Shown one piece after another: positions 1 to 64,000 of a DNA stretch of 64,000 bases; position 1 is the stretch's first letter; every line of letters begins with the position of its first letter. This stretch comes from Sulfurovum sp. (lineage in GTDB: Bacteria > Campylobacterota > Campylobacteria > Campylobacterales > Sulfurovaceae). The stretch covers positions 2,688 through 66,687 of the forward strand of contig JAABRH010000001.1 of the NCBI GenBank assembly GCA_011391015.1. Direction: 5' to 3'. Position numbers and translations under genes: made by a program. A model generated the notes under the pieces. It had not been told where the DNA came from, ran no database searches, and saw only the letters and a program-made list of their open reading frames with translations.

Positions 1-1355
1 CGACTTCTGTTGTATTGATAATAGAGTGGTTCATTTTTGTTCAGATGGGCATAAAACATCACCTCTTCAAAAATAATGAGTGTTTGTATCATACCTGCTA
101 AAAGTGAAACAGCTAAAAGTACCATCGCACCTTGTGCGCCGTTGTATGCAAGCAGGGCAGTGGCAATGAGTAAAAATCCGACATAGCCTGTAGCAAAAAA
201 CTTTCGGTTAGTGGAGACTCTATCCCAGCTTGGACGTGCTTTGATGCGGTATATCATCGACTGAGCATAGATACCGTAGATACCTATAGCAAGTGTGAGT
301 GCCTGAAGCAGAAGTAAACCAAAACCGTGTATCTGCATCCAATAAAGCAGGGTAATAAAAAAGGTCAATCCTGTAAATGCTCCAAGGGCTATGGCTTCAC
401 GACTGAGCCACGATGTTCTCCAGTTTTTCATCGCTTTGAGTGCCATGATGGGTCTGCCAAGGTGTAGAGCAGAAAGTGGCAATCCGATCGCACCGGGTAA
501 AAAGGCTAAGAGTGCCATGGTAAGATTGGGTTGAGGAAGATTGAAACTTAAAGCAAAGAGTAGCTCACCCAAAAACAGTGCCAAAAATGCACCCAGACTT
601 ACTTGAGTGAGGACTGTCATAAAGACGAGAGGAAGCTCTGGGTGTGCCGGTTTAAGAAGATGCTCATCGGCTACTCTTAGTGTTTCCTCCTCTGTAAGTT
701 GAGGTAGGGTGTAACGTGTGGTCGGTTTGGTGATGGCTACATCAGGCAAGTGAGGTGCAACACCTTTTTGCACCATATCTTCTTCTAACCATTGTTTGAC
801 ATTAAAAACCTCTATCTCTATCGCATTACTAGGGCAGGCTTGCACGCAGGCGGGACTTTGTTCGAGTTCGAGTTTATCTGCACACATGTGACATTTGGTG
901 ACGATGCCACGTTCGACGTTAAAAGTTGGCACTTCATACGGGCAGTTCCAAGTACAGTACTGACATCCTATACAGCTAGGGTCATCATGCCAGACGATGC
1001 CATTGTCAAACTTCACATACGACTCTGTAGGGCAGCCTATGAGACAGGCAGGCTCGATGCAGTGATTGCAACTCATGGAGTTAAAGAGTTGAAGCGTATC
1101 GGGGAATGTTCCCATTTCCATCTCACCCACACGTCTCCATTTGATCTCATCGGGGTTTGCATTTTGCTCATTGCAGGCTACTTCACAGCAGTGACAGCCT
1201 ACACAGGCGGTTGCATCAAAGTGAAAACGGTACTGTTCACCCTCATTGAGGGGCGGCAAATCAATTGAATAGTTTCCGCACTGCATTCCTGTGTTGGTTT
1301 TGTGATTGATAAAATCTGCCAGAGGCGTGTGCTCGCTAAGAGGTTGGACGGCCAT
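1..1355 (-). CDS. 4Fe-4S dicluster (DmsB/NrfC-like) fused to DmsC/YnfH-type membrane anchor; runs off the window start
   Basis: Not in ORF track (truncated). Hand translation from ATG at 1355: MAVQPLSEHT...CVGCHCCEVAC...CNHCIEPACLIGCP...CIGCQYCTWNCP...CHMC..PACVQACP, then HPELPLVFMTVLTQ, HLGRP and SWLSRE motifs with several TM helices. TAATG overlap with the nirA stop. Confidence 0.88.
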   Translation of the reverse strand, partial: MAVQPLSEHTPLADFINHKTNTGMQCGNYSIDLPPLNEGEQYRFHFDATACVGCHCCEVACNEQNANPDEIKWRRVGEMEMGTFPDTLQLFNSMSCNHCIEPACLIGCPTESYVKFDNGIVWHDDPSCIGCQYCTWNCPYEVPTFNVERGIVTKCHMCADKLELEQSPACVQACPSNAIEIEVFNVKQWLEEDMVQKGVAPHLPDVAITKPTTRYTLPQLTEEETLRVADEHLLKPAHPELPLVFMTVLTQVSLGAFLALFLGELLFALSFNLPQPNLTMALLAFLPGAIGLPLSALHLGRPIMALKAMKNWRTSWLSREAIALGAFTGLTFFITLLYWMQIHGFGLLLLQALTLAIGIYGIYAQSMIYRIKARPSWDRVSTNRKFFATGYVGFLLIATALLAYNGAQGAMVLLAVSLLAGMIQTLIIFEEVMFYAHLNKNEPLYYQYNRS

Positions 1356-3277
1356 TATATCTCTTTGAGTGCCACAATCAGTTCAGAAAAAACTGCCACA
1401 CGCTCTTTTTTGTTTTCATGGGTCATGTTGTAAAGTATCTCAGAGAGTTTGAGCGGTACTTTTGGGTTGAGTTTGCTTACAGTGTCTCTTTTGATGCTGG
1501 TTGGTTTGAGCATATTGGGTGAGAGTTCCACCACCGATTCAAAGCGTTTTTCGCCTGTAAGTAGTTTGTAGAGCTTCAGACCAAAACCAAAGAGTTCATA
1601 CTCTTCACGTCTGGAGCTTTTGGGTTCACTTTCGAGTTCGAGCATCACATTAAGACCCAGTTTCTCATTGAGTACATAGTTGATTTTTGTAAAAAATGCC
1701 AAGGCTTGAAAGCTATAGTTTCGTGATAAAAACCGATCATCAAACATCTCGTAGGTTTCACCTCTTTGTTTATGTGTTGCGTAGGTTTGAAGCAGATACT
1801 TGACATGATGTTTGGCCTCGGTGATGGGTAAGGCTTTATGCAGTGTGTGTGCCTCTTTTGCTTCTCGTGTGATTTTGCCTCCCACAAAGATATGTACGCC
1901 ATCCACCTTTTTACCTTCGGCATCCTTTGCAATGCATCCTTCAAAACCGATATCGGCGATGCCATGCACACCGCATCCTTTTGGGCATGCAGACCAGTTC
2001 ATACGTACCGATGCGTTGGGTATGGCAACTTCGGAGCTGAGGAAATGTGCCATTTCGATGGCATCGGGTTTATTGGGGATGACACCAAAACTGCAGGTTG
2101 CTGTACCTGCGCAGGCTATCATGTCACTGAAGTAGAGGTTGTTGTAGGCTGCATAGTGTTTCACAACAGGTGCAGATTCAAAGCCTTCAAGCGCCTGTTT
2201 GGCAATGTAGGGGATATAAACATTTTGATCATAGGTGAGTCTAAGCTCTCCTGAGCCAAATGTTTTGGCTGCTTTTGCTACATCTATCATGTGGCTGCCA
2301 CTGAAGATGCCTGCAGGCACGATGAGTTTGTAGGCAAAGGTGCCGTCACGACCCAGTACCTTGTTTGAACCCAGTGCAATCGACTGCGACTGTACCAAGG
2401 TCGCTCCTGCTGGAGAAAAATCACACACTGCTTCAGACTTAACTGCTTGAATGAATGCTTCCATACCCACATCGTTGAGCAGATAGACCAAACGGTTTTT
2501 GTTGCGGTTGTCTCTGTAGCCATAGGTTTTGAACACGCTTAGTAGTGATTTGAAAAACAGCGGTACTTGTGCGATGTTTACAAATAGATCGGCATCCTGA
2601 GCCTGCATACCCACACGTGCGCCCAGATAGACATTGAATCCGAACAGCCCCTCTTTTTGTGCCAAGACAAAACAGCAGTCATGCCCGAAAATATTGCAGG
2701 AGTTTGAAAGTGAACCCAGTATGCCGGTGTTAAATTTGCGCGGAAGCACTGAGATCCATTCCGGATTTTCGCCAAATACCTCTTGCAGTGCATCGATGAT
2801 CGGTTTGGTCGGTATCACATTATCATAAGCAATACCGTCAAGCGGGTCAGTGACGATGTTTCTCGGATTGTCCACGCCTGTCTGAAAGGTGGAGATACCC
2901 ACTTCTTTAAGTGCGGCAAGGACTTTGGCGATATTTTCTATCTTGAGATAGCGCAGTTCAACCTGCATCCGTGTCGTAAGATCGATATAGTCATTGCCGT
3001 AAGTCTGAGCCACTTCACCGATGCGCACCGCCTGTTCGTAGTTGAGCTGTCCTGCAGGAACACGCACACGCAGCATAAAATCCTCACCCTTGTCAAAAAG
3101 CCCGAAACATTTTAAAAAATACGCAGAGTCTTCCTGTGCAAGCGCTTCATAGCCGCCTGCAGCGATTGCTTCGAGTCTGGCATAGACATCCATAGGGTTT
3201 TTGAGCGCTTTGGTGGCTTCTACTTTATTCAGTTTAGTGTTTCTTGCTTCGGCGGCTTTTTCTAAGATTTTGGTCAT
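1355..3277 (-). CDS. nirA: Ferredoxin-nitrite reductase (siroheme/4Fe-4S)
   Basis: FMLRVRVPAG, DLTTR, LPRKFN, CAGTATC and SACPKGCG motifs; divergent from a nitrate transporter. Start ATG 3277 or GTG 3289. Confidence 0.88.
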   Translation of the reverse strand: MTKILEKAAEARNTKLNKVEATKALKNPMDVYARLEAIAAGGYEALAQEDSAYFLKCFGLFDKGEDFMLRVRVPAGQLNYEQAVRIGEVAQTYGNDYIDLTTRMQVELRYLKIENIAKVLAALKEVGISTFQTGVDNPRNIVTDPLDGIAYDNVIPTKPIIDALQEVFGENPEWISVLPRKFNTGILGSLSNSCNIFGHDCCFVLAQKEGLFGFNVYLGARVGMQAQDADLFVNIAQVPLFFKSLLSVFKTYGYRDNRNKNRLVYLLNDVGMEAFIQAVKSEAVCDFSPAGATLVQSQSIALGSNKVLGRDGTFAYKLIVPAGIFSGSHMIDVAKAAKTFGSGELRLTYDQNVYIPYIAKQALEGFESAPVVKHYAAYNNLYFSDMIACAGTATCSFGVIPNKPDAIEMAHFLSSEVAIPNASVRMNWSACPKGCGVHGIADIGFEGCIAKDAEGKKVDGVHIFVGGKITREAKEAHTLHKALPITEAKHHVKYLLQTYATHKQRGETYEMFDDRFLSRNYSFQALAFFTKINYVLNEKLGLNVMLELESEPKSSRREEYELFGFGLKLYKLLTGEKRFESVVELSPNMLKPTSIKRDTVSKLNPKVPLKLSEILYNMTHENKKERVAVFSELIVALKEI

Positions 3278-3352
3278 GGTTCTGTTCACTTTATCGTGGC
3301 TTTTTTGTTGTTCTGATTATAGATTAGATTTTTTTTAAAACAGTACACACAC

Positions 3353-3369
3353 TGCTTATATTTTAATCA
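3353..3369. promoter_or_regulatory. Palindromic operator TGCTTA-N5-TAATCA upstream of nirA
   Basis: Centre 40 bp upstream of a minus-strand TATAAT (3316-3321); same motif at 3425 and 6133. Confidence 0.6.
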
Positions 3370-3424
3370 ATTTGAGATTTATAGTGATGCAAAGCTCTGC
3401 ACCAAACCGGTTACAAGTCTCAAG

Positions 3425-3443
3425 CTGATTAAAAATTAATCAG
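3425..3443. promoter_or_regulatory. Perfect palindrome CTGATTAA-AAA-TTAATCAG upstream of narK
   Basis: Centre 41 bp upstream of a -10-like TACACT (3475-3480). Confidence 0.65.
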
Positions 3444-3509
3444 GCACTGCTGCCATAGTTATCGATTTTAAGTATACACTTACGTCTAAATTAATCTTAG
3501 GAAGTAAAA

Positions 3510-4790
3510 ATGGCAGGATTTAAAGCATTGAAAGGGCAGGGACATACACCGACGTTGTTCATGGCTTTTTTATATTTTGATATGAGTTTTATGGTGTGGA
3601 CGATGTTGGGTCCGCTTGCAACAGAGATTTCTGAAGCTTTGGCAGCAACAGGGTTTATGATCACAGAAGGTCAAAAGGCGACTTTGTTGTCTTTGCCTAT
3701 ACTCTCTGGGGCGTTTTTGAGAATTTTACTGGGTTTCGGTGTCGATAAATTTGGCGCAAAAGCAACCGCTCTGGTAGCACAGGCTATCGTCATCGCAGCA
3801 CTCTTGAGTGCGTATTTTATGGGAGAGACCATCACCTACAATGCATTGCTTTTAATAGCGCTTGGGCTTGGGTTTGCAGGAGCCTCTTTTGCGGTTGCAT
3901 TGCCTCAGGCAGGGCAGTGGTATCCGCCCAAGTCTCAGGGTACGGTGTTGGGGTTTGCCGGTGCAGGTAACATCGGTGTAGTGATCGACTTTTTGTTTGC
4001 ACCCAAAATAGCAGAACTATGGGGCTGGCAATCGGTATTTTTAGTCGGAGCAGTGATGGCGATTGCTGTATTTATCACGTATATGTTTTTGGCAAAAAAT
4101 GCACCAGAATCCATCTATAAAGCAAGACCCAAAAAGCTTATCGATTATGTCAAACTGCTTAAAGACAAAGATACATGGTGGTTTAACCTCTTTTATGCGG
4201 TGAGTTTTGGCGGTTTTGTCGGCTTTGCAGGCTATATGCAAGTCTATTTGATGAATGTGTATCAAGCAGATATGAGTGCCATCGGACTAGACATTTTAGA
4301 TGAAGCCAATGTAAAAGTGGTTGCAGGGTATTTTGGTGCGCTGTGTATCTTTGCCGGTGCAGTGCTTAGACCCGTTGGCGGAGCCATAGCTGATAAAATG
4401 GGCGGGGTGAAATCACTCTACATCTTCTTTGGAACCGTCACTGCTTTGGCATTGCTCAATGCTACTGTCACACTGCCCTTTGCTTTGGCAATCGTGGTGC
4501 TTTTCCTCATCATGGCAAATCTCGGTATGGCAAACGGAGCGGTCTTTCAGCTGGTACCGCAGCGATTTGGCAAAGATATCGGTATCATGACAGGTATCAT
4601 CGGTGCAGCCGGTGGGCTTGGCGGTACAGCGCTGATTAAGACATTTGGATGGTCCAAAGGTGCATTTGATGGCTATGCGGCAGGATTTATGATAGTTGCG
4701 GCCGTTGTACTTGTGGCTATTTTGGGTATTTCACTGGTAAAAACACGCTGGAGAACCACATGGGGGGTTCACTCAGGCGGTATCATTTAA
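3510..4790 (+). CDS. narK: NarK/NasA-family MFS nitrate/nitrite transporter
   Basis: MFS with nitrate-porter signatures GFAGASF, GAGNIG, RPVGG, GMANGAVFQLVP; SD AGGA. Confidence 0.9.
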   Translation: MAGFKALKGQGHTPTLFMAFLYFDMSFMVWTMLGPLATEISEALAATGFMITEGQKATLLSLPILSGAFLRILLGFGVDKFGAKATALVAQAIVIAALLSAYFMGETITYNALLLIALGLGFAGASFAVALPQAGQWYPPKSQGTVLGFAGAGNIGVVIDFLFAPKIAELWGWQSVFLVGAVMAIAVFITYMFLAKNAPESIYKARPKKLIDYVKLLKDKDTWWFNLFYAVSFGGFVGFAGYMQVYLMNVYQADMSAIGLDILDEANVKVVAGYFGALCIFAGAVLRPVGGAIADKMGGVKSLYIFFGTVTALALLNATVTLPFALAIVVLFLIMANLGMANGAVFQLVPQRFGKDIGIMTGIIGAAGGLGGTALIKTFGWSKGAFDGYAAGFMIVAAVVLVAILGISLVKTRWRTTWGVHSGGII

Positions 4791-4800
4791 GATGCTGATG

Positions 4801-6072
4801 CTAGAGATTAAACCCTAGCATCTGACCAAAGAGTTTGTCTTCAGTGAGTCTCATCTTAGCTGACTGCATCAGATTGTTTTTTTCATAATATGCCACAAGT
4901 TCCTGTGCATCCTGTCCTGACATCATAGCCTGATAATACAGGGCAGAAAGCACTTCTTGGTCATTGACAACTACATTTTCTTTTAGTGCCAAGGCTTCTA
5001 CGATGAGTGCGAGCTTGATGCTGTTTTGAGCAGCTTTTTTTACACTTTCTCTGAGTGCATGAAAAAGTGCTTTGTCGTCTTTGTAACGAGTCTGCTCTAC
5101 AGCATCCATCTGCTGGATTGCTTCAAAGCTTTTGGCATCTATCTCCTGCTCGACGACATTTTGTGGCAGGGTAAAGCTAAACAGCTTGAGCAGTTCTTCG
5201 ATGAGTTTTGGTTTGAGCTCCTCATAATAGCGTTGTGTCAAGACATCAGCCGTGATCTGGTCAGCCAGTTTGCCTTTGAGTGTCTCGAGTGTGGCAGTGG
5301 CGTCATTGAGTATTTTTTGTCCAAAGGCATCGTTCAGCTCAAGTGGTTTTTGTTCTTGTATCTCATGCAGTTTGACTTTAAACTCCGTCTCTTTCCCCGC
5401 CAAATCAGCTGACTGATACTCAGTTGGAAAAGTAACAGAGATGGTTTTTTCTTCACCATAGCCCATACCGATGAGCTGTTCTTCAAAACCTGGAATAAAC
5501 GAGTTTGAACCGATCTTGAGGTTAAATTTCTCAGCCGCACCGCCTTCAAAAGCAACCCCGTCCAAAAATCCTTCAAAGTCGATGACGCACGCATCACCAA
5601 ACATCACTGCTCTTGGTTCTGCTATGGCAGTAAATGATGCCTGTTGTGTCGCCATCTCAAGCAGTTTGGTTTCTACTTTTTTGGGGTCTGCTATGGGTTT
5701 TTTGTATGCAGGTATAGCATCTTTGTAGTTGATGGAAGTATCAACAAAAGGGCTTGTGGAGAGTAGTATCTCAAGATAGATACCCTCATCTCTTTTTTCA
5801 TATTTTCTAAATCCTGGCTGTCCCAAGATATTTTCAACATCTACACCTGCCTCTTGGAGACCTTCTTGGATAAATGCTTTGAGTATCTGACTCCCTGCTT
5901 CTTGCTCAAACTGTTCATTGCTCATCTGTGTAGGCTCTGTGTCTGAGGATTGTTGAGGTATTTTTGCCGCTTGTTCTTTGAGCTCTGAGACCTTTTGTTG
6001 GGTCATTGCATCTTCGATTGTACCGATGAGAATCATATTGATATCATCTATTTTTTCAACGCTTACTTTCAC
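4801..6072 (-). CDS. tig: Trigger factor homolog with intact FKBP domain and no ribosome-binding signature
   Basis: IDFEGFLDGVAFEGG, GSNSFIPGFEEQLIGM, VTFPTEY..LAGKETEFKVKLHEI and a TF C-domain; GTG start with SD AAGGA. Confidence 0.85.
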   Translation of the reverse strand: MKVSVEKIDDINMILIGTIEDAMTQQKVSELKEQAAKIPQQSSDTEPTQMSNEQFEQEAGSQILKAFIQEGLQEAGVDVENILGQPGFRKYEKRDEGIYLEILLSTSPFVDTSINYKDAIPAYKKPIADPKKVETKLLEMATQQASFTAIAEPRAVMFGDACVIDFEGFLDGVAFEGGAAEKFNLKIGSNSFIPGFEEQLIGMGYGEEKTISVTFPTEYQSADLAGKETEFKVKLHEIQEQKPLELNDAFGQKILNDATATLETLKGKLADQITADVLTQRYYEELKPKLIEELLKLFSFTLPQNVVEQEIDAKSFEAIQQMDAVEQTRYKDDKALFHALRESVKKAAQNSIKLALIVEALALKENVVVNDQEVLSALYYQAMMSGQDAQELVAYYEKNNLMQSAKMRLTEDKLFGQMLGFNL

Positions 6073-6132
6073 TAAAATCCTTTTATTTTAAGAGCGCGAT
6101 TCTAACACAATAAGATAAAATTTAAAGGTATC

Positions 6133-6149
6133 TGGTTAGATTTTAAGCA
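6133..6149. promoter_or_regulatory. Palindromic operator TGGTTA-N5-TAAGCA upstream of the PP2C-kinase gene
   Basis: Centre 42 bp upstream of the TATAAT at 6183-6188 (extended -10 TGCTATAAT). Confidence 0.6.
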
Positions 6150-6213
6150 GATAGGATGCGTAGGAATTTTCTCAAACATTGCTATAATATAGTACGTCAA
6201 ACAAAGGCTTGGT

Positions 6214-7854
6214 ATGGCATATCAAAACATAGAAACATCCGGATTTATGCTTGCAAAAGGTAAACATCTCAAAGGTGATGATTTTTTTGAAGTCAAAGTG
6301 ATGGAAAATCTTACCGTAGCAGTGTTGTGCGATGGCGTAGGGTCTGCACTACAGGGGGCACAAGCCGCTTCACACACCGTTGTTTTTCTTATCAATGCAC
6401 TTAAAAACAGACCTAAAAGCTGGACGATGGAAAAATCCATCAAACACTTTATAGAGACGATCAACAGAGTGCTCTATCTGGAATCCATAACACAGTACGG
6501 ACGCCAAGAACTGGTCACTACACTGGCGTTGGTCGTCATAGAAGGTGACAGACTCTATGGTGCCAATGTGGGTGACAGCCGTATCTACTTGAGGCGTAGT
6601 GACGAAGAGGATGCATTAACCCAGCTTTCGCATGATCATGTGATGCAAGAAGAAGGCATGAGCAATGTTTTGACAATGGCTATCGGGTTAGAAGAGCATG
6701 TTTCGCCGTACTATTTTGAGAACAATCTTTTAGCGCAAGACCAGATACTACTGTGTAGTGACGGACTTTACACTGTACTTAGCCAAAAGGAACTGCTTGA
6801 TGGTATGATGATGGGTGCATCATTTTTGGTCAAACAAGCCAGTAATCTACACCAAGACAATCTGCCTGATGATACCTCTGCAGTGGTCATCGAGATCAAA
6901 GAGGTAGATCCCAGACTCAAACTCAAACAGAGCAATCTGCTTGTCAAGCCACAGTATGTGGCGCAAGAGACCATAGATGGATACACCTTGCTCAAACCGC
7001 TCATACAAAATGAACGCACTTGGCTGTGTGAAAAAAACGGATTGCAGTATGTTATCAAGTTTGCTCCGTATGAGACGCTTGAAGATGAAGCGTTGCTCGA
7101 TCTGTTTGTTAAAGAAGCGTGGATGGCAAAAAGACTCAAAGCAGGTTTTTTCCCTAAAGCCGCCATACCAAAAAACCGTACCCAGCGGTATTATGTGATG
7201 AGTTATATCGAGGGGGTGACGCTCAAAGCGCATACCATCAAAAAACCGCTTTCGGTGGAATTGGGCATTGAACTGGGGATGTTTTTATTGAAGATGTCGC
7301 AGTTTTTGATCAAGTATGACCTTGTGCATGGCGACATTAAACCTGAAAATATTATGCTCACGCAGTGCAGAGGGAAAACCGTTTTTAAAATGGTTGATTT
7401 TGGCAGTATCACCGAGGCGTATACGAACATCTCACGCGCAGGGACACCCACCTACCTTGCACCTGAGCGTTTCAGGCAAGAGCCTATTAACGAACAAACC
7501 GAGATCTATGCCATAGGCGTAACCCTCTATGAAGCCCTGACACAGAAATACCCTTTTGGAGAGATAGAACCTTTCCAAAACCCATCGTTTGACAGAAAAA
7601 TAAAAGCACCCTCTAAGCTCAACCCCAACATACCCACATGGCTTGAAAGCATCATGCTTAGAGCGCTAGAGACCGACACCGACAAACGCTACCGCAACTA
7701 CTCTGTGATGCAGTACGAACTCACCCATCCAAGCAACGTCAAACCCTATTTTGACAAACACACCTCTTTCATCGAAAGAAACCCCTTGCTAGTCTGCCGC
7801 ATCGGATTTGTAGCGATGCTGGTACTCAATTTTGTGCAGATGGTTTTGTTTTAG
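6214..7854 (+). CDS. Bifunctional PP2C phosphatase / Ser-Thr protein kinase
   Basis: CDGVG, NVGDSR, CSDGL, DD motifs, then HGDIKPEN, DFG, APE; C-terminal TM helix. Confidence 0.9.
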   Translation: MAYQNIETSGFMLAKGKHLKGDDFFEVKVMENLTVAVLCDGVGSALQGAQAASHTVVFLINALKNRPKSWTMEKSIKHFIETINRVLYLESITQYGRQELVTTLALVVIEGDRLYGANVGDSRIYLRRSDEEDALTQLSHDHVMQEEGMSNVLTMAIGLEEHVSPYYFENNLLAQDQILLCSDGLYTVLSQKELLDGMMMGASFLVKQASNLHQDNLPDDTSAVVIEIKEVDPRLKLKQSNLLVKPQYVAQETIDGYTLLKPLIQNERTWLCEKNGLQYVIKFAPYETLEDEALLDLFVKEAWMAKRLKAGFFPKAAIPKNRTQRYYVMSYIEGVTLKAHTIKKPLSVELGIELGMFLLKMSQFLIKYDLVHGDIKPENIMLTQCRGKTVFKMVDFGSITEAYTNISRAGTPTYLAPERFRQEPINEQTEIYAIGVTLYEALTQKYPFGEIEPFQNPSFDRKIKAPSKLNPNIPTWLESIMLRALETDTDKRYRNYSVMQYELTHPSNVKPYFDKHTSFIERNPLLVCRIGFVAMLVLNFVQMVLF

Positions 7855-8010
7855 GGATATGTTTGCATCCCAAGCTCAAAGCGTGTAGATGAGTTAATGC
7901 GACACAAATACAAGTTAAGATAAGGTAAAATCCCATTCTAATCATTTTATGGTACTTTAGTCTGAAATTTTGGCTAAGCCGGATTAAAAATAGAAGCAAA
8001 GAAAAGCATA

Positions 8011-10551
8011 ATGAACGACAATCAAGACTATATGAAGCTGGCGAATAAGCTTAGAAAATCGCTTACTGGGGAGTTGTTTGGGCAAGATAGAGCTATCGAT
8101 GCCATTGTCAACAGTATCAAGACCAATATCCTTACAACAAAAAGTGGTCCAAAAGCAACTTATCTGTTTTTGGGCTCACCTGCAACGGGTAAGACGTACC
8201 TAGCAGAGTTGATGACCAAAAATCTGCCTGAGTACAAAATACGAAAATTTGACATGACACAGTACCATGAGCAAAATGGCGGGGAATTGTACGGATACCC
8301 TAAAGGCTGGTCGGGCTACAGCATCGGACAGCTTACAGGTTTTGTGCACGATCATCCCAAATCCATCATCGTGCTGGATGCGTTTGAGAAAGCAGATAAT
8401 GTCATACAGACCAATCTTTTGTCCATCTTTGAGGGCGGAGTGATGCGCGATGCCTGCGGGTGGGATAAGATAACCGATCAGCCCTGTAATGATGCAGAAG
8501 AGAAGGTCTATACCGAAGATAATGCAAATTTTATTGTGGATTTTAAAGAGTCAATCTTTATCATCACCTCCAGTTTGGGTGAAGAGCTTTACTCAGATAA
8601 CAAATTTGTCAAGCTCATCGATGATGACTACATCCAGGCCGAATCGATGATACTCGAAGCCCTTAAAAGAGAAGAAAAACCCAATATCAAATCAGGCGGG
8701 ATGCAAAAAGCGATCATACCCGAGCTTATCTCGCGCTTCTCGCAGGCAACCATCGTGTTGTTTAACAAACTCAACTATCCTGCCTATGAGGCCATCGGTC
8801 AAAAAGCCTTTTTGGAGTACCAAGAGGTGTTTAATACAAAGTTCCAGATAGAGTTTTTGGTAGATAAACATTTTCAAAACTTTTTAAAAACCCAAATCCT
8901 GCTTTTTGCACCTGAGCTTGATGCCAGACGGATCAAAAACAAAGTGGGTGAAAACTTTTTTAGCAAACTGACAGATTATCTCATCAGTTTGGGTGATGAG
9001 ATGCCAAAGTACAACGCAATCAAAGTGGTACTGAGTAAAAAAACCGTTGATTTCATAGAGGAAAACATCTCAACGCTTATTGCTGAACAAAAACTGGTTA
9101 AAGAGCTGTTTAGAAAAAACATCAAACTGGAAATCGATGAGGGCTTTAGTGCCAAAGGTAACACTATTACTTACACCATCAAAAACTGTCGGTTTAAGCA
9201 GGTGAAGCGTATCAAGGATTTTAGTGAGGATGGGCTGGTATTTGATATCCCCAATGTTTCTTTTGCCGATATTGCAGGTCATACTACAGCAAAAACGAGA
9301 CTCAAAGAAGTTATTAACTTTTTAAAAGAGCCCAAAATGCTCAAAGCCTTTAATGTGCAACCTCCAAAGGGGATGTTGCTATACGGCCCTCCCGGTACAG
9401 GAAAAACACTTTTGGCAAAAGCTTTTTCGGCTGAAGCGCAGTTGCCTTTTATCTCTATTACAGGTGTGGAGCTGCTGCAGCTGGACAAGATTAAAAAAGT
9501 ATTTGCCAAAGCCAAAGAGTATGCGCCATCTATCATTTTTATCGATGAGATCGACACCATTGGTATACGTGAAAAAGGAAATAACCGTGAAGTTCAGATC
9601 AATAAATTTTTAGCTGAAATGGATGGATTTTCAAATAAAGAAGATGAAAATGTTTTTATCATCGCTGCGACCAACTATAAAGAAAATATCGACAGTGCCA
9701 TCATAAGGCCAGGAAGAATAGAAATACATATCAAGATAGATGATTTGGACAAAGATGCCAGGAAATATTTTATCGACAAGATCATCAAACATAAGCCAAC
9801 CAGCGGTAAGTTTGATATGCATAAACTTTTGACTTATACCGCAGGTATGACGGGTGCACAGCTAGAACTGGTAAGCAAAGAAGCATCCTACTACTGTATT
9901 AGACACAACGTACCGCACATCACGCAGGAGATATTGATAAAACAGATCAATACCATCAAATATGGTGAAAACATCTCCCATATCTCCAACGAACAACTTT
10001 TTCTCAAAGCTTCCATCAAAGAAGCAGCACATGCGGTTATCTCCAAAATTCTGATGCCTCACCTCAAGATAAAACAAATCGCACTTACACCACGCAATCA
10101 TAAAAATGGCTTTATCGCCAACAATTATGAAGAGGGTGAAAGCAATATGACCATTGAAGATATCCAAAATAGAATTTGTGTATCGCTAGCCGGCAGAATA
10201 GCACAAATCAAAAAATATGGAAGTATTGAAGGCTTAGATATGCAAGGATCTGCGGATTTGCAGCATGCTATCCACGATGCTTATATGGCGATCACCCACT
10301 ACGGTATGGATACAGAGGTGAGGTATGTCAACATGAAGGGACATACCAATGCCCAGCAGCATACACATACGTCAAACAATACACAACAAAGCACAAAAAA
10401 AATCGATGATGCACTTGAACGTTGGATGACGCAGAGTGAGCATAAAACCATTAAATTGGTAGAGGCACATTGGGAAAAAATAGAGGTGCTATCGCTACGT
10501 TTGCTTGATAAAGAGATACTGTATGAGGATGATCTGGGAGATATTGTCTAG
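8011..10551 (+). CDS. Soluble AAA+ fusion: ClpB-D2-like domain, FtsH-like AAA and M41-like domain with degenerate sites
   Basis: GQDRAI, GSPATGKT, FDMTQY; GPPGTGKT, IFIDEID, AATN..D.AIIRPGR; KEAAH in place of HExxH; LAGRIA. Confidence 0.85.
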   Translation: MNDNQDYMKLANKLRKSLTGELFGQDRAIDAIVNSIKTNILTTKSGPKATYLFLGSPATGKTYLAELMTKNLPEYKIRKFDMTQYHEQNGGELYGYPKGWSGYSIGQLTGFVHDHPKSIIVLDAFEKADNVIQTNLLSIFEGGVMRDACGWDKITDQPCNDAEEKVYTEDNANFIVDFKESIFIITSSLGEELYSDNKFVKLIDDDYIQAESMILEALKREEKPNIKSGGMQKAIIPELISRFSQATIVLFNKLNYPAYEAIGQKAFLEYQEVFNTKFQIEFLVDKHFQNFLKTQILLFAPELDARRIKNKVGENFFSKLTDYLISLGDEMPKYNAIKVVLSKKTVDFIEENISTLIAEQKLVKELFRKNIKLEIDEGFSAKGNTITYTIKNCRFKQVKRIKDFSEDGLVFDIPNVSFADIAGHTTAKTRLKEVINFLKEPKMLKAFNVQPPKGMLLYGPPGTGKTLLAKAFSAEAQLPFISITGVELLQLDKIKKVFAKAKEYAPSIIFIDEIDTIGIREKGNNREVQINKFLAEMDGFSNKEDENVFIIAATNYKENIDSAIIRPGRIEIHIKIDDLDKDARKYFIDKIIKHKPTSGKFDMHKLLTYTAGMTGAQLELVSKEASYYCIRHNVPHITQEILIKQINTIKYGENISHISNEQLFLKASIKEAAHAVISKILMPHLKIKQIALTPRNHKNGFIANNYEEGESNMTIEDIQNRICVSLAGRIAQIKKYGSIEGLDMQGSADLQHAIHDAYMAITHYGMDTEVRYVNMKGHTNAQQHTHTSNNTQQSTKKIDDALERWMTQSEHKTIKLVEAHWEKIEVLSLRLLDKEILYEDDLGDIV

Positions 10552-10566
10552 GTACTTTAAGCCTGC

Positions 10567-10595
10567 TATAAAGACTCAATGATAGAGTCTTTATA
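10567..10595. terminator. Hairpin between convergent genes
   Basis: TATAAAGACTC-N7-GAGTCTTTATA, perfect 11-bp stem. Confidence 0.7.
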
Positions 10596-10603
10596 CTGGT
10601 TTT

Positions 10604-10915
10604 TTATTGTGGTCCAATTTGGACAGAGCTGATTTGCTCTATAAATTGTTCAATAAAAAAAGTAACAAGGTTGGCCAAATCTTCAGGTGTTTTACTGAGA
10701 TAGTTGTGTTTAATCAATATCTTTTGCTCTTGTACATGTGTCTCATTGATAGCGTATTTGAGTAAGACATAAGGGGCTGAAGAGTGTGTGTCATGCATAT
10801 CGATTTTTTCTATATTTTCAGGGATATAGTAATCAATTTCAATATCCGGATCGACTAGGACATTATTCACCAAGTCTATGACTTTTTCTAATTTTGCTTT
10901 GAGTTCTTGTTGCAT
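10604..10915 (-). CDS. Hypothetical acidic protein, paralog of 10988-11293
   Basis: SD AAGGA; shares DPDIxIxYxIPE, PYxLxKY and LVTFxIEQF with its neighbour. Confidence 0.8.
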   Translation of the reverse strand: MQQELKAKLEKVIDLVNNVLVDPDIEIDYYIPENIEKIDMHDTHSSAPYVLLKYAINETHVQEQKILIKHNYLSKTPEDLANLVTFFIEQFIEQISSVQIGPQ

Positions 10916-10987
10916 GGTATTTTCCTTTGTACTATTTAATGTTAAGCATTACTCTTTTGTTAAAAAACAGAAGAGTTGCTTGATTTT

Positions 10988-11293
10988 TTATCCCATTTGT
11001 ACAGAATCAATTTCAGATTTGAACTGCTCTATGGAAAAAGTAACTAAATCGGCAATTTTTTCAGCCGTATAGTCAAGATAGGTTTTTCCTAAACGAATTT
11101 TACGTGTGGGTGTATTGTATTCGCTGATGACATATTTTACTAAGATATACGGATCTCCGTTTACATCACAAGTGTCAGTTGTCGTTGCTATTTCAGGTAT
11201 ACAGTATTCAATATCAATATCAGGATCTACCATCATGTCATTAATAAGTAAGACTACTTTGTCCAATTTTTCTTTAAGTTCTTTTTCCATCAT
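10988..11293 (-). CDS. Hypothetical acidic protein, paralog of 10604-10915
   Basis: SD GAGGA; full-length similarity to the downstream gene. Confidence 0.8.
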   Translation of the reverse strand: MMEKELKEKLDKVVLLINDMMVDPDIDIEYCIPEIATTTDTCDVNGDPYILVKYVISEYNTPTRKIRLGKTYLDYTAEKIADLVTFSIEQFKSEIDSVQMG

Positions 11294-11406
11294 TCTTCCT
11301 CTTTGTAGATAAATATGGCTTCACATTGAAATGTAAAGCATGAAGTATGTAGCTCCATACTAAATTGTATCAAAAAAAAATATAAAGTGCAGTAAAGTCT
11401 TGGGTG

Positions 11407-12351
11407 CTATTGGGCTTTTTTTACATTTTGGCGATGGGCATCGAAGCTCTGCGTAAAATCATGCGTACCTTGCGCATTTTTCATAAAATAGAGAAACTCA
11501 GTCTTGGCAGGTTTCATGGCAGCCTTGAGTGCATCGAAGCTGACAGCACCTATGGGTGAAGGAGGCAAACCTTTGTATTTGTAAGTGTTAAAGCGGCTTG
11601 TATCGTTGCGAATGCGCTCAGGGGTTATCTTGGCGTGCGAATAGATGCCATAATTGAGTGTGCCGTCCATCTGCAGTGCCATGCCTTTACTAAGACGGTT
11701 GTAGATAACTGAAGAGACCAAAGGCATCTCTTCAGTGTTTGCTGCTTCTTTTTGTATCACAGAAGCGATGATGAGTATATCAAGCCATTTTTTCTCTCTG
11801 TAGTTGCCATAGACCCTTTGAGAGATTTCTTCATATTTTTTCGTCGATTCTTCTAAAAGAAAATAGATCAGATGTTTTTCACCGATGCCGTAGGGCACAT
11901 AATAGGTATCAGCATAGATACCGGCTTCAGGGAAATGTGAAAATTCGTTATAGTAAGCAAGAAGTTTGTTTTTGTCTAGCTTGAGCTGTTGTGCCACACT
12001 CTCCAAAAAGAGTTCAGTCGTCTCTCCTGGAATCAATGTCAAGGGTTCCATTTTGGCTTTAGCAGTTGCAAGTTTATGCAGAAAATCAATACGGTTGAGC
12101 TCCGTTGCACCGATGTCCACCCAGCCACTTTGGGGTTTGCCGAGAAATGCCAGGATATACCTGTCTATGGGGCTTAGCGCATAGCCTTTTTGTGCCAGCT
12201 GTGCTATAATGTGCGAAATAGAACCCTGTGGCACAAAAAGAGTACGTGTCGTTTGAATGGGCAGCGTGGTGTAAAAGGCAAAGGTGATGATTAAAGTGAG
12301 TACGATGTTCTTTATCCATGCCATCAGGGGTATGATACGTACGATACTCAT
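11407..12351 (-). CDS. mltG: Endolytic transglycosylase MltG (YceG)
   Basis: ASVIQKE, VIYNRL..GMALQMD, NTYKYKGLPPSPI, LYF motifs; start uncertain (12351 has SD AAGGA; also 12324 or 12420). Confidence 0.9.
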   Translation of the reverse strand: MSIVRIIPLMAWIKNIVLTLIITFAFYTTLPIQTTRTLFVPQGSISHIIAQLAQKGYALSPIDRYILAFLGKPQSGWVDIGATELNRIDFLHKLATAKAKMEPLTLIPGETTELFLESVAQQLKLDKNKLLAYYNEFSHFPEAGIYADTYYVPYGIGEKHLIYFLLEESTKKYEEISQRVYGNYREKKWLDILIIASVIQKEAANTEEMPLVSSVIYNRLSKGMALQMDGTLNYGIYSHAKITPERIRNDTSRFNTYKYKGLPPSPIGAVSFDALKAAMKPAKTEFLYFMKNAQGTHDFTQSFDAHRQNVKKAQ

Positions 12352-14854
12352 GGTTTTTGTTATCCTTTTTCTTACACTCTTTATCTGGCTTAAGGTAGGT
12401 ATTAAGCTAGACATGTTCACTGTGGCGGGCTATACGGTGAATGGATTATACATTAAACTCGATAAGAGGTTTATAGTAACAGGCCAGAGGTTGATACTGC
12501 CTCATCGTAAAACGGCACCTTCATTTGCAAATATCGATACGGCATTTGACAGAATTAAATATCTGTTTACTTTTTTTGACTATATCGAGCTTAAAGATAT
12601 CCAGTTTAAAAATGATACACTGACTTTGGTTTTTGCAGATGATGTACTCTATATTACTAGTAATCAGTATGAAATTGCAGGCAATATCCATAGAGTGGGC
12701 AATAAATTTGAAGCTGAGGTTTCACTTCTGTATCTTAAAAAAGATGATTTACGTATCAGCGGAACACTTCAGTATGATTTTCAAACTGACCGCTTAAGTA
12801 CAAAAGGGGAGTTTGATGCCTTTACGATAAAGGGAAGATTTACTGCCCACAAGAGAGACAATCGGATCGATTTTAGTCTTGCAAGTGATACATTTTCTGA
12901 TTTGCATCCTTTGATAGCAAAGTTCGAGCTGAATGATACGGTAAAAGCATGGATTTTAGACAAAGTACAAGCGCAGCAGTATAAACTGCTTGAGCTAAGT
13001 GCGCAAGCCAGTATCCAAAATAAACAGTTTAAGATAGAAAAAAATACCCTCAAAGCAAAAGGGCTTTTTACCGACTGCCGTATCTATTTTAAAGAAGATG
13101 TTGCACCGGTTCTTACTCCCCGTTTTGTGTTGCGCTACGAAAACGATGGGCTGTTTTTTGACTTGAATGCACCCGTGTATGAAGGTAAAAGCCTTGAGGG
13201 AAGTACCGTCTCCATTCTCAACGTGAGTGATGACAACACGACACTGAATCTTGACCTTCGATTTGATACACCTTTTGATACAACCTTGCAAGCGCTTTTG
13301 CAGGCATATAAGTTACATATACCTGTTTTGCAAGAGAACGGAAAGATGGATGCACGCTTTAGGGCGAGTTTAGGGCTCAAAGATGACAGACAGGATTTTT
13401 TGGTAGACGCAAATCTGAGCAAAGGTGTGGTACAGATCAACACCATCAAACTCCCGGTAGAAAAGGGAGCATTACACTATAAAAAAGGAGCAATTTCTCT
13501 GGAGGGCATGGTTTTAAAAGACAGCTTGTATGAGGCACAGGTTGAGGGTATCATTCATTTGGCACAACAACAAGCAGACTTGAGCGTGAAGGCAAAATCG
13601 ATTGTGTTGGAAGCAAAAGGGCAGACCATTTTTTCGCTAAAAAATGAAACGTTTCCTGTGCAGCTTGAGTATAAAAATGATTTGCTTCTCCTGCTTCCCA
13701 AATTTTCAACCAAAATTATTCAAAGCAAAGAGAAGACACAGATTGATATTACTGATTTGAGTACACTAAAACCCTATCTTTTTGACCCCGAACCTTTTAG
13801 TGAAGGAGGAAATGTATCTGTCAAAACAAACAATTTCAAAGATTTTAGCTTTGAGGGTGTGCTCAAGCGGTCATCGTGTGTACTATATGAAAATGAAGAC
13901 AACTGCCAGGTGCGAGTTCCTTTTTCAGCAACTCTTACACCTTCAGATTTTAACTTTTATGCATTTGGTGGACGGGTTCACTATAATGAGTCAAAGTCAC
14001 GTCTGAGGCTCCAAGACATCAACATAGACCTTGAAAAATTTTTAGAAATGCAGCCCAAACAAAGCAGTAAAGAGAGAAAGAAGCTTCTTATTTTAGGTAA
14101 AAACAGTTATTTAAGGCATGGTGATCATACCTTGCTTACAGAGAGTTATGATGTTGAGCTGGAACAAAACGGCGACATAAAAGCCTTAGGAAGTGCAGAC
14201 GGTGATATTATCAAGTTTTCCAAAAAAAATGAGGATATTTCGATACAGGCCTTACGTATCAAAGATAAGGTACTGCATAAACTGATTAATTTTGAAGGAC
14301 TTTATTCAGGGCGTTATACTTTTAAAGCCCAAGGGGTTCAAAAAAAAATAATGAAAGGAGAGATTATTGTAGAGGGAGGTGTGATGAAAGATTTTAAAGC
14401 ATACAACAACACGCTTGCCCTCATCAATACGCTCCCCGATCTGGCCGTATTGCACAATCCGGGGTTTTCACAAAAAGGATTTTCTATAGAAGAAGGCGTT
14501 GTGGAGTACAGGATTATTGAACAGAAACATATCATCTTTGATTCAATCTACATCAAAGGGGCTACGGCTACTATCGCAGGCAAAGGAGAGATTGATCTGG
14601 AGAAAAAAACCATCACGATCGACTTAGCCATACAAATCGCACGCAACTTAGGTAAATTGATAGGTAATCTGCCACTTGTGGGTTATATTGTGATGGGTGA
14701 GAACAAAAGTATGACGGTAGGACTCAAAATTACAGGAGGCTTGGATAAGCCTGTGGTAAATACTTCAGCTGCCAAAGAGATATTGACGCTCCCTTTACAG
14801 ATTGTCAAGAGAACCCTTGAGGCGCCTTCAAACTTGATTCAGAAAAAACCATAA
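12287..14854 (+). CDS. AsmA/YhdP-like (DUF3971-type) envelope protein
   Basis: N-terminal TM anchor, long beta-rich body, AsmA-like C-terminus (IAGKGEIDL...LPLVGYIVMG..ITGGLDKPVV); ATG 12287 follows AAAGG. Confidence 0.8.
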   Translation: MIKVSTMFFIHAIRGMIRTILMVFVILFLTLFIWLKVGIKLDMFTVAGYTVNGLYIKLDKRFIVTGQRLILPHRKTAPSFANIDTAFDRIKYLFTFFDYIELKDIQFKNDTLTLVFADDVLYITSNQYEIAGNIHRVGNKFEAEVSLLYLKKDDLRISGTLQYDFQTDRLSTKGEFDAFTIKGRFTAHKRDNRIDFSLASDTFSDLHPLIAKFELNDTVKAWILDKVQAQQYKLLELSAQASIQNKQFKIEKNTLKAKGLFTDCRIYFKEDVAPVLTPRFVLRYENDGLFFDLNAPVYEGKSLEGSTVSILNVSDDNTTLNLDLRFDTPFDTTLQALLQAYKLHIPVLQENGKMDARFRASLGLKDDRQDFLVDANLSKGVVQINTIKLPVEKGALHYKKGAISLEGMVLKDSLYEAQVEGIIHLAQQQADLSVKAKSIVLEAKGQTIFSLKNETFPVQLEYKNDLLLLLPKFSTKIIQSKEKTQIDITDLSTLKPYLFDPEPFSEGGNVSVKTNNFKDFSFEGVLKRSSCVLYENEDNCQVRVPFSATLTPSDFNFYAFGGRVHYNESKSRLRLQDINIDLEKFLEMQPKQSSKERKKLLILGKNSYLRHGDHTLLTESYDVELEQNGDIKALGSADGDIIKFSKKNEDISIQALRIKDKVLHKLINFEGLYSGRYTFKAQGVQKKIMKGEIIVEGGVMKDFKAYNNTLALINTLPDLAVLHNPGFSQKGFSIEEGVVEYRIIEQKHIIFDSIYIKGATATIAGKGEIDLEKKTITIDLAIQIARNLGKLIGNLPLVGYIVMGENKSMTVGLKITGGLDKPVVNTSAAKEILTLPLQIVKRTLEAPSNLIQKKP

Positions 14855-14875
14855 ACAGTGTCATGCAAAGCGTTT

Positions 14876-16690
14876 TTAGCGCAATGCATTAAGCACACGA
14901 CGGTCTTTGATATGAAGATCAAGTTGAGGATGCGGCATGGCGATGCCATGGGCTGTGAGGGTATCGTAGATCAATATCAAAAGATTTGACTTCGTTGAAG
15001 GACGTATGCCTTCTATCCAGACCAGCAATTCAAGTTCGATGAAGCTTTCACCCACACCGCTCATCCATACAGCAGGTTTACGCATTTTGACATCCCTAAG
15101 CAAAGGGATTTTACTTGCCATAACGGCTTCAAGTATCACGGATCTTATCTTTTTTACATCACTGCCGTAGGGTACTTTAAAAGGGATATAGATTCTACGT
15201 ATCCGGTCTTCAAATGTCAGGTTGATTACCTGTCCGTCTATGAGGTCGCTATTTGGAACAAGTATATGAATGTTATCGATGGTTCGAATGACGGTTGCCC
15301 TAAAACCTATATCCATCACTTTTCCCGTGAGCGTCTCTTTAATGCGTATATAATCTCCCAGTTTGATATAGTTTTCACTGAGCAACACCATACCTGAGAT
15401 AATACTTGAAACTAAACTTCTCAGCGCAAAACCCACACCGATTGAGAGTGCACCGGCTAGAACGGCAAGATTGGTAACGCTTAATCCTATCGTACTCATT
15501 GCAATGATAAAAGTGACAAAAAAGATAAAAGTCGCACCGATATTGGCAACGATCTTAATAGAAGTTGTACTCATGTCTTTACGTCTTTTATGTAGCTTGG
15601 TAAAGAGTTTAAAATAGATCTTTGCGATGATGAAGCCTAAGAACAAAATTCCAAGAAGCTTGAATATGCTAAGAAAACTGATAGGCGTTTCATCCAAAAC
15701 CATAAAAGGGTTGCTGATATAACTATAGAAGTTGTCATAGTAAGAGAGGACATTTTCTTTCAAAGTCAAATAATTATAATTGATCGGATCGTCACTTGAC
15801 TTGGTCAGGTTCTCAAGTTCGATGAGCTTTGCTTGATATAAAGTTCTCTCTAGGGTTAATTGTTCTATGGTACTACGTAATTCTTTTCGCTGCAACAATA
15901 CAGCGCGCAAGTTCTTCTTTTGATAATAACTTAAAGTCAAAAGCAGTCTTTTGTCTGCAAGTGCAATGAGTGCTTTGTTGTGTGCAAGCTGAAGCTCTTT
16001 GAGTTTGCTTGCAAGTTTTTTTGAGATAGTCTCCTGAGAAAGCAGTTCACGTTCTTTGGCAAGATTGGTAGCGACAAGCTTCTTGTTGAGCTGGACTATC
16101 TCCTGTTGGTCTTTTGCAAGACTGATCTCATAAGCACTTAGATCAAATTGTACACGTGGGATGAGTGTAGCCAGCAGTGTTTCACCTTCAGATAAAAAGT
16201 GCTGATAGTTAGAGATGGAAACCTTTTCATACTGTTGTTTGAGTTTATAGTAAGCAAATTGGAGCTGGTAAAGCAAGAGGTTCTCATGTTGAAAATCAGA
16301 GATGCCCTCAATACGTTTTTTAAGATAAGAGAGCCTTTCCTGAATGAACATTTGGTTTTGTTCCAGTTTTATTTTCTTTTCAAGTGCAAGTGATACCGTA
16401 TCAAAAAGCTTGATATACTCAGTCGCCTCAATGGTCTCTTTACCGACAAGTTTGGAGTCAAGTGTTTGTAACGGCGGCTCTTTGGTTACCATCGTGCGAA
16501 GTTTTTCCAGCAGATTTTTTTCACTTTTGATACGCTCTACATCTTCATCATCTACTGCAGTCGTGTTAGATATTTTTTCCAAAATCTGGTCATAATAGAC
16601 CAAAGTATCACCTTCTTGGTACAGTCTGCTGTCTACTTGTACAGCCCATATCGAAAGTGTCAAACAAAGAAGAATGCTGAGTATTTTCAC
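14876..16690 (-). CDS. MscS-family mechanosensitive channel with periplasmic coiled-coil domain
   Basis: Signal peptide; AGALSIGVGFAL, IKLGDYIRI, RATVIRT.DN..VPNS. Confidence 0.88.
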   Translation of the reverse strand: MKILSILLCLTLSIWAVQVDSRLYQEGDTLVYYDQILEKISNTTAVDDEDVERIKSEKNLLEKLRTMVTKEPPLQTLDSKLVGKETIEATEYIKLFDTVSLALEKKIKLEQNQMFIQERLSYLKKRIEGISDFQHENLLLYQLQFAYYKLKQQYEKVSISNYQHFLSEGETLLATLIPRVQFDLSAYEISLAKDQQEIVQLNKKLVATNLAKERELLSQETISKKLASKLKELQLAHNKALIALADKRLLLTLSYYQKKNLRAVLLQRKELRSTIEQLTLERTLYQAKLIELENLTKSSDDPINYNYLTLKENVLSYYDNFYSYISNPFMVLDETPISFLSIFKLLGILFLGFIIAKIYFKLFTKLHKRRKDMSTTSIKIVANIGATFIFFVTFIIAMSTIGLSVTNLAVLAGALSIGVGFALRSLVSSIISGMVLLSENYIKLGDYIRIKETLTGKVMDIGFRATVIRTIDNIHILVPNSDLIDGQVINLTFEDRIRRIYIPFKVPYGSDVKKIRSVILEAVMASKIPLLRDVKMRKPAVWMSGVGESFIELELLVWIEGIRPSTKSNLLILIYDTLTAHGIAMPHPQLDLHIKDRRVLNALR

Positions 16691-16779
16691 GTCTATCCTA
16701 TACCTAGTGTAAAATCTGAATTGATTATATCATCATACCATTTTTTAATACCATAAGCGGTAAGAAAAGAGCTTCACTA

Positions 16780-18015
16780 CTATTCGTTTCTCAAAACGGT
16801 TAAAGGATCTGTCTGTGCGGCTTTTTTGGCCGGGTATAGTGCTGAAAAAATGATAATGATGCTTGTGCCAAGCAGTATCAGTCCAAAATCATTCAGCATC
16901 AGATCAACAGGCAGTTTGCTGGTACCGTACACATCTTCAGGCATAGAGATAATATCAAAGGTCTTAAGTGCCCATATACCAAGCCCGCCAAGCAGAGTAC
17001 CTGCAAAAATCCCCATACTTCCGATAATAAGCCCCAAAGTGAAAAAAATCGATTGTATCTCTTTTTTTGTCGCTCCCAATGTACGCAAAAGGGCTATCTC
17101 AGATCTTCTGCTCATCACGGTCATCAGTAAAGAAGAGATGATGTTGAGCGATGCGACTAAGATGATGAGCAATAAAACCAGAAAAAGTGCTTTTTTTTCC
17201 ATCTCCATCGCTGCAAAGAAGTTCCCGTTTTGCTGCCACCAACCCTCTATGACTACCGTTTGGGGCAACACTTTTTTGATTGCTTCAATCTCATCTAAAG
17301 GATTTTTGGTAAAGATGTGCAGACCGTCATAACTTCCCACTTTTCGCTTGAGCAGTTTCCTAAAAGCTTCAAGCGAGGTGTACATGATGGCTTTATCATA
17401 CGCTTTGAGACCCGATTTGAAGATACCATCCACACTGAAACGTTTTTGAAGCGGCATAGTCCCAAAGCCGATGGCTTGTTGTTCTGAAAAATAGAGCGTG
17501 ACTTTGTCGCCTTTTTGGGCATTCATCTCAAAAGAGAGTCCTTCTCCGATGACCACACCAAATCTATTTTGCGTATCTCCTCTGGCTTCTTTAAAGATAG
17601 GGTTGATAGCTGCTTCTTTGTCAAAATCCACACCGTAGACTAAAGAGCCTTGTACCGCACCGTCATTTTTGGTGATGACTTGTGTGGTGTAGTAGGGGCT
17701 AAATTGTAGCTGGGGAAATTTTTGAGCCAACGTGTCTAGGAGTTCTTCATTTAGCGCATCTTCTTCAAGAGGCAGGACAGTGAGCGGGTAGTTCATGACA
17801 AAAAGTTTTTTACTGAACTCTTTTTGTGTCCCGTTCATGATACCCATGGCAATCATTAAGACCATCACCCCAGCAGCGATGCCTAAAAAAGCCAGCAAAG
17901 CGGAGACAAAGATAAAAGGATTTTCTCTGTCGTATTTGAGATAATGTCTGATGATATGCCGAATCAGCTTTTTATTAGGTGCTACTGCTGTTTTGCTTTG
18001 ATTGTTTACACTCAT
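16780..18015 (-). CDS. Lipoprotein-releasing ABC permease (LolC/E family)
   Basis: GIMNG, VASLNIISSLLMTVMSRRSEIALLRTLGA, YPAKKAAQTDP..LRNE; next to secA and lolA. Confidence 0.9.
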   Translation of the reverse strand: MSVNNQSKTAVAPNKKLIRHIIRHYLKYDRENPFIFVSALLAFLGIAAGVMVLMIAMGIMNGTQKEFSKKLFVMNYPLTVLPLEEDALNEELLDTLAQKFPQLQFSPYYTTQVITKNDGAVQGSLVYGVDFDKEAAINPIFKEARGDTQNRFGVVIGEGLSFEMNAQKGDKVTLYFSEQQAIGFGTMPLQKRFSVDGIFKSGLKAYDKAIMYTSLEAFRKLLKRKVGSYDGLHIFTKNPLDEIEAIKKVLPQTVVIEGWWQQNGNFFAAMEMEKKALFLVLLLIILVASLNIISSLLMTVMSRRSEIALLRTLGATKKEIQSIFFTLGLIIGSMGIFAGTLLGGLGIWALKTFDIISMPEDVYGTSKLPVDLMLNDFGLILLGTSIIIIFSALYPAKKAAQTDPLTVLRNE

Positions 18016-18018
18016 TAC

Positions 18019-20640
18019 TTACGCCAAAAGGCCTTTTTTGGGACCGCTTTGTCCGCAGCAGTTTTTGTATTTGTTGCCTGAACCACATGGGCATGGGTCA
18101 TTTCTTTTGGGTTTCTTTTCGCTTGTGAGTGTCTTGCTTTTGTTTTTGCTTGGCGCATCGGTACTGAGTGTAGCGTCAGCAATGCTGCTCTCTAACTCTT
18201 CTCTGATGTGTTCTATTGCAGCTTCTTCCTCTTGGGGAGATTCAAAATTGAACTGTACCAGCTGAAGCACTTTAACTGCCTCTAACTTGATACGAACGAC
18301 AAGATCCGTAAAGAGTTTGTAACTCTCTTGTTTATACTCAGTAAGCGGGTCTTTTTGGTTGTACCCTCTAAGCCCTATACCGGTTTTAAGCACATCCATT
18401 TCATAGAGGTGGTCTCTCCATTGCGGGTCAAGCACCTGAAGATACAGGATACGTTCTATCTCCTGTCTTTGTTCTGTGCTGAGTTGGGACATTTTTGCTT
18501 CGTAAAGCGTTTCCATCATTTCAGTGATCATGGAAGTGATTTCTTCTACTTCTTTGGCTTTAAACTGTTCGCTTTTGACCTCGATGTGAAGCTCTTCTTT
18601 TATAAGCGCAGCCAGCTTGTCTGTATTGAAGTCCTCTGTCTGCATACCTGCAAAGATTTCAGCTTCACTCAAGAGGTAAGCGATGTACTCAGCGCGGTTT
18701 TCTTTGAGTTTTGCAGTCATATCAAAAGCTGGGTCAAGCAGCTGATTTCTAAAGGCATAGATGGCTTTTCTTTGATGGTTGGCAACATCATCATATTCCA
18801 AGATGTGTTTTCGTGATTCGTAGTGTTGGTTCTCTACTTTTTTCTGTGCTTTTTCAACCGAACGCGTGACGATTTTGGAATCGATAAATTCACCCTCTTC
18901 AACACCGAGTCTATTCATGATGTTTCTGATTTTCTCACCGCCAAAAATGCGGAGTAGATTGTCATCAAGACTTAAAAAGAACTGGCTTTCACCCGGATCG
19001 CCTTGTCGTCCTGAACGACCTCTGAGCTGGTTGTCTATACGTCTGCTTTCATGACGTTCTGTGCCCAATATCATCAGTCCGCCCAGACTTCTCACCTCAT
19101 CATTTATCTTGATATCTACCCCACGTCCAGCCATGTTGGTAGCAACAGTTACCGCTCCTTTTTGACCTGCATTGACGATGATTTCTGCTTCTTGAGCGTG
19201 GTTTTTGGCGTTGAGGATGTTGTGGGCGATTTTCTCTTTTTTGAGTCTTTCATGTATCATTTCTGATTTTTCGATGGAGGCTGTACCGATGAGTACAGGT
19301 TGTCCTTTTTGGTGTAGCTCTTTGACTCTTCGCACCACCGCATCCATTTTTTCGCGTTCTGTGTTGTAGATAAGGTCATTTTTGTCCATTCTTGCTACTG
19401 GAAGATTGGTCGGTATTGAGATGACATCAAGGTTGTAGATTTGTGAAAACTCTGTGGCTTCAGTTTGTGCTGTACCTGTCATACCCGCGAGTTTTTTGTA
19501 AAGCCTGAAGTAGTTTTGGTAAGTGATCTCTGCAAGCGTTTGCGACTCTTCCTGTATCTCTACACTCTCTTTGGCTTCAAGTGCCTGATGCAGCCCTTCA
19601 GAGTAACGGCGTCCCTCAGAGAGCCTGCCTGTAAATTCATCTACGATGATAATCTCATCATTTTGTACCACATAATCTACATCTTTTACAAAGATATAGT
19701 GCGCTTTAAGCGCCTGATCAAGATGATGGGAGAGGGCTGCATTTTCAAGATTGTAGAGGTTTTCCACTTCGAACAGGTCTTGCGCTTTTTGGAGTCCTTC
19801 TTCTGTCATGACAATCGTTCGGTTTTTTTCATCGACGATAAAATCACCCGTAGTTTGTTCAGGCTCACCAGGTTTTGTCGCTAACTTCTCTCCGCGTATC
19901 ATCTGTTTTGCGATGGCATTAGCCTGTGCATAGTGGTTATGGTCACGTTGGGTAGGCCCTGAGATGATGAGTGGTGTACGTGCTTCATCGATGAGGATGG
20001 AGTCCACTTCATCGACAATGGCATAATGATGTTCACGCTGCACTTTTTCTTCGGCACGTACTTTCATATTATCGCGCAGGTAGTCAAATCCGTATTCGTT
20101 ATTTGTTCCATAGGTGATATCGCAGGCATACTGTGTTTTTCGTTGCGCTTCATGGTGGATACCCGAGACGATACACCCTACGCTGTAACCTAAAAATTCA
20201 TACAAAGGTCTCATCTCTTCAGAGTCTCTAAGTGCCAGATAGTCATTCACTGTGACCACATGTACCCCTTTACCGCTCATGGCATTGAGTACCACAGAGA
20301 GTGTTGCAACCAGTGTTTTACCTTCACCGGTTTTCATCTCAGCGATGTTCCCATCGTTAAGAACCAATCCCCCGACCATTTGCACATCATAATGTCTCAT
20401 ACCCAAACTGCGCTTGGCAGCTTCTCTGGTGATGGCAAATGAGTCAACGAGAACTTCATCCACGGTTTTTATGCTGTTTTTTACCTCTTGTTTGAGTGCC
20501 TCAAACGTCGCCTTGAGCGTATCATCATCCATCGCTTCATAGGTGCTTTCCAGTGCATTGATGGTTTTTACTTTTTTGAGGTAGTTTTTGACGATTTTAT
20601 CATTTTGGGTGCCAAAGAGTTTAAGTACGCTTTTTATCAT
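18019..20640 (-). CDS. secA: Preprotein translocase ATPase SecA
   Basis: [44 protein letters not shown] motif [13 protein letters not shown]. Confidence 0.99.
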
Positions 20641-20816
20641 GTAGGTTGAGCCTTTGCATAAATTGGGACTATTTTATCCAAATAGTGATTAATCTTCCGT
20701 TAAGTTAAGTGTGACGCTTTTGCATTGTTTGTAACAATTTGATGCACACAATCCCAGACATCATCGTGATACAAGTGCACTTTTGGTATAGTATAAACCC
20801 ACAGAAGGAATCAACT

Positions 20817-21338
20817 ATGAGAGTGTCGTTATTATTGCTATTGGTGTCATCTACAGTCTTTGCCGGTATCGCCCTGCCGGAAAATTTTCAGGCAGTATTT
20901 AGCCAGAAGATCACCAATACAAAAAAAACGGTCATTCATTACAGTGGAAAGGTTCGTTTTTCAAATGAAACCCTTTTTAAGTGGAGTTATGAGACCCCGA
21001 CGCAAAAAGAAGTATGTACCAACGGTTTGGAAATTTTGGTGGTTGACCATGATTTGGAACAGGTCTCTGTTTATCTGATAGATCAGGGCATCGATATCGC
21101 TAAAATACTCCAAAAAGCAGAACCAAAAGGTCAAAACATCTATGTGGCAGAATACGAAAACAAACAATACACCATACAGATAGATGCGCAAAAAAAGCTT
21201 CAGAGTATTGCCTATTTTGATGATTTGGACAATAAAGTGCAGATTGTATTTAAGCAGATGCGTTACGGCAAAGGTGAGTTGCCTGCATCCTCCATGCGAT
21301 GTGATTACCCTGCAGGGTACGACAAGATAGAAGGATAA
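20817..21338 (+). CDS. lolA: Outer-membrane lipoprotein chaperone LolA
   Basis: Signal peptide, FSQKIT, FKWSYETP, VDHDLEQV; SD GAAGGA before ATG 20817. Confidence 0.85.
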   Translation: MRVSLLLLLVSSTVFAGIALPENFQAVFSQKITNTKKTVIHYSGKVRFSNETLFKWSYETPTQKEVCTNGLEILVVDHDLEQVSVYLIDQGIDIAKILQKAEPKGQNIYVAEYENKQYTIQIDAQKKLQSIAYFDDLDNKVQIVFKQMRYGKGELPASSMRCDYPAGYDKIEG

Positions 21339-21345
21339 AGAAGCA

Positions 21346-21861
21346 GTGCAAGAGTTGGCCTTAAAAATGCAAAACGATTTTAACTGGACTTTTATGGGTG
21401 GTTTGGCACTGGCGATACTGCTTTTTATTGTCTTGGTCGTGGTTGTCTCAGCAATGCGGGTCAAGACCTATAAAGACCGCTTTTTGGATGTCTCTTCGGA
21501 TAACACCGATAAGACAGAGACTATCGCGGCTTTGGAGAGTGAAAGAAAAGCTCTCAAGAGTAAAAATGCACACAATGAGCAAACCCTAAAAGAGTTTGCT
21601 CATACAAAAGAGGTACTTCAGACAACTCAAGTCTCACTCTCCCAACTCCAAGAAAACTACGCGACACTTGAAAAAGAGCTTGCACAAACTCTATCACGAT
21701 TTGAAACACTCCAAACGATGCACCAGTCACTCACGCAGGAGCACATAGCCTTTAAGGAGCAGTATGATGCTTTGCAGGAAGACATTAATAGGCTTCGCAC
21801 AAACAATGCCCGTTTACTGATGAAACTCCAAAGCGAAGAGCGTCAGTCTTCTTCTAGATAA
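21346..21861 (+). CDS. Single-TM coiled-coil hypothetical protein
   Basis: One hydrophobic helix followed by heptad-rich sequence. Confidence 0.7.
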   Translation: MQELALKMQNDFNWTFMGGLALAILLFIVLVVVVSAMRVKTYKDRFLDVSSDNTDKTETIAALESERKALKSKNAHNEQTLKEFAHTKEVLQTTQVSLSQLQENYATLEKELAQTLSRFETLQTMHQSLTQEHIAFKEQYDALQEDINRLRTNNARLLMKLQSEERQSSSR

Positions 21862-21942
21862 GACAAGATGCTTTGCACTTCTCTTCCACTTTCAGCACAT
21901 TATGCTAAAATCCCATACATAAATAAGATACAAGGATAATAC

Positions 21943-23538
21943 TTGCTTAGTACGGTAAATTTAACACAACGATATGGAAAAAGAGTGCTTTTTGATAAAA
22001 TCAACATCACGCTGGATGTGGGCAAACGTTACGGTCTCATCGGTGCCAATGGTGCGGGTAAATCGACATTTCTTAAAATTTTATCTGGTGAATTGGAGCA
22101 AAGTGACGGAGAAGTACAGCTTCAAGCCGGTCTGAAACTGGGTGTTTTAAGTCAAAACCAGTACGCCTTTGAAGACTATACGCTTAAAGATGCCGTATTG
22201 TACGGAAACAAAAAACTTTTTGATGCCCAAAAAGAGAAAGAAAAACTTTATATGGAAGGCGATTTCGAGAGTGACGAAGTCAATAACCGTTTGGGTGAAC
22301 TCGAGATGATCTGCGCCGATGAAGACCCTACGTATGAGTCTGATGTCAAGATAGAAAAACTGCTCCAGTCTCTAGGTTTCCCTCCTGAACAGCACAATGA
22401 TCTGATGTCTTCGCTCACGGGTGGCGATAAGTTTAAGATATTGCTGGCGCAAGTACTCTTTTTGAAACCCGATGTGCTTCTGTTGGATGAGCCAACCAAC
22501 AACCTTGATATGGATACCATCTCATGGCTTGAAAATGAACTTAAACGCCACGAGGGAACCTTGCTCGTTATCTCTCACGATAGACACTTTATTAACGGTG
22601 TCGTGACACACATCCTTGATCTTGACTTTCAAAATATCCGTGAATTTACGGGCAATTATGATGAGTGGTATATCGCTGCCAACCTCATAGCCAAACAAGC
22701 CCAAACAGACCGAGACAAAGCCCTCAAGGAAAAAGGAGATTTGGAAAAATTTATCGCACGATTTTCTGCCAATGCTTCTAAAGCAAAACAGGCTACAAGC
22801 CGCCAAAAACAACTTGACAAACTCGATGTACAGGAGATTAAACTCTCAAGCAGACGCGACCCCAGCATCATGTTCAAGCCTCACAGAGACATCGGTAACG
22901 AAGTACTTGAGGTTGAAGGACTTTCTAAAAGTTATGGTGACCTCAAAGTATTTGAAGATGTCACTTTCAAACTGGACAAAGGTGAAAAGATCGCCATCAT
23001 CGGTGGTAACGGTGTGGGTAAAACAACACTACTCAAGATACTCATGGGTGAACTTGAAGCTGATGCAGGCATCTTCAAATGGGGTCAAACCATCACCACA
23101 AGCTACTTCCCACAAAACACTACTGATATGGTCACAGGAGAGGAAGAACTACCACAGTGGATACAAAACTTTGATCCTAAATGGCACATCGATGACATCC
23201 GAAAAACACTCGGGCGTATGCTTTTCACCGGTGAAGAGCAGAAGAAAAAAGTAAACAGTTGTTCGGGTGGAGAAAAACACCGTGTAATGCTTTCCAAGAT
23301 GATGATGGATGCAGCAAACTTTTTAGTGATGGACGAGCCGAATAACCACCTAGACCTTGAAGCGATTATCGCACTGGGTGAAGCTCTGTACAACTATCAA
23401 GGCGGTGTCATCTGTGTCTCTCACGACAGAGAACTCATCGATGCCTTTGCTACTAGAATAATACAAATCAAAGAAGACGGAAGCATTGTCGATTTTCATG
23501 GCGATTATGAAAGTTTTGTAGAGCAGTTTGAACACTAA
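21943..23538 (+). CDS. ABC-F family ATPase (YbiT-like)
   Basis: Two ABC domains (GANGAGKS, GGNGVGKT, DEPTNNLD), no TM, linker RFSANASKAKQATSR. Confidence 0.93.
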   Translation: MLSTVNLTQRYGKRVLFDKINITLDVGKRYGLIGANGAGKSTFLKILSGELEQSDGEVQLQAGLKLGVLSQNQYAFEDYTLKDAVLYGNKKLFDAQKEKEKLYMEGDFESDEVNNRLGELEMICADEDPTYESDVKIEKLLQSLGFPPEQHNDLMSSLTGGDKFKILLAQVLFLKPDVLLLDEPTNNLDMDTISWLENELKRHEGTLLVISHDRHFINGVVTHILDLDFQNIREFTGNYDEWYIAANLIAKQAQTDRDKALKEKGDLEKFIARFSANASKAKQATSRQKQLDKLDVQEIKLSSRRDPSIMFKPHRDIGNEVLEVEGLSKSYGDLKVFEDVTFKLDKGEKIAIIGGNGVGKTTLLKILMGELEADAGIFKWGQTITTSYFPQNTTDMVTGEEELPQWIQNFDPKWHIDDIRKTLGRMLFTGEEQKKKVNSCSGGEKHRVMLSKMMMDAANFLVMDEPNNHLDLEAIIALGEALYNYQGGVICVSHDRELIDAFATRIIQIKEDGSIVDFHGDYESFVEQFEH

Positions 23539-23556
23539 CATAGTAATTATATATCT

Positions 23557-23588
23557 AAAAGATTTCATTGTATAAATGAAATCTTTTT
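23557..23588 (+). terminator. Rho-independent terminator after ABC-F
   Basis: AAAAGATTTCATT-GTATA-AATGAAATCTTTT plus T run. Confidence 0.75.
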
Positions 23589-23695
23589 TATCTTCCTGTT
23601 ATATAAAGATATTTTTCTCTAAATAAAAATATATCTTCACATTCACTTCATACTAATATTTTATACTTCCTTATCTTTAAAAAGAAAGGATTTAC

Positions 23696-23833
23696 ATGAA
23701 AAGATTAGCAACAATGTTACTTCTAGCAATCGGTTTGGCATCAAGTGCATCGGCACATCATATGGCACAATCTGACACAGCAGGGGTAAATATTCCTGAG
23801 TCTTCACCACATCTATTGATGACATTTTATTAA
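23696..23833 (+). CDS. 45-aa secreted small protein
   Basis: MKRLATMLLLAIGLASSASA-HHMAQSDTAGVNIPESSPHLLMTFY; SD AAGGA, TATACT at 23662, downstream hairpin; absent from ORF track. Confidence 0.75.
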   Translation: MKRLATMLLLAIGLASSASAHHMAQSDTAGVNIPESSPHLLMTFY

Positions 23834-23856
23834 TAAATAAAATATTCTCTCTCCCC

Positions 23857-23889
23857 AAGACATATTCTAAATTCAGGATATGTCTTTTT
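23857..23889 (+). terminator. Terminator after the small ORF
   Basis: AAGACATATTCT-AAATTC-AGGATATGTCTT (one G-U pair) plus T run. Confidence 0.65.
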
Positions 23890-23942
23890 AGCCTCTAAAC
23901 TAGTCTAGCCCCTAAACTCATTATAAGATGAGACTGAGTCTT

Positions 23943-24680
23943 TCAGGCGATATTCGTATACACCATCTGAACATCATCATCATCTTCGAGTTTGTCGATG
24001 AGGATGTCTATCTCTTCCATGTGGGCTTCGTCTAGTTCTATTGGGGTGTTGGCGATGTACTCTAGGGTGGCTTTTTTGACCTCAATTTTTTTCTCTTCAA
24101 GCGCTTTAGAAAGTTCTCCGAATGAAGTGTAGTCTCCATAGACTCTGATGATGGCGATATCATCACCGTTTTCCTGAGGTTCTACATCTTCTTCTATCTC
24201 TTCAAGACCAAAGTCTATGAGTTCCAGTTCAAGCTCTTCAATGTCCATCTCTGCTGTTTTATTGAAGACAAAGATACATTTTTTGGTAAACATAAAGTTC
24301 AGTGAACCTGAGGTAAGCATCTCGCCATTGTTACGGTTGAGAATGGCTTTGACGTTGGCAACGGTTCTGGTGTTGTTGTCTGTGGCACATTCGATGATCA
24401 TCTGTACACCATGACTAGCTTTGACATCATAGGTAATCTCTTTGATGTCCGCAAGATCTTTGGCTGCGGCTCTTTTGATGGCGGCATCTATGTTGTCTTT
24501 TGGCATATTTTGCGCTTTGGCATTGAGGATGGCGGTGCGCAGTTTAGGGTTCATGTCCGGGTCTTGCCCGCCGTCTTTGGCTGCCATCGTGATGATCTTA
24601 CCTAGTTTGGGAAATACCCGTGACATGGTTCCCCATCGTTTCATTTTTGCTGCTTTTCGGTATTCGAACGCTCTACCCAT
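23943..24680 (-). CDS. yebC: YebC/PmpR-family protein
   Basis: [43 protein letters not shown]. Confidence 0.95.
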
Positions 24681-24804
24681 ATTGTGCTTCCTTAGAGTTG
24701 TAATGGGCATAATTATATCCCATTTTACTTAAGTACATCGGGCATATTGAAGCATGATGAGAGTCTCTAAACGCTATAATTTCCAAAAAAATCAAAGGAT
24801 ACCC

Positions 24805-25122
24805 ATGACACTTGAAGCCCTACAAAACATCATCCAAACAGAAGTGGGTGTGCTGCTGTATTTTTCAGGTGAACACTGCAATGTCTGCCATGCACTCAGA
24901 CCCAAGTTTCAAGAGCTGTTTGATGCAGCGTTTCCGCAGATAAAGCAGATCTATCTGGATGCACATGAAAATCTTGAGATCTCTGTACACTTTGCGGTTT
25001 TTTCAGTACCTACGATGATTGTATTTTTGGATGGAAAAGAGTTTGCGCGCGAAGGCAGAGCGGTAAGTCTGCATAAACTTACCGAGCAGATAAAGCGTCC
25101 GTACAAGATGATGACAGAGTAG
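24805..25122 (+). CDS. Thioredoxin-family protein
   Basis: CNVC active site, VPT cis-Pro motif; SD AAGGA. Confidence 0.85.
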   Translation: MTLEALQNIIQTEVGVLLYFSGEHCNVCHALRPKFQELFDAAFPQIKQIYLDAHENLEISVHFAVFSVPTMIVFLDGKEFAREGRAVSLHKLTEQIKRPYKMMTE

Positions 25123-25125
25123 TAT

Positions 25126-25503
25126 TTACTCTTTAGTGATGATAGAGATATTTTCAAAATTTTTGGATTTTAAAATGTCGATGATGTCTACAAAGTGCTG
25201 AAATTCTGAACTTTTGTCCATATTGAGTGAGACTAGGTCTTTTTTTGGGTCGAGCGTGACCAGTTTTTCTTTTATCTGTTCCAGACTCAACGCTTCTTTA
25301 TCGTAAAAATATTTTCCCTCTTTATCGATGGCAATGTGAATGCTTTTTTTCTCTTCACTTTTTTTGGCACTGGCTGAGGGCAGATCGACTACAATGGTTT
25401 TGTTTTTGACAAAGGTCGAAGTCGCAAGGATGATAACCAAAAGCACCAGCACGATGTCTATGAACGGTACAACGTTCATCTTGTCAAAGCGTTCGCGTCT
25501 CAT
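25126..25503 (-). CDS. exbD: Biopolymer transport protein ExbD
   Basis: NVVPFIDIVLVLLVI, VDLPSAS. Confidence 0.93.
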   Translation of the reverse strand: MRRERFDKMNVVPFIDIVLVLLVIILATSTFVKNKTIVVDLPSASAKKSEEKKSIHIAIDKEGKYFYDKEALSLEQIKEKLVTLDPKKDLVSLNMDKSSEFQHFVDIIDILKSKNFENISIITKE

Positions 25504-25596
25504 TTAACGGTTCCTTTCTGGGCAAAGCCCAAGAAAGGACTCTTCGGCAGAGTGCCCATACGGCTAGCCGTATTGAAGATATGTGTCTCAAACATC
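25504..25596. repeat. GC-rich multi-hairpin element between exbB and exbD
   Basis: Hairpin 25512-25539, small hairpin 25539-25553, perfect palindrome ATACGGCTAGCCGTAT at 25558-25573. Confidence 0.6.
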
Positions 25597-26034
25597 TTAT
25601 TTTTGATCCTGCATGATTTCCCATTTGGATAAAAGGGTATCCACTTTGGTGAGTAGGGCGTTGTAGAGTACGGTGGCAGGGATAGCGACTACCAGTCCAG
25701 CTGCAGTGGCTTTGAGTGCTAGGGCAAGGTGTTTCATGATTTCACCCGGGTCAATGGTATCTTGCTGGTCTCCGATGATGTAAAAAGTCAAAATAATCGC
25801 AAGGACAGTTCCCAAAAGTCCGATATAAGGCGCATTAGAGCCAATGGATGCAATAGTGGCAAGACGTTTGGAGAGGTCTATCTCAAGGGCAAGTTTATGA
25901 CTGTAGTCAGAGAGCTTGACAGAGCGGAAAAAAAGTACTCTTTCTATAGCATACGCAAAGGTGATGAAACTCAAAAAAATAAGTAAACCAATCACTCCAT
26001 AATCTACGACGTCTTTGAGTTGTTCAATAGGCAT
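25597..26034 (-). CDS. exbB: Biopolymer transport protein ExbB
   Basis: SNAPYIGLLGTV, ALKATAAGLVVAIPA. Confidence 0.93.
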   Translation of the reverse strand: MPIEQLKDVVDYGVIGLLIFLSFITFAYAIERVLFFRSVKLSDYSHKLALEIDLSKRLATIASIGSNAPYIGLLGTVLAIILTFYIIGDQQDTIDPGEIMKHLALALKATAAGLVVAIPATVLYNALLTKVDTLLSKWEIMQDQK

Positions 26035-26267
26035 ATCATTTCCTAATTCAGTAAAGTTTGAGAATTATATTCTAAGTATGGTAAGAGAATGTTAATAGCT
26101 TAAATCAGCCAAAATAAGCGATTTTATACTAAATATTATGTTAACCATAAAATAGTAAAAAAGTATCATAATCCATTTTAAGGTGTCTAAAATCGATTTT
26201 GAGCGACTTTTAAGCCCAGATAGACATCCTATAAGGTAGAATAAATGACTTTATTTGAAGGAAGAAA

Positions 26268-28763
26268 ATGGCAGATTTGTTTGAAGACCATAACAATACA
26301 CAAGAGATTTTAATCGAAGACAGTATGAAAGCCAGCTATCTTGACTACTCCATGAGTGTCATTGTAGGTAGAGCCTTACCTGATGCAAGAGACGGCTTAA
26401 AGCCTGTACACAGACGTATACTGTATGCGATGAATGATTTGAGTTTGGCACATAGAAGCCCCTATAAAAAATCCGCCCGTATCGTCGGGGATGTTATCGG
26501 TAAGTATCACCCGCATGGTGACAGTTCAGTGTATGATGCATTGGTGCGTATGGCACAGGATTTCTCTATGCAGGCACCACTTGTAGATGGACAAGGTAAC
26601 TTTGGTTCGGTCGATGGCGACAATGCTGCAGCGATGCGGTACACTGAAGCGCGTATGACCAAGATAGCAGAAGAGCTTTTGAATGATCTTGAAAAAGATA
26701 CGGTGGATTTTGTACCTAACTATGATGACTCTATGCGTGAACCTGACGTGCTTCCTTCACGTGTTCCAAACCTGTTGCTCAACGGTTCAAGCGGTATTGC
26801 AGTCGGTATGGCGACCAACATCCCTCCTCATAGACTGGATGAGATTATCGATGCCCATATCTATCGTATCGATAATCCTGATTCAACGATTGAAGAGATA
26901 ATGAAGATCGTGCATGGTCCTGACTTTCCAACGGGCGGGATTATTTTTGGTCGCAAAGGGATCACTGATGCGTACACTACAGGACGTGGACGTATCAAGG
27001 TACGTGCTAAAACGCACATTGAACAAAAGGGAAACAAAGAGATTATCGTCATCGATGAACTGCCTTATCAGGTAAACAAAGCACGACTCATAGAAAATAT
27101 CGCTCAACTGGTGCGAGACAAACAGATAGAAGGTATCTCTGAGTTACGTGATGAGTCTGACCGTGAAGGGATGAGGGTTGTGTTTGAACTCAAACGCGAT
27201 GCCATGAGTGAGATCGTGCTCAATAACCTCTTTAAAAGTTCACAAATGCAAGTGACCTTCGGTATTATCATGCTGGCGATTGTCAACAAAGAGCCAAAAG
27301 TATTTAAACTGATGGAACTTTTGGATCTGTTTTTAAGACACAGAAAAACCATTGTCATCAGAAGAACCATTTTTGATCTTGAAAAAGCAAGAGCCAGAGC
27401 GCATATTTTGGAAGGTCTCAAGATCGCTGTCGATAACATTGATGAGGTCATCAAGATCATCCGTGCTTCAGCCGACGATGTCGTAGCAAAAGAGAGCCTG
27501 ATGAGCAGATTCAAACTCTCTGAAATCCAGGCAAAAGCCATCTTAGAGATGAGACTCAGACGTCTTACGGGTCTTGAGATAGAAAAAATCGAAAGTGAAT
27601 TGGCTGAACTGCTCAGACTCATAGCCGAACTTGAGTCTATCTTGAAAAGTGAAGAGAAAATCAATGCCATCATTCGTGAAGAGTTGGTTGAGATTCGTGA
27701 AAAATACAGCACTCCACGCCGTACAGAAATCGTCGATGATTATGATGATATTGATGTCGAAGATTTGATCCCCAATGAGCCAATGGTAGTAACCATCACG
27801 CACCGTGGATACATCAAACGTGTACCGGTGAAACAATACGAGAAACAACACCGTGGCGGCAAAGGAAAAATCGCAGTCACGACCTATGATGATGACTTCA
27901 TCGAACGCTTCTTTACATCCGATACGCATGACACACTGATGTTTGTTACTGACAGAGGACAGCTCTACTGGCTCAAAGTCTACCGCATTCCTGAAGGAAG
28001 CCGTACTGCCAAAGGCAAGGCTGTGGTTAACCTGATCAATCTTCAGCAAGATGAGAAGATCATGGCAATCATCCCGACAACGGATTTTGATGAAGACAAA
28101 GGGTTGGTGTTCTTTACGAAAAAAGGTATCGTCAAACGAACCAATCTTTCAGAATACGCCAACATCAGAAGCAATGGTGTCAGAGCGATTAACCTTGATG
28201 AAGATGATGCACTCGTAGAAGCACAAATCGTTAAACCGGATACCAAATGGCTCTTTATCGCAACCAAAAAAGGGCTATGTATAAGGTTTAAGGTAGAAGA
28301 TGCAAGAGAGATCGGCAGAGTAGCACGGGGTGTTACGGCGATCAAGTTTAAAATCGAAGAGGATTATGTCTGTGGTGCGATCACCATAGAAGACGAAGAA
28401 GATGAACTCTTGATGCTGAGCGAAAAAGGGCTCGGCAAGCGTACCACCGCCAGTGAATACCGTGAACAAAACCGTGCCGGCAAAGGGGTGATTTCGATGA
28501 AACTTACACCTAAAACAGGTGATGTGGTCGGTGTGGTTGCTGTTGAAGAGACACAAGATTTGATGTGTTTAACAAGTGTTGGTAAGATGATACGCGTAGA
28601 TATGGAGACCATTCGTAAAGCAGGAAGAAACACTTCAGGAGTGAAGATAGTCAGTGTTGAAGCCAAAGACAAGGTAGTGAGTATTGCAAAATGTACCAAA
28701 GAAGAGTCAGAAGATGACTTTGAAGACGAAAATAATACAGATGATACATTAGGGTTGGAATAA
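26268..28763 (+). CDS. gyrA: DNA gyrase subunit A
   Basis: [24 protein letters not shown], GyrA box QHRGGKG. Confidence 0.99.
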
Positions 28764-28764
28764 C

Positions 28765-29802
28765 GTGAAAAAATATAATATAGCAGTAGTCGGTGCCAGC
28801 GGTGCCGTGGGTGAAGAGCTTTTTAGAGTACTTGATGAGATGGATTTTCCTGTGGGCAATCTTTTGCCCTTGGCCAGTGCAAAATCTGCAGGAAGTACGA
28901 TAGAGTTTAAAGACAAAGTGTATAAGATAGAAGAGTTGACCGAAACAGTGTTTGAAGACAGAAATATCGACATCGCTTTCTTCTCTGCAGGAGGAAGCAT
29001 CTCTGCACATTTTGCGAAGTATGCAGTCGCTTCAGGTGCAGTGGTCATCGACAATACATCTCATTTTAGAATGGATTCAAAGATACCTTTGGTCGTGCCT
29101 GAAGTCAATCCTGAAGACATTAGCTTATGGAGAGAGACGGGCATCATTGCAAACCCTAACTGCTCTACGATACAGATGGTGCAGTTGCTCAAGCCCTTAC
29201 ATGATCTGTATGGCATCAAAAGAGTCGATGTCAGTACCTATCAGGCAGTCAGCGGTGCAGGGAAAAAAGGGATGGAAGAGTTAGTGAAACAGATGCAGGC
29301 TTTTTTCAACTTTAGCCTAGATGAAGCAGAAGTCAAAGCATTTGCCCACCGCATTGCACTCAATGTCATCCCGCATATCGACACGCCTCAGGAAAACGGC
29401 TACACCAAAGAAGAGATGAAGATGGTCAATGAGACCAATAAAATCATGCACAGCTCTTTTGCAGTCAGTGCTACTTGTGTACGTGTACCGGTCCTCAGAA
29501 GCCACTCTGAGTCCATCACGGTTACCTTTAAAGAGGGTGTGGATGTGGATGTAGCCAAGGCTAGAGAAGTGCTAGGAAACTTTGAAAACGTCACGGTACA
29601 GGATGATATGGCAAACAACCTTTACCCGATGCCACTCACTTCCACTGATACGGATGAGACCTATGTCGGACGTATCCGTAAAGACTTGTTTGCAAACAAC
29701 ATTTTGCATCTTTGGGGTGTTGCCGATCAGGTTAGAGTAGGGGCTGCCACCAATGCAGTAAGAATTGCACAAAAATGGATCAAACTGGAGGAGAATGCCT
29801 AA
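28765..29802 (+). CDS. asd: Aspartate-semialdehyde dehydrogenase
   Basis: VVGASGAVG, NPNCSTIQ, YQAVSGAG, GAATNAV. Confidence 0.97.
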   Translation: MKKYNIAVVGASGAVGEELFRVLDEMDFPVGNLLPLASAKSAGSTIEFKDKVYKIEELTETVFEDRNIDIAFFSAGGSISAHFAKYAVASGAVVIDNTSHFRMDSKIPLVVPEVNPEDISLWRETGIIANPNCSTIQMVQLLKPLHDLYGIKRVDVSTYQAVSGAGKKGMEELVKQMQAFFNFSLDEAEVKAFAHRIALNVIPHIDTPQENGYTKEEMKMVNETNKIMHSSFAVSATCVRVPVLRSHSESITVTFKEGVDVDVAKAREVLGNFENVTVQDDMANNLYPMPLTSTDTDETYVGRIRKDLFANNILHLWGVADQVRVGAATNAVRIAQKWIKLEENA

Positions 29803-30308
29803 TGATTGAAAGATTATTTGAAACGCTTATTTGGAACAGCAGATTTATCGTCGTTTTGGCGGTTGTGTTTGGATTGATTGGGGCTATTATACTCTTTATT
29901 GTAGCATCGATGGATATCTGGAATGTAGCTGTAGCTACGTATGAAGCCATCGTCACCCATATACATCCTGAGCATTTTCATGAAGATATCGTAGCCGATA
30001 TCATCGGTGCAGTGGATTTGTATCTTATTGCCGTGGTGATGTTTATTTTTTCTTTTGGTCTATATGAGTTGTTTATCTCAGATATCGATCAGGCAAACGG
30101 TAAAAACGGCAGCAAACTCCTTGCTATAGATTCTCTTGACCAGCTTAAAGACAAGATAGCAAAAGTCATCGTGATGGTGTTGGTGGTGAGCTTTTTTCAA
30201 AGGGTTTTGCATACAAGTTTCTCCGCACCATTGGAGATGTTGTATTTTGCGCTTTCCATTACGGCACTTGCGGTAGGGTTGTATTTTTTAAGTAAGGTAG
30301 GTCACTGA
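29802..30308 (+). CDS. YqhA (UPF0114) family membrane protein
   Basis: [30 protein letters not shown]; TAATG coupling to asd. Confidence 0.85.
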
Positions 30309-31354
30309 TGGGTAAACTGTTTGTAGATGCTTGTTTGGGCAAAGAGACACCCTATACACCCGTATGGATGATGCGCCAGGCAGGACGTTATCTTCCTGAA
30401 TATATGGCTGTGCGTGCACAAGCTGGCAATTTTCTTAATCTTTGCCATGATCCCAAAAAAGCTGCAGAGGTTACCATTCAGCCACTTGACATTGTGGGTG
30501 TGGACGCGGCTATTTTATTTTCTGATATCCTTGTGATACCTGATGAGATGGGGATGGATCTGAGTTTTGTCAAAGGAGAAGGTCCAAAATTTTCCGACCC
30601 CATAAGAAGCCAAGCAGACATAGAGAGACTCATCGGCGGCGAAGAAGCTGCCAGTAAACTCACTTATGTGTACGATACTATCAAGATTTTAAGAGAACAG
30701 CTTGATGCAAGAGGTGATGAAAAAGCGCTCATAGGTTTTACAGGCGCACCATGGACACTGGCTACTTATATGATAGAAGGTGAAGGTACCAAAACCTACA
30801 ACATCTGTAAAAAAATGATGTATGCCAATCCAGAACTTCTTCATAGCATATTGGCCAAAGTCACTGAAGTAGTCAAATACTATATGGAAAAACAGATCCA
30901 GGCAGGGATTGATGTAGTTCAGATATTTGACAGCTGGGCAGCAGCCATAGAGCCCAGTAAATATGATGAGTTTTCATGGAAATACATGGTAGAGATAGCT
31001 GAGTATCTGAAGTCTAAATATCCTCATATCCCCATCATTATGTTCCCTAAGGGCGTGGCATCATTTATCGAGCGTGGCGGTGTGTATGGAGATTTTGATG
31101 TGTTCGGTGTAGACTGGGGAACACCTATGGCAATGGCAAAAGAGAAACTGGGTGAGAGATATGTCCTTCAAGGCAATATGGAGCCATGCAGACTCTACTC
31201 CAAAGAAGCAACGACACAGTGTGTGGAAGCGATTCAGGAGATCATGGGCGGGAAAAGACACATTTTCAACTTGGGACATGGAATTTTGCCTGATGTACCT
31301 GTTGAGAATGCCAAACATTTTGTGAGTGAATGCCAAAGAGTAAGCAGACACTAA
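30308..31354 (+). CDS. hemE: Uroporphyrinogen decarboxylase
   Basis: [30 protein letters not shown]. Confidence 0.98.
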
Positions 31355-31369
31355 ATCCAAAGGATTGTC

Positions 31370-32734
31370 TTGAAAAGAGAAACCTACCATGTAGCAGTGG
31401 AAGAGTGCGAGATGGACATCGTGGGGCACAAGGTCTTTGTACGGCTGAGAGATATTCCTATGTATCTCTCCAAAAGCACTAAAGACAGCATCCGAAACCG
31501 CTACAGCCACTCCATTGAAGTGGGGCTCAGTACAGAATACATCCTTAATCATCTCAGCCATCAGCTCGGAGAGGATGTCAATCTCAATTTTTTTAACATA
31601 GGAAAGATAGTAGGCTTTTTGCATGACATCGGTCATACGGCATTTAGCCATGACGGTGAGATCATCTTAGATAAGATGCTTCAAAAAGCCTCGGCATCTT
31701 TTGCAACCCCGCTACGGTTTAATGCCAATCTCAATAATTTTAGACGTATTATCAAGTATGGATTTTATGATAACCTTCCCCAAGACGTGCAGGAGTATGC
31801 CTTTGCCTCTTTGGTAAAGCGTGTGGGAGAACTGGAAGAATACCCCGAATTTCACTACCTAAAAACCTATGTAGACAATGCCATTGCACTCGAAGAGAAC
31901 TATCTGGCATCAAAAAATATCATTATTCAAAATACAACAGGTAAAACCATTTTGTGTCAAGCGATGGATTTAGCCGATGAGAACAGGTACCGTGTTACCG
32001 ACATCATTGATGTGCTCAATATCTACTCTAAAGAAAAACTCCAAGAGATACTGCTGCGTACCATCAGTTCTGAGGTACGGGTTAAAGACATTCGTAAACT
32101 GGTGCATTTTAAAACACTGGCTGTACCAGGATATGAAAGCCTGCATTTTGATAAGATGAAGATTAAAGATCTGCTCATTGCACTGTTGAAACGTTCAAGC
32201 AATGCCAAAACAGAATTTCAAAATACCATGAACAGTATTTCGATGGCATTCAACAGAAACCTCAGACTCTCAGAGGAAGGTAAGCTTGTCACTGTTGATA
32301 TGGAGATTGAAGCTTTGCGAAAAGATTTTCAAAAAGTGGCTGCAAAATATATATGGGGGTCTAAAAAGGTGCAAAATATCAAAAAGCCTTTTAGTCATTA
32401 TTTTATGACGGTAGCAGACTATTTTATCACTAAAGACTTCGATATAGAGTTAATCGACAGCAACACCTACAAAGAAGCTCTGACTGACTTAAACAAAGAC
32501 GAGCTAAATGCAGAGGAGTATGAGCGGGAGAGATTGAGCTTAGTGCGCAATTTTTTGGGTGGACTAACCAATCTGAAAATCATGGAACTCTATAAAAAAA
32601 TCGCCTTATTGAGACTTGAAGCAAAATTGGGATACAAATTGGAAAAGCGAGAGAAGCTGGTTGAAAAAAATACGGTAGAATCGTTTGAGAAAAAACTAGA
32701 AAAACAAGAACAGAGACTCTTGGGAAAGAAGTAA
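31370..32734 (+). CDS. Divergent dGTP triphosphohydrolase-like HD protein
   Basis: RNRYSHSIEV, HDIGHTAFSHDGE, FNAN, AMDLAD; TTG start with SD AAGGA. Confidence 0.8.
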   Translation: MKRETYHVAVEECEMDIVGHKVFVRLRDIPMYLSKSTKDSIRNRYSHSIEVGLSTEYILNHLSHQLGEDVNLNFFNIGKIVGFLHDIGHTAFSHDGEIILDKMLQKASASFATPLRFNANLNNFRRIIKYGFYDNLPQDVQEYAFASLVKRVGELEEYPEFHYLKTYVDNAIALEENYLASKNIIIQNTTGKTILCQAMDLADENRYRVTDIIDVLNIYSKEKLQEILLRTISSEVRVKDIRKLVHFKTLAVPGYESLHFDKMKIKDLLIALLKRSSNAKTEFQNTMNSISMAFNRNLRLSEEGKLVTVDMEIEALRKDFQKVAAKYIWGSKKVQNIKKPFSHYFMTVADYFITKDFDIELIDSNTYKEALTDLNKDELNAEEYERERLSLVRNFLGGLTNLKIMELYKKIALLRLEAKLGYKLEKREKLVEKNTVESFEKKLEKQEQRLLGKK

Positions 32735-32735
32735 G

Positions 32736-33647
32736 ATGCAAGTGATATTTGGTCCGGTTCATTCACGCCGTTTTGGCAAGTCTTTGGGTATTGATTTGAG
32801 CCCCGGTAAAAAACAGTGTAATTTTGACTGTCTCTACTGTGAGCTGGACGCTGCAAAAACAGTGGATGCCTACGATGAGGTAGTAAGCGTAGAGACCATC
32901 ACCACTGCGCTTAAAGCTTCACTTAAGGAGCATAAAGACATAGACTTCATTACGCTCACTGCTAACGGCGAGCCTACACTTTACCCCCATCTTGGTGAGC
33001 TTGTTGATGAGATCAATACATTTAAAGGTCCAATTAAGACACTCATTCTCTCCAATGCCGCAAATATTGATGATAGCAAGGTACAAGAAGCCCTTCTGAA
33101 GATAGATGAGGTGAAGCTCTCTTTGGATTGTGCCACACAAAAATGTCTGCAAAAGCTTGACCGTTCTCATGCCGGTATCGATGTGGAACATATCAAATCT
33201 GGGATGTTGGATTTTAAAGCGAAATACAAAGGCATACTCGTCATAGAGATACTCATCGTCAAAACACTCAATGACTCTACACAGGAGATAGCCAAACTCA
33301 ATGAGTATTTACTGAGATTACAACCCGTTCGCATAGATATCGGCACGATAGACAGACCGCCTGCCTACAAGGTAGAGCCGGTTAGCTATGAGAGGTTACT
33401 TGAGATCAGTCATCTCTTTGATAGCAGCCTGCCCATCTATATCGTTTCACGTAAAAAAGCAGAGATGACACCTTCGCATTACAATGAAGAGCAGATACTT
33501 CAAACACTCTCTCAACGACCCCTCACAGCAGAAGATATTGAGGTGCTTTTTGATGAGGAGAGTCAGAAAAGCTTTGATGCACTGCTGATAGAAGAGAAAA
33601 TCAAAAAAGTCACTGCAAATGGCGTAGAATTTTACAAAAAAGCCTAA
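32736..33647 (+). CDS. Radical SAM protein
   Basis: FGPVHSRRFGKSLGIDL, CNFDCLYC, GEPTL. Confidence 0.92.
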   Translation: MQVIFGPVHSRRFGKSLGIDLSPGKKQCNFDCLYCELDAAKTVDAYDEVVSVETITTALKASLKEHKDIDFITLTANGEPTLYPHLGELVDEINTFKGPIKTLILSNAANIDDSKVQEALLKIDEVKLSLDCATQKCLQKLDRSHAGIDVEHIKSGMLDFKAKYKGILVIEILIVKTLNDSTQEIAKLNEYLLRLQPVRIDIGTIDRPPAYKVEPVSYERLLEISHLFDSSLPIYIVSRKKAEMTPSHYNEEQILQTLSQRPLTAEDIEVLFDEESQKSFDALLIEEKIKKVTANGVEFYKKA

Positions 33648-33653
33648 ACACTC

Positions 33654-33682
33654 TTGACTTTAAAGGTGTTTTTGCCTATAAT
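33654..33682 (+). promoter_or_regulatory. Sigma70-type promoter of tRNA-Asn
   Basis: TTGACT-17 bp-TATAAT. Confidence 0.75.
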
Positions 33683-33722
33683 TTCCCCCACGAAACAAGC
33701 ACCTTGCTTTTTTCTTAAACAT

Positions 33723-33797
33723 TCCGAATTAGCTCAGCGGTAGAGTAGGTGACTGTTAATCACTTGGTCGCAGGTTCGAATCCTGCATTCGGAGCCA
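33723..33797 (+). tRNA. tRNA-Asn (GTT)
   Basis: Acceptor stem TCCGAAT/ATTCGGA, anticodon loop CTGTTAA, T-loop GTTCGAATC, encoded CCA. Confidence 0.97.
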
Positions 33798-34137
33798 CTA
33801 CAAACAACGTTCTCACAGTACTTTCAAGCCTTAAGGTTCGATTAGGTGTCAAGTTTATTTTTTACACGTATCAACTGCCAATTTTAACACAAACACAATC
33901 CCACTTCATGTAAGCAGCTAAAATTCAGAGAATTCTGTAAAAAATGCCAATTCTAATCCTCAGTGCAATTTCGCCTTAATTATGCAGCTAAAAATTTAGT
34001 GAATTTTTAAAACTTCCCAGGGACTTATAGTTAAAAAATAGATTTCTGTAATATTTAACGTAAATAAAACTTCTTTTGCATTTAATGTAAAATGTTCTTA
34101 GGCATATAAAAAATGACCTAATTTTACGAAAGGAGAA

Positions 34138-34338
34138 ATGAATATGTCTACAAGAAATGAAGAAATGTTAGAACCAAAATGGATGGATCCTAAGCAACTT
34201 CATAAGTTTCGCGGTTTTTCAATCAGTCGTCAAGCTGTTTTGAGATCTGGGAAAAAAATACCCCACTAACGCATTGGCCGCTACATAAGGTATTTAACAT
34301 CAGAGATCGATGAGTGGATACTTAGTTATAAAGCATGA
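34138..34338 (+). pseudogene. Excisionase-like (Xis/HTH_17) gene with in-frame stop
   Basis: SD AAGGAG; ...KWMDPKQL..RGFSISRQAVLRSGKKIPH*RIGRYIRYLTSEIDEWI; TAA at 34267-34269. Confidence 0.7.
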
Positions 34339-34823
34339 ATTATTGTAACCCGTTTCTAAAACTCAAACTTGTAGAAATCGGGTATCAGTCTATAGACTAG
34401 GAAGAATTGTATCATAATTCTTCCTATGTTTTTCACTAATCAACTCCTATACTTATTGAAACCAATAAAACTACCAAAGCTTCATATATTTTTAGAATAA
34501 GTATAATTCATTGCAATCCGCTATATATCTATAAAAAACTCCCCGGGGAGTTAAATTTCATTTTTATGTAAATATTTGATTTGAAATCCGATAGATGTGA
34601 AGTCAAACCCATCAAAAAATAAAAACAATAGTTAAGTTCAATGGATGTTTACACTGTTCAATGGTGTAGTATATGCGAGTTTTGTCGATTATGCTAATAA
34701 ACTTTAACTTGTATCAAGCCAGTACTTCGACTTCTCTCGCTCTGAAATGATAGGTAATCTGTCATGAATGGGTCTCAATTTGCTACGAGAATGGGCCTAT
34801 TTAAAATTAATTGAGATAAATCT

Positions 34824-37800
34824 TTATGTTCTTTTAACTTTGTCATCTTTTACCGTCCATATAAACACTATAGGGATAAATACCAATGTCATTAATGTTC
34901 CTGCAATCAATCCGCCTATTGCTACTGCACCAAGGGGTGCCAATCTTTCCAGTCCTATAGCGGCTCCCTGTGCTACGGGAAGCATACCCACAGAGACTGC
35001 AAATGCTGTCATAAGTACAGGTCTTGTACGGATTCTAATCGATTCTAGCATGGCCTCTCTTTTATTCTTTCCTGATTGCATCTGTTCAAGCGCAAAGTGT
35101 ACGAGTAAAATAGCATTATTGACTATAACGCCCGAGAGTAACATGAAACCCATCATCGCTGGCATAGAGGTATGGTAGCCCAGAGCAAGCATTGTCCATG
35201 ATGCTCCGATGATAGTAAGAGGAATAGAGAAGAGTATCATCAATGCTATCTTCACATCAGAAAACATCATGATAAGCGTAAAAAAGATAAGCACTACAGC
35301 AACGATAATCGCACCTATCATACGCTCTGCAGAAGCTTTAAACTGTTTGATATCTCCAATCTGTTCAAGCGTTACCGTTTGAGGAAGGTCTATTGTTTCA
35401 AGCTGTTTTTCAAAGTTTGCCATGATGTGAGAAATAGCACCTTTTTCTCTGTTGCCATACACCTCAAGGGTATAGGCCAATCCCTCTCTTGTAATAGCGC
35501 TGGGCTCTTTTGTAAGCTCTAAGTTTGCTATGGTGTCTAAAGGGATTTTTCCTGTAGGTGTATCAATAAGCATTTGCATCAGTGTGTCAAACTGATCAAT
35601 CTGTTTTTTGGGTAGCCATACCCTCACTGTATAGTCGATACTATTGGCTTTGGGAAATGTTGCTACAGGTGCTCCCCGTAAGGCTAGTTGTAGTTGCGTT
35701 GTGATATCTGAACGCGTTAGTTTGTAACTGAACGCTTTGGCTTCATCTATGTTAAGGTTATAAATGACTTTATCCATATCCCATGTCGTAGAAGTTGAGA
35801 CGACGCCTTGTGTTTTTTGTAGCGCTTCTTCAACCATATGACCTGCGGTTTGGAGCAACTCTAAATCGGGACTGCTTAATTTGGCATCGACGGAGGCACG
35901 GATGCTTGCAAGTGCAGTTGCACCATAAGGGGATATATCCAAATTTTTAACATCAGGAATTTGAGCTATCTCTTGACGCAACGCTTTGGCGATTTGCCAG
36001 ATATCTTCTTCTCTCTTATGTCGATCTACATAGGTTGCAACAATAGAGATAGAGTCTATACCACTGCCGCTGCCTATACTAAGAACACCTGCTTCACTTC
36101 CGATACTTCCAGAAATACGTAACAATTCACCCTGTTTGGCAATAATCTCGTTCACCTTTTTCATTATCGCTTCACTTTTTGCTATAGGCAAATTGGCATC
36201 TGTGTTGATTTTGATAGTTACGCCTCCTGTATCCATGGGCGGCATAAGCTCTTGCCCCACAACAGGCATGACTACTTTAACTGAAGTCACAAAAAGTGCG
36301 ATGAGCACAACAAAAGAGAAAAATCCCAAATATTTAGAAGCGGTTATCGCTTTGACAAGTGAGGCAAAGAAACCTTGAATTTCATCATTTGCCCTGGCAA
36401 TTATAGTATGAAAACGATTCTCAATTTTTAGCAAAAGAGGATTTTGAATGGCTAAGATATATAGTGAGAGCAGAGGTACAGCAACGATTGAGATAACATA
36501 AGATGCAACTAAAGCCAACAGAAGTGTACCAACAAGAGGGGCAAAAACCGTTTGAGGGTATCCTCCTACAAAAAGCATCGGCGAAAGTGCTATCATTGTA
36601 GTTACTGTACCGCTAAAGTCTGCAAACATGATTTCCTTGGTTCCATCATAGACTGCTGCGTGTATCTCTTTGCCTAGTTCTCTGTAATGCCTCTCAATGT
36701 TTTCCATCACCACTAAGGTATCATCTAGTAAAAGTCCCAATGCCAAGATAATCGCGGTAAGGGTTACAACGTTAAAGTCTATGCCAACAAGCCACATCAA
36801 CGCGATGGTTGAGGCATATACCAGAGGAATCGTTACCAATACCACCAATGTTTGACGGAAACTTGCCAAAAAAAGGAAAACAACAAGCGTGGACATGATT
36901 ATCGCATCACGAAGTGACTCAAACATATTTTCAGTGCTCTGCACGATAGTCTCTTTTTGGGTATCACTTACTTCAAAGTTGATGTTTGGGTAACGTGCCT
37001 TAAAATCATCCATAATCATTTCAGCTTGATTGATGGTTTGTATCACATCGGCTGAGAGGGAACGCTGGATAGAGAGTGCTATGGCAGCTTTGCCATTTCC
37101 GTAATACGCAGCCGTGTTTTTATAATGACCAAAATAGACCTCTGCGACATCAGAGAGTTTTATCTCCTCTGTCAGCCTCAATGCTTTGAGACTATCGACC
37201 TTTTGTCTTTTTCCTTGAGATTTGAGTAGGTAACGATGTGCTTCATTCTCTACAAAACCTATGGCATATTCAGTATCATTTTTTTGCAGGGTGGCAATGA
37301 TTTGCCCTAGTGAGAGATGATAGTTGTCTAACTTTTCTTTATCTACTATGATCTGCAACTCTTTTTCATACCCGCCAAAGATATCTACATTTGCAATATC
37401 TTTGGACTTTAGCAGCGAATGTTTGATATCACTATCTGCCAAATCACGAATATCTTCCAGCGTCAGTGTTGTATTGGCTTTGGGGGACATTGCTATGACC
37501 AATACAGGTGCTGTTGCTTCGGTGATTTTAATGACTTGGGGTTCTTTAATGTCTTTAGGAAGTTTTGCGCGAATTTTTGAAAGTGCATTGGTAACATCGT
37601 TGACTGCGGTATCGATATTTTTATTGTATTCAAACTCGGCTCGAATGACCGTAACCTCATCAATCGTATTGGAATAGGCACGGCGAATTTCATCCAGTGC
37701 ATAAAGTTCTTCTTCAACAGGTACGGCGATATTGCTTGCCATTGTCTTGGCTGATGCACTTGGCTGAACAATAACCAGTGCAACTTCAGGATAGTTAGAA

Positions 37801-37931
37801 TTGGGGAAAAGGTTACGGTGTATTTTTCCGTAACCCATCATGCCGCTAAAGACAAACAGTGCAAGAAAAGAGAGAATGATATGTGGTTTTTTAAGCATTT
37901 TCTCTACCCAAGAGCCAGAGAATTTACTCAT
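34824..37931 (-). CDS. RND efflux permease (AcrB/CusA superfamily)
   Basis: 1035 aa; GLLLDDTLVVMENI, VNNAILL, RTRPVLMT. Confidence 0.93.
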   Translation of the reverse strand: MSKFSGSWVEKMLKKPHIILSFLALFVFSGMMGYGKIHRNLFPNSNYPEVALVIVQPSASAKTMASNIAVPVEEELYALDEIRRAYSNTIDEVTVIRAEFEYNKNIDTAVNDVTNALSKIRAKLPKDIKEPQVIKITEATAPVLVIAMSPKANTTLTLEDIRDLADSDIKHSLLKSKDIANVDIFGGYEKELQIIVDKEKLDNYHLSLGQIIATLQKNDTEYAIGFVENEAHRYLLKSQGKRQKVDSLKALRLTEEIKLSDVAEVYFGHYKNTAAYYGNGKAAIALSIQRSLSADVIQTINQAEMIMDDFKARYPNINFEVSDTQKETIVQSTENMFESLRDAIIMSTLVVFLFLASFRQTLVVLVTIPLVYASTIALMWLVGIDFNVVTLTAIILALGLLLDDTLVVMENIERHYRELGKEIHAAVYDGTKEIMFADFSGTVTTMIALSPMLFVGGYPQTVFAPLVGTLLLALVASYVISIVAVPLLSLYILAIQNPLLLKIENRFHTIIARANDEIQGFFASLVKAITASKYLGFFSFVVLIALFVTSVKVVMPVVGQELMPPMDTGGVTIKINTDANLPIAKSEAIMKKVNEIIAKQGELLRISGSIGSEAGVLSIGSGSGIDSISIVATYVDRHKREEDIWQIAKALRQEIAQIPDVKNLDISPYGATALASIRASVDAKLSSPDLELLQTAGHMVEEALQKTQGVVSTSTTWDMDKVIYNLNIDEAKAFSYKLTRSDITTQLQLALRGAPVATFPKANSIDYTVRVWLPKKQIDQFDTLMQMLIDTPTGKIPLDTIANLELTKEPSAITREGLAYTLEVYGNREKGAISHIMANFEKQLETIDLPQTVTLEQIGDIKQFKASAERMIGAIIVAVVLIFFTLIMMFSDVKIALMILFSIPLTIIGASWTMLALGYHTSMPAMMGFMLLSGVIVNNAILLVHFALEQMQSGKNKREAMLESIRIRTRPVLMTAFAVSVGMLPVAQGAAIGLERLAPLGAVAIGGLIAGTLMTLVFIPIVFIWTVKDDKVKRT

Positions 37932-39003
37932 TCTGGGCTCCTGTTATCTCTACTTTATCATACGCAGGAAGTTGAGACAACTTTACTTCACTGGCTTTTG
38001 CGATTGCTGAAGTAGGGCAGGGAGAAACGAGCATCTGCTGATCTTCTTGCATCTCTATGGTGACGTGAACAAGTGTAAATTTACCTTTTTCATACATCAT
38101 CACAAAGCTTCCTTCTTTTTTATGTAAAACCGTATCACTCGGTACGATGCATCCCTTGGATTTTTTTGTCAGCACGTGAATAGTCAAGCTGCTTCCTACA
38201 GGCAAATCAAGTGTAGAGTTCAGTTCAACTTCTGCTTTTGCTAAGCCATTGCTTGAAGTTGTGTAAAGCGCTTTAATGCTGCCTATTGGCTCATTTTCGG
38301 CCCATACTTCAAGACCCTTTTGGATGGAGGCATTCTCAGGAGGATAAGAAAAAATGAGCTTTTTTACACCACTGCTTAAGGAGAGGATAGGTTTACCCGA
38401 TGCGGCCAAATCACCCTCATGAAGCAGTACGGCATCCACTTCTGCATCAAAAGGCGCTACTATTTTAAGATAAGAGAGCTGGTGTGTCTGTTGTTCTATT
38501 TTTTGTATCGTGTTTTCCAAGGTTGCTTGCTTGTTTTGCACTGCTGCGCTTGAGATATCCAATTGTTCTTTTGCCAATCCTCCAACCCTAAAGAGTTTTA
38601 CATTGCGCGCATAGATACTTTTTGCTAATGCCAGGTCATCTTGATGTGCGGTGTGGGTGGCTTTTAGGGCTTGTATGGTCGATTTTAACTCCATCTGGTC
38701 AATCTGCACAAGTACATCACCTTTTTTCACTTTCTGCGATTCTTGAACAAAGATCTGCTCCACATAACCTGTTAGTTTTGAAGAGAGATTGATGCTCTTA
38801 TCAGAAGCGATGTGTGCCAAATAGGTCGCTTTGTGCTCCAGCACTCCTTGTGTCGGATTTACCACAGAGACGCTTATGGATGTTGCAACAGGCAATACTT
38901 CATTGGCTACTTCAGATTTTCTGTCTTCCAATAGTCCTTTGCCTTTCATCATCAGTAGTGCTACAACAATTATAACCATGACGATGCCACTATTTTTTTT
39001 CAT
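37924..39003 (-). CDS. RND membrane-fusion (periplasmic adaptor) protein
   Basis: Lipoyl halves VKKGDVLVQID and IVAPFD around a coiled hairpin; between TolC and RND genes. Confidence 0.9.
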   Translation of the reverse strand: MKKNSGIVMVIIVVALLMMKGKGLLEDRKSEVANEVLPVATSISVSVVNPTQGVLEHKATYLAHIASDKSINLSSKLTGYVEQIFVQESQKVKKGDVLVQIDQMELKSTIQALKATHTAHQDDLALAKSIYARNVKLFRVGGLAKEQLDISSAAVQNKQATLENTIQKIEQQTHQLSYLKIVAPFDAEVDAVLLHEGDLAASGKPILSLSSGVKKLIFSYPPENASIQKGLEVWAENEPIGSIKALYTTSSNGLAKAEVELNSTLDLPVGSSLTIHVLTKKSKGCIVPSDTVLHKKEGSFVMMYEKGKFTLVHVTIEMQEDQQMLVSPCPTSAIAKASEVKLSQLPAYDKVEITGAQNE

Positions 39004-40286
39004 TTTCTAGCCCCTTTTTCTAACAAATAATCTACATAATAGAGATTCTTTTGATACGTGTATTTACTCTCAATAAGCTTTGCCTCGGCGACTTGTCTTT
39101 TTGCTTTTGCCAAAAGCAGATCATTGAGTGTGGCAACATCATTTTCATAACGTACTTTTTCGATGCTTTCACTTTTTTTTGAAAGATCTAGTTGCGCAGA
39201 GTTTCCCCTATACTCTGCATAACTTTGTTTTATATTTTCTACTCCCTGAATCAGAAGTTTTCGCAGATCAAGCAGCGTCTGTTCTTTTTCAAAGCTGGCT
39301 TCCATTTTGGCAATCTTTGCTTCCTGTATGTTTAAATCTCTTTTACCAAAATCCACAAGATTCCATTTTACATTCACACCTACTTGCCACAATGTTTCAT
39401 CCTCAAACTCACTACTAGTAAGATCTTCACCATAGTTTTTGCCTGTATAGGTACCTAGATTTACCTGGGGAAGTTTGGCTGATTTGCTTTTGGCTATCAT
39501 TTTATCTGCTTTGGCTACCGCCATATTTTCCACAGCTACTTTGGTTAAACCTGAAGCTTGTTCAAAAAGCTTATTTACGTTATATGAAGGTTTTTTGACT
39601 TTGATGGACAGTGGCGTTATCTTTTCTGCATCTTTGCCTACTAAAGCGGAAAGTGTCGCTTTTGTCATCTTGATGGTGCTTTTAAGTATCTCCTGTTGTG
39701 TTTGCGATGCACTAAGATCTGACTGGGCTTTAAACAAATCTATTTCTGCTTTTTTACCTATTTTGACCTCATACTCAATCTGTTCTGTAAGTTTTTTCAG
39801 TGCCTTCACATAAGCCTTCTGTGCATTAAAAAGCTCTTTTTGTGCCAACACAGAAAGATAAAGCGAACGAATAGTGTAAATCAGCTGCTCTTGTGTCAGG
39901 TGTGCTTTTGCCATGCTCATCTGCTTGCCAAGGTCATCTATCTCTATCTGTCTAGTTTGTGCAAAACCTGTAAAAAGAGGCACACTATAGGTAATGCCGC
40001 TTAAAATAAGGTCTTGTGTCGTCGTAATCGGTACGCCCGATTGAAGAACTGTAGGTGTCAGGGGTATGAGCGTGCGGGGTGTGTTGAAATGTGTAAAATC
40101 TCCCACAAAATCAACAGATCCATACTGCTCAACTTTGCTCTGGTCACGTTTTGTTTGCGATAACTCTATTTGTGTTTGACTCTTTTTTGCTGTTGTACTG
40201 TATGACGTGGCATACTGTATCAGCCCGTCTAAGGTGTCACTCAATAGTGGAATACTCAATAAAATAATGGTAAAAATGTGTTTCAT
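39000..40286 (-). CDS. TolC-family outer-membrane efflux protein
   Basis: Signal peptide, YSVPLFTGF, OEP-repeat pattern; first gene of the tripartite operon. Confidence 0.9.
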   Translation of the reverse strand: MKHIFTIILLSIPLLSDTLDGLIQYATSYSTTAKKSQTQIELSQTKRDQSKVEQYGSVDFVGDFTHFNTPRTLIPLTPTVLQSGVPITTTQDLILSGITYSVPLFTGFAQTRQIEIDDLGKQMSMAKAHLTQEQLIYTIRSLYLSVLAQKELFNAQKAYVKALKKLTEQIEYEVKIGKKAEIDLFKAQSDLSASQTQQEILKSTIKMTKATLSALVGKDAEKITPLSIKVKKPSYNVNKLFEQASGLTKVAVENMAVAKADKMIAKSKSAKLPQVNLGTYTGKNYGEDLTSSEFEDETLWQVGVNVKWNLVDFGKRDLNIQEAKIAKMEASFEKEQTLLDLRKLLIQGVENIKQSYAEYRGNSAQLDLSKKSESIEKVRYENDVATLNDLLLAKAKRQVAEAKLIESKYTYQKNLYYVDYLLEKGARK

Positions 40287-40388
40287 CTATCCTGCTCCTG
40301 CACACTATCGGCGCAATTATATTGGGTCAATGTGAACACAAACTGAACTTTGGTGTTCTACTTTGAGGATACCAATCTTTTCACTTTT

Positions 40389-40703
40389 TTAAAGATTGGG
40401 CGTCCACTCTGTGTTTTCTTCTGAGGGTCGATTTTGCAGGGCTTCCATCTGTGCTTCATAGGCCATAATTTGCTGACGCACTTCGTTGATTTGTGCAGGA
40501 CTTACATTGTCTTCAGTTGACCATGCAACCTCTATTTCACCGCCATATTCTTCGCCTATCAACTCTATTTTATGAGCATATTCATTGATATCCAGACAGA
40601 CTATCCTGACATTTTCTTCACTTGCTTCTTTTGTGGTATCTCTTAATTCTATATACCAACGCCCTAAAGGATTTGTTTTAATGACTGATTCGATGATTAC
40701 CAT
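40389..40703 (-). CDS. Hypothetical acidic protein coupled to napD
   Basis: TAATG overlap with the napD stop; hairpin at about 40349-40374 downstream. Confidence 0.75.
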   Translation of the reverse strand: MVIIESVIKTNPLGRWYIELRDTTKEASEENVRIVCLDINEYAHKIELIGEEYGGEIEVAWSTEDNVSPAQINEVRQQIMAYEAQMEALQNRPSEENTEWTPNL

Positions 40704-41065
40704 TAAACGCCACCTTTAAAATCTTTTTTTCTTAAATCGCCATTGTAAATGATATCTCGTACATCAACACTGTCCATGTTAAGCATATCTGGGACAACAT
40801 TCGCTTCTTCAAGTTCTTTGATCGCACTCTCTAATTCTTCCTGATAGGTTTGCATCATATCAGCAGCGATAACACCTTTGGTAGTTTGGATAGCAACGAG
40901 TTTCTTTATCTCCTCTTCGACACCTTCACCTTCAATCGTAACAATCATTTTACCTTGCTCTTCATCTCCGAAATGGTATTCACAGACACCGCTAGCTTCC
41001 AAAGTTTCTTTCACCGTATGATAATTCTCAGGCATCACACGCACTACAATACTAGATATATTCAT
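40703..41065 (-). CDS. napD: NapA chaperone NapD
   Basis: MNISSIVV, GKMIVTIEG; end of nap operon. Confidence 0.92.
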   Translation of the reverse strand: MNISSIVVRVMPENYHTVKETLEASGVCEYHFGDEEQGKMIVTIEGEGVEEEIKKLVAIQTTKGVIAADMMQTYQEELESAIKELEEANVVPDMLNMDSVDVRDIIYNGDLRKKDFKGGV

Positions 41066-41097
41066 TTTACTTCCTTTTTTTGATATTTATTTACAAT

Positions 41098-41577
41098 TCA
41101 CTTGAGTATCCCCGAGACCATTTCCAACTGCTCATCGGTCAGATACAAGACAACACGGGAACTTTTCTCTTCACGTTTTCTGAGTACATCATAATAATTT
41201 TGCATTTTTATCTTAGTTTTGGTGTCAACAGGTGCACGTAGAGATTTATACTCTGTCAGCTTCCCGTCTTTATAGACACCTGAAACATCTGCATGTACCC
41301 AATAATAGCCGTTATCTTTTCGTCTGTTCTTGACTATTCCCTGCCAACTTTCCCTGCGTTCCAAAGTTTCCCAAAGATCCTTAAAAATAGACCTTGGCAT
41401 ATCAGGATGTCTGACAATATTATGCGGTTTTCCTATCAGTTCACCAACTTCATATCCGCTGATTGCTGCAAAAGTATCATTGGCATAGGTGATGATACCG
41501 CTTAAATTTGTGCGAGAAATAATAAGTTCGTGTTCGGGAACCTCTGTCTCTATAAACATATCATACGAAGTATCCAT
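41098..41577 (-). CDS. Stand-alone Aer/CetB-type PAS-domain protein
   Basis: SRTNLSGIITYAN..F..ISGY, GKPHNIVRHPDMP, VKNRRKDNGYYWV. Confidence 0.88.
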   Translation of the reverse strand: MDTSYDMFIETEVPEHELIISRTNLSGIITYANDTFAAISGYEVGELIGKPHNIVRHPDMPRSIFKDLWETLERRESWQGIVKNRRKDNGYYWVHADVSGVYKDGKLTEYKSLRAPVDTKTKIKMQNYYDVLRKREEKSSRVVLYLTDEQLEMVSGILK

Positions 41578-41587
41578 TTGAGTCCTT

Positions 41588-42544
41588 TTAGTTAAGTTTC
41601 CACATCAATACTGTGTTATCATCACTGATTGAAAAAAGTATCTCTTCGTCTTTAAATACGATGCTATTGAGTGTGCTTTTTTGACCCTCAAGTACTGCAA
41701 TCTTTTCTTTGCTTTCACGGTTAAAAACAGAAATATTATTTTTCTCATCCATCGCAAATGCTACTTTTTTCGCGCTGGGACTTAGCCCTGTGGCATAGAT
41801 GAGGAAACTTCCCTCAACATAATCACCTTTGCCTGTCTTTACATCATAAAAAGCACCTCTTCTGTCCTGACCAGCAGCTGAGACTATCTCCTGTTTAAAA
41901 TCAACCTTGTATGTATTGTCAAGGTTGATTCCTTTGAGCTCTTTCACTACATTTCCATTGGCGACATCTATTACCGAGATGACACCGCTTTCGCATCCAT
42001 AGGCAGCATGTGTCTTTTTTTCATTGAGTGCAAAATCTGAAAACTTTGATTCACTAAGTTGTACGCGATAACGTTCTTTTTTACTATCAACTTCAAAAAG
42101 TGCTGCCTCATTACCCAAATATCCGAGTAGGATATGGTTCTTATCAACAAAACGGGCTTTTACGAGTGCTCTTTTGTCTTCAGGAAAAATAAGTTGTGTG
42201 GTAGTGTTATTTTCATGTATCCAAAGATTTGCATATCCGCCATATCCGCTGTCACTTAGAAGAAGATACCTATTTTCAGAAAAATCGACACTGTACACAC
42301 GAGGAGATGCCCTATCTCCTGTCAAATCTTGTATCTTGGGTAAAGCAATCTCTTTTGTGAATTTTTTTTCTTTATAGTCATATACTTGCAACTTTCCTTT
42401 GTCTGTCCCGATGTACACATACCCTTCATCCAATACCATATCTTTTGCTGTACCATCTACAATGATTTTTTGTACAGGAGCATGTATTTGTATTGCGAAC
42501 ACAAAAAGAGGAACAAAAAATCCTAACATTATCATCTTTTTCAT
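41588..42544 (-). CDS. napL: NapL WD40/beta-propeller accessory protein
   Basis: Signal peptide, propeller repeats, AGQDRR, position in the epsilon nap operon. Confidence 0.85.
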   Translation of the reverse strand: MKKMIMLGFFVPLFVFAIQIHAPVQKIIVDGTAKDMVLDEGYVYIGTDKGKLQVYDYKEKKFTKEIALPKIQDLTGDRASPRVYSVDFSENRYLLLSDSGYGGYANLWIHENNTTTQLIFPEDKRALVKARFVDKNHILLGYLGNEAALFEVDSKKERYRVQLSESKFSDFALNEKKTHAAYGCESGVISVIDVANGNVVKELKGINLDNTYKVDFKQEIVSAAGQDRRGAFYDVKTGKGDYVEGSFLIYATGLSPSAKKVAFAMDEKNNISVFNRESKEKIAVLEGQKSTLNSIVFKDEEILFSISDDNTVLMWKLN

Positions 42545-43083
42545 AGACTTGACTCTTCTTTTTGGATGATTTCAATAGGCAAATAACTAATCGCTTGAGT
42601 AGGACATCTTCCCATACAAAACCCACATCCCGTACATTTGTCCTTGTCTATGACTGGATTGAACATGCCATTAAAGAGTATGGCATCATCGAGACAAGGC
42701 TCTTTACAGGAAAAGCATATCACACCATGGTGAGCCACACACCCTTGTGTTGAAATACGAAATTCTGCATTGATATTTTGAGCATACATTTTATACTCAA
42801 GGTTTAATGCAGACATCCCACTATCTTCGCAAGCCTTCGCACACTCTTCACAAAAAGTACAACCACTTTTAGTAAAATTAAGCATAGCTGTGCCGTCACC
42901 ACCAATTAAAATAATCTTTTCATCACAAGAAGCCACACATGCTTTACTCTCACACATGATACACTCACTCTGAAAAAGAGATTCACTCAAACCATAAGGA
43001 GGTCTCACCAAAAGAGGTGAGCTTTCCTTGGTTTTTTCCGAAAATTTTCTAAATGGATTTAAAAAATCACGTCTTGATGCCAC
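42541..43083 (-). CDS. napF: Ferredoxin-type protein NapF
   Basis: SRRDFL, RPPY, several CxxCxxC motifs. Confidence 0.9.
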   Translation of the reverse strand: MASRRDFLNPFRKFSEKTKESSPLLVRPPYGLSESLFQSECIMCESKACVASCDEKIILIGGDGTAMLNFTKSGCTFCEECAKACEDSGMSALNLEYKMYAQNINAEFRISTQGCVAHHGVICFSCKEPCLDDAILFNGMFNPVIDKDKCTGCGFCMGRCPTQAISYLPIEIIQKEESSL

Positions 43084-44048
43084 TATTCAACACCTTCATT
43101 CATCACGTCAGCCAGAGAAGAATGCTCTTTACTGTCTTCATTTTTAAAATCTGGCGTAAAGGTATTGGCTACATTTGTTTCTGTTTTTGACTGTGGTGCA
43201 TGGCACTGGGTACAGTTAAAACGACCTTGATAGATAGTCTCACTTTTTTTTGCTTTAGCAATTTTTATATCTGATGAATTGTGTATATCGTACCCCATAA
43301 CCATGCCATCTTGCACCACATATCCATCATTTTCCGCAGTTATTGGTCTGTAGTTCGTAAAGTGTGATTCAGGAATAGGCGTAGAACCGACAGATGGTGC
43401 AACTTCAGGCAAATGACATCCAAGACACTGGTTGTTTTCCTTTGTAATAGGTAACAATCCTTCAACAGAGTGAGGTATCATCGGTGGTGCATCTTTGTAG
43501 GCTCTTTCAAATCTTGTCGATGAACCTGGACTTGGTCTATCGTAGTTTGTTTTTGCCGCAGTTACTTTGTCCTCATTATCAAGACCTGTTTTTCTGAGTC
43601 CCAATGCTTCTTCAGAAACCGTATTTCTATTTCCCAAATCTTCTGATTCTATACGTATAGAATCAGAAGCATTTTCATTAAGATCTACGTAGCTTCCTCC
43701 TGCAGCAGCTACTGCAGCTGCCGCCGCATGTTCTGTGGCTTTTTCAGTCGTAATACCTGTCTCTGTTTTGATCAATGCAGCCATGGCTTCCAAATCTGAA
43801 TCACTCAAATTTTTCACTTGTGCCACCATCATCTCTTTCATAGAATCTCCATAGGTACCATTCTTATATCCTTTGAGTGCATCTACAATCTCTTGCAAAG
43901 ACATATCTTTAACAATCATTGATTTACCCATTGCTGCATTTTCAAAATGCTGTCCATGACATCCTGCACAAGCTGCGACACTTGCTCCATACAGTGAAGG
44001 AGTAACTATTAATACACTCAATGTTGCCAATTTTACTATTTTTTTCAT
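43083..44048 (-). CDS. napB: NapB with an N-terminal cytochrome c553-like domain (three hemes)
   Basis: CAGCH class I domain, Ala-rich linker, PPMIPHSVEG, CLGCH, CTQCH. Confidence 0.9.
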   Translation of the reverse strand: MKKIVKLATLSVLIVTPSLYGASVAACAGCHGQHFENAAMGKSMIVKDMSLQEIVDALKGYKNGTYGDSMKEMMVAQVKNLSDSDLEAMAALIKTETGITTEKATEHAAAAAVAAAGGSYVDLNENASDSIRIESEDLGNRNTVSEEALGLRKTGLDNEDKVTAAKTNYDRPSPGSSTRFERAYKDAPPMIPHSVEGLLPITKENNQCLGCHLPEVAPSVGSTPIPESHFTNYRPITAENDGYVVQDGMVMGYDIHNSSDIKIAKAKKSETIYQGRFNCTQCHAPQSKTETNVANTFTPDFKNEDSKEHSSLADVMNEGVE

Positions 44049-44062
44049 CTTCTTCCCCCTGA

Positions 44063-44863
44063 TTATAAATTTAAATAATTGCGTATGTGAAAACCCAAAG
44101 CATCATCATCACATACGTCAACACATCTACCGCAGTTTGTACATGCTGCCATGGAGACAACTTCACTGCGTTTGCCTATCATGTTTAGCACTTGTCTTTC
44201 CGGACATATATCTTTACATTTCATACAAAGCGTACAATTTTCACTATTGTGTTTCACTCTAAGCAGGCTGTATTTGCCTATCATCGCATGCACACCTCCC
44301 AATGGGCAGATATGCCCGCACCAACCGTTTCTGAGTACAAAGAGATCAAAAAGAAATATTGCTATAAGCAATCCGGCTCCTGCCCCAAAACCAAAGATGA
44401 CTCCACGATTTAAAATCGTAATAGGAGAAATTATTTCAAATGCAGCCATACCGCTAATAGATGAAACAATCAAAGCTAAAACAATCATGTAGTATCTGAT
44501 ATCTCGACTGATCCAAACTTTTTTTTCTATCTGATCCATATACAATTTTCTTCTCAACCAATTCGCACCATCTGTTACCATATTGACAGGACAGACCCAA
44601 GAACAAAATGCACGCCCCCCAATAACGCCATAAAAAAACACAATAATCATTGCGCCTAGAATGACATCAAAAGAGAGTACTGCCCCGGCAAAAATCATCT
44701 GCAACACAGCAAATGGATCACTCAAAGGCATCACGCCAAATACAGAGGAGCTTGAAAGCGTCCCTGAAAGTATCTTCCATCCATACGCATTAGCGGAAAA
44801 ATAAAGAAACAATAATGTCATTTGACTTATCCTTCTAAGAATAAGATATTTAACGTTAGTCAA
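44063..44863 (-). CDS. napH: Quinol dehydrogenase membrane subunit NapH
   Basis: GRAFCSWVCP, GWCGHICPLG, two C-terminal 4Fe-4S motifs. Confidence 0.95.
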   Translation of the reverse strand: MTNVKYLILRRISQMTLLFLYFSANAYGWKILSGTLSSSSVFGVMPLSDPFAVLQMIFAGAVLSFDVILGAMIIVFFYGVIGGRAFCSWVCPVNMVTDGANWLRRKLYMDQIEKKVWISRDIRYYMIVLALIVSSISGMAAFEIISPITILNRGVIFGFGAGAGLLIAIFLFDLFVLRNGWCGHICPLGGVHAMIGKYSLLRVKHNSENCTLCMKCKDICPERQVLNMIGKRSEVVSMAACTNCGRCVDVCDDDALGFHIRNYLNL

Positions 44864-45707
44864 AATCTACTCCTTCGTTCAGATAGTCAGATGCACCTTG
44901 TTCACTTCTTTCTGTTTTTGTAGTCACATCTTTGCCGCTCTGATTAGCCACTCTTTCCTGATCTTTACTATCCCATCCTTTGACATAATGATCACCAGGT
45001 TTACCCAGTGCAATCTCTCTTGGCCGAATAAAAATGGCCGGTTTTTCTGTCACACAGGCCTGCTCGCATAAACCACAACCGGTACAGACATTCATATTGA
45101 TAACAGGTTTTAAAAAAGCATGTTTGCCCGTTCTTTCATTTCTGTCGTACTGCAAAGTAATCGCTTCGTTCATTAAGGGACATGCCCGGTAGCAGGCATC
45201 ACATTGTATGCCCCAAAACGCAATACAGGCATTGGGTTCTACGACTGCGATACCCATCTTCATCATCTTAAAATCAAGTTCACCTATTAAATTGGTTACA
45301 GAGGCTAGATCCAATGCTCCTGTTGGACAAACCACGGTGCAAGGAATATCTTCGCACATATAACATGGCGTATCCAAAGGTTTAAAAAAAGGTGTACCTA
45401 TGGTCACTTCATCTTTGGCTTTAGCCATTTGAAGTGTGGATGGTCTAGGTTTTCCCGTTTCTTTATTGATGTTACTTGGACGATTAACGCACGCTTCTGC
45501 GCAAAGTCCGCACTTGATACATACCCGTAAAAAATCCTCTTCATCCAGCGCACCCGGCGGTCTGAGTGTAAGTGGCGAAGATTTTGCTTTATCGGCAAAT
45601 CCTGCCCATAATAGTCCCCCCATTACTCCCAATCCTGTATTGTGTGCCATATTGGTAAAAAACTTTCGTCTCTCACTGATTAGAGGCTTTTCTTTCGTAA
45701 TCATCAT
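44856..45707 (-). CDS. napG: Quinol dehydrogenase ferredoxin NapG
   Basis: Tat RRKF, LRPPGA, four 4Fe-4S motifs. Confidence 0.95.
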   Translation of the reverse strand: MMITKEKPLISERRKFFTNMAHNTGLGVMGGLLWAGFADKAKSSPLTLRPPGALDEEDFLRVCIKCGLCAEACVNRPSNINKETGKPRPSTLQMAKAKDEVTIGTPFFKPLDTPCYMCEDIPCTVVCPTGALDLASVTNLIGELDFKMMKMGIAVVEPNACIAFWGIQCDACYRACPLMNEAITLQYDRNERTGKHAFLKPVINMNVCTGCGLCEQACVTEKPAIFIRPREIALGKPGDHYVKGWDSKDQERVANQSGKDVTTKTERSEQGASDYLNEGVDFD

Positions 45708-45715
45708 TATTCTCG

Positions 45716-48529
45716 TTACGCTTTATAGACTTTAACGGCACACTTTTTAAAGTCTGTTTGTTTTGACATAGGGCAAGTTGCATCCAAACACACTTTATTG
45801 ATAAAGATTTTTTCATCAAACCAGGGTACAAAGACTAAGCCTTGAGGTGGTCTGTTGCGTCCTCTTGTCTCAACTCTTGCTTTTACTTTTCCTCTTCTTG
45901 AATCAACCCAAACAAGTTCACCCTGCTTAACACCTTTATTTTTTGCATCAGTAGGGTGCATATAACAAAGTGCTTCAGGGACTGCACGGAAAAGTTCAGG
46001 AACTCTCATCGTCATCGTGCCAGAATGCCAATGCTCAAGTACACGTCCTGTACATAACCACATATCATACGTTGCATCCGGCATTTCAGGTGGATCCATA
46101 TATGGTCTTGCAAATATCTTTGCTTTGTTTTTAAGCGACTTTTTATTGGCATCTTTCACACCCATAAGGTCACCCTGGGATAAAGCTTTCGCCATTGTTC
46201 CATAAAATGCAAAATCCGTGGCACCTGTTTCTTTGGCTGCTTTGGCAGCATACGGGTCATATTTGACATTGAAACGCCACTGTGTCTCTTTGCCATCAAC
46301 CACAGGCCACTTGAGCCCTCTGACTTTATGATAGACTTCAAACGGAGCCAAATCATGCCCATGACCTCTACCGAAGCCTGCATATTCTTCAAAAAGATAC
46401 TCATGAATCATAAATCCATATCCTTTCCAAGGTTTGCTGTCTGAACCAAGTACATTACGGCTATCACCTCTTGAGTCTGTATCATCATAACCCAGTTGTG
46501 GGAACTTGTCAGTCAATTTATAGGATTTTGCTTTTTTATTGGCAAATAAAATATCAAACATGGTTGTATTTTCGTTATACCCCATTTTCTTAGCAGCTTG
46601 CATCAAATCAGGAAGTTTAGTGCCATCTCTCAGTGTAGACGCACCCCATACATCTTTCACGGTAAATCTCTTAGAAAGTTCGATCCACTGCCACGTATCA
46701 GACATCGCATCACCTACAGGAAGGACTTGTTGCCTCCAGTGTTGCGTACGACGTTCGGCATTACCATATGCGCCCCATTTTTCATAGATCATGGCTGAAG
46801 GAAGAACAAGATCGGATACTTTTGCTGAAATACCCGGATATCCGTCAGAAGTCACGATAAAATTATCCATTTCACGTGCTGCTTTTATCCAGTGAGAAGC
46901 ACTTGCTGTATCTTGATAGGGATTACATACATTGACCCATGCAAACTTAATCACACCATCCTCGATATCTCTATGAATCTTCATAATATGCTGATTTCCA
47001 ATAGGATTAATCGTACCGTCTGGTACGTTCCAACCTTTTTCTGTAATTTTTCTGTGTTCAGGATTGTCTACCATCATGTCTGCTGGTAATCTGTGACAGA
47101 ATGTACCCACTTCTCTGGCTGTACCACACGCACTGGGCTGTCCTGTAAGAGAAAATGCGCCTGAACCAGGTTTCGCCTGTTTGTTTAACATAAAGTGCAC
47201 ATTATAAGATTGTGTATTTACCCATGAACCTCTCGTGTGCTGATTCATTCCCATCGTCCAGAAAGAAACTACTTTTCTTCCTTTTTCAATGTAAAGGTCT
47301 GCAAGTGCTTGAAGTTTCTTTTTAAAGACTTCAATATCTTCGTTTGGATCACCTTTTGCAATTTTTGCCGTATACTCAAGCGTATACGGTGCAAGCGATT
47401 TTTTGTATTCTTCAAAAGAGATCTCCCAGTGATCAAGTGTGCCAGGGATGTTTTTCATCACATCTCCTTCTTTATAGCCATAAGGTTCCAAAGAAGGTGC
47501 TTCTTTTGCAGAGACTTTTTTCTCCATTTCTTTAGAGATGGTTTCCATTTCAAGCGTCGTGTACTTGCCGTCTTTTACGGATTTTTCATCTGATCTTCTT
47601 AAACCATAGCCTATATTGACCGGTCCTACAGCAAAGACCATATGCTGTTTTACAAAGTCCCAATCAATAATCTTTTCTGCATCATCTCTCATGACAATTT
47701 CACGAGCGATATAGTTCCATAATGCCAAATCCGTATTGGGTGAAAAAATAATCTCGATATCTGCAAGGTCAGATGTTCTGTGCGTATAAGTAGAGATATT
47801 GACTACTTTGACTCTATCAGGATTTGAAAGTTTTCTATCAGTTACGCGTGACCATAAAATCGGGTGCATCTCAGCCATGTTTGATCCCCAAGAAACGATG
47901 GTATCTGTCAGCTCTATATCATCATAACATCCGCTTGGCTCATCGATACCAAAGGTTTGATAAAAACCAACAACCGCAGATGCCATACAGTGACGCGCAT
48001 TTGGATCAATGGCATTTGAACGGAATCCGCCTTTCATCATCTTGAGCGCTGCGTACCCTTCCATAACCGTGTATTGACCTGACGCAAAAACACCTACACC
48101 CTCTGGACCCGAAGCCTTAAGTGCTTTTTTGATGTGCACTTCCATCTCATCAAAGGCACGCTCCCATGATACAGGTTTAAACTTGCCTTGCTTGTCAAAC
48201 TCACCTTTATCATTCATGCGAAGCAGTGGTGTTTTAAGTCTATCTGCGCCATACATGATTTTCGCGTTAAAATAACCCTTTATGCAGTTCAGACCTCTGT
48301 TTACAGGAGCAGCAGGATCCCCTTTAACAGCGACAATACGTCCTTCTGTAGTTGCAAGCATTATCCCGCAACCTGTACCACAGAAACGACAAGCAGCCTT
48401 GTCCCATCTCCATGTAGATTCTGCTTTCGCTGCTGCTGCCTGTGCTTCTTGCGGAACTGCAATTCCTACTGCACCTGCTGCTGCTACTGCTGCTGAATTT
48501 TTCAAAAAATCTCGTCTACTTAATGACAT
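45716..48529 (-). CDS. napA: Periplasmic nitrate reductase catalytic subunit
   Basis: Tat [46 protein letters not shown]. Confidence 0.99.
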
Positions 48530-48573
48530 TTTTCCTCCTTTAAATAATTAGATAAACATATTAATACATTGTT

Positions 48574-48615
48574 AGGATAACACTATTACAGAGTTGAAAT
48601 CTTGATATATATCAA
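48574..48615 (-). promoter_or_regulatory. Class II Crp/Fnr-type promoter of napA
   Basis: Perfect TTGAT-ATAT-ATCAA (48602-48615) centred 29.5 bp from -10 TATCCT (48574-48579), i.e. about -41.5. Confidence 0.75.
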
Positions 48616-48819
48616 GAAAAGCAGAAATGATTTATTATTTTGTAAGATTATTATAAAATAATAAATAAGACTGTTTTAGTCTCATATTCCATAAAGCATT
48701 TAGAGCCATTTTGCAATCAATTAAATTGATACATTTTGTCATACTGCAGGTGTTTTATACTGTTTTGCTGTGCATTTTCATTTAGTAGTGTTATGCTATG
48801 TTCACGTAGAGCAATGATC

Positions 48820-49068
48820 TTAGTTTGCAACAGGCAAATAATACGCTACAGCTATAGCTGAAAGAACGATAATAAGCCACATTGTTGGGATTAGTCTATA
48901 GTTTAAAGTGACACTTTTTAGATTCATAAAATATTCACTCACAAGGTGAGCTTTAATAAAAGTAGTGACAAGTAAGATAGCGACAAAAAAGGAATTAACC
49001 AATTTAAACCACCCGATTAAAAAGGCAAAAAGAGTTAATGAAACCAAAATGATCCATATGTTCCTCAT
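48820..49068 (-). CDS. NorF-like small membrane protein (COX subunit IV family)
   Basis: Three hydrophobic helices, K..LV..YFM.L motif; follows norE. Confidence 0.75.
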   Translation of the reverse strand: MRNIWIILVSLTLFAFLIGWFKLVNSFFVAILLVTTFIKAHLVSEYFMNLKSVTLNYRLIPTMWLIIVLSAIAVAYYLPVAN

Positions 49069-49072
49069 CGTT

Positions 49073-49681
49073 TCACCTCATGATATAGATCAGGGGAAAT
49101 AAAACAATCCACAGCAGGTCAACCAGATGCCAGTATGAAGCACCTGTTTCCATACCGCTGTGATCTTTTGTACTATAGCCACCTATTTTTGTTTTTTTAT
49201 ACACGTTATAAAGTATGATAAGTCCTAAAAGTACATGCATAAAATGAAATACGGTGAGGATAATATAGAACATAAAAAATGTATTGGTACTGAGAGTGAT
49301 CCCTTGTTCAAATTTATCTGAAAATTCTATAGTTTTAAACACAATAAAGCTACTGCCCAATACCATGGCTGCCAAGATCCACCTTGATGCCATAATAGAA
49401 GTTTTTTCATTATCGGAAGTTTTGATTATATGTATAGCTTTAACGAGGAAATAACTACTTGTAATGAGTATCAATGTATTGATAAAACCAGATCTTTGAT
49501 CTAACATAAGCTGAGACTGATTAAAGAGTTCCACATCACCTCTTCTAGCAAATGCATAACCTATGAAGAGTCCTGCAAAAGTAACCAACTCCACATAGAT
49601 GATAATCCAAATAGCAAAATCACCCGGAGGCAGAATGCTTTTAGGTATTGGTTGTGGATCTTTATTGTTTGAAGTTGTCAC
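49073..49681 (-). CDS. norE: NorE (cytochrome c oxidase subunit III family)
   Basis: PPGD.AIW, NTLILITSS, FHFMHV, YWHLVDLLW; start GTG 49681 or TTG 49711. Confidence 0.88.
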   Translation of the reverse strand: MTTSNNKDPQPIPKSILPPGDFAIWIIIYVELVTFAGLFIGYAFARRGDVELFNQSQLMLDQRSGFINTLILITSSYFLVKAIHIIKTSDNEKTSIMASRWILAAMVLGSSFIVFKTIEFSDKFEQGITLSTNTFFMFYIILTVFHFMHVLLGLIILYNVYKKTKIGGYSTKDHSGMETGASYWHLVDLLWIVLFPLIYIMR

Positions 49682-50075
49682 TGCTGATATCTTCAAGTGT
49701 TGTAGTTTCAAACATTTTTTTGATCATATTTTTGGGTTTTACCCATTGGTCATGTAAGGCACATTTTTTTCTACTATCACAGAGTCCAATCCCCAAAATA
49801 CATTGTTTTTGCTCAGAAAACTCATTAAAGTGGTTTAAGATTTCTATGATGGTGATACTTGAAGCAGGTTTGGCAAGTTTATATCCGCCGTCCCTTCCTC
49901 GAATCGAGATAATAAGGTCTGCATTTACCAGCTTCATCATGATTTTGGTTAAAAATTTATAGGGAATAGTTAGTGTTTCTGATAGTTCTTTTGCACTACA
50001 AAGTTGCTGTGTTTCATGATTAGCAATATAACCCAAAATCCGTATGGCATATTTTGACGAATTCAGTAATTGCAT
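49662..50075 (-). CDS. Rrf2-family transcriptional regulator
   Basis: KYAIR, IPYKFL.KI, S.RG.DGGY.LA, C-X6-C-X5-C-X2-H; ATG 50075 follows GAGG. Confidence 0.9.
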   Translation of the reverse strand: MQLLNSSKYAIRILGYIANHETQQLCSAKELSETLTIPYKFLTKIMMKLVNADLIISIRGRDGGYKLAKPASSITIIEILNHFNEFSEQKQCILGIGLCDSRKKCALHDQWVKPKNMIKKMFETTTLEDISSDNFKQ

Positions 50076-50126
50076 CAAAGCCTCTTTCATAGTAAATTTT
50101 CCAATAGTATACAAAAATATTTTAAT

Positions 50127-50192
50127 TACTACTTAAAGGTAGAATTAAAATATTTAGAGATACAATACAAAATACTACTTAAAGGTAGAATT
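50127..50192. promoter_or_regulatory. Duplicated 20-bp operator flanking the norC -10
   Basis: TACTACTTAAAGGTAGAATT at 50127-50146 and 50173-50192; TACAAT at 50161-50166 between them. Confidence 0.75.
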
Positions 50193-50210
50193 TAAAAAAG
50201 GAGTAATGAT

Positions 50211-52035
<1,825 letters not shown>

Positions 52036-52038
52036 CAT

Positions 52039-53838
52039 ATGTTGGAATTTGAAGAATCCATAGGCAAAATTTGGAATCATGTTTTAACAAAAAAAACAAA
52101 TACGGCGTATGAAGACAAAAGAGTGTTTTTTGAAGATAAAAGTAAAGTTCTAAACATTTTTTATCGTCTTTTGGGCGGTGAAAACGGAAAAGAGTTACAT
52201 GTCACAGATAAACGATTTATCGACACTTCTCGTACGCTGCTTCAAAAAATATCAGGTTCAGGCAAGATATTTTTTCTTGCCTGGCAAGATGAAACAGGTG
52301 TATACCTTCCTTCCTCTTTGGCTTATTTTGACTCACATGAACAAAATAGTATGATGTATATCTGGCTTGTTGCGATGGCTACAAGATTTGATAGATACAG
52401 AGGAAATTTAGTTGAAAAAAACTTTCATGCCTCTTCGGAGTTACTCAATAGATATCCAGGGTTTATAGCTTTTTATAAGAAAGCAGTTGACCAACTCATA
52501 GAAAAAAATGAAAAATTGTCATTTGTTAAGTCTTTAGATGGAGAAAATTTAACAGATGAAGATTATCTTGAGCATTTGGATTTGTATCCATTTCCATTAT
52601 GGCTTTATCCGCCACTGTCTTCTAAAAAAAAGTATAGTGAGTTTGATGATAAAGACGAACCCGTACGAGGCAATAATCAAACAGAAAAAATAGATACGCT
52701 CAAGATGAAAAAACAAGCCAGTCAAATAGATGATAAAAAACAGACCGATGGTTTATTGGCCTTTTTACCCGATGCCTTGATGAGCATTATGGAGCAGGTC
52801 AATGTGGACAGAAGTGAGGATGACAGTTTTGATGAAGATGCGTTATACAATGCTGAAGATTTAGATGAGATTACATTAGGGCAAAAAAAAGCAAATTTAA
52901 ATGCAAGGCTGAAAATGGATCTGGATATTTCTTCCAACTCTAAAGAGGAGTACCCGATAGGAAAAGGATATTTTATAGATGAATGGGATTATTCAAAAGA
53001 CAAATATCTAAAGCACTATGTTTGCATCAAACCACTGATCACAACCAATATAGAACCTGTAGCCTTTCCCTTGCATTTAAAGAAAATATACAAAAAAATT
53101 CAGGCAGAACTTGATCTGATGCAGTTGGACCGCATTAAAAATACAAATCTTCCTTATGGAGATGAGCTAAATTTAGATACATGGATAGAGTATAAAGGTC
53201 ATCAAAACAAATCAGGGCATCATCAAAAATTTTATACAAATTTTGAGCGAAAGATGCGAGACATGTCTACACTTATTTTAGCTGATATCTCACTTTCAAC
53301 TGAAGCAGCAATTACACAAGAAATAAGAGTCATAGATGCCATAAAAGATTCACTGATGGTATTTTCAGAATCACTTGAATATCTAGAAGACAGATTTGCC
53401 ATATATGCTTTTTCATCACTAAAGAATACGAATGTACGGTTCCATATCATCAAAAACTTTAAAGAGAAGTACTCTGACTATGTTCGTGGAAAAATAGATA
53501 ATATAAAACCGGGTTATTATACCCGTTTGGGGGCAGCTATAAGAGAAAGCTCAAAAATTCTCAACAAACAACAAAGCCTCAATAAATTACTTTTGATCAT
53601 CAGTGATGGTAAGCCAAATGATGTTGATCGATATGACGGCAGGTATGGGATAGAAGATACAAAAAAAGCGATACTGGAAGCTAAAAAATTGGGGCTGGTG
53701 CCATTTTGTATCACGATAGACATAGAAGCTAAAGATTATCTATCATACTTGTTCGGAAAAAATGGGTATGTTGTTGTAAGAGATTCTAAAAAATTACCGA
53801 AAATTCTACCAGAAATATATATGAGTTTAACCAAATAA
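52039..53838 (+). CDS. norD: NOR activation protein NorD (VWA)
   Basis: DEWDY, DISLST MIDAS, PGYYTRLGAAIR, SDGKPND. Confidence 0.93.
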   Translation: MLEFEESIGKIWNHVLTKKTNTAYEDKRVFFEDKSKVLNIFYRLLGGENGKELHVTDKRFIDTSRTLLQKISGSGKIFFLAWQDETGVYLPSSLAYFDSHEQNSMMYIWLVAMATRFDRYRGNLVEKNFHASSELLNRYPGFIAFYKKAVDQLIEKNEKLSFVKSLDGENLTDEDYLEHLDLYPFPLWLYPPLSSKKKYSEFDDKDEPVRGNNQTEKIDTLKMKKQASQIDDKKQTDGLLAFLPDALMSIMEQVNVDRSEDDSFDEDALYNAEDLDEITLGQKKANLNARLKMDLDISSNSKEEYPIGKGYFIDEWDYSKDKYLKHYVCIKPLITTNIEPVAFPLHLKKIYKKIQAELDLMQLDRIKNTNLPYGDELNLDTWIEYKGHQNKSGHHQKFYTNFERKMRDMSTLILADISLSTEAAITQEIRVIDAIKDSLMVFSESLEYLEDRFAIYAFSSLKNTNVRFHIIKNFKEKYSDYVRGKIDNIKPGYYTRLGAAIRESSKILNKQQSLNKLLLIISDGKPNDVDRYDGRYGIEDTKKAILEAKKLGLVPFCITIDIEAKDYLSYLFGKNGYVVVRDSKKLPKILPEIYMSLTK

Positions 53839-53847
53839 GGAAAAATA

Positions 53848-54633
53848 ATGTCAAAAATATATTACAAAGAACACGCAAATGAAGTTGAACTTTTTGAAGC
53901 AGCCGCTTCAATGCATTTACCCATCTTAATTAAAGGTCCAACTGGATGTGGTAAAACAAGATTTATAGAAGCTATGGGTGAAAAACTTGGCCGTAAAGTT
54001 TATACGGTAGTATGCCATGATGATTTAAGTGCTGCTGATTTGGTAGGACGTCACCTTATTGATGAAGGTGGGACTTTCTGGCAAGATGGACCACTCACAA
54101 AGGCTGTGCGAGATGGCGGTATCTGTTACCTTGATGAGATTATAGAAGCGAGAAAAGATACAACTGTTGTATTGCACTCTTTGGCGGATTACAGAAGAGT
54201 ATTGCCTATTGACAGAACAGGTGAATTGATAGAAGCACATCCGGATTTTATGCTGGTGGTCTCCTATAATCCAGGGTATCAAAATGTACTTAAAGGCATG
54301 AAACCCAGTACAAAACAACGTTTTATCTCACTTAGTTTTACTTATCCTAATGCTGATATTGAAAAAGAAATCATCATAAAAGAGAGTGGGGTTAATGCTG
54401 ACATAGCTCAAAAGCTTGTAGAGATTGCAGGGGAAATTCGCAAACTAAACGACAACGAAATTGAAGAAGCAGTTTCAACAAGATTACTTGTTTATGCTGC
54501 AAAACTAATCGTAAAAGGGTTTGATGAATATGAGGCTTGTATGCACTCCATAGTAGAATCTTTAAGTGATGATGATGAAGTGATAGAAGTACTGAAGAAA
54601 CTCATAGATTTACACTTTCATTCTAAAAGTTAA
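53848..54633 (+). CDS. norQ: CbbQ/NirQ/NorQ AAA ATPase
   Basis: KGPTGCGKTRF, CYLDEIIEAR, SYNPGYQ, STRLL. Confidence 0.95.
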   Translation: MSKIYYKEHANEVELFEAAASMHLPILIKGPTGCGKTRFIEAMGEKLGRKVYTVVCHDDLSAADLVGRHLIDEGGTFWQDGPLTKAVRDGGICYLDEIIEARKDTTVVLHSLADYRRVLPIDRTGELIEAHPDFMLVVSYNPGYQNVLKGMKPSTKQRFISLSFTYPNADIEKEIIIKESGVNADIAQKLVEIAGEIRKLNDNEIEEAVSTRLLVYAAKLIVKGFDEYEACMHSIVESLSDDDEVIEVLKKLIDLHFHSKS

Positions 54634-54669
54634 ATAATCTCTTTACAATTTCCGTTAAGGACTAGGATA

Positions 54670-54720
54670 CCGGTTTGCACTTATGCAGCTACCCAAAAGG
54701 GTAGCGCTAAAGAGAACCGG
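54670..54720. repeat. Branched stem-loop element between convergent norQ and porin genes
   Basis: Outer CCGGTT/AACCGG, inner TGCA-CTTA-TGCA and GCTACCC-AAAA-GGGTAGC. Confidence 0.55.
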
Positions 54721-54722
54721 AT

Positions 54723-55961
54723 TTAAAACTTATAATCCAACTGAACCCAATATCTTTGTACGTCATTCTGTGCTGCTGAGATAACAGAGTTAGACTCACC
54801 AGAGAAAAAGGCAGCTTTTGCCAAGAAATTTAACTTTGCTGAAAAGTCATAAGTATAAAGTAGATCGAATTCACTTCCGGCATCATCTACAGTGTTTGCT
54901 AAAGACTCCTTCGCACTGAAGTCATGATAGAACCCAAGTATTTTACCGTATTTCGGATCAGCATAACCAATCTTTGCATAGGCGTCATTTAAACCAAATT
55001 TTGTGCTTCCGGCTGTGTAGCCCAAGAAAACATCAGCAAATCCTTGCCATTTGTGCAGCGTTGCAAGCGGTGTGGTAAATCCATGACTGTTATCTTCTGC
55101 TTCACCCAATGACTCATACGCAACACCAAAGATAAACCCGTTGTAGACTGTACCCACATCTACACGGTAGTACATGGCATCTACTGAAGGTTTGCCCATA
55201 GTTTCATATTCCATTGTTGCATCTTGCTGTGTTGCTGCTTCAGCGATATAATTGACCATACCTGCTTTTCCTGAAGCCATAAGTCCATAAGTATTACTGC
55301 TTGACCCGATTAAATACCCATACCCGGTAAGTTTAAGTTCCTGTATTGCCTGATAGTCAGCATGAAGCAGTGCGGTTTCAGTACCGCTTGAAAGCGCTTC
55401 GGTAATCCCGTAGCGATCAGTGACATATGATGCCATCAACCCTAGGTTTTCTATGGAGGTATTGTTTACCGTATATCCCATAAAGGTTTGAGGCATCTGT
55501 CTCCAGTCTACAGCCCCTACAAAACGTTCATCATCAAGATTTACCATTTGTCGACCCAGTCTAAAAAGTGTTTTATCTATTTTATAATCCAAATACGCTT
55601 GTGTAACACGCGCATTTTCAGGGTCTGCTATAGTTGCATACCCCGCTTGCTCTGGTGCATACTCATCATAATCGAAGTTTGTCACAGCGATGATTTGTCC
55701 AAATACACTTAGTCCTTCAATGTCAGCCAAACCTGCTGCAGTAGAGAGGGCAAATCGTGCAGTCATCGCATTGGCTACATCATTCACACTGTCATCTGCA
55801 TTCTCATAACGTGGACGCAATTCTCCATTAAATTTTATATTGTTAAAAATCTCAATATCTGAAGTACTCTTTGTTTCTGCAACTGGTTCAACAGCAGTAA
55901 TTTCTCCTTCTGCCATTATCATAGTTGATGCCAATATTGAAAGTAGTACTGCTTGTTTCAT
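54723..55961 (-). CDS. Outer-membrane beta-barrel porin (alginate-export-like family)
   Basis: Signal peptide, GELRPRYE, GRQ...DDERFVGAVDWRQ, TPLATLHKWQGFADVF, C-terminal YKF; SD AGGAG before ATG 55961. Confidence 0.85.
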   Translation of the reverse strand: MKQAVLLSILASTMIMAEGEITAVEPVAETKSTSDIEIFNNIKFNGELRPRYENADDSVNDVANAMTARFALSTAAGLADIEGLSVFGQIIAVTNFDYDEYAPEQAGYATIADPENARVTQAYLDYKIDKTLFRLGRQMVNLDDERFVGAVDWRQMPQTFMGYTVNNTSIENLGLMASYVTDRYGITEALSSGTETALLHADYQAIQELKLTGYGYLIGSSSNTYGLMASGKAGMVNYIAEAATQQDATMEYETMGKPSVDAMYYRVDVGTVYNGFIFGVAYESLGEAEDNSHGFTTPLATLHKWQGFADVFLGYTAGSTKFGLNDAYAKIGYADPKYGKILGFYHDFSAKESLANTVDDAGSEFDLLYTYDFSAKLNFLAKAAFFSGESNSVISAAQNDVQRYWVQLDYKF

Positions 55962-56026
55962 TTCAGACTCCTGTTGGTTATTTATTCGCCAAAGAATATT
56001 AGTAGACAATTCTAGGACATAAAAGT

Positions 56027-56068
56027 ATTATGACTGCATAGTTGAAACATGAACTTGATTTTCGTCAA
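56027..56068 (-). promoter_or_regulatory. Class II Crp/Fnr-type promoter of the porin gene
   Basis: TTGAT-TTTC-GTCAA (56055-56068) centred 29.5 bp from CATAAT (56027-56032). Confidence 0.65.
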
Positions 56069-56404
56069 GAAAACAAATATAAATTATTATTTTTATACTT
56101 TATGGTGTTATTTTAGAAAAAAGTTATCACATAAGAGTGAAAAAATGAGTATTTAGGGAATGGAGAATAGGCATTTGAGCTGTCAAAGGCAGTTCAAGAA
56201 TACAAAGATGAGATCAAGTCAAAGAGATATTGAGATAGAGGAGTTGGAATGATCACAAAAATAGTTGCCTCTTCTGTTGGAGTAGAGTTGTTCAGAGTTT
56301 TGTGTCAACCTATAGATAAGAATTGTATCACAATTAATTGTCTATGCTCATGTAAGAGAAGCATTTATTTATATGCTTTTTAGACCACGTTTCATTTGAT
56401 AGTT

Positions 56405-56526
56405 TTCCTTATAAAAACCTCCTATTTGGAACATTTTATAAGGTTTTTTATTGAAAGGTACATAGTTGTGGCCCAAAAACGTCGCTACAGCAAATAACCT
56501 TATAAAATATGTTAGATTATAAGGTT
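56405..56526. repeat. Left res-like unit: two palindromes 50 bp apart
   Basis: TTCCTTATAAAA-N17-TTTTATAAGGTT (56405-56445) and AACCTTATAAAA-TATGTTA-GATTATAAGGTT (56496-56526); inverted homolog at 60110-60220. Confidence 0.65.
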
Positions 56527-56549
56527 TTCATTTTTAGGGAATAAAAAGT

Positions 56550-56638
56550 GCGTAACGTCTAGCTCATCCACGGCGGGGAGGGAAGCCCGAATTCAAACTG
56601 GAGTGTTACCCGCCGTTGGATGGAGCGTCTTGTTGGCC
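56550..56638 (-). mobile_element. Integron attC site (89 bp)
   Basis: R'' GGCCAAC, 5 nt, L'' GCTCCATC with extra C, stem with extra A, L' GATGAGC, 5 nt, R' GTTACGC. Confidence 0.88.
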
Positions 56639-57674
56639 TCTTTGATTATGTGTCGGTAAAGTAGTCCGAGGCGATTCTCTTGACCTCGCAGTTGGAAGTT
56701 TTCGCTACTCCGACACCGTTTCGATCCGAGAAGTGTGAAGGCTGCTGGAAAGCTCATGAGAGGACTGGAGGGCTGGGAAATGGGTTGTCGTTACACATTC
56801 GCTAAGTCCCCTTTGCCCACGTTCTTGAGCACCACATACCACAGAACAAGGGCGGTCATGATCTCGATGGGGCCCTGAATGTAATCATGCGCCACAATTG
56901 CAAGGTCCCCAGAGATCAATGTTGAGAACTGCACGAAGTCCCACAACCAATGGACAATCATCAGCGGAATAATGTTCCGCAGGTGCAGCATCAATGGCGC
57001 GAACAACATGCCCCACCGGAATGTGTAACCCAGCTGCTGAAGCACGTCGGGCAAGGGCTCCCCGCCGAAGACATTGACGGAGTGCAGGAGCGCGAAACCA
57101 ACGGCACTGGCAAACATGGCAAGCGCGACCCGCGTCCGACTCGATTGTTCACCGAGGAACGAATGTAGGAGGATTCCGCGGAAGGCCAGTTCCTCGCCAG
57201 TCCCAATCAGCAATGTCACGAAGCCGAAGAAAGCAAAGGTGCTCCAGTTCGGGCTGCTGAAAGGAAAGGCAGACATGGCCTCGAGGCTCACAACCCATTT
57301 GTAGAGCAAAAACACCACGAACGGCGCGAGCCAGACCAGCCGTGTTGCATTGAGCTTGCCGAAACCTGCGTTGCGCCAGCCGAAAAAAAGGATCACGAAG
57401 ACGACGTTGATGATATTGAGAAGTATCAATATCGGCCAGAACGTATCGAACATTTCAGGAGATCCGTAGACGATCCCCTGATGGCCCATGTATATCATAC
57501 CCACGCCCATGATGGCGATGTAGACCAAGGCTGCGAGCATGCCTATCAGCGGCTTGTTTTCAGGTTTTACAGTCATTGCGGCGACCTTTGGCGGGAGGGA
57601 TTCGGGAGCCCTGGGAGTGGATTCAGGTGACTGACTAGATTGCGTGTGAAATGGGTCATTATTTTCTTGGCCAA
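56556..57674 (-). mobile_element. Integron gene cassette (1119 bp, GC-rich)
   Basis: Begins TTGGCC, complementary to its own R'' GGCCAAC; sharp GC shift at both boundaries. Confidence 0.85.
56791..57576 (-). CDS. CPBP (Abi/CAAX) family intramembrane metalloprotease
   Basis: EELAFRG, FALLH, HWLWD motifs; multi-TM; GC-rich codons unlike the host. Confidence 0.9.
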   Translation of the reverse strand: MTVKPENKPLIGMLAALVYIAIMGVGMIYMGHQGIVYGSPEMFDTFWPILILLNIINVVFVILFFGWRNAGFGKLNATRLVWLAPFVVFLLYKWVVSLEAMSAFPFSSPNWSTFAFFGFVTLLIGTGEELAFRGILLHSFLGEQSSRTRVALAMFASAVGFALLHSVNVFGGEPLPDVLQQLGYTFRWGMLFAPLMLHLRNIIPLMIVHWLWDFVQFSTLISGDLAIVAHDYIQGPIEIMTALVLWYVVLKNVGKGDLANV

Positions 57675-57705
57675 CTATTTATTCAGGGAACACAATGTCC
57701 TTTTA
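57669..57705 (-). mobile_element. attI-like site
   Basis: CCTGAAT-AAATA-GTTGGCC has the 7-5-7 layout of attI1 (CCCTAAA-ACAAA-GTTRRRY); plus-strand ATGTCCT repeats near 57695, 57813 and 57892. Confidence 0.7.
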
Positions 57706-57906
57706 TTACGATATTTCAGCATTAAGAGTATATCAAATATGTCTTCATATTAATGAAAATAGGTAGAATTTGTATATTTTTCTAGTTTTTCATAGGATTA
57801 CAATAATTACTTATGTCCTTTTAGGCTGTAAATAGCAATTATTTGGACAAAGTGTTCTGTTATTTGTTGATTTCTGGCAATAACAGACAAAATGTCCTGT
57901 TTACAA

Positions 57907-57937
57907 AACCTTAGAAAATATATAACTTTATGAGCTT
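57907..57937. repeat. Degenerate 31-bp palindromic site
   Basis: AACCTTAGAAAA-TATATAA-CTTTATGAGCTT (arms 11/12 and 9/12 to consensus). Confidence 0.55.
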
Positions 57938-58074
57938 TTTATTTCCGAGTTGCATTTGTAAACACTGCTAAAATTAATTGAATAATTTCCTTTCATACCC
58001 ATAGGGAAATATACCCATGTATATCATATTTTAGTTTTGGCATAATAGAGTATCTTAAAAATAGGAGTTATGGC

Positions 58075-58275
58075 ATGACTGAAGAAAATCACAATAGGTT
58101 AGAAGCATTGAGTCCAGAAGGAAAGGATGCATATATCACAGCTAAGACACGTATATTGGATGCTATAGGAAAGATGGACTTACTTAAAGATGCATCATTA
58201 ACCGATGAAGAGAAAAGTACTATTTACGAATTGCTTGATGACACTGCATTTTTAATGAAAAGTAAAAAACTCTAA
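58075..58275 (+). CDS. Small hypothetical protein (66 aa)
   Basis: SD AGGAG 7 nt upstream, TGGCATAAT -10-like box; helical composition. Confidence 0.65.
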   Translation: MTEENHNRLEALSPEGKDAYITAKTRILDAIGKMDLLKDASLTDEEKSTIYELLDDTAFLMKSKKL

Positions 58276-58405
58276 TATCAATAATATTGTTGTAAAACGG
58301 TTTATCAAATGAAAGTAATGAGTGAAGACCTTGAATAGATATTGTTTATAAAGGAAATCCACTCGAGAAAAAGTTTGAAATAGTGATGTTTAAATAAATA
58401 CATGA

Positions 58406-58436
58406 AACCTTATAAAATATATAATTTTATAAGGTT
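58406..58436. repeat. Perfect 31-bp palindromic site
   Basis: AACCTTATAAAA-TATATAA-TTTTATAAGGTT. Confidence 0.7.
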
Positions 58437-58737
58437 TTTTCTCGTAATATTTTCCCTTCTTTTTTTCAATACAAGACCTGAAAAAAGACCCATAGCATTT
58501 TAAAAATATATACAAAGCCTTTATGTATGGACCCTTATTGCAATCCGACCTCCGACTCATATGTTTGTTGGTGATAATATTTTGCATCTCTTAACCCAAA
58601 AATTAAAATAAAAAAACGCTAAACTCTTCCCCCCATGCGACCTAACTACCCTAAATATTTTACAAGCTAAAAAACTATAATTCTCTCGTTTTATGACCAG
58701 AATTGCCCTATAAATTTTAAGGCCTATTAATCCATAA

Positions 58738-59091
58738 CTAAAATGTTAAAACTTGTTTACTTTGGCTTACCCAGTCAGAAAGTACTTGCATTGTTGAAGA
58801 TATACTCTCATCGAAATAAGGCTCATTTTTATATAATCCACACCGTGCATTACATGTACCGCAAACCTGCAATGACACACCAGTTTCATACATATTTTTA
58901 AGTATAGCGACCAAATCATGGTCATAGCTTTCAGGCTTACTCATTTTATCCCTAGCAAGATCAACGGCATCATTCATTAAAAAAATGTTTACCTTCTCAC
59001 CATTTTTGTGTAGAGTCGAAGCCAAACGAAGTGCATTCCATGTTACGTCTGAACCGTCATACGGATGGTGGTTTAGTATGATCGTTATCAT
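58738..59091 (-). CDS. DsrE/YchN-family protein
   Basis: PYDGSD..WNALRLA, FLMNDAVD, VCGTCNARCG, end QVLTF. Confidence 0.88.
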   Translation of the reverse strand: MITIILNHHPYDGSDVTWNALRLASTLHKNGEKVNIFLMNDAVDLARDKMSKPESYDHDLVAILKNMYETGVSLQVCGTCNARCGLYKNEPYFDESISSTMQVLSDWVSQSKQVLTF

Positions 59092-59528
59092 TATTTTATC
59101 TCCTTCGTGAGTGATTTTAATGTGTTGAACAATGTATTTGTCTGCGCATAAAGTTCGGATTTTTTATCTAGTGTATCCAGAATCATTTGCATATTTTGTG
59201 TTGAAATAACTACATTGGATTCATCTTCATAGATGGCAACACGACATGGCATAAAAGGCGCAAATTGTGTCTCTTCTGTTAAAACCAGTGCTGCAACTTT
59301 GGCTTGACAAACCTCATAAATATATACTTTCTTGTTAATGGGAAAGCCTTTATCTTTAACTACTTCATGATACACATAATGGTGCAAAAGAGCAAAATTA
59401 TATTTTACACACGCAGATTCAACTGCACTCACTACCTCAGATATCTCTTTTGTGCTTTCAACCCTGTAAGTCATCATCTCAAACAACTTCTTTTTACTGA
59501 GTAAAAGCTTCATTAGCGTCTCTAGCAT
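59091..59528 (-). CDS. DUF302 protein
   Basis: IYEVC..KVA, FMPCRVAIYE; SD AAGGA; TAATG coupling to the DsrE gene. Confidence 0.85.
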   Translation of the reverse strand: MLETLMKLLLSKKKLFEMMTYRVESTKEISEVVSAVESACVKYNFALLHHYVYHEVVKDKGFPINKKVYIYEVCQAKVAALVLTEETQFAPFMPCRVAIYEDESNVVISTQNMQMILDTLDKKSELYAQTNTLFNTLKSLTKEIK

Positions 59529-59616
59529 ATATATATTTCCTTTTTAACAAATTAGGCATTTAGCTAAATACTTGTTGTTATGCTATAATAAACTAAATAA
59601 AATGTCAAGGATGATC

Positions 59617-59991
59617 ATGTTGGATATGCACCAAAAGATTAAAATCTTTAAAGCACTGGGAAATGAAACACGTTTTTTAATTTTTAAAAATGTATTTACA
59701 GGTGGCTACACATGTTCATTGGATAAAAAAGATCCCAATGTCACAGTCAGTTCACATGCTACGTGCGTAAGTACCATTGCTGAACATTTTAATTTTTCTT
59801 TACCAACCATTTCAAAACATTTAAAAGAATTACGTGAAGCCAATATTGTCACGATGGAGAAAAAGGGAAATAAAATTTATATAGAACCCAATATTGAAAC
59901 CATAAGAGAATTAGGAGGGTGCTTTACTACCCTTGTAGAAAACTTTGAGGAGAATCGTGAACTTTTTTTTGGGGATGTTGTAGTAAGTTAG
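59617..59991 (+). CDS. ArsR/SmtB-family regulator
   Basis: FKALGNETRFLI, CV..IA..F..SLPTISKHLKELREANIV; TGCTATAAT at 59581. Confidence 0.9.
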   Translation: MLDMHQKIKIFKALGNETRFLIFKNVFTGGYTCSLDKKDPNVTVSSHATCVSTIAEHFNFSLPTISKHLKELREANIVTMEKKGNKIYIEPNIETIRELGGCFTTLVENFEENRELFFGDVVVS

Positions 59992-60109
59992 GCTTGCTGC
60001 AAAAATAAAGCCCTAAGAGTGCTTCCATATGTTCTGCTATGCTGATTTGAGTAATAAGCTCAATTTTTTGAAATGGATAATTATAGCTTTTTGGATTTTA
60101 TCGCTTTAA

Positions 60110-60220
60110 ATCCTGGTAATCTAACATATTTTATAAGGTTCCTCGATGTAGCGATGCTCCGAGACCATTAATATGCAACCAAGTATTTAAAACATGCTAT
60201 ATAGAATATTTTATAATGAA
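60110..60220. repeat. Right res-like unit, inverted relative to 56405-56526
   Basis: Reverse complement contains TCGCTACA-N6-AACCTTATAAAATATGTTAGATTA as at 56482-56519; second degenerate palindrome 50 bp away (60191-60220). Confidence 0.65.
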
Positions 60221-60539
60221 AAGCATATCATCTAGACTACTATTATTTTTAAAATTCGCGTATATATAGACTTTAAAGATCTCCATTTTTCCAAAAGAAG
60301 TTCGATAAAGAATTTATACATGGAGTAGGCCAAGTGCATTGAAAATAAACTTAATTAAAGATCAATAAGATACTTGGATATAAAATTTCTTGCGAAGCAT
60401 TTTATGCAAAATGAACGACAAGACCAATTCTTATGAGGTGTTGCATTTGCGATCCGGGTTGGTGGTGTAAAGTTAGTATGAATTATTTTTAAAAGGTATA
60501 ATAGTCCCCTATAAACTAAATGGGCTAAGGGTTGTGGGC

Positions 60540-62933
60540 ATGATACGAATCATAGTTTTGCTAGGAGTATTTCTGAGTTTTTCTTTTTCCATAGTGGAGA
60601 ATTCGTGCATTATTTGTCACGAGGGCATAGAAGATATCCGCGATAAAAACTCAGAGATGATGCAGGCAATTTTGCAAAAAGCAGAAGAAGCAGACATCAA
60701 AGGCAATGACTGTGTGATTTGTCATGGCGGTAATCCTGAAGCAAAAAAGAAAGAGGATGCACATAGCGGCACACCTAAATATTTTGAAACGCATGAAGGA
60801 CCCAAGGCATATTACCCCTATCCTGCAAGTCCAATGATCAACAAAAATACCTGTGGGATGTGCCATGCCAATCAGGTTGCTACCCAAGAAAACAATCTTA
60901 TGGCGACAGAGCAAGGCAAGATACATGGTGCACTCTGGGGTTTTGGTGCAAAAGAGGGGTATAAGCATACCTATACAAATTTTGGAGGAAAATCTCCTGA
61001 CCCACATGAGCGTCTGGGTACAAAAAAATACCAAAAATATATGGATGAACTTGCCGCGCTAGAGCCACAAGGCTTTTTAAAAGAAACCAAAGCACTTCCT
61101 GCAGCACCTACGGCAGAAGAAGTAGAAAAAGACCCTACACTCTCTGTCTATACCTATCTTAGACAGGAGTGCCTGCGTTGTCATACAGGAGGAAAAGGTC
61201 GTGAGAAACGTGGAGACTTTAGAGGCATAGGGTGTGCATCTTGTCATGTTCCATACTCAAATGAAGGGTTTTATGAGGGGGGCGATAAAAGTATTTCGAA
61301 AAAAGAAGGCGGACATATGCTGGTGCATGCCATACAGTCTTCTCGTGAAGTGAAAGTAAACGTCCATGACATTAACTATTCGGGCATTCCTGTAGAAACC
61401 TGTACCACTTGCCACAACAGAGGCAAGCGCATCGGAGTGAGTTATCAGGGATTGATGGAAACAGAATATGAGGGTACTTTTGACAATAAGGGAAAAGAGC
61501 AGCCCCAGCTTCATACAAAACGCTATATGCATTTAACCGAAGATATACATTATTCCAAAGGTATGCTATGCCAAGACTGTCACACTACCAATGATATGCA
61601 TGGTGATGGGTTTTTCAGAGGAGCAAACTTAGGTGCCGTAGAAGTAGAATGCCAAGACTGCCACGGTACAACGACCAAATATCCATGGGAGCTTCCTTTG
61701 GGATATAGCGATGAGTTTGCTACTAAACCCAAAGAAGGCAAAGCCAGAGGCACAACGCATACTTTGGCAGCATATTTGAGACAAGGGTCTATCCCAGATG
61801 ACACAGGAGACGGATTTTTGCTTTCTGCTAGGGGCAATCCGCTGACCAAGGCAGTACGAAAAGGCGACAAAATTGTGATGCACCTGTCTTCGGGTAAAGA
61901 TATCACCCTTTCTCCTCTTAAAACACTTAAAAAAGAGCATAAAATTTCGCAGGAAGGTTTGATTGCCATGGATCAAATCCAAGGACATACAGACAAGTTG
62001 GAATGTTACACCTGCCATGCGACATGGGCGCCTCAGTGTTATGGCTGTCATGTCAAAGTGGACTACTCCGGTGGAAAACAAAACCCTGATTTTTTGGAAG
62101 CCTCAAAGCATCATGTCAATGGCAAAACAGGAGATGTGGAAACACTCAAGGATTTTCTGGTTGACGGACAGGTAACAGAAACGAGATCCTACTTGAGATG
62201 GGAAGACCCGGCACTGAGTCAGAATGGAGAAGGACGTATCTCTCCAACAATACCGGGTTGTCAAGTCGTCCTTACCGTCATAGGTAAAGAGGGTAATGCT
62301 CTGCTTCAGAATCATATCTTTAAGATACCAAATGTGGAGGGTGCCGGCAATGAAGGTATTAATTCAATTACTATGTCTCCTGTGCAACCCCACACGGTAA
62401 GTAAAGCTTCCCGAACCTGTGAAAGTTGTCACAGCAGTCTTAAGGCTATGGGACGCGGTATAAATGGAGGAAAATATTTTGCAGACCAAAGCAAAACCAC
62501 CATTGTGGACTTGATGCGAGCTGATAAAACCCTTTTGCCTTCACAGGTAGACGAGCAGATCCCTGCCATACCGAATCTTAAACACGATTTCTCGGTGATG
62601 ATAGATGAAAACGGTACACAGGTGCAAACTTTAGGGAACCATTGGAAACTTTCACAGGCACTTGATAATGAGACAAGAGCAAAGCTTGATAGAAGCGGTG
62701 CTTGTCTGAGTTGCCACAAAGAGATGCCAGATGAAGATCTAGCCGTATCGCTTATGGTCCATACAGCAAAGTTTGCAGGGGTGAAAATAGACAACGAGAT
62801 GCATAATACTATTGTCCATAAAACTATCTTGCTGAGCGCATGGTTTCAGGTGCTGGGCGGATTGCTTCTTGGCGGAGGGATTGTTTATTGGTTTCTGGGA
62901 CGCAAGAAGCAAATGCGTTGCAAAAAAGATTAA
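60540..62933 (+). CDS. Membrane-anchored multiheme cytochrome c (12 CxxCH)
   Basis: Signal peptide; CIICH, CVICH, CGMCH, CLRCH, CASCH, CTTCH, CQDCH twice, CYTCH, CYGCH, CESCH, CLSCH; C-terminal TM helix. Confidence 0.92.
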   Translation: MIRIIVLLGVFLSFSFSIVENSCIICHEGIEDIRDKNSEMMQAILQKAEEADIKGNDCVICHGGNPEAKKKEDAHSGTPKYFETHEGPKAYYPYPASPMINKNTCGMCHANQVATQENNLMATEQGKIHGALWGFGAKEGYKHTYTNFGGKSPDPHERLGTKKYQKYMDELAALEPQGFLKETKALPAAPTAEEVEKDPTLSVYTYLRQECLRCHTGGKGREKRGDFRGIGCASCHVPYSNEGFYEGGDKSISKKEGGHMLVHAIQSSREVKVNVHDINYSGIPVETCTTCHNRGKRIGVSYQGLMETEYEGTFDNKGKEQPQLHTKRYMHLTEDIHYSKGMLCQDCHTTNDMHGDGFFRGANLGAVEVECQDCHGTTTKYPWELPLGYSDEFATKPKEGKARGTTHTLAAYLRQGSIPDDTGDGFLLSARGNPLTKAVRKGDKIVMHLSSGKDITLSPLKTLKKEHKISQEGLIAMDQIQGHTDKLECYTCHATWAPQCYGCHVKVDYSGGKQNPDFLEASKHHVNGKTGDVETLKDFLVDGQVTETRSYLRWEDPALSQNGEGRISPTIPGCQVVLTVIGKEGNALLQNHIFKIPNVEGAGNEGINSITMSPVQPHTVSKASRTCESCHSSLKAMGRGINGGKYFADQSKTTIVDLMRADKTLLPSQVDEQIPAIPNLKHDFSVMIDENGTQVQTLGNHWKLSQALDNETRAKLDRSGACLSCHKEMPDEDLAVSLMVHTAKFAGVKIDNEMHNTIVHKTILLSAWFQVLGGLLLGGGIVYWFLGRKKQMRCKKD

Positions 62934-63400
62934 ATAAACATAAGAGAAATAAAAAAGTTTGAAAAATAAGGCTTTGGGTTAGTGAAAAATAGATGCGTCA
63001 CAAAGAACATGATTGTTGATGCATTCAATAACCAAAAGGAGATTATAGATTATCTCAAAAGTCACAAGTTTGACCCATTTCTTGACCCTATACATTCCCA
63101 AAATAGTCACAAAGTCTCTCTCGGCAGGACTCTACCAAGATGAAAATAACCCTCATTAATTCCCTTGAGAGAGTTCATAAAGAGCAACGATCTACTTAAG
63201 ATTCTGCTTTTAATGAATTTAAAATAACAGTTTTAGAGGTAGCAAAATCACTTACAGGTTAAAATATTTTATTGAACATTAATTTACCCCTTGGTTTTGA
63301 AATAAACTTTTAAGCCCACTATAATTTTAAATCGTTATTATTTTGTAACAACTATATCATCTATATGATTATATTGTTAAAATGAATAATTAGGCAAATA

Positions 63401-64000
63401 ATGTCTATAAAAATTGCTTTGCTTTTGATACTGTTGGGCTCTTTGTTATTCTCCGCTGGTGGACCTCCTATGATGACGGATGGAACGGGAACTCCAGGAA
63501 ATGGAAACTGGGAGCTAAATATCGCTTACAAAGGTGAATATCCAGATGTTTCCAGCCGATATGAAGCACCAAGTATGGATCTCAATTATGGCGTAGGAGA
63601 TACCATTCAATTAAAAGCTGAAACATCTTACATACAACTAACTCACGAGGATGAAACGAAAGACAATGGAATAGGTAATGCCAAAATAGGTGTCAAATGG
63701 AGATTTTATGAAGAAGATATGTTATCTTTTTCTGTTTATCCCCAATACTCATTTGCACCTATTAAAAAGAATTTAGATAACGGACTTGCTGATATTGAAG
63801 AGGCTTTTTACTTTCCTGTTCAAATGAACAAACAGTTTAACTCTATCGCGGTAACCGCGGAGTTAGGCTACTTGGCTGTCGCGCACGATAAAAACTATCT
63901 GAATTCCGGGTTTCTGATTGGATATCGTTATACTGACAAGGTGGAGCTATTGGCTGAACTCTATCGTAGCGTGCAAACCAACGGTAACGATGAATTTATA
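63401..64000 (+). CDS. Putative outer-membrane beta-barrel protein, runs off the window end
   Basis: Hand translation MSIKIALLLILLGSLLFSAGGPPMMTDGTGTPGNGNWELN...DLNYGVGD..GVKWRF; frame open to 64000. Confidence 0.75.
   Translation, partial: MSIKIALLLILLGSLLFSAGGPPMMTDGTGTPGNGNWELNIAYKGEYPDVSSRYEAPSMDLNYGVGDTIQLKAETSYIQLTHEDETKDNGIGNAKIGVKWRFYEEDMLSFSVYPQYSFAPIKKNLDNGLADIEEAFYFPVQMNKQFNSIAVTAELGYLAVAHDKNYLNSGFLIGYRYTDKVELLAELYRSVQTNGNDEFI

Follow-up and report, generated by a model that had tools for sequence, protein, structure and literature searches.

An integron-like gene-cassette system in Sulfurovum, most likely based on 31-bp palindromic recombination sites and a minimal tyrosine recombinase

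Results

The window analysed here is a stretch of 64,000 nucleotides from a Sulfurovum sp. contig; other genomes are denoted by G and a number. It contains four 31-bp palindromic sites, the gene modules between them and the remains of a recombinase gene, here called srec (Table 1). The sites and spacers are those given in the original prediction: two sites with the spacer TATGTTA (class A) are inverted to each other, and two with TATATAA (class B) are direct. The 31-bp site pattern had no match in the shuffled window and none in shuffled whole genomes, even with 7 mismatches allowed, and a reversed control pattern had none across 201 genomes. The repeated palindromes of the window are real; none is expected by chance. 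The site at 58406 is the only perfect palindrome among the four (fold -11.2 kcal/mol, z -6.7), and the one at 57907 has lost its hairpin (0 kcal/mol).

Table 1. Features of the two cassette arrays (window positions; a slash marks the integron crossover)
Feature	Position	Strand	Details
srec remnant, about the first 15 codons, decayed	56365-56404	-	reads KTIK then stop; protein trace KTIK, stop, NVV
pal2, outer palindrome	56405-56445	+	CCTTATAAAA-N17-TTTTATAAGG; left arm contains the srec start codon in intact copies
Conserved 50-nt leader spacer	56446-56495	+	family consensus GGTTTTCTAT..TTTATGG..TCGCTACAGCGAAT
Class A site	56496-56526	+	12-7-12, spacer TATGTTA; heads left array; 2 changes in right arm
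Right half of IntI-type attI simple site, up to G/TT crossover	56527-56555	-	TTACGCAC.. on minus strand
Canonical integron cassette	56556-57674	-	GC about 55%; start TTGGCC
IntI-type attI region without integrase gene	57675-57906	-	ends at the same ..AATAAATAG/TT junction
Class B site, decayed	57907-57937	+	spacer TATATAA; changes in both arms
Cassette with 66-aa gene	57938-58405	+	gene at 58075-58275; own promoter
Class B site, terminal type	58406-58436	+	perfect palindrome, 0 mismatches
Right-hand array module	58437-60109	-	dsrE-like 58738-59091 (-), DUF302 59091-59528 (-), arsR-family 59617-59991 (+); Pfam
Class A site, decayed	60110-60140	-	3 mismatches, one arm decayed; heads right-hand, leftward-running array
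Decayed leader and pal2, right-hand unit	60141-60226	-	outer arm ..TTTTATAATGAAAAGC.. on plus strand, ATG-AAA remnant of srec start

The three modules between the sites are unrelated to one another and have the content originally described. The product of the 66-aa gene matches no Pfam family, and a chromosomal paralogue of the gene lies on contig C79 without sites. Another Sulfurovaceae MAG has an array with 95.5% identity to positions 57905-58260; the upstream neighbour differs there. In G194 and G129, a homologue of the arsR-family gene adjoins a class A site and is placed and oriented as in the window.

Two cassette systems are nested in the window, since the left array has as its first cassette a captured attI of a classical integron, loaded with a single GC-rich attC cassette. 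The attC lies at about 56550-56638 (R'' GGCCAAC, R' G/TTACGC; fold -16.8 kcal/mol, z -2.5), and the integron cassette encodes a CPBP/Rce1-like protease (56791-57576). Its attI region is 70% identical over 244 nt to the region adjoining intI of Sulfurovum sp. CS9 and 65% identical to the region adjoining an intI-like gene in G035. The same arrangement, a class A site followed by about 25 nt, ..GTAAC/ and an attC, is also found in G169, G139 and G045.

Both arrays begin with a unit of about 120 bp. As originally claimed, the two units are homologous and inverted to each other (75% identity over 68 nt). Positions 56365-56530 show 81% nucleotide identity to the class A site, the leader and the first 45 nt of srec in CS9, and the right-hand unit is 72% identical to the CS9 unit over 125 nt. 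The leader consensus was derived from an alignment of 24 units out of different genomes; leaders without a recombinase retain 8-45 nt of the srec 5' end. The left outer palindrome, with its 17-nt spacer, is real (fold -7.7 kcal/mol, z -3.3). The right one was originally read as having a 6-7-nt spacer, about one helical turn less. It is instead a decayed homologue of the same palindrome with a 16-17-nt spacer, at about 60186-60226, and the helical-turn difference was therefore a misreading.

With at most 3 mismatches, the site pattern is present in 40 of the 201 genomes of the family, namely 35 of the 66 sampled Sulfurovum genomes and a few genomes of two sister genera. The highest copy number in one genome is 89. 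Viral contigs gave no match. The exact class A 31-mer was found in 48 stretches, nearly all of them Sulfurovum or Sulfurovaceae records. Class A sites usually stand after a conserved leader of about 95 bp. A typical array is a same-strand series of sites with a class A site at its head, followed by 1-5 gene cassettes with a class B site after each. In a survey of 39 fetched loci with 116 sites (median spacing 964 bp), the order A then at least one B was found in 22 of 31 same-strand clusters. Hybrid sites (a B spacer with an A arm, an A spacer with a B arm, or the mixed spacer TATATTA) are rare. The two spacer classes thus behave as separate compatibility classes, A heading arrays and B lying between cassettes, and the inversion between A sites and excision between B sites that had been predicted from matched spacers are still reasonable expectations.

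No recombinase gene was found anywhere on the contig, extending the original statement that the window has none, and the genome of the window no longer has the 188-residue recombinase of the cassette system. The enzyme must therefore act in trans, as had been proposed, or have been lost. The proposed search for a recombinase gene next to the sites does find one in related genomes, of the tyrosine type and fused to the leader unit. This gene, srec, has five full-length copies in three genomes: one in CS9, two in G192 and two in MAG MFD03804.bin.3.239. The 188-aa product consists of the complete PF00589 catalytic domain alone; R47, K74, H139, R142, H165 and Y174 are invariant among 13 homologues. 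All five intact copies have the same layout (class A site, leader, pal2 with the ATG, srec, a second outward-facing class A site), with the srec start codon inside the outer palindrome. Where the enzyme is kept, srec is flanked by two outward-facing class A sites, each of which heads an array leading away from the gene. Within the genus sample, the two genomes with srec rank first and second by site count (89 and 34). However, srec is missing from most site-bearing genomes, among them the complete genomes G045, G025 and G169.

In a sister genus (g8), homologues with about 52% identity have a different palindrome, ACACTATAAA-N10-TTTATAGTGT, and two more half-sites upstream of the gene. Three genomes have one copy each of this palindrome, just upstream of the recombinase gene. 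Homologues in G130 and Aliarcobacter show the identical two-palindrome architecture immediately before the ATG. Recombinase subtype and half-site thus covary. These observations suggest that srec is the likely enzyme of the cassette system, although there is little precedent for a tyrosine recombinase that lacks an N-terminal DNA-binding domain and acts on 12-bp arms. Also speaking against the system are a common class A variant (AACG..), which disrupts the hairpin, and the decay of the 57907 site in the window.

Comparison of related genomes agrees with the original view that the sites delimit exchangeable modules and mark presence/absence breakpoints. At one chromosomal slot, behind a gene of about 700 aa, the cassettes differ among G045, G025, G173 and G169, and a second slot differs in cassette content between G169 and G181. 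A lone site in G173 corresponds to leader, A, cassette and B in G169, with flank homology stopping within the palindromes. A 176-aa cassette occurs in two G173 arrays and directly after a class A site in G181, its homology bounded by the sites. The same cassette is therefore found in different arrays, and orthologous loci have different cassettes. The exchange boundary is the right edge of A in some comparisons and lies inside B in others; a central crossover between A and B in its simple form cannot by itself yield the order A-B-B-B. The close relatives G045 and G025 differ in cassettes though both are without srec. This implies that srec acted in trans or earlier, or that another process, such as homologous exchange after transformation, contributed.

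Discussion

The 31-bp palindromes are most likely the recombination sites of an integron-like gene-cassette system of Sulfurovum with a minimal tyrosine recombinase. The parallels to integrons are several. In both, a tyrosine recombinase gene points away from a primary site, at which an array with a single direction begins, and an imperfect palindrome follows each gene cassette, which is promoter-poor or self-promoted. Arrays without an integrase are common (CALINs in the case of integrons), relatives differ in cassette content, and cassettes encode small secreted, immunity-type and unknown proteins. However, srec is a 188-aa catalytic domain that scores 27.7 bits with the IntI model (cut-off 265), and its sites are 31 bp (12-7-12) in two spacer classes, whereas attC sites are 57-141 bp with R and L boxes. 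Moreover, the Sulfurovum system has many platforms per genome, two arrays flanking each recombinase gene, and cassette genes in either orientation.

FimB and FimE are tyrosine recombinases of about 200 residues, scarcely beyond the catalytic domain, with inverted target sites near the gene. In size, domain content and site placement they resemble srec. Fim recombinases flip one promoter segment and are not known to be associated with cassette arrays, unlike the system described here. In the res sites of Tn3 and gamma-delta, too, a recombination site with more than one dyad lies in the promoter region of its own recombinase, a feature that the 120-bp units share with attI as well, and heterospecific lox variants illustrate how two spacer classes would keep reactions apart. 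In contrast to res and to simple lox or FRT sites, the Sulfurovum sites stand in arrays with no evident resolution function, and the enzyme is of the tyrosine type, not a serine resolvase.

In the rAID-1 clusters of Bacteroidales, arrays of orphan immunity genes, with repetitive sequences between the genes, lie behind a XerD-like recombinase (Ross et al., bioRxiv 10.1101/471110). There, too, a non-IntI tyrosine recombinase heads an array of small accessory genes with repeated motifs between them, and cassettes near srec in Sulfurovum sp. AR include SUKH/SMI1, MafI2, Imm44 and Tdi1-type immunity families. However, the two systems are unrelated in phylum, recombinase family and repeats, rAID genes all point the same way and are found downstream of the recombinase, and defined classes of palindromic sites are not described there.

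Other explanations have to be weighed. The palindromes could be srec operators and/or AT-rich terminators or insulators, with cassettes exchanged by homologous recombination at conserved 30-100-bp blocks after natural transformation. Sites of both classes are intergenic hairpins with a short run of T behind them, the overlap of pal2 with the start of srec is what an operator would show, cassettes differ among array genomes that mostly lack srec, and conserved blocks adjoining the sites, such as the attI motif, may be homology anchors. Nevertheless, we consider this unlikely. The exact 31-mer is kept across species and its flanks are not, the order A then B and the uniform orientation are strict, hybrid sites join at the spacer/arm boundary, inverted class A sites bracket srec in all intact copies, and many sites precede promoters instead of following genes.

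An origin of the sites from a non-autonomous MITE or IS is quite improbable. They would be its ends, single or joined, and the 31 bp would be two abutted 12-bp terminal inverted repeats of elements that insert into one another's junctions. In G173 compared with G169, an element bounded by TTTTATAAGGTT...AACCTTATAAAA seemingly lies within a pre-existing palindrome, and lone intergenic A and B sites exist. However, target-site duplications were not seen, the spacers form two conserved classes without duplication-like variation, no DDE/HUH transposase is common to the site-rich genomes (G173 and G169 lack Y1_Tnp), and the linked gene is a tyrosine recombinase.

The host XerC/XerD pair might drive the modules, as in the pdif modules of Acinetobacter or IMEX elements, where accessory modules also lie between short dyad sites and the recombinase genes are located elsewhere. 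The only tyrosine recombinase genes that all site-bearing genomes share are two Xer-like ones, and ATATGTTAGAT, at the centre of site A, agrees with the XerD arm of E. coli at 9 of 11 positions. Both genes are, however, equally present in site-less genomes. Sites of the pdif type mimic dif over 28 bp, have separate arms for XerC and XerD, alternate in orientation and are served by the housekeeping Xer pair, whereas the Sulfurovum sites have identical arms and 12-7-12 rather than 11-6-11 geometry, are direct within arrays, are linked to a dedicated recombinase and occupy dozens of loci instead of one at the terminus. Their arms are also unlike the Sulfurovum dif arms TTTTAATAGAA / TTATGTTAATC (PMC2731167). 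The sites are not of the pdif type to which the original prediction compared them, and Xer involvement seems very doubtful.

Just as doubtful is the idea that IntI treats B like a miniature attC and A like an attI. B starts with AAC and ends with GTT, a composite B-A' junction forms an attC-like bulged hairpin (-14.3 kcal/mol, z -5.3), a true attI abuts B in many cassettes, real attC cassettes adjoin A, and CS9, the site-richest genome, has IntI. On the other hand, no IntI was found in G173, G169, G181, G045 or the window's own genome, G141 and G035 have IntI-like genes without sites, the CS9 integron has classical GC-rich attC cassettes and no A or B site within 20 kb, and B is 31 bp without L box or extrahelical bases. 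Finally, the original reading of the 120-bp units as res-like, here taken as multi-subsite targets of a serine resolvase or invertase, is hardly tenable: although they hold two dyad subsites with different spacers and bracket a region in inverted orientation, each intact copy lies divergently upstream of a small gene fused to it, which encodes a tyrosine recombinase and has its ATG in the outer palindrome, and the only resolvase-like gene common to site-bearing genomes encodes a protein of about 230 aa that lacks a serine at the expected catalytic position and is present in every genus genome tested, with or without sites.

Conclusions

We consider it probable that the region at 56.37-60.23 kb consists of two convergent cassette arrays, now without a recombinase, of an srec-type site-specific system. 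Each array is headed by a platform (srec 5' remnant, long-spacer pal2, conserved 50-nt leader and 31-bp class A site), followed by gene cassettes with class B sites of uniform orientation between them. From the comparisons of sequence we infer that srec catalyses recombination at these sites: dimers would bind to the 12-bp arms, with strand exchange within the 7-bp spacer or next to it, and pal2 and the leader may serve as operator or accessory sites. A and B would be largely heterospecific. Theoretically, recombination between B sites would excise or insert single cassettes, and recombination of A with A or A' would move larger units or invert the DNA between inverted A sites. The arrays in the window would now be inert unless srec is supplied in trans. 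The srec site system is limited to Sulfurovum and a few sister genera.

Sites and arrays in the window

The four 31-bp palindromes of the original prediction were recovered by two methods. A dyad search over the window with up to 3 mismatches returned those at 56496 and 58406, the same pattern having no match in 100 shuffles of the window, and a repeat finder gave four in-register copies (56495, 57906, 58405 and 60109) together with an inverted pair of 68 nt (56461-56528 and 60108-60175). The spacers also read as predicted: TATGTTA at 56496 (+) and 60110 (-), TATATAA at 57907 (+) and 58406 (+). Both classes are dyads of 12-7-12 geometry, class A with the consensus AACCTTATAAAA-TATGTTA-GATTATAAGGTT and class B with AACCTTATAAAA-TATATAA-CTTTATRAGGTT. 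Terminal B copies are nearer to a perfect palindrome, and the site at 57907 is decayed and has lost its fold. As to the further palindromes proposed outside the two A sites, the left one (56405, 17-nt spacer) is real, whereas the right one, near 60186-60226, is a decayed homologue with a spacer likewise of 16-17 nt and not shorter. An Rfam scan of 56000-60600 with E up to 1 found nothing.

These sites make up two arrays (see table). The arsR gene of the right array has a homologue at the equivalent position beside an A site in two other family genomes (G194 and G129). On the other side, a norB-like gene and VWA-type and AAA-type genes in the norD and norQ positions lie directly left of the array-bordering porin gene; these names are based on reading translations, not on a family search. 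Relatives with the right-hand cytochrome gene lack this left flank, which locates the arrays at a synteny break. Since 13 relatives have only the cytochrome gene itself (799 aa) in common with the window locus, an empty-site comparison is impossible at exactly this position.

Features of the site arrays and associated loci (unprefixed positions are those of the window; L, fetched stretches; G, sampled family genomes; C, contigs)
Feature	Location	Strand	Description
Left array, rightward	srec remnant 56365-56404; A 56496; B 57907; B 58406		srec remnant, pal2, leader, A; cassette 1; decayed B; cassette 2 (66-aa gene); B
Right array, leftward	pal2 + leader 60226-60141; A 60110		decayed pal2 and leader, A; arsR/DUF302/dsrE module, without its own B
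Canonical integron cassette	56556-57674		GC-rich, TTGGCC start; attC R'' GGCCAAC, R' G|TTACGC; CPBP/Rce1-like gene
attI-like region	57675-57906	-	homologous to intI-adjoining region
norB-like cluster	50662-54633		norB-like, VWA-type and AAA-type genes
srec of Sulfurovum sp. CS9	L219:7014-7577 (NZ_CP180410.1, about 1,380,014-1,380,577)	-	188 aa, catalytic domain only
Divergent A-site pair of CS9	L220:3564-4594 (G161:C1 about 1,087,563-1,088,593)		one A with leader; two small ORFs (110 and 103 aa)
Classical integron of CS9	L170:11000-16858 (G161:C1 about 1,641,000-1,646,848)		IntI, attI, GC-rich attC cassettes
srec flanks, Sulfurovum sp. AR	L247:4900-11600 (AJLE01000002.1)		immunity-family cassettes
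Array on contig C84	L001:1-5648		second array of the window's genome
IS4-family transposase	L001:101-1465		inserted into ~110-bp sequence recurring at 5110-5215
Leader-A unit	L001:3597-3715		adjoined by tRNA 3' fragment, about 3963-4020
Paralogue of 66-aa gene (contig C79)	L003:4369-4624		chromosomal
Resolvase-like gene	L195:1498-2172		~230 aa
Recombinase gene pair	L248:8001-9154		Sulfurimonas denitrificans DSM 1251
Recombinase gene pair	L250:6343-7496		Aliarcobacter cryaerophilus

Distribution

The site pattern is present in 40 of 201 family genomes: 35 of 66 in the window's genus (Sulfurovum), and 3 of 14 and 1 of 9 in two sister genera. Positive genomes carry from 1 to 89 copies, with 31 in G173 and 26 in G169, and the ten sites of the chromosome of Sulfurovum sp. 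NBC37-1 (G045) occupy seven or more scattered places. A reversed control pattern gave zero matches in each of the 201 genomes, and none were found in shuffled genomes or in the viral contigs searched. The exact class A 31-mer occurs in 48 stretches, the records of which are nearly all Sulfurovum or Sulfurovaceae, including Sulfurovum sp. CS9 (G161). The window's own genome, a MAG of 1.74 Mb in 111 contigs and about 85% complete, has a further array (contig C84) as well as lone sites (C61). The cassettes of the C84 array encode GGDEF, pilin-like, HhH and haem-binding proteins; the same stretch holds an IS4-family transposase gene and a tRNA 3' fragment next to a leader-A unit.

Anatomy of the arrays

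In about 40 regions mapped for sites and ORFs, a recurring order emerged: a leader of ~95 bp, one class A site and then 1-5 cassettes. The leader has two parts: pal2, in which the same half-site forms a dyad around a spacer of 16-17 nt, and a conserved stretch of 50 nt that ends in TCGCTACAGCGAAT. A nine-codon micro-ORF in the leader (M-x-C-K-R-R-Y-S-E) seemed conserved and was rejected, its frame being broken in a second leader variant. After each cassette, which contains one to three genes in either orientation, comes a class B site on the same strand; within arrays, sites are in direct orientation. The order A-then-B's was seen in 22 of 31 same-strand clusters, with a median spacing of 964 bp. 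In some places a composite junction is found, in which B is followed by 6 nt or a shortened 42-nt leader and then by A', an A-type site whose left arm is a variant; when folded, it gives a bulged hairpin. Lone A or B sites without a leader also occur intergenically, and rare hybrids combine a B spacer with an A arm, an A spacer with a B arm, or carry the mixed spacer TATATTA.

The original prediction had proposed presence/absence breakpoints at the sites as a test of the system. The comparison agrees with it: cassettes differ at orthologous slots, and homology is bounded by the sites. The slot after a ~700-aa gene has flanks conserved as far as the sites; between them, NBC37-1 has A-[303 aa]-B, G025 has A-[533, 142, 324 aa]-B, G169 has A-[103 aa]-B and G173 has an array of three cassettes. 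The arrays beside a 725-aa gene likewise differ between G169 and G181. Where G173 has a lone site, G169 carries pal2-leader-A-[177 aa]-B; homology of the left flank stops in pal2, and that of the right flank begins at B. A cassette for a 176-aa protein is present in two G173 arrays and right after A in G181; its homology begins within a few bases past the preceding site and stops just past its own B. This recurrent protein was considered as the enzyme and discarded, because it is a secreted protein. Finally, an array of another MAG matches window 57905-58260 (B and the 66-aa gene) with 95.5% identity and has a different upstream neighbour. A chromosomal paralogue of the 66-aa gene on contig C79 (77% nucleotide identity, promoter included) sits among housekeeping-type genes, with no palindromes, and may represent the sort of source from which such a cassette was captured.

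A candidate recombinase

Most arrays have no adjoining recombinase gene. In the full site list of CS9, a pair of inverted A sites at a distance of 750 bp encloses an ORF with a weak PF00589 match. This ORF, which we call srec, encodes 188 aa and has the catalytic domain only; its product scores 59.5 bits with PF00589 over residues 9-179. The start codon of srec falls within the left arm of pal2 (TTTCATTATAAAA, backwards TTTTATAATGAAA), so that leader and A form the divergent upstream region of srec, as attI does for intI. The layout is identical in both copies of G192, which is closely related to Sulfurovum sp. AR, and in both copies of the MAG MFD03804.bin.3.239; in a sister genus, a srec fragment is found next to an A site. 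Every intact srec locus has a second A site past the 3' end, facing away from srec, and B-delimited arrays extend outward on both sides. Both window leaders, like other leaders that lack a recombinase, keep 8-45 nt of the srec 5' end and hence derive from platforms that were linked to srec. In the genus sample, srec at >=85% identity is found in two genomes, the two richest in sites (89 and 34). A second divergent A-site pair of CS9 surrounds, in place of srec, two small ORFs of no detectable similarity to it. In the cassettes flanking srec in Sulfurovum sp. AR, the polymorphic-toxin immunity families SUKH_5/SMI1_KNR4, MafI2, Imm44, T6SS_Tdi1_C and ankyrin are encoded, which suggests that the arrays are in part stores of orphan immunity genes.

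The residues R47, K74, H139, R142, H165 and Y174 are invariant in 13 srec homologues, the catalytic domain with R-K-H-R-H/W-Y that characterizes the tyrosine recombinase superfamily (PF00589). The best solved relative is XerA (4a8e, residues 106-263, the catalytic domain). Among the Xer models (XerC/D/A/S/H), XerA is also best, with 55.6 bits against a cut-off of 220; this alignment starts at model position 93, which indicates that srec has no N-terminal core-binding domain, unlike Xer proteins proper. With the IntI model of NCBIfam, TIGR02249, the score is 27.7 bits (cut-off 265). The srec family, Campylobacterota proteins of ~190-200 aa labelled only 'site-specific integrase', falls far under every curated Xer or IntI model, and on these grounds srec is outside the Xer family proper. 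In Sulfurimonas and Aliarcobacter, a srec-family recombinase gene (~200 aa) overlaps a downstream gene for a 184-aa serine resolvase, a conserved tyrosine and serine recombinase gene pair.

More distant homologues have a like upstream architecture with other half-sites, and the half-site covaries with the recombinase. In genus g8 (~52% identity) this is ACACTATAAA-N10-TTTATAGTGT, a CCTATTTTATGGG motif and two further half-sites; three genomes have exactly one copy each of the palindrome, located every time ~140 bp upstream of the recombinase gene. In g8, the integrase has a site of its own and lacks arrays. G130 and a homologue in Aliarcobacter cryaerophilus (47% identity) have ACCTTATAAA dyads, one with a short and one with a long spacer, directly before the ATG.

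The window's MAG (~85% complete) gave no srec homologue, and a protein-level search for a srec pseudogene in the window found nothing past the first ~15 codons. The window arrays are probably inert in their present host.

Other drivers and known systems

When PF00589 matches of six site-bearing and five site-free genomes were clustered, two universal Xer-like genes were the only tyrosine recombinases common to all site-bearing genomes among these 11. IntI, present in CS9, was rejected as driver, since it was not found in G173, G169, G181, NBC37-1 or the window's own genome, and IntI-like genes are present in site-free genomes. In the window's genome, a search with TIGR02249, which covers the IntI-specific insertion, gave no match above cut-off. 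Integron attC sites measure 57-141 bp with R''-L''...L'-R' boxes, unlike the 31-bp dyads of A and B, and integrons have IntI next to the array, which A/B arrays do not.

Xer/dif sites, as in pdif modules or IMEX, span 28 bp, with a XerC arm, a 6-bp centre and a XerD arm like the host dif; the 12-7-12 geometry differs from this, and the Sulfurovum dif arms (PMC2731167) are unlike the A/B arms. Moreover, modules of this type have flanking sites in alternating orientation or one locus at the replication terminus, whereas A/B sites are direct within arrays and scattered.

The ~120-bp outer units had been likened to the res sites of serine resolvases. A res site needs a cognate serine recombinase beside it or co-occurring with it; none was found, and the adjoining gene belongs to PF00589, so this part of the original prediction falls. 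The only resolvase-like gene is universal in the genus and has no serine at the expected catalytic position, and it was rejected as driver. Its ~230-aa product, with a C-terminal HTH and the N-terminus MVYGYMRQV, is encoded next to a MoaC-like gene and was found in every Sulfurovum genome tested (the table gives one copy; orthologues are in G173, G181, G045, G161, G169, G003, G035, G054, G122 and G141); it looks like a domesticated relative of serine recombinases, probably non-catalytic.

A REP/BIME system needs a Y1 (HUH) transposase of the RAYT type and hundreds of copies, whereas A/B sites number 1-89 and searches of G173 and G169 found no Y1_Tnp, which also removes this transposase as driver. 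MITE or IS ends would have terminal inverted repeats, a target-site duplication and a matching transposase; one comparison has an element with inverted 12-mer ends inside a palindrome, and no duplication or transposase was seen. The literature search found no description of the A/B sites or of the srec family beyond automatic 'site-specific integrase' labels. The srec system appears to act like integrons and the rAID-1 clusters of Bacteroidales; it belongs to neither, nor to Xer/pdif, res or REP systems.

Integron pieces as cargo

Cassette 1 of the left array is unusual in that it comprises the attI-like region and the canonical integron cassette of the table. The attI-like region has its homologues beside intI in CS9 and G035, with 70% identity to the CS9 intI-proximal region over 57672-57899. 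The window and CS9 attI regions both stop at AATAAATAG|TT, with a cassette next. A region of the kind found beside intI and ending at the G|TT insertion point can be taken as attI on sequence grounds. Within the window, a classical attC is present only in the nested CPBP cassette. In most cassettes with backward-pointing genes, a shortened attI form directly abuts B, and real attC cassettes lie ~25 nt from A in G169, G139 and NBC37-1. These positions identify classical attI as cargo of srec arrays. The true IntI of CS9 (402 bits with TIGR02249) is far from every A or B site and belongs to a full classical integron. The cassettes of that integron are GC-rich in a host of 41% GC and, like the CPBP cassette of the window, seem to come from high-GC donors.

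Possible mechanism and significance

We infer recombination by srec at A and B sites from evidence that is computational throughout. The enzyme would bind the 12-bp arms, with strand exchange at the 7-bp spacer. Two positions distinguish the spacer of A from that of B, which would make the classes largely orthogonal: B x B exchange would move single cassettes, while A x A or A x A' exchange would move larger units or invert the DNA between inverted A sites. The hybrid sites would fit occasional A x B exchange and segregation of heteroduplex spacers. The boundary data leave the crossover point unfixed, and a purely central A x B crossover cannot yield the order A-B-B-B, so that an integron-like one-strand mechanism or a role of the composite B-A' junctions is possible. 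Pal2 and the leader are probably operator or accessory sites.

Integrons are the textbook machine dedicated to capture of gene cassettes. To our knowledge, few analogues outside IntI have been glimpsed (for example, rAID-1), none with defined sites. We tentatively suggest, as a reading that falls a little short of probable, that Sulfurovaceae have a second, IntI-independent cassette-capture system. In it, a tyrosine recombinase reduced to the catalytic domain would act on two heterospecific classes of 31-bp sites, with dozens of chromosomal platforms per genome, and would have captured attI as cassettes, so that integron cassettes load into the modules it shuffles. The sites of the srec system are explicit, as is a candidate enzyme, and the mechanism is directly testable in Sulfurovum sp. 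CS9, a cultured organism with a complete genome and the full set. If true, the pairing of a 188-residue recombinase with a 31-bp site whose spacers form two orthogonal classes would make an attractive minimal tool in genome engineering. True attI nested in the arrays suggests a way for integron platforms to spread without their integrase, which would bear on the origin of integrase-less arrays (CALINs). The arrays mark a hypervariable accessory gene pool in vent and sediment Campylobacterota.
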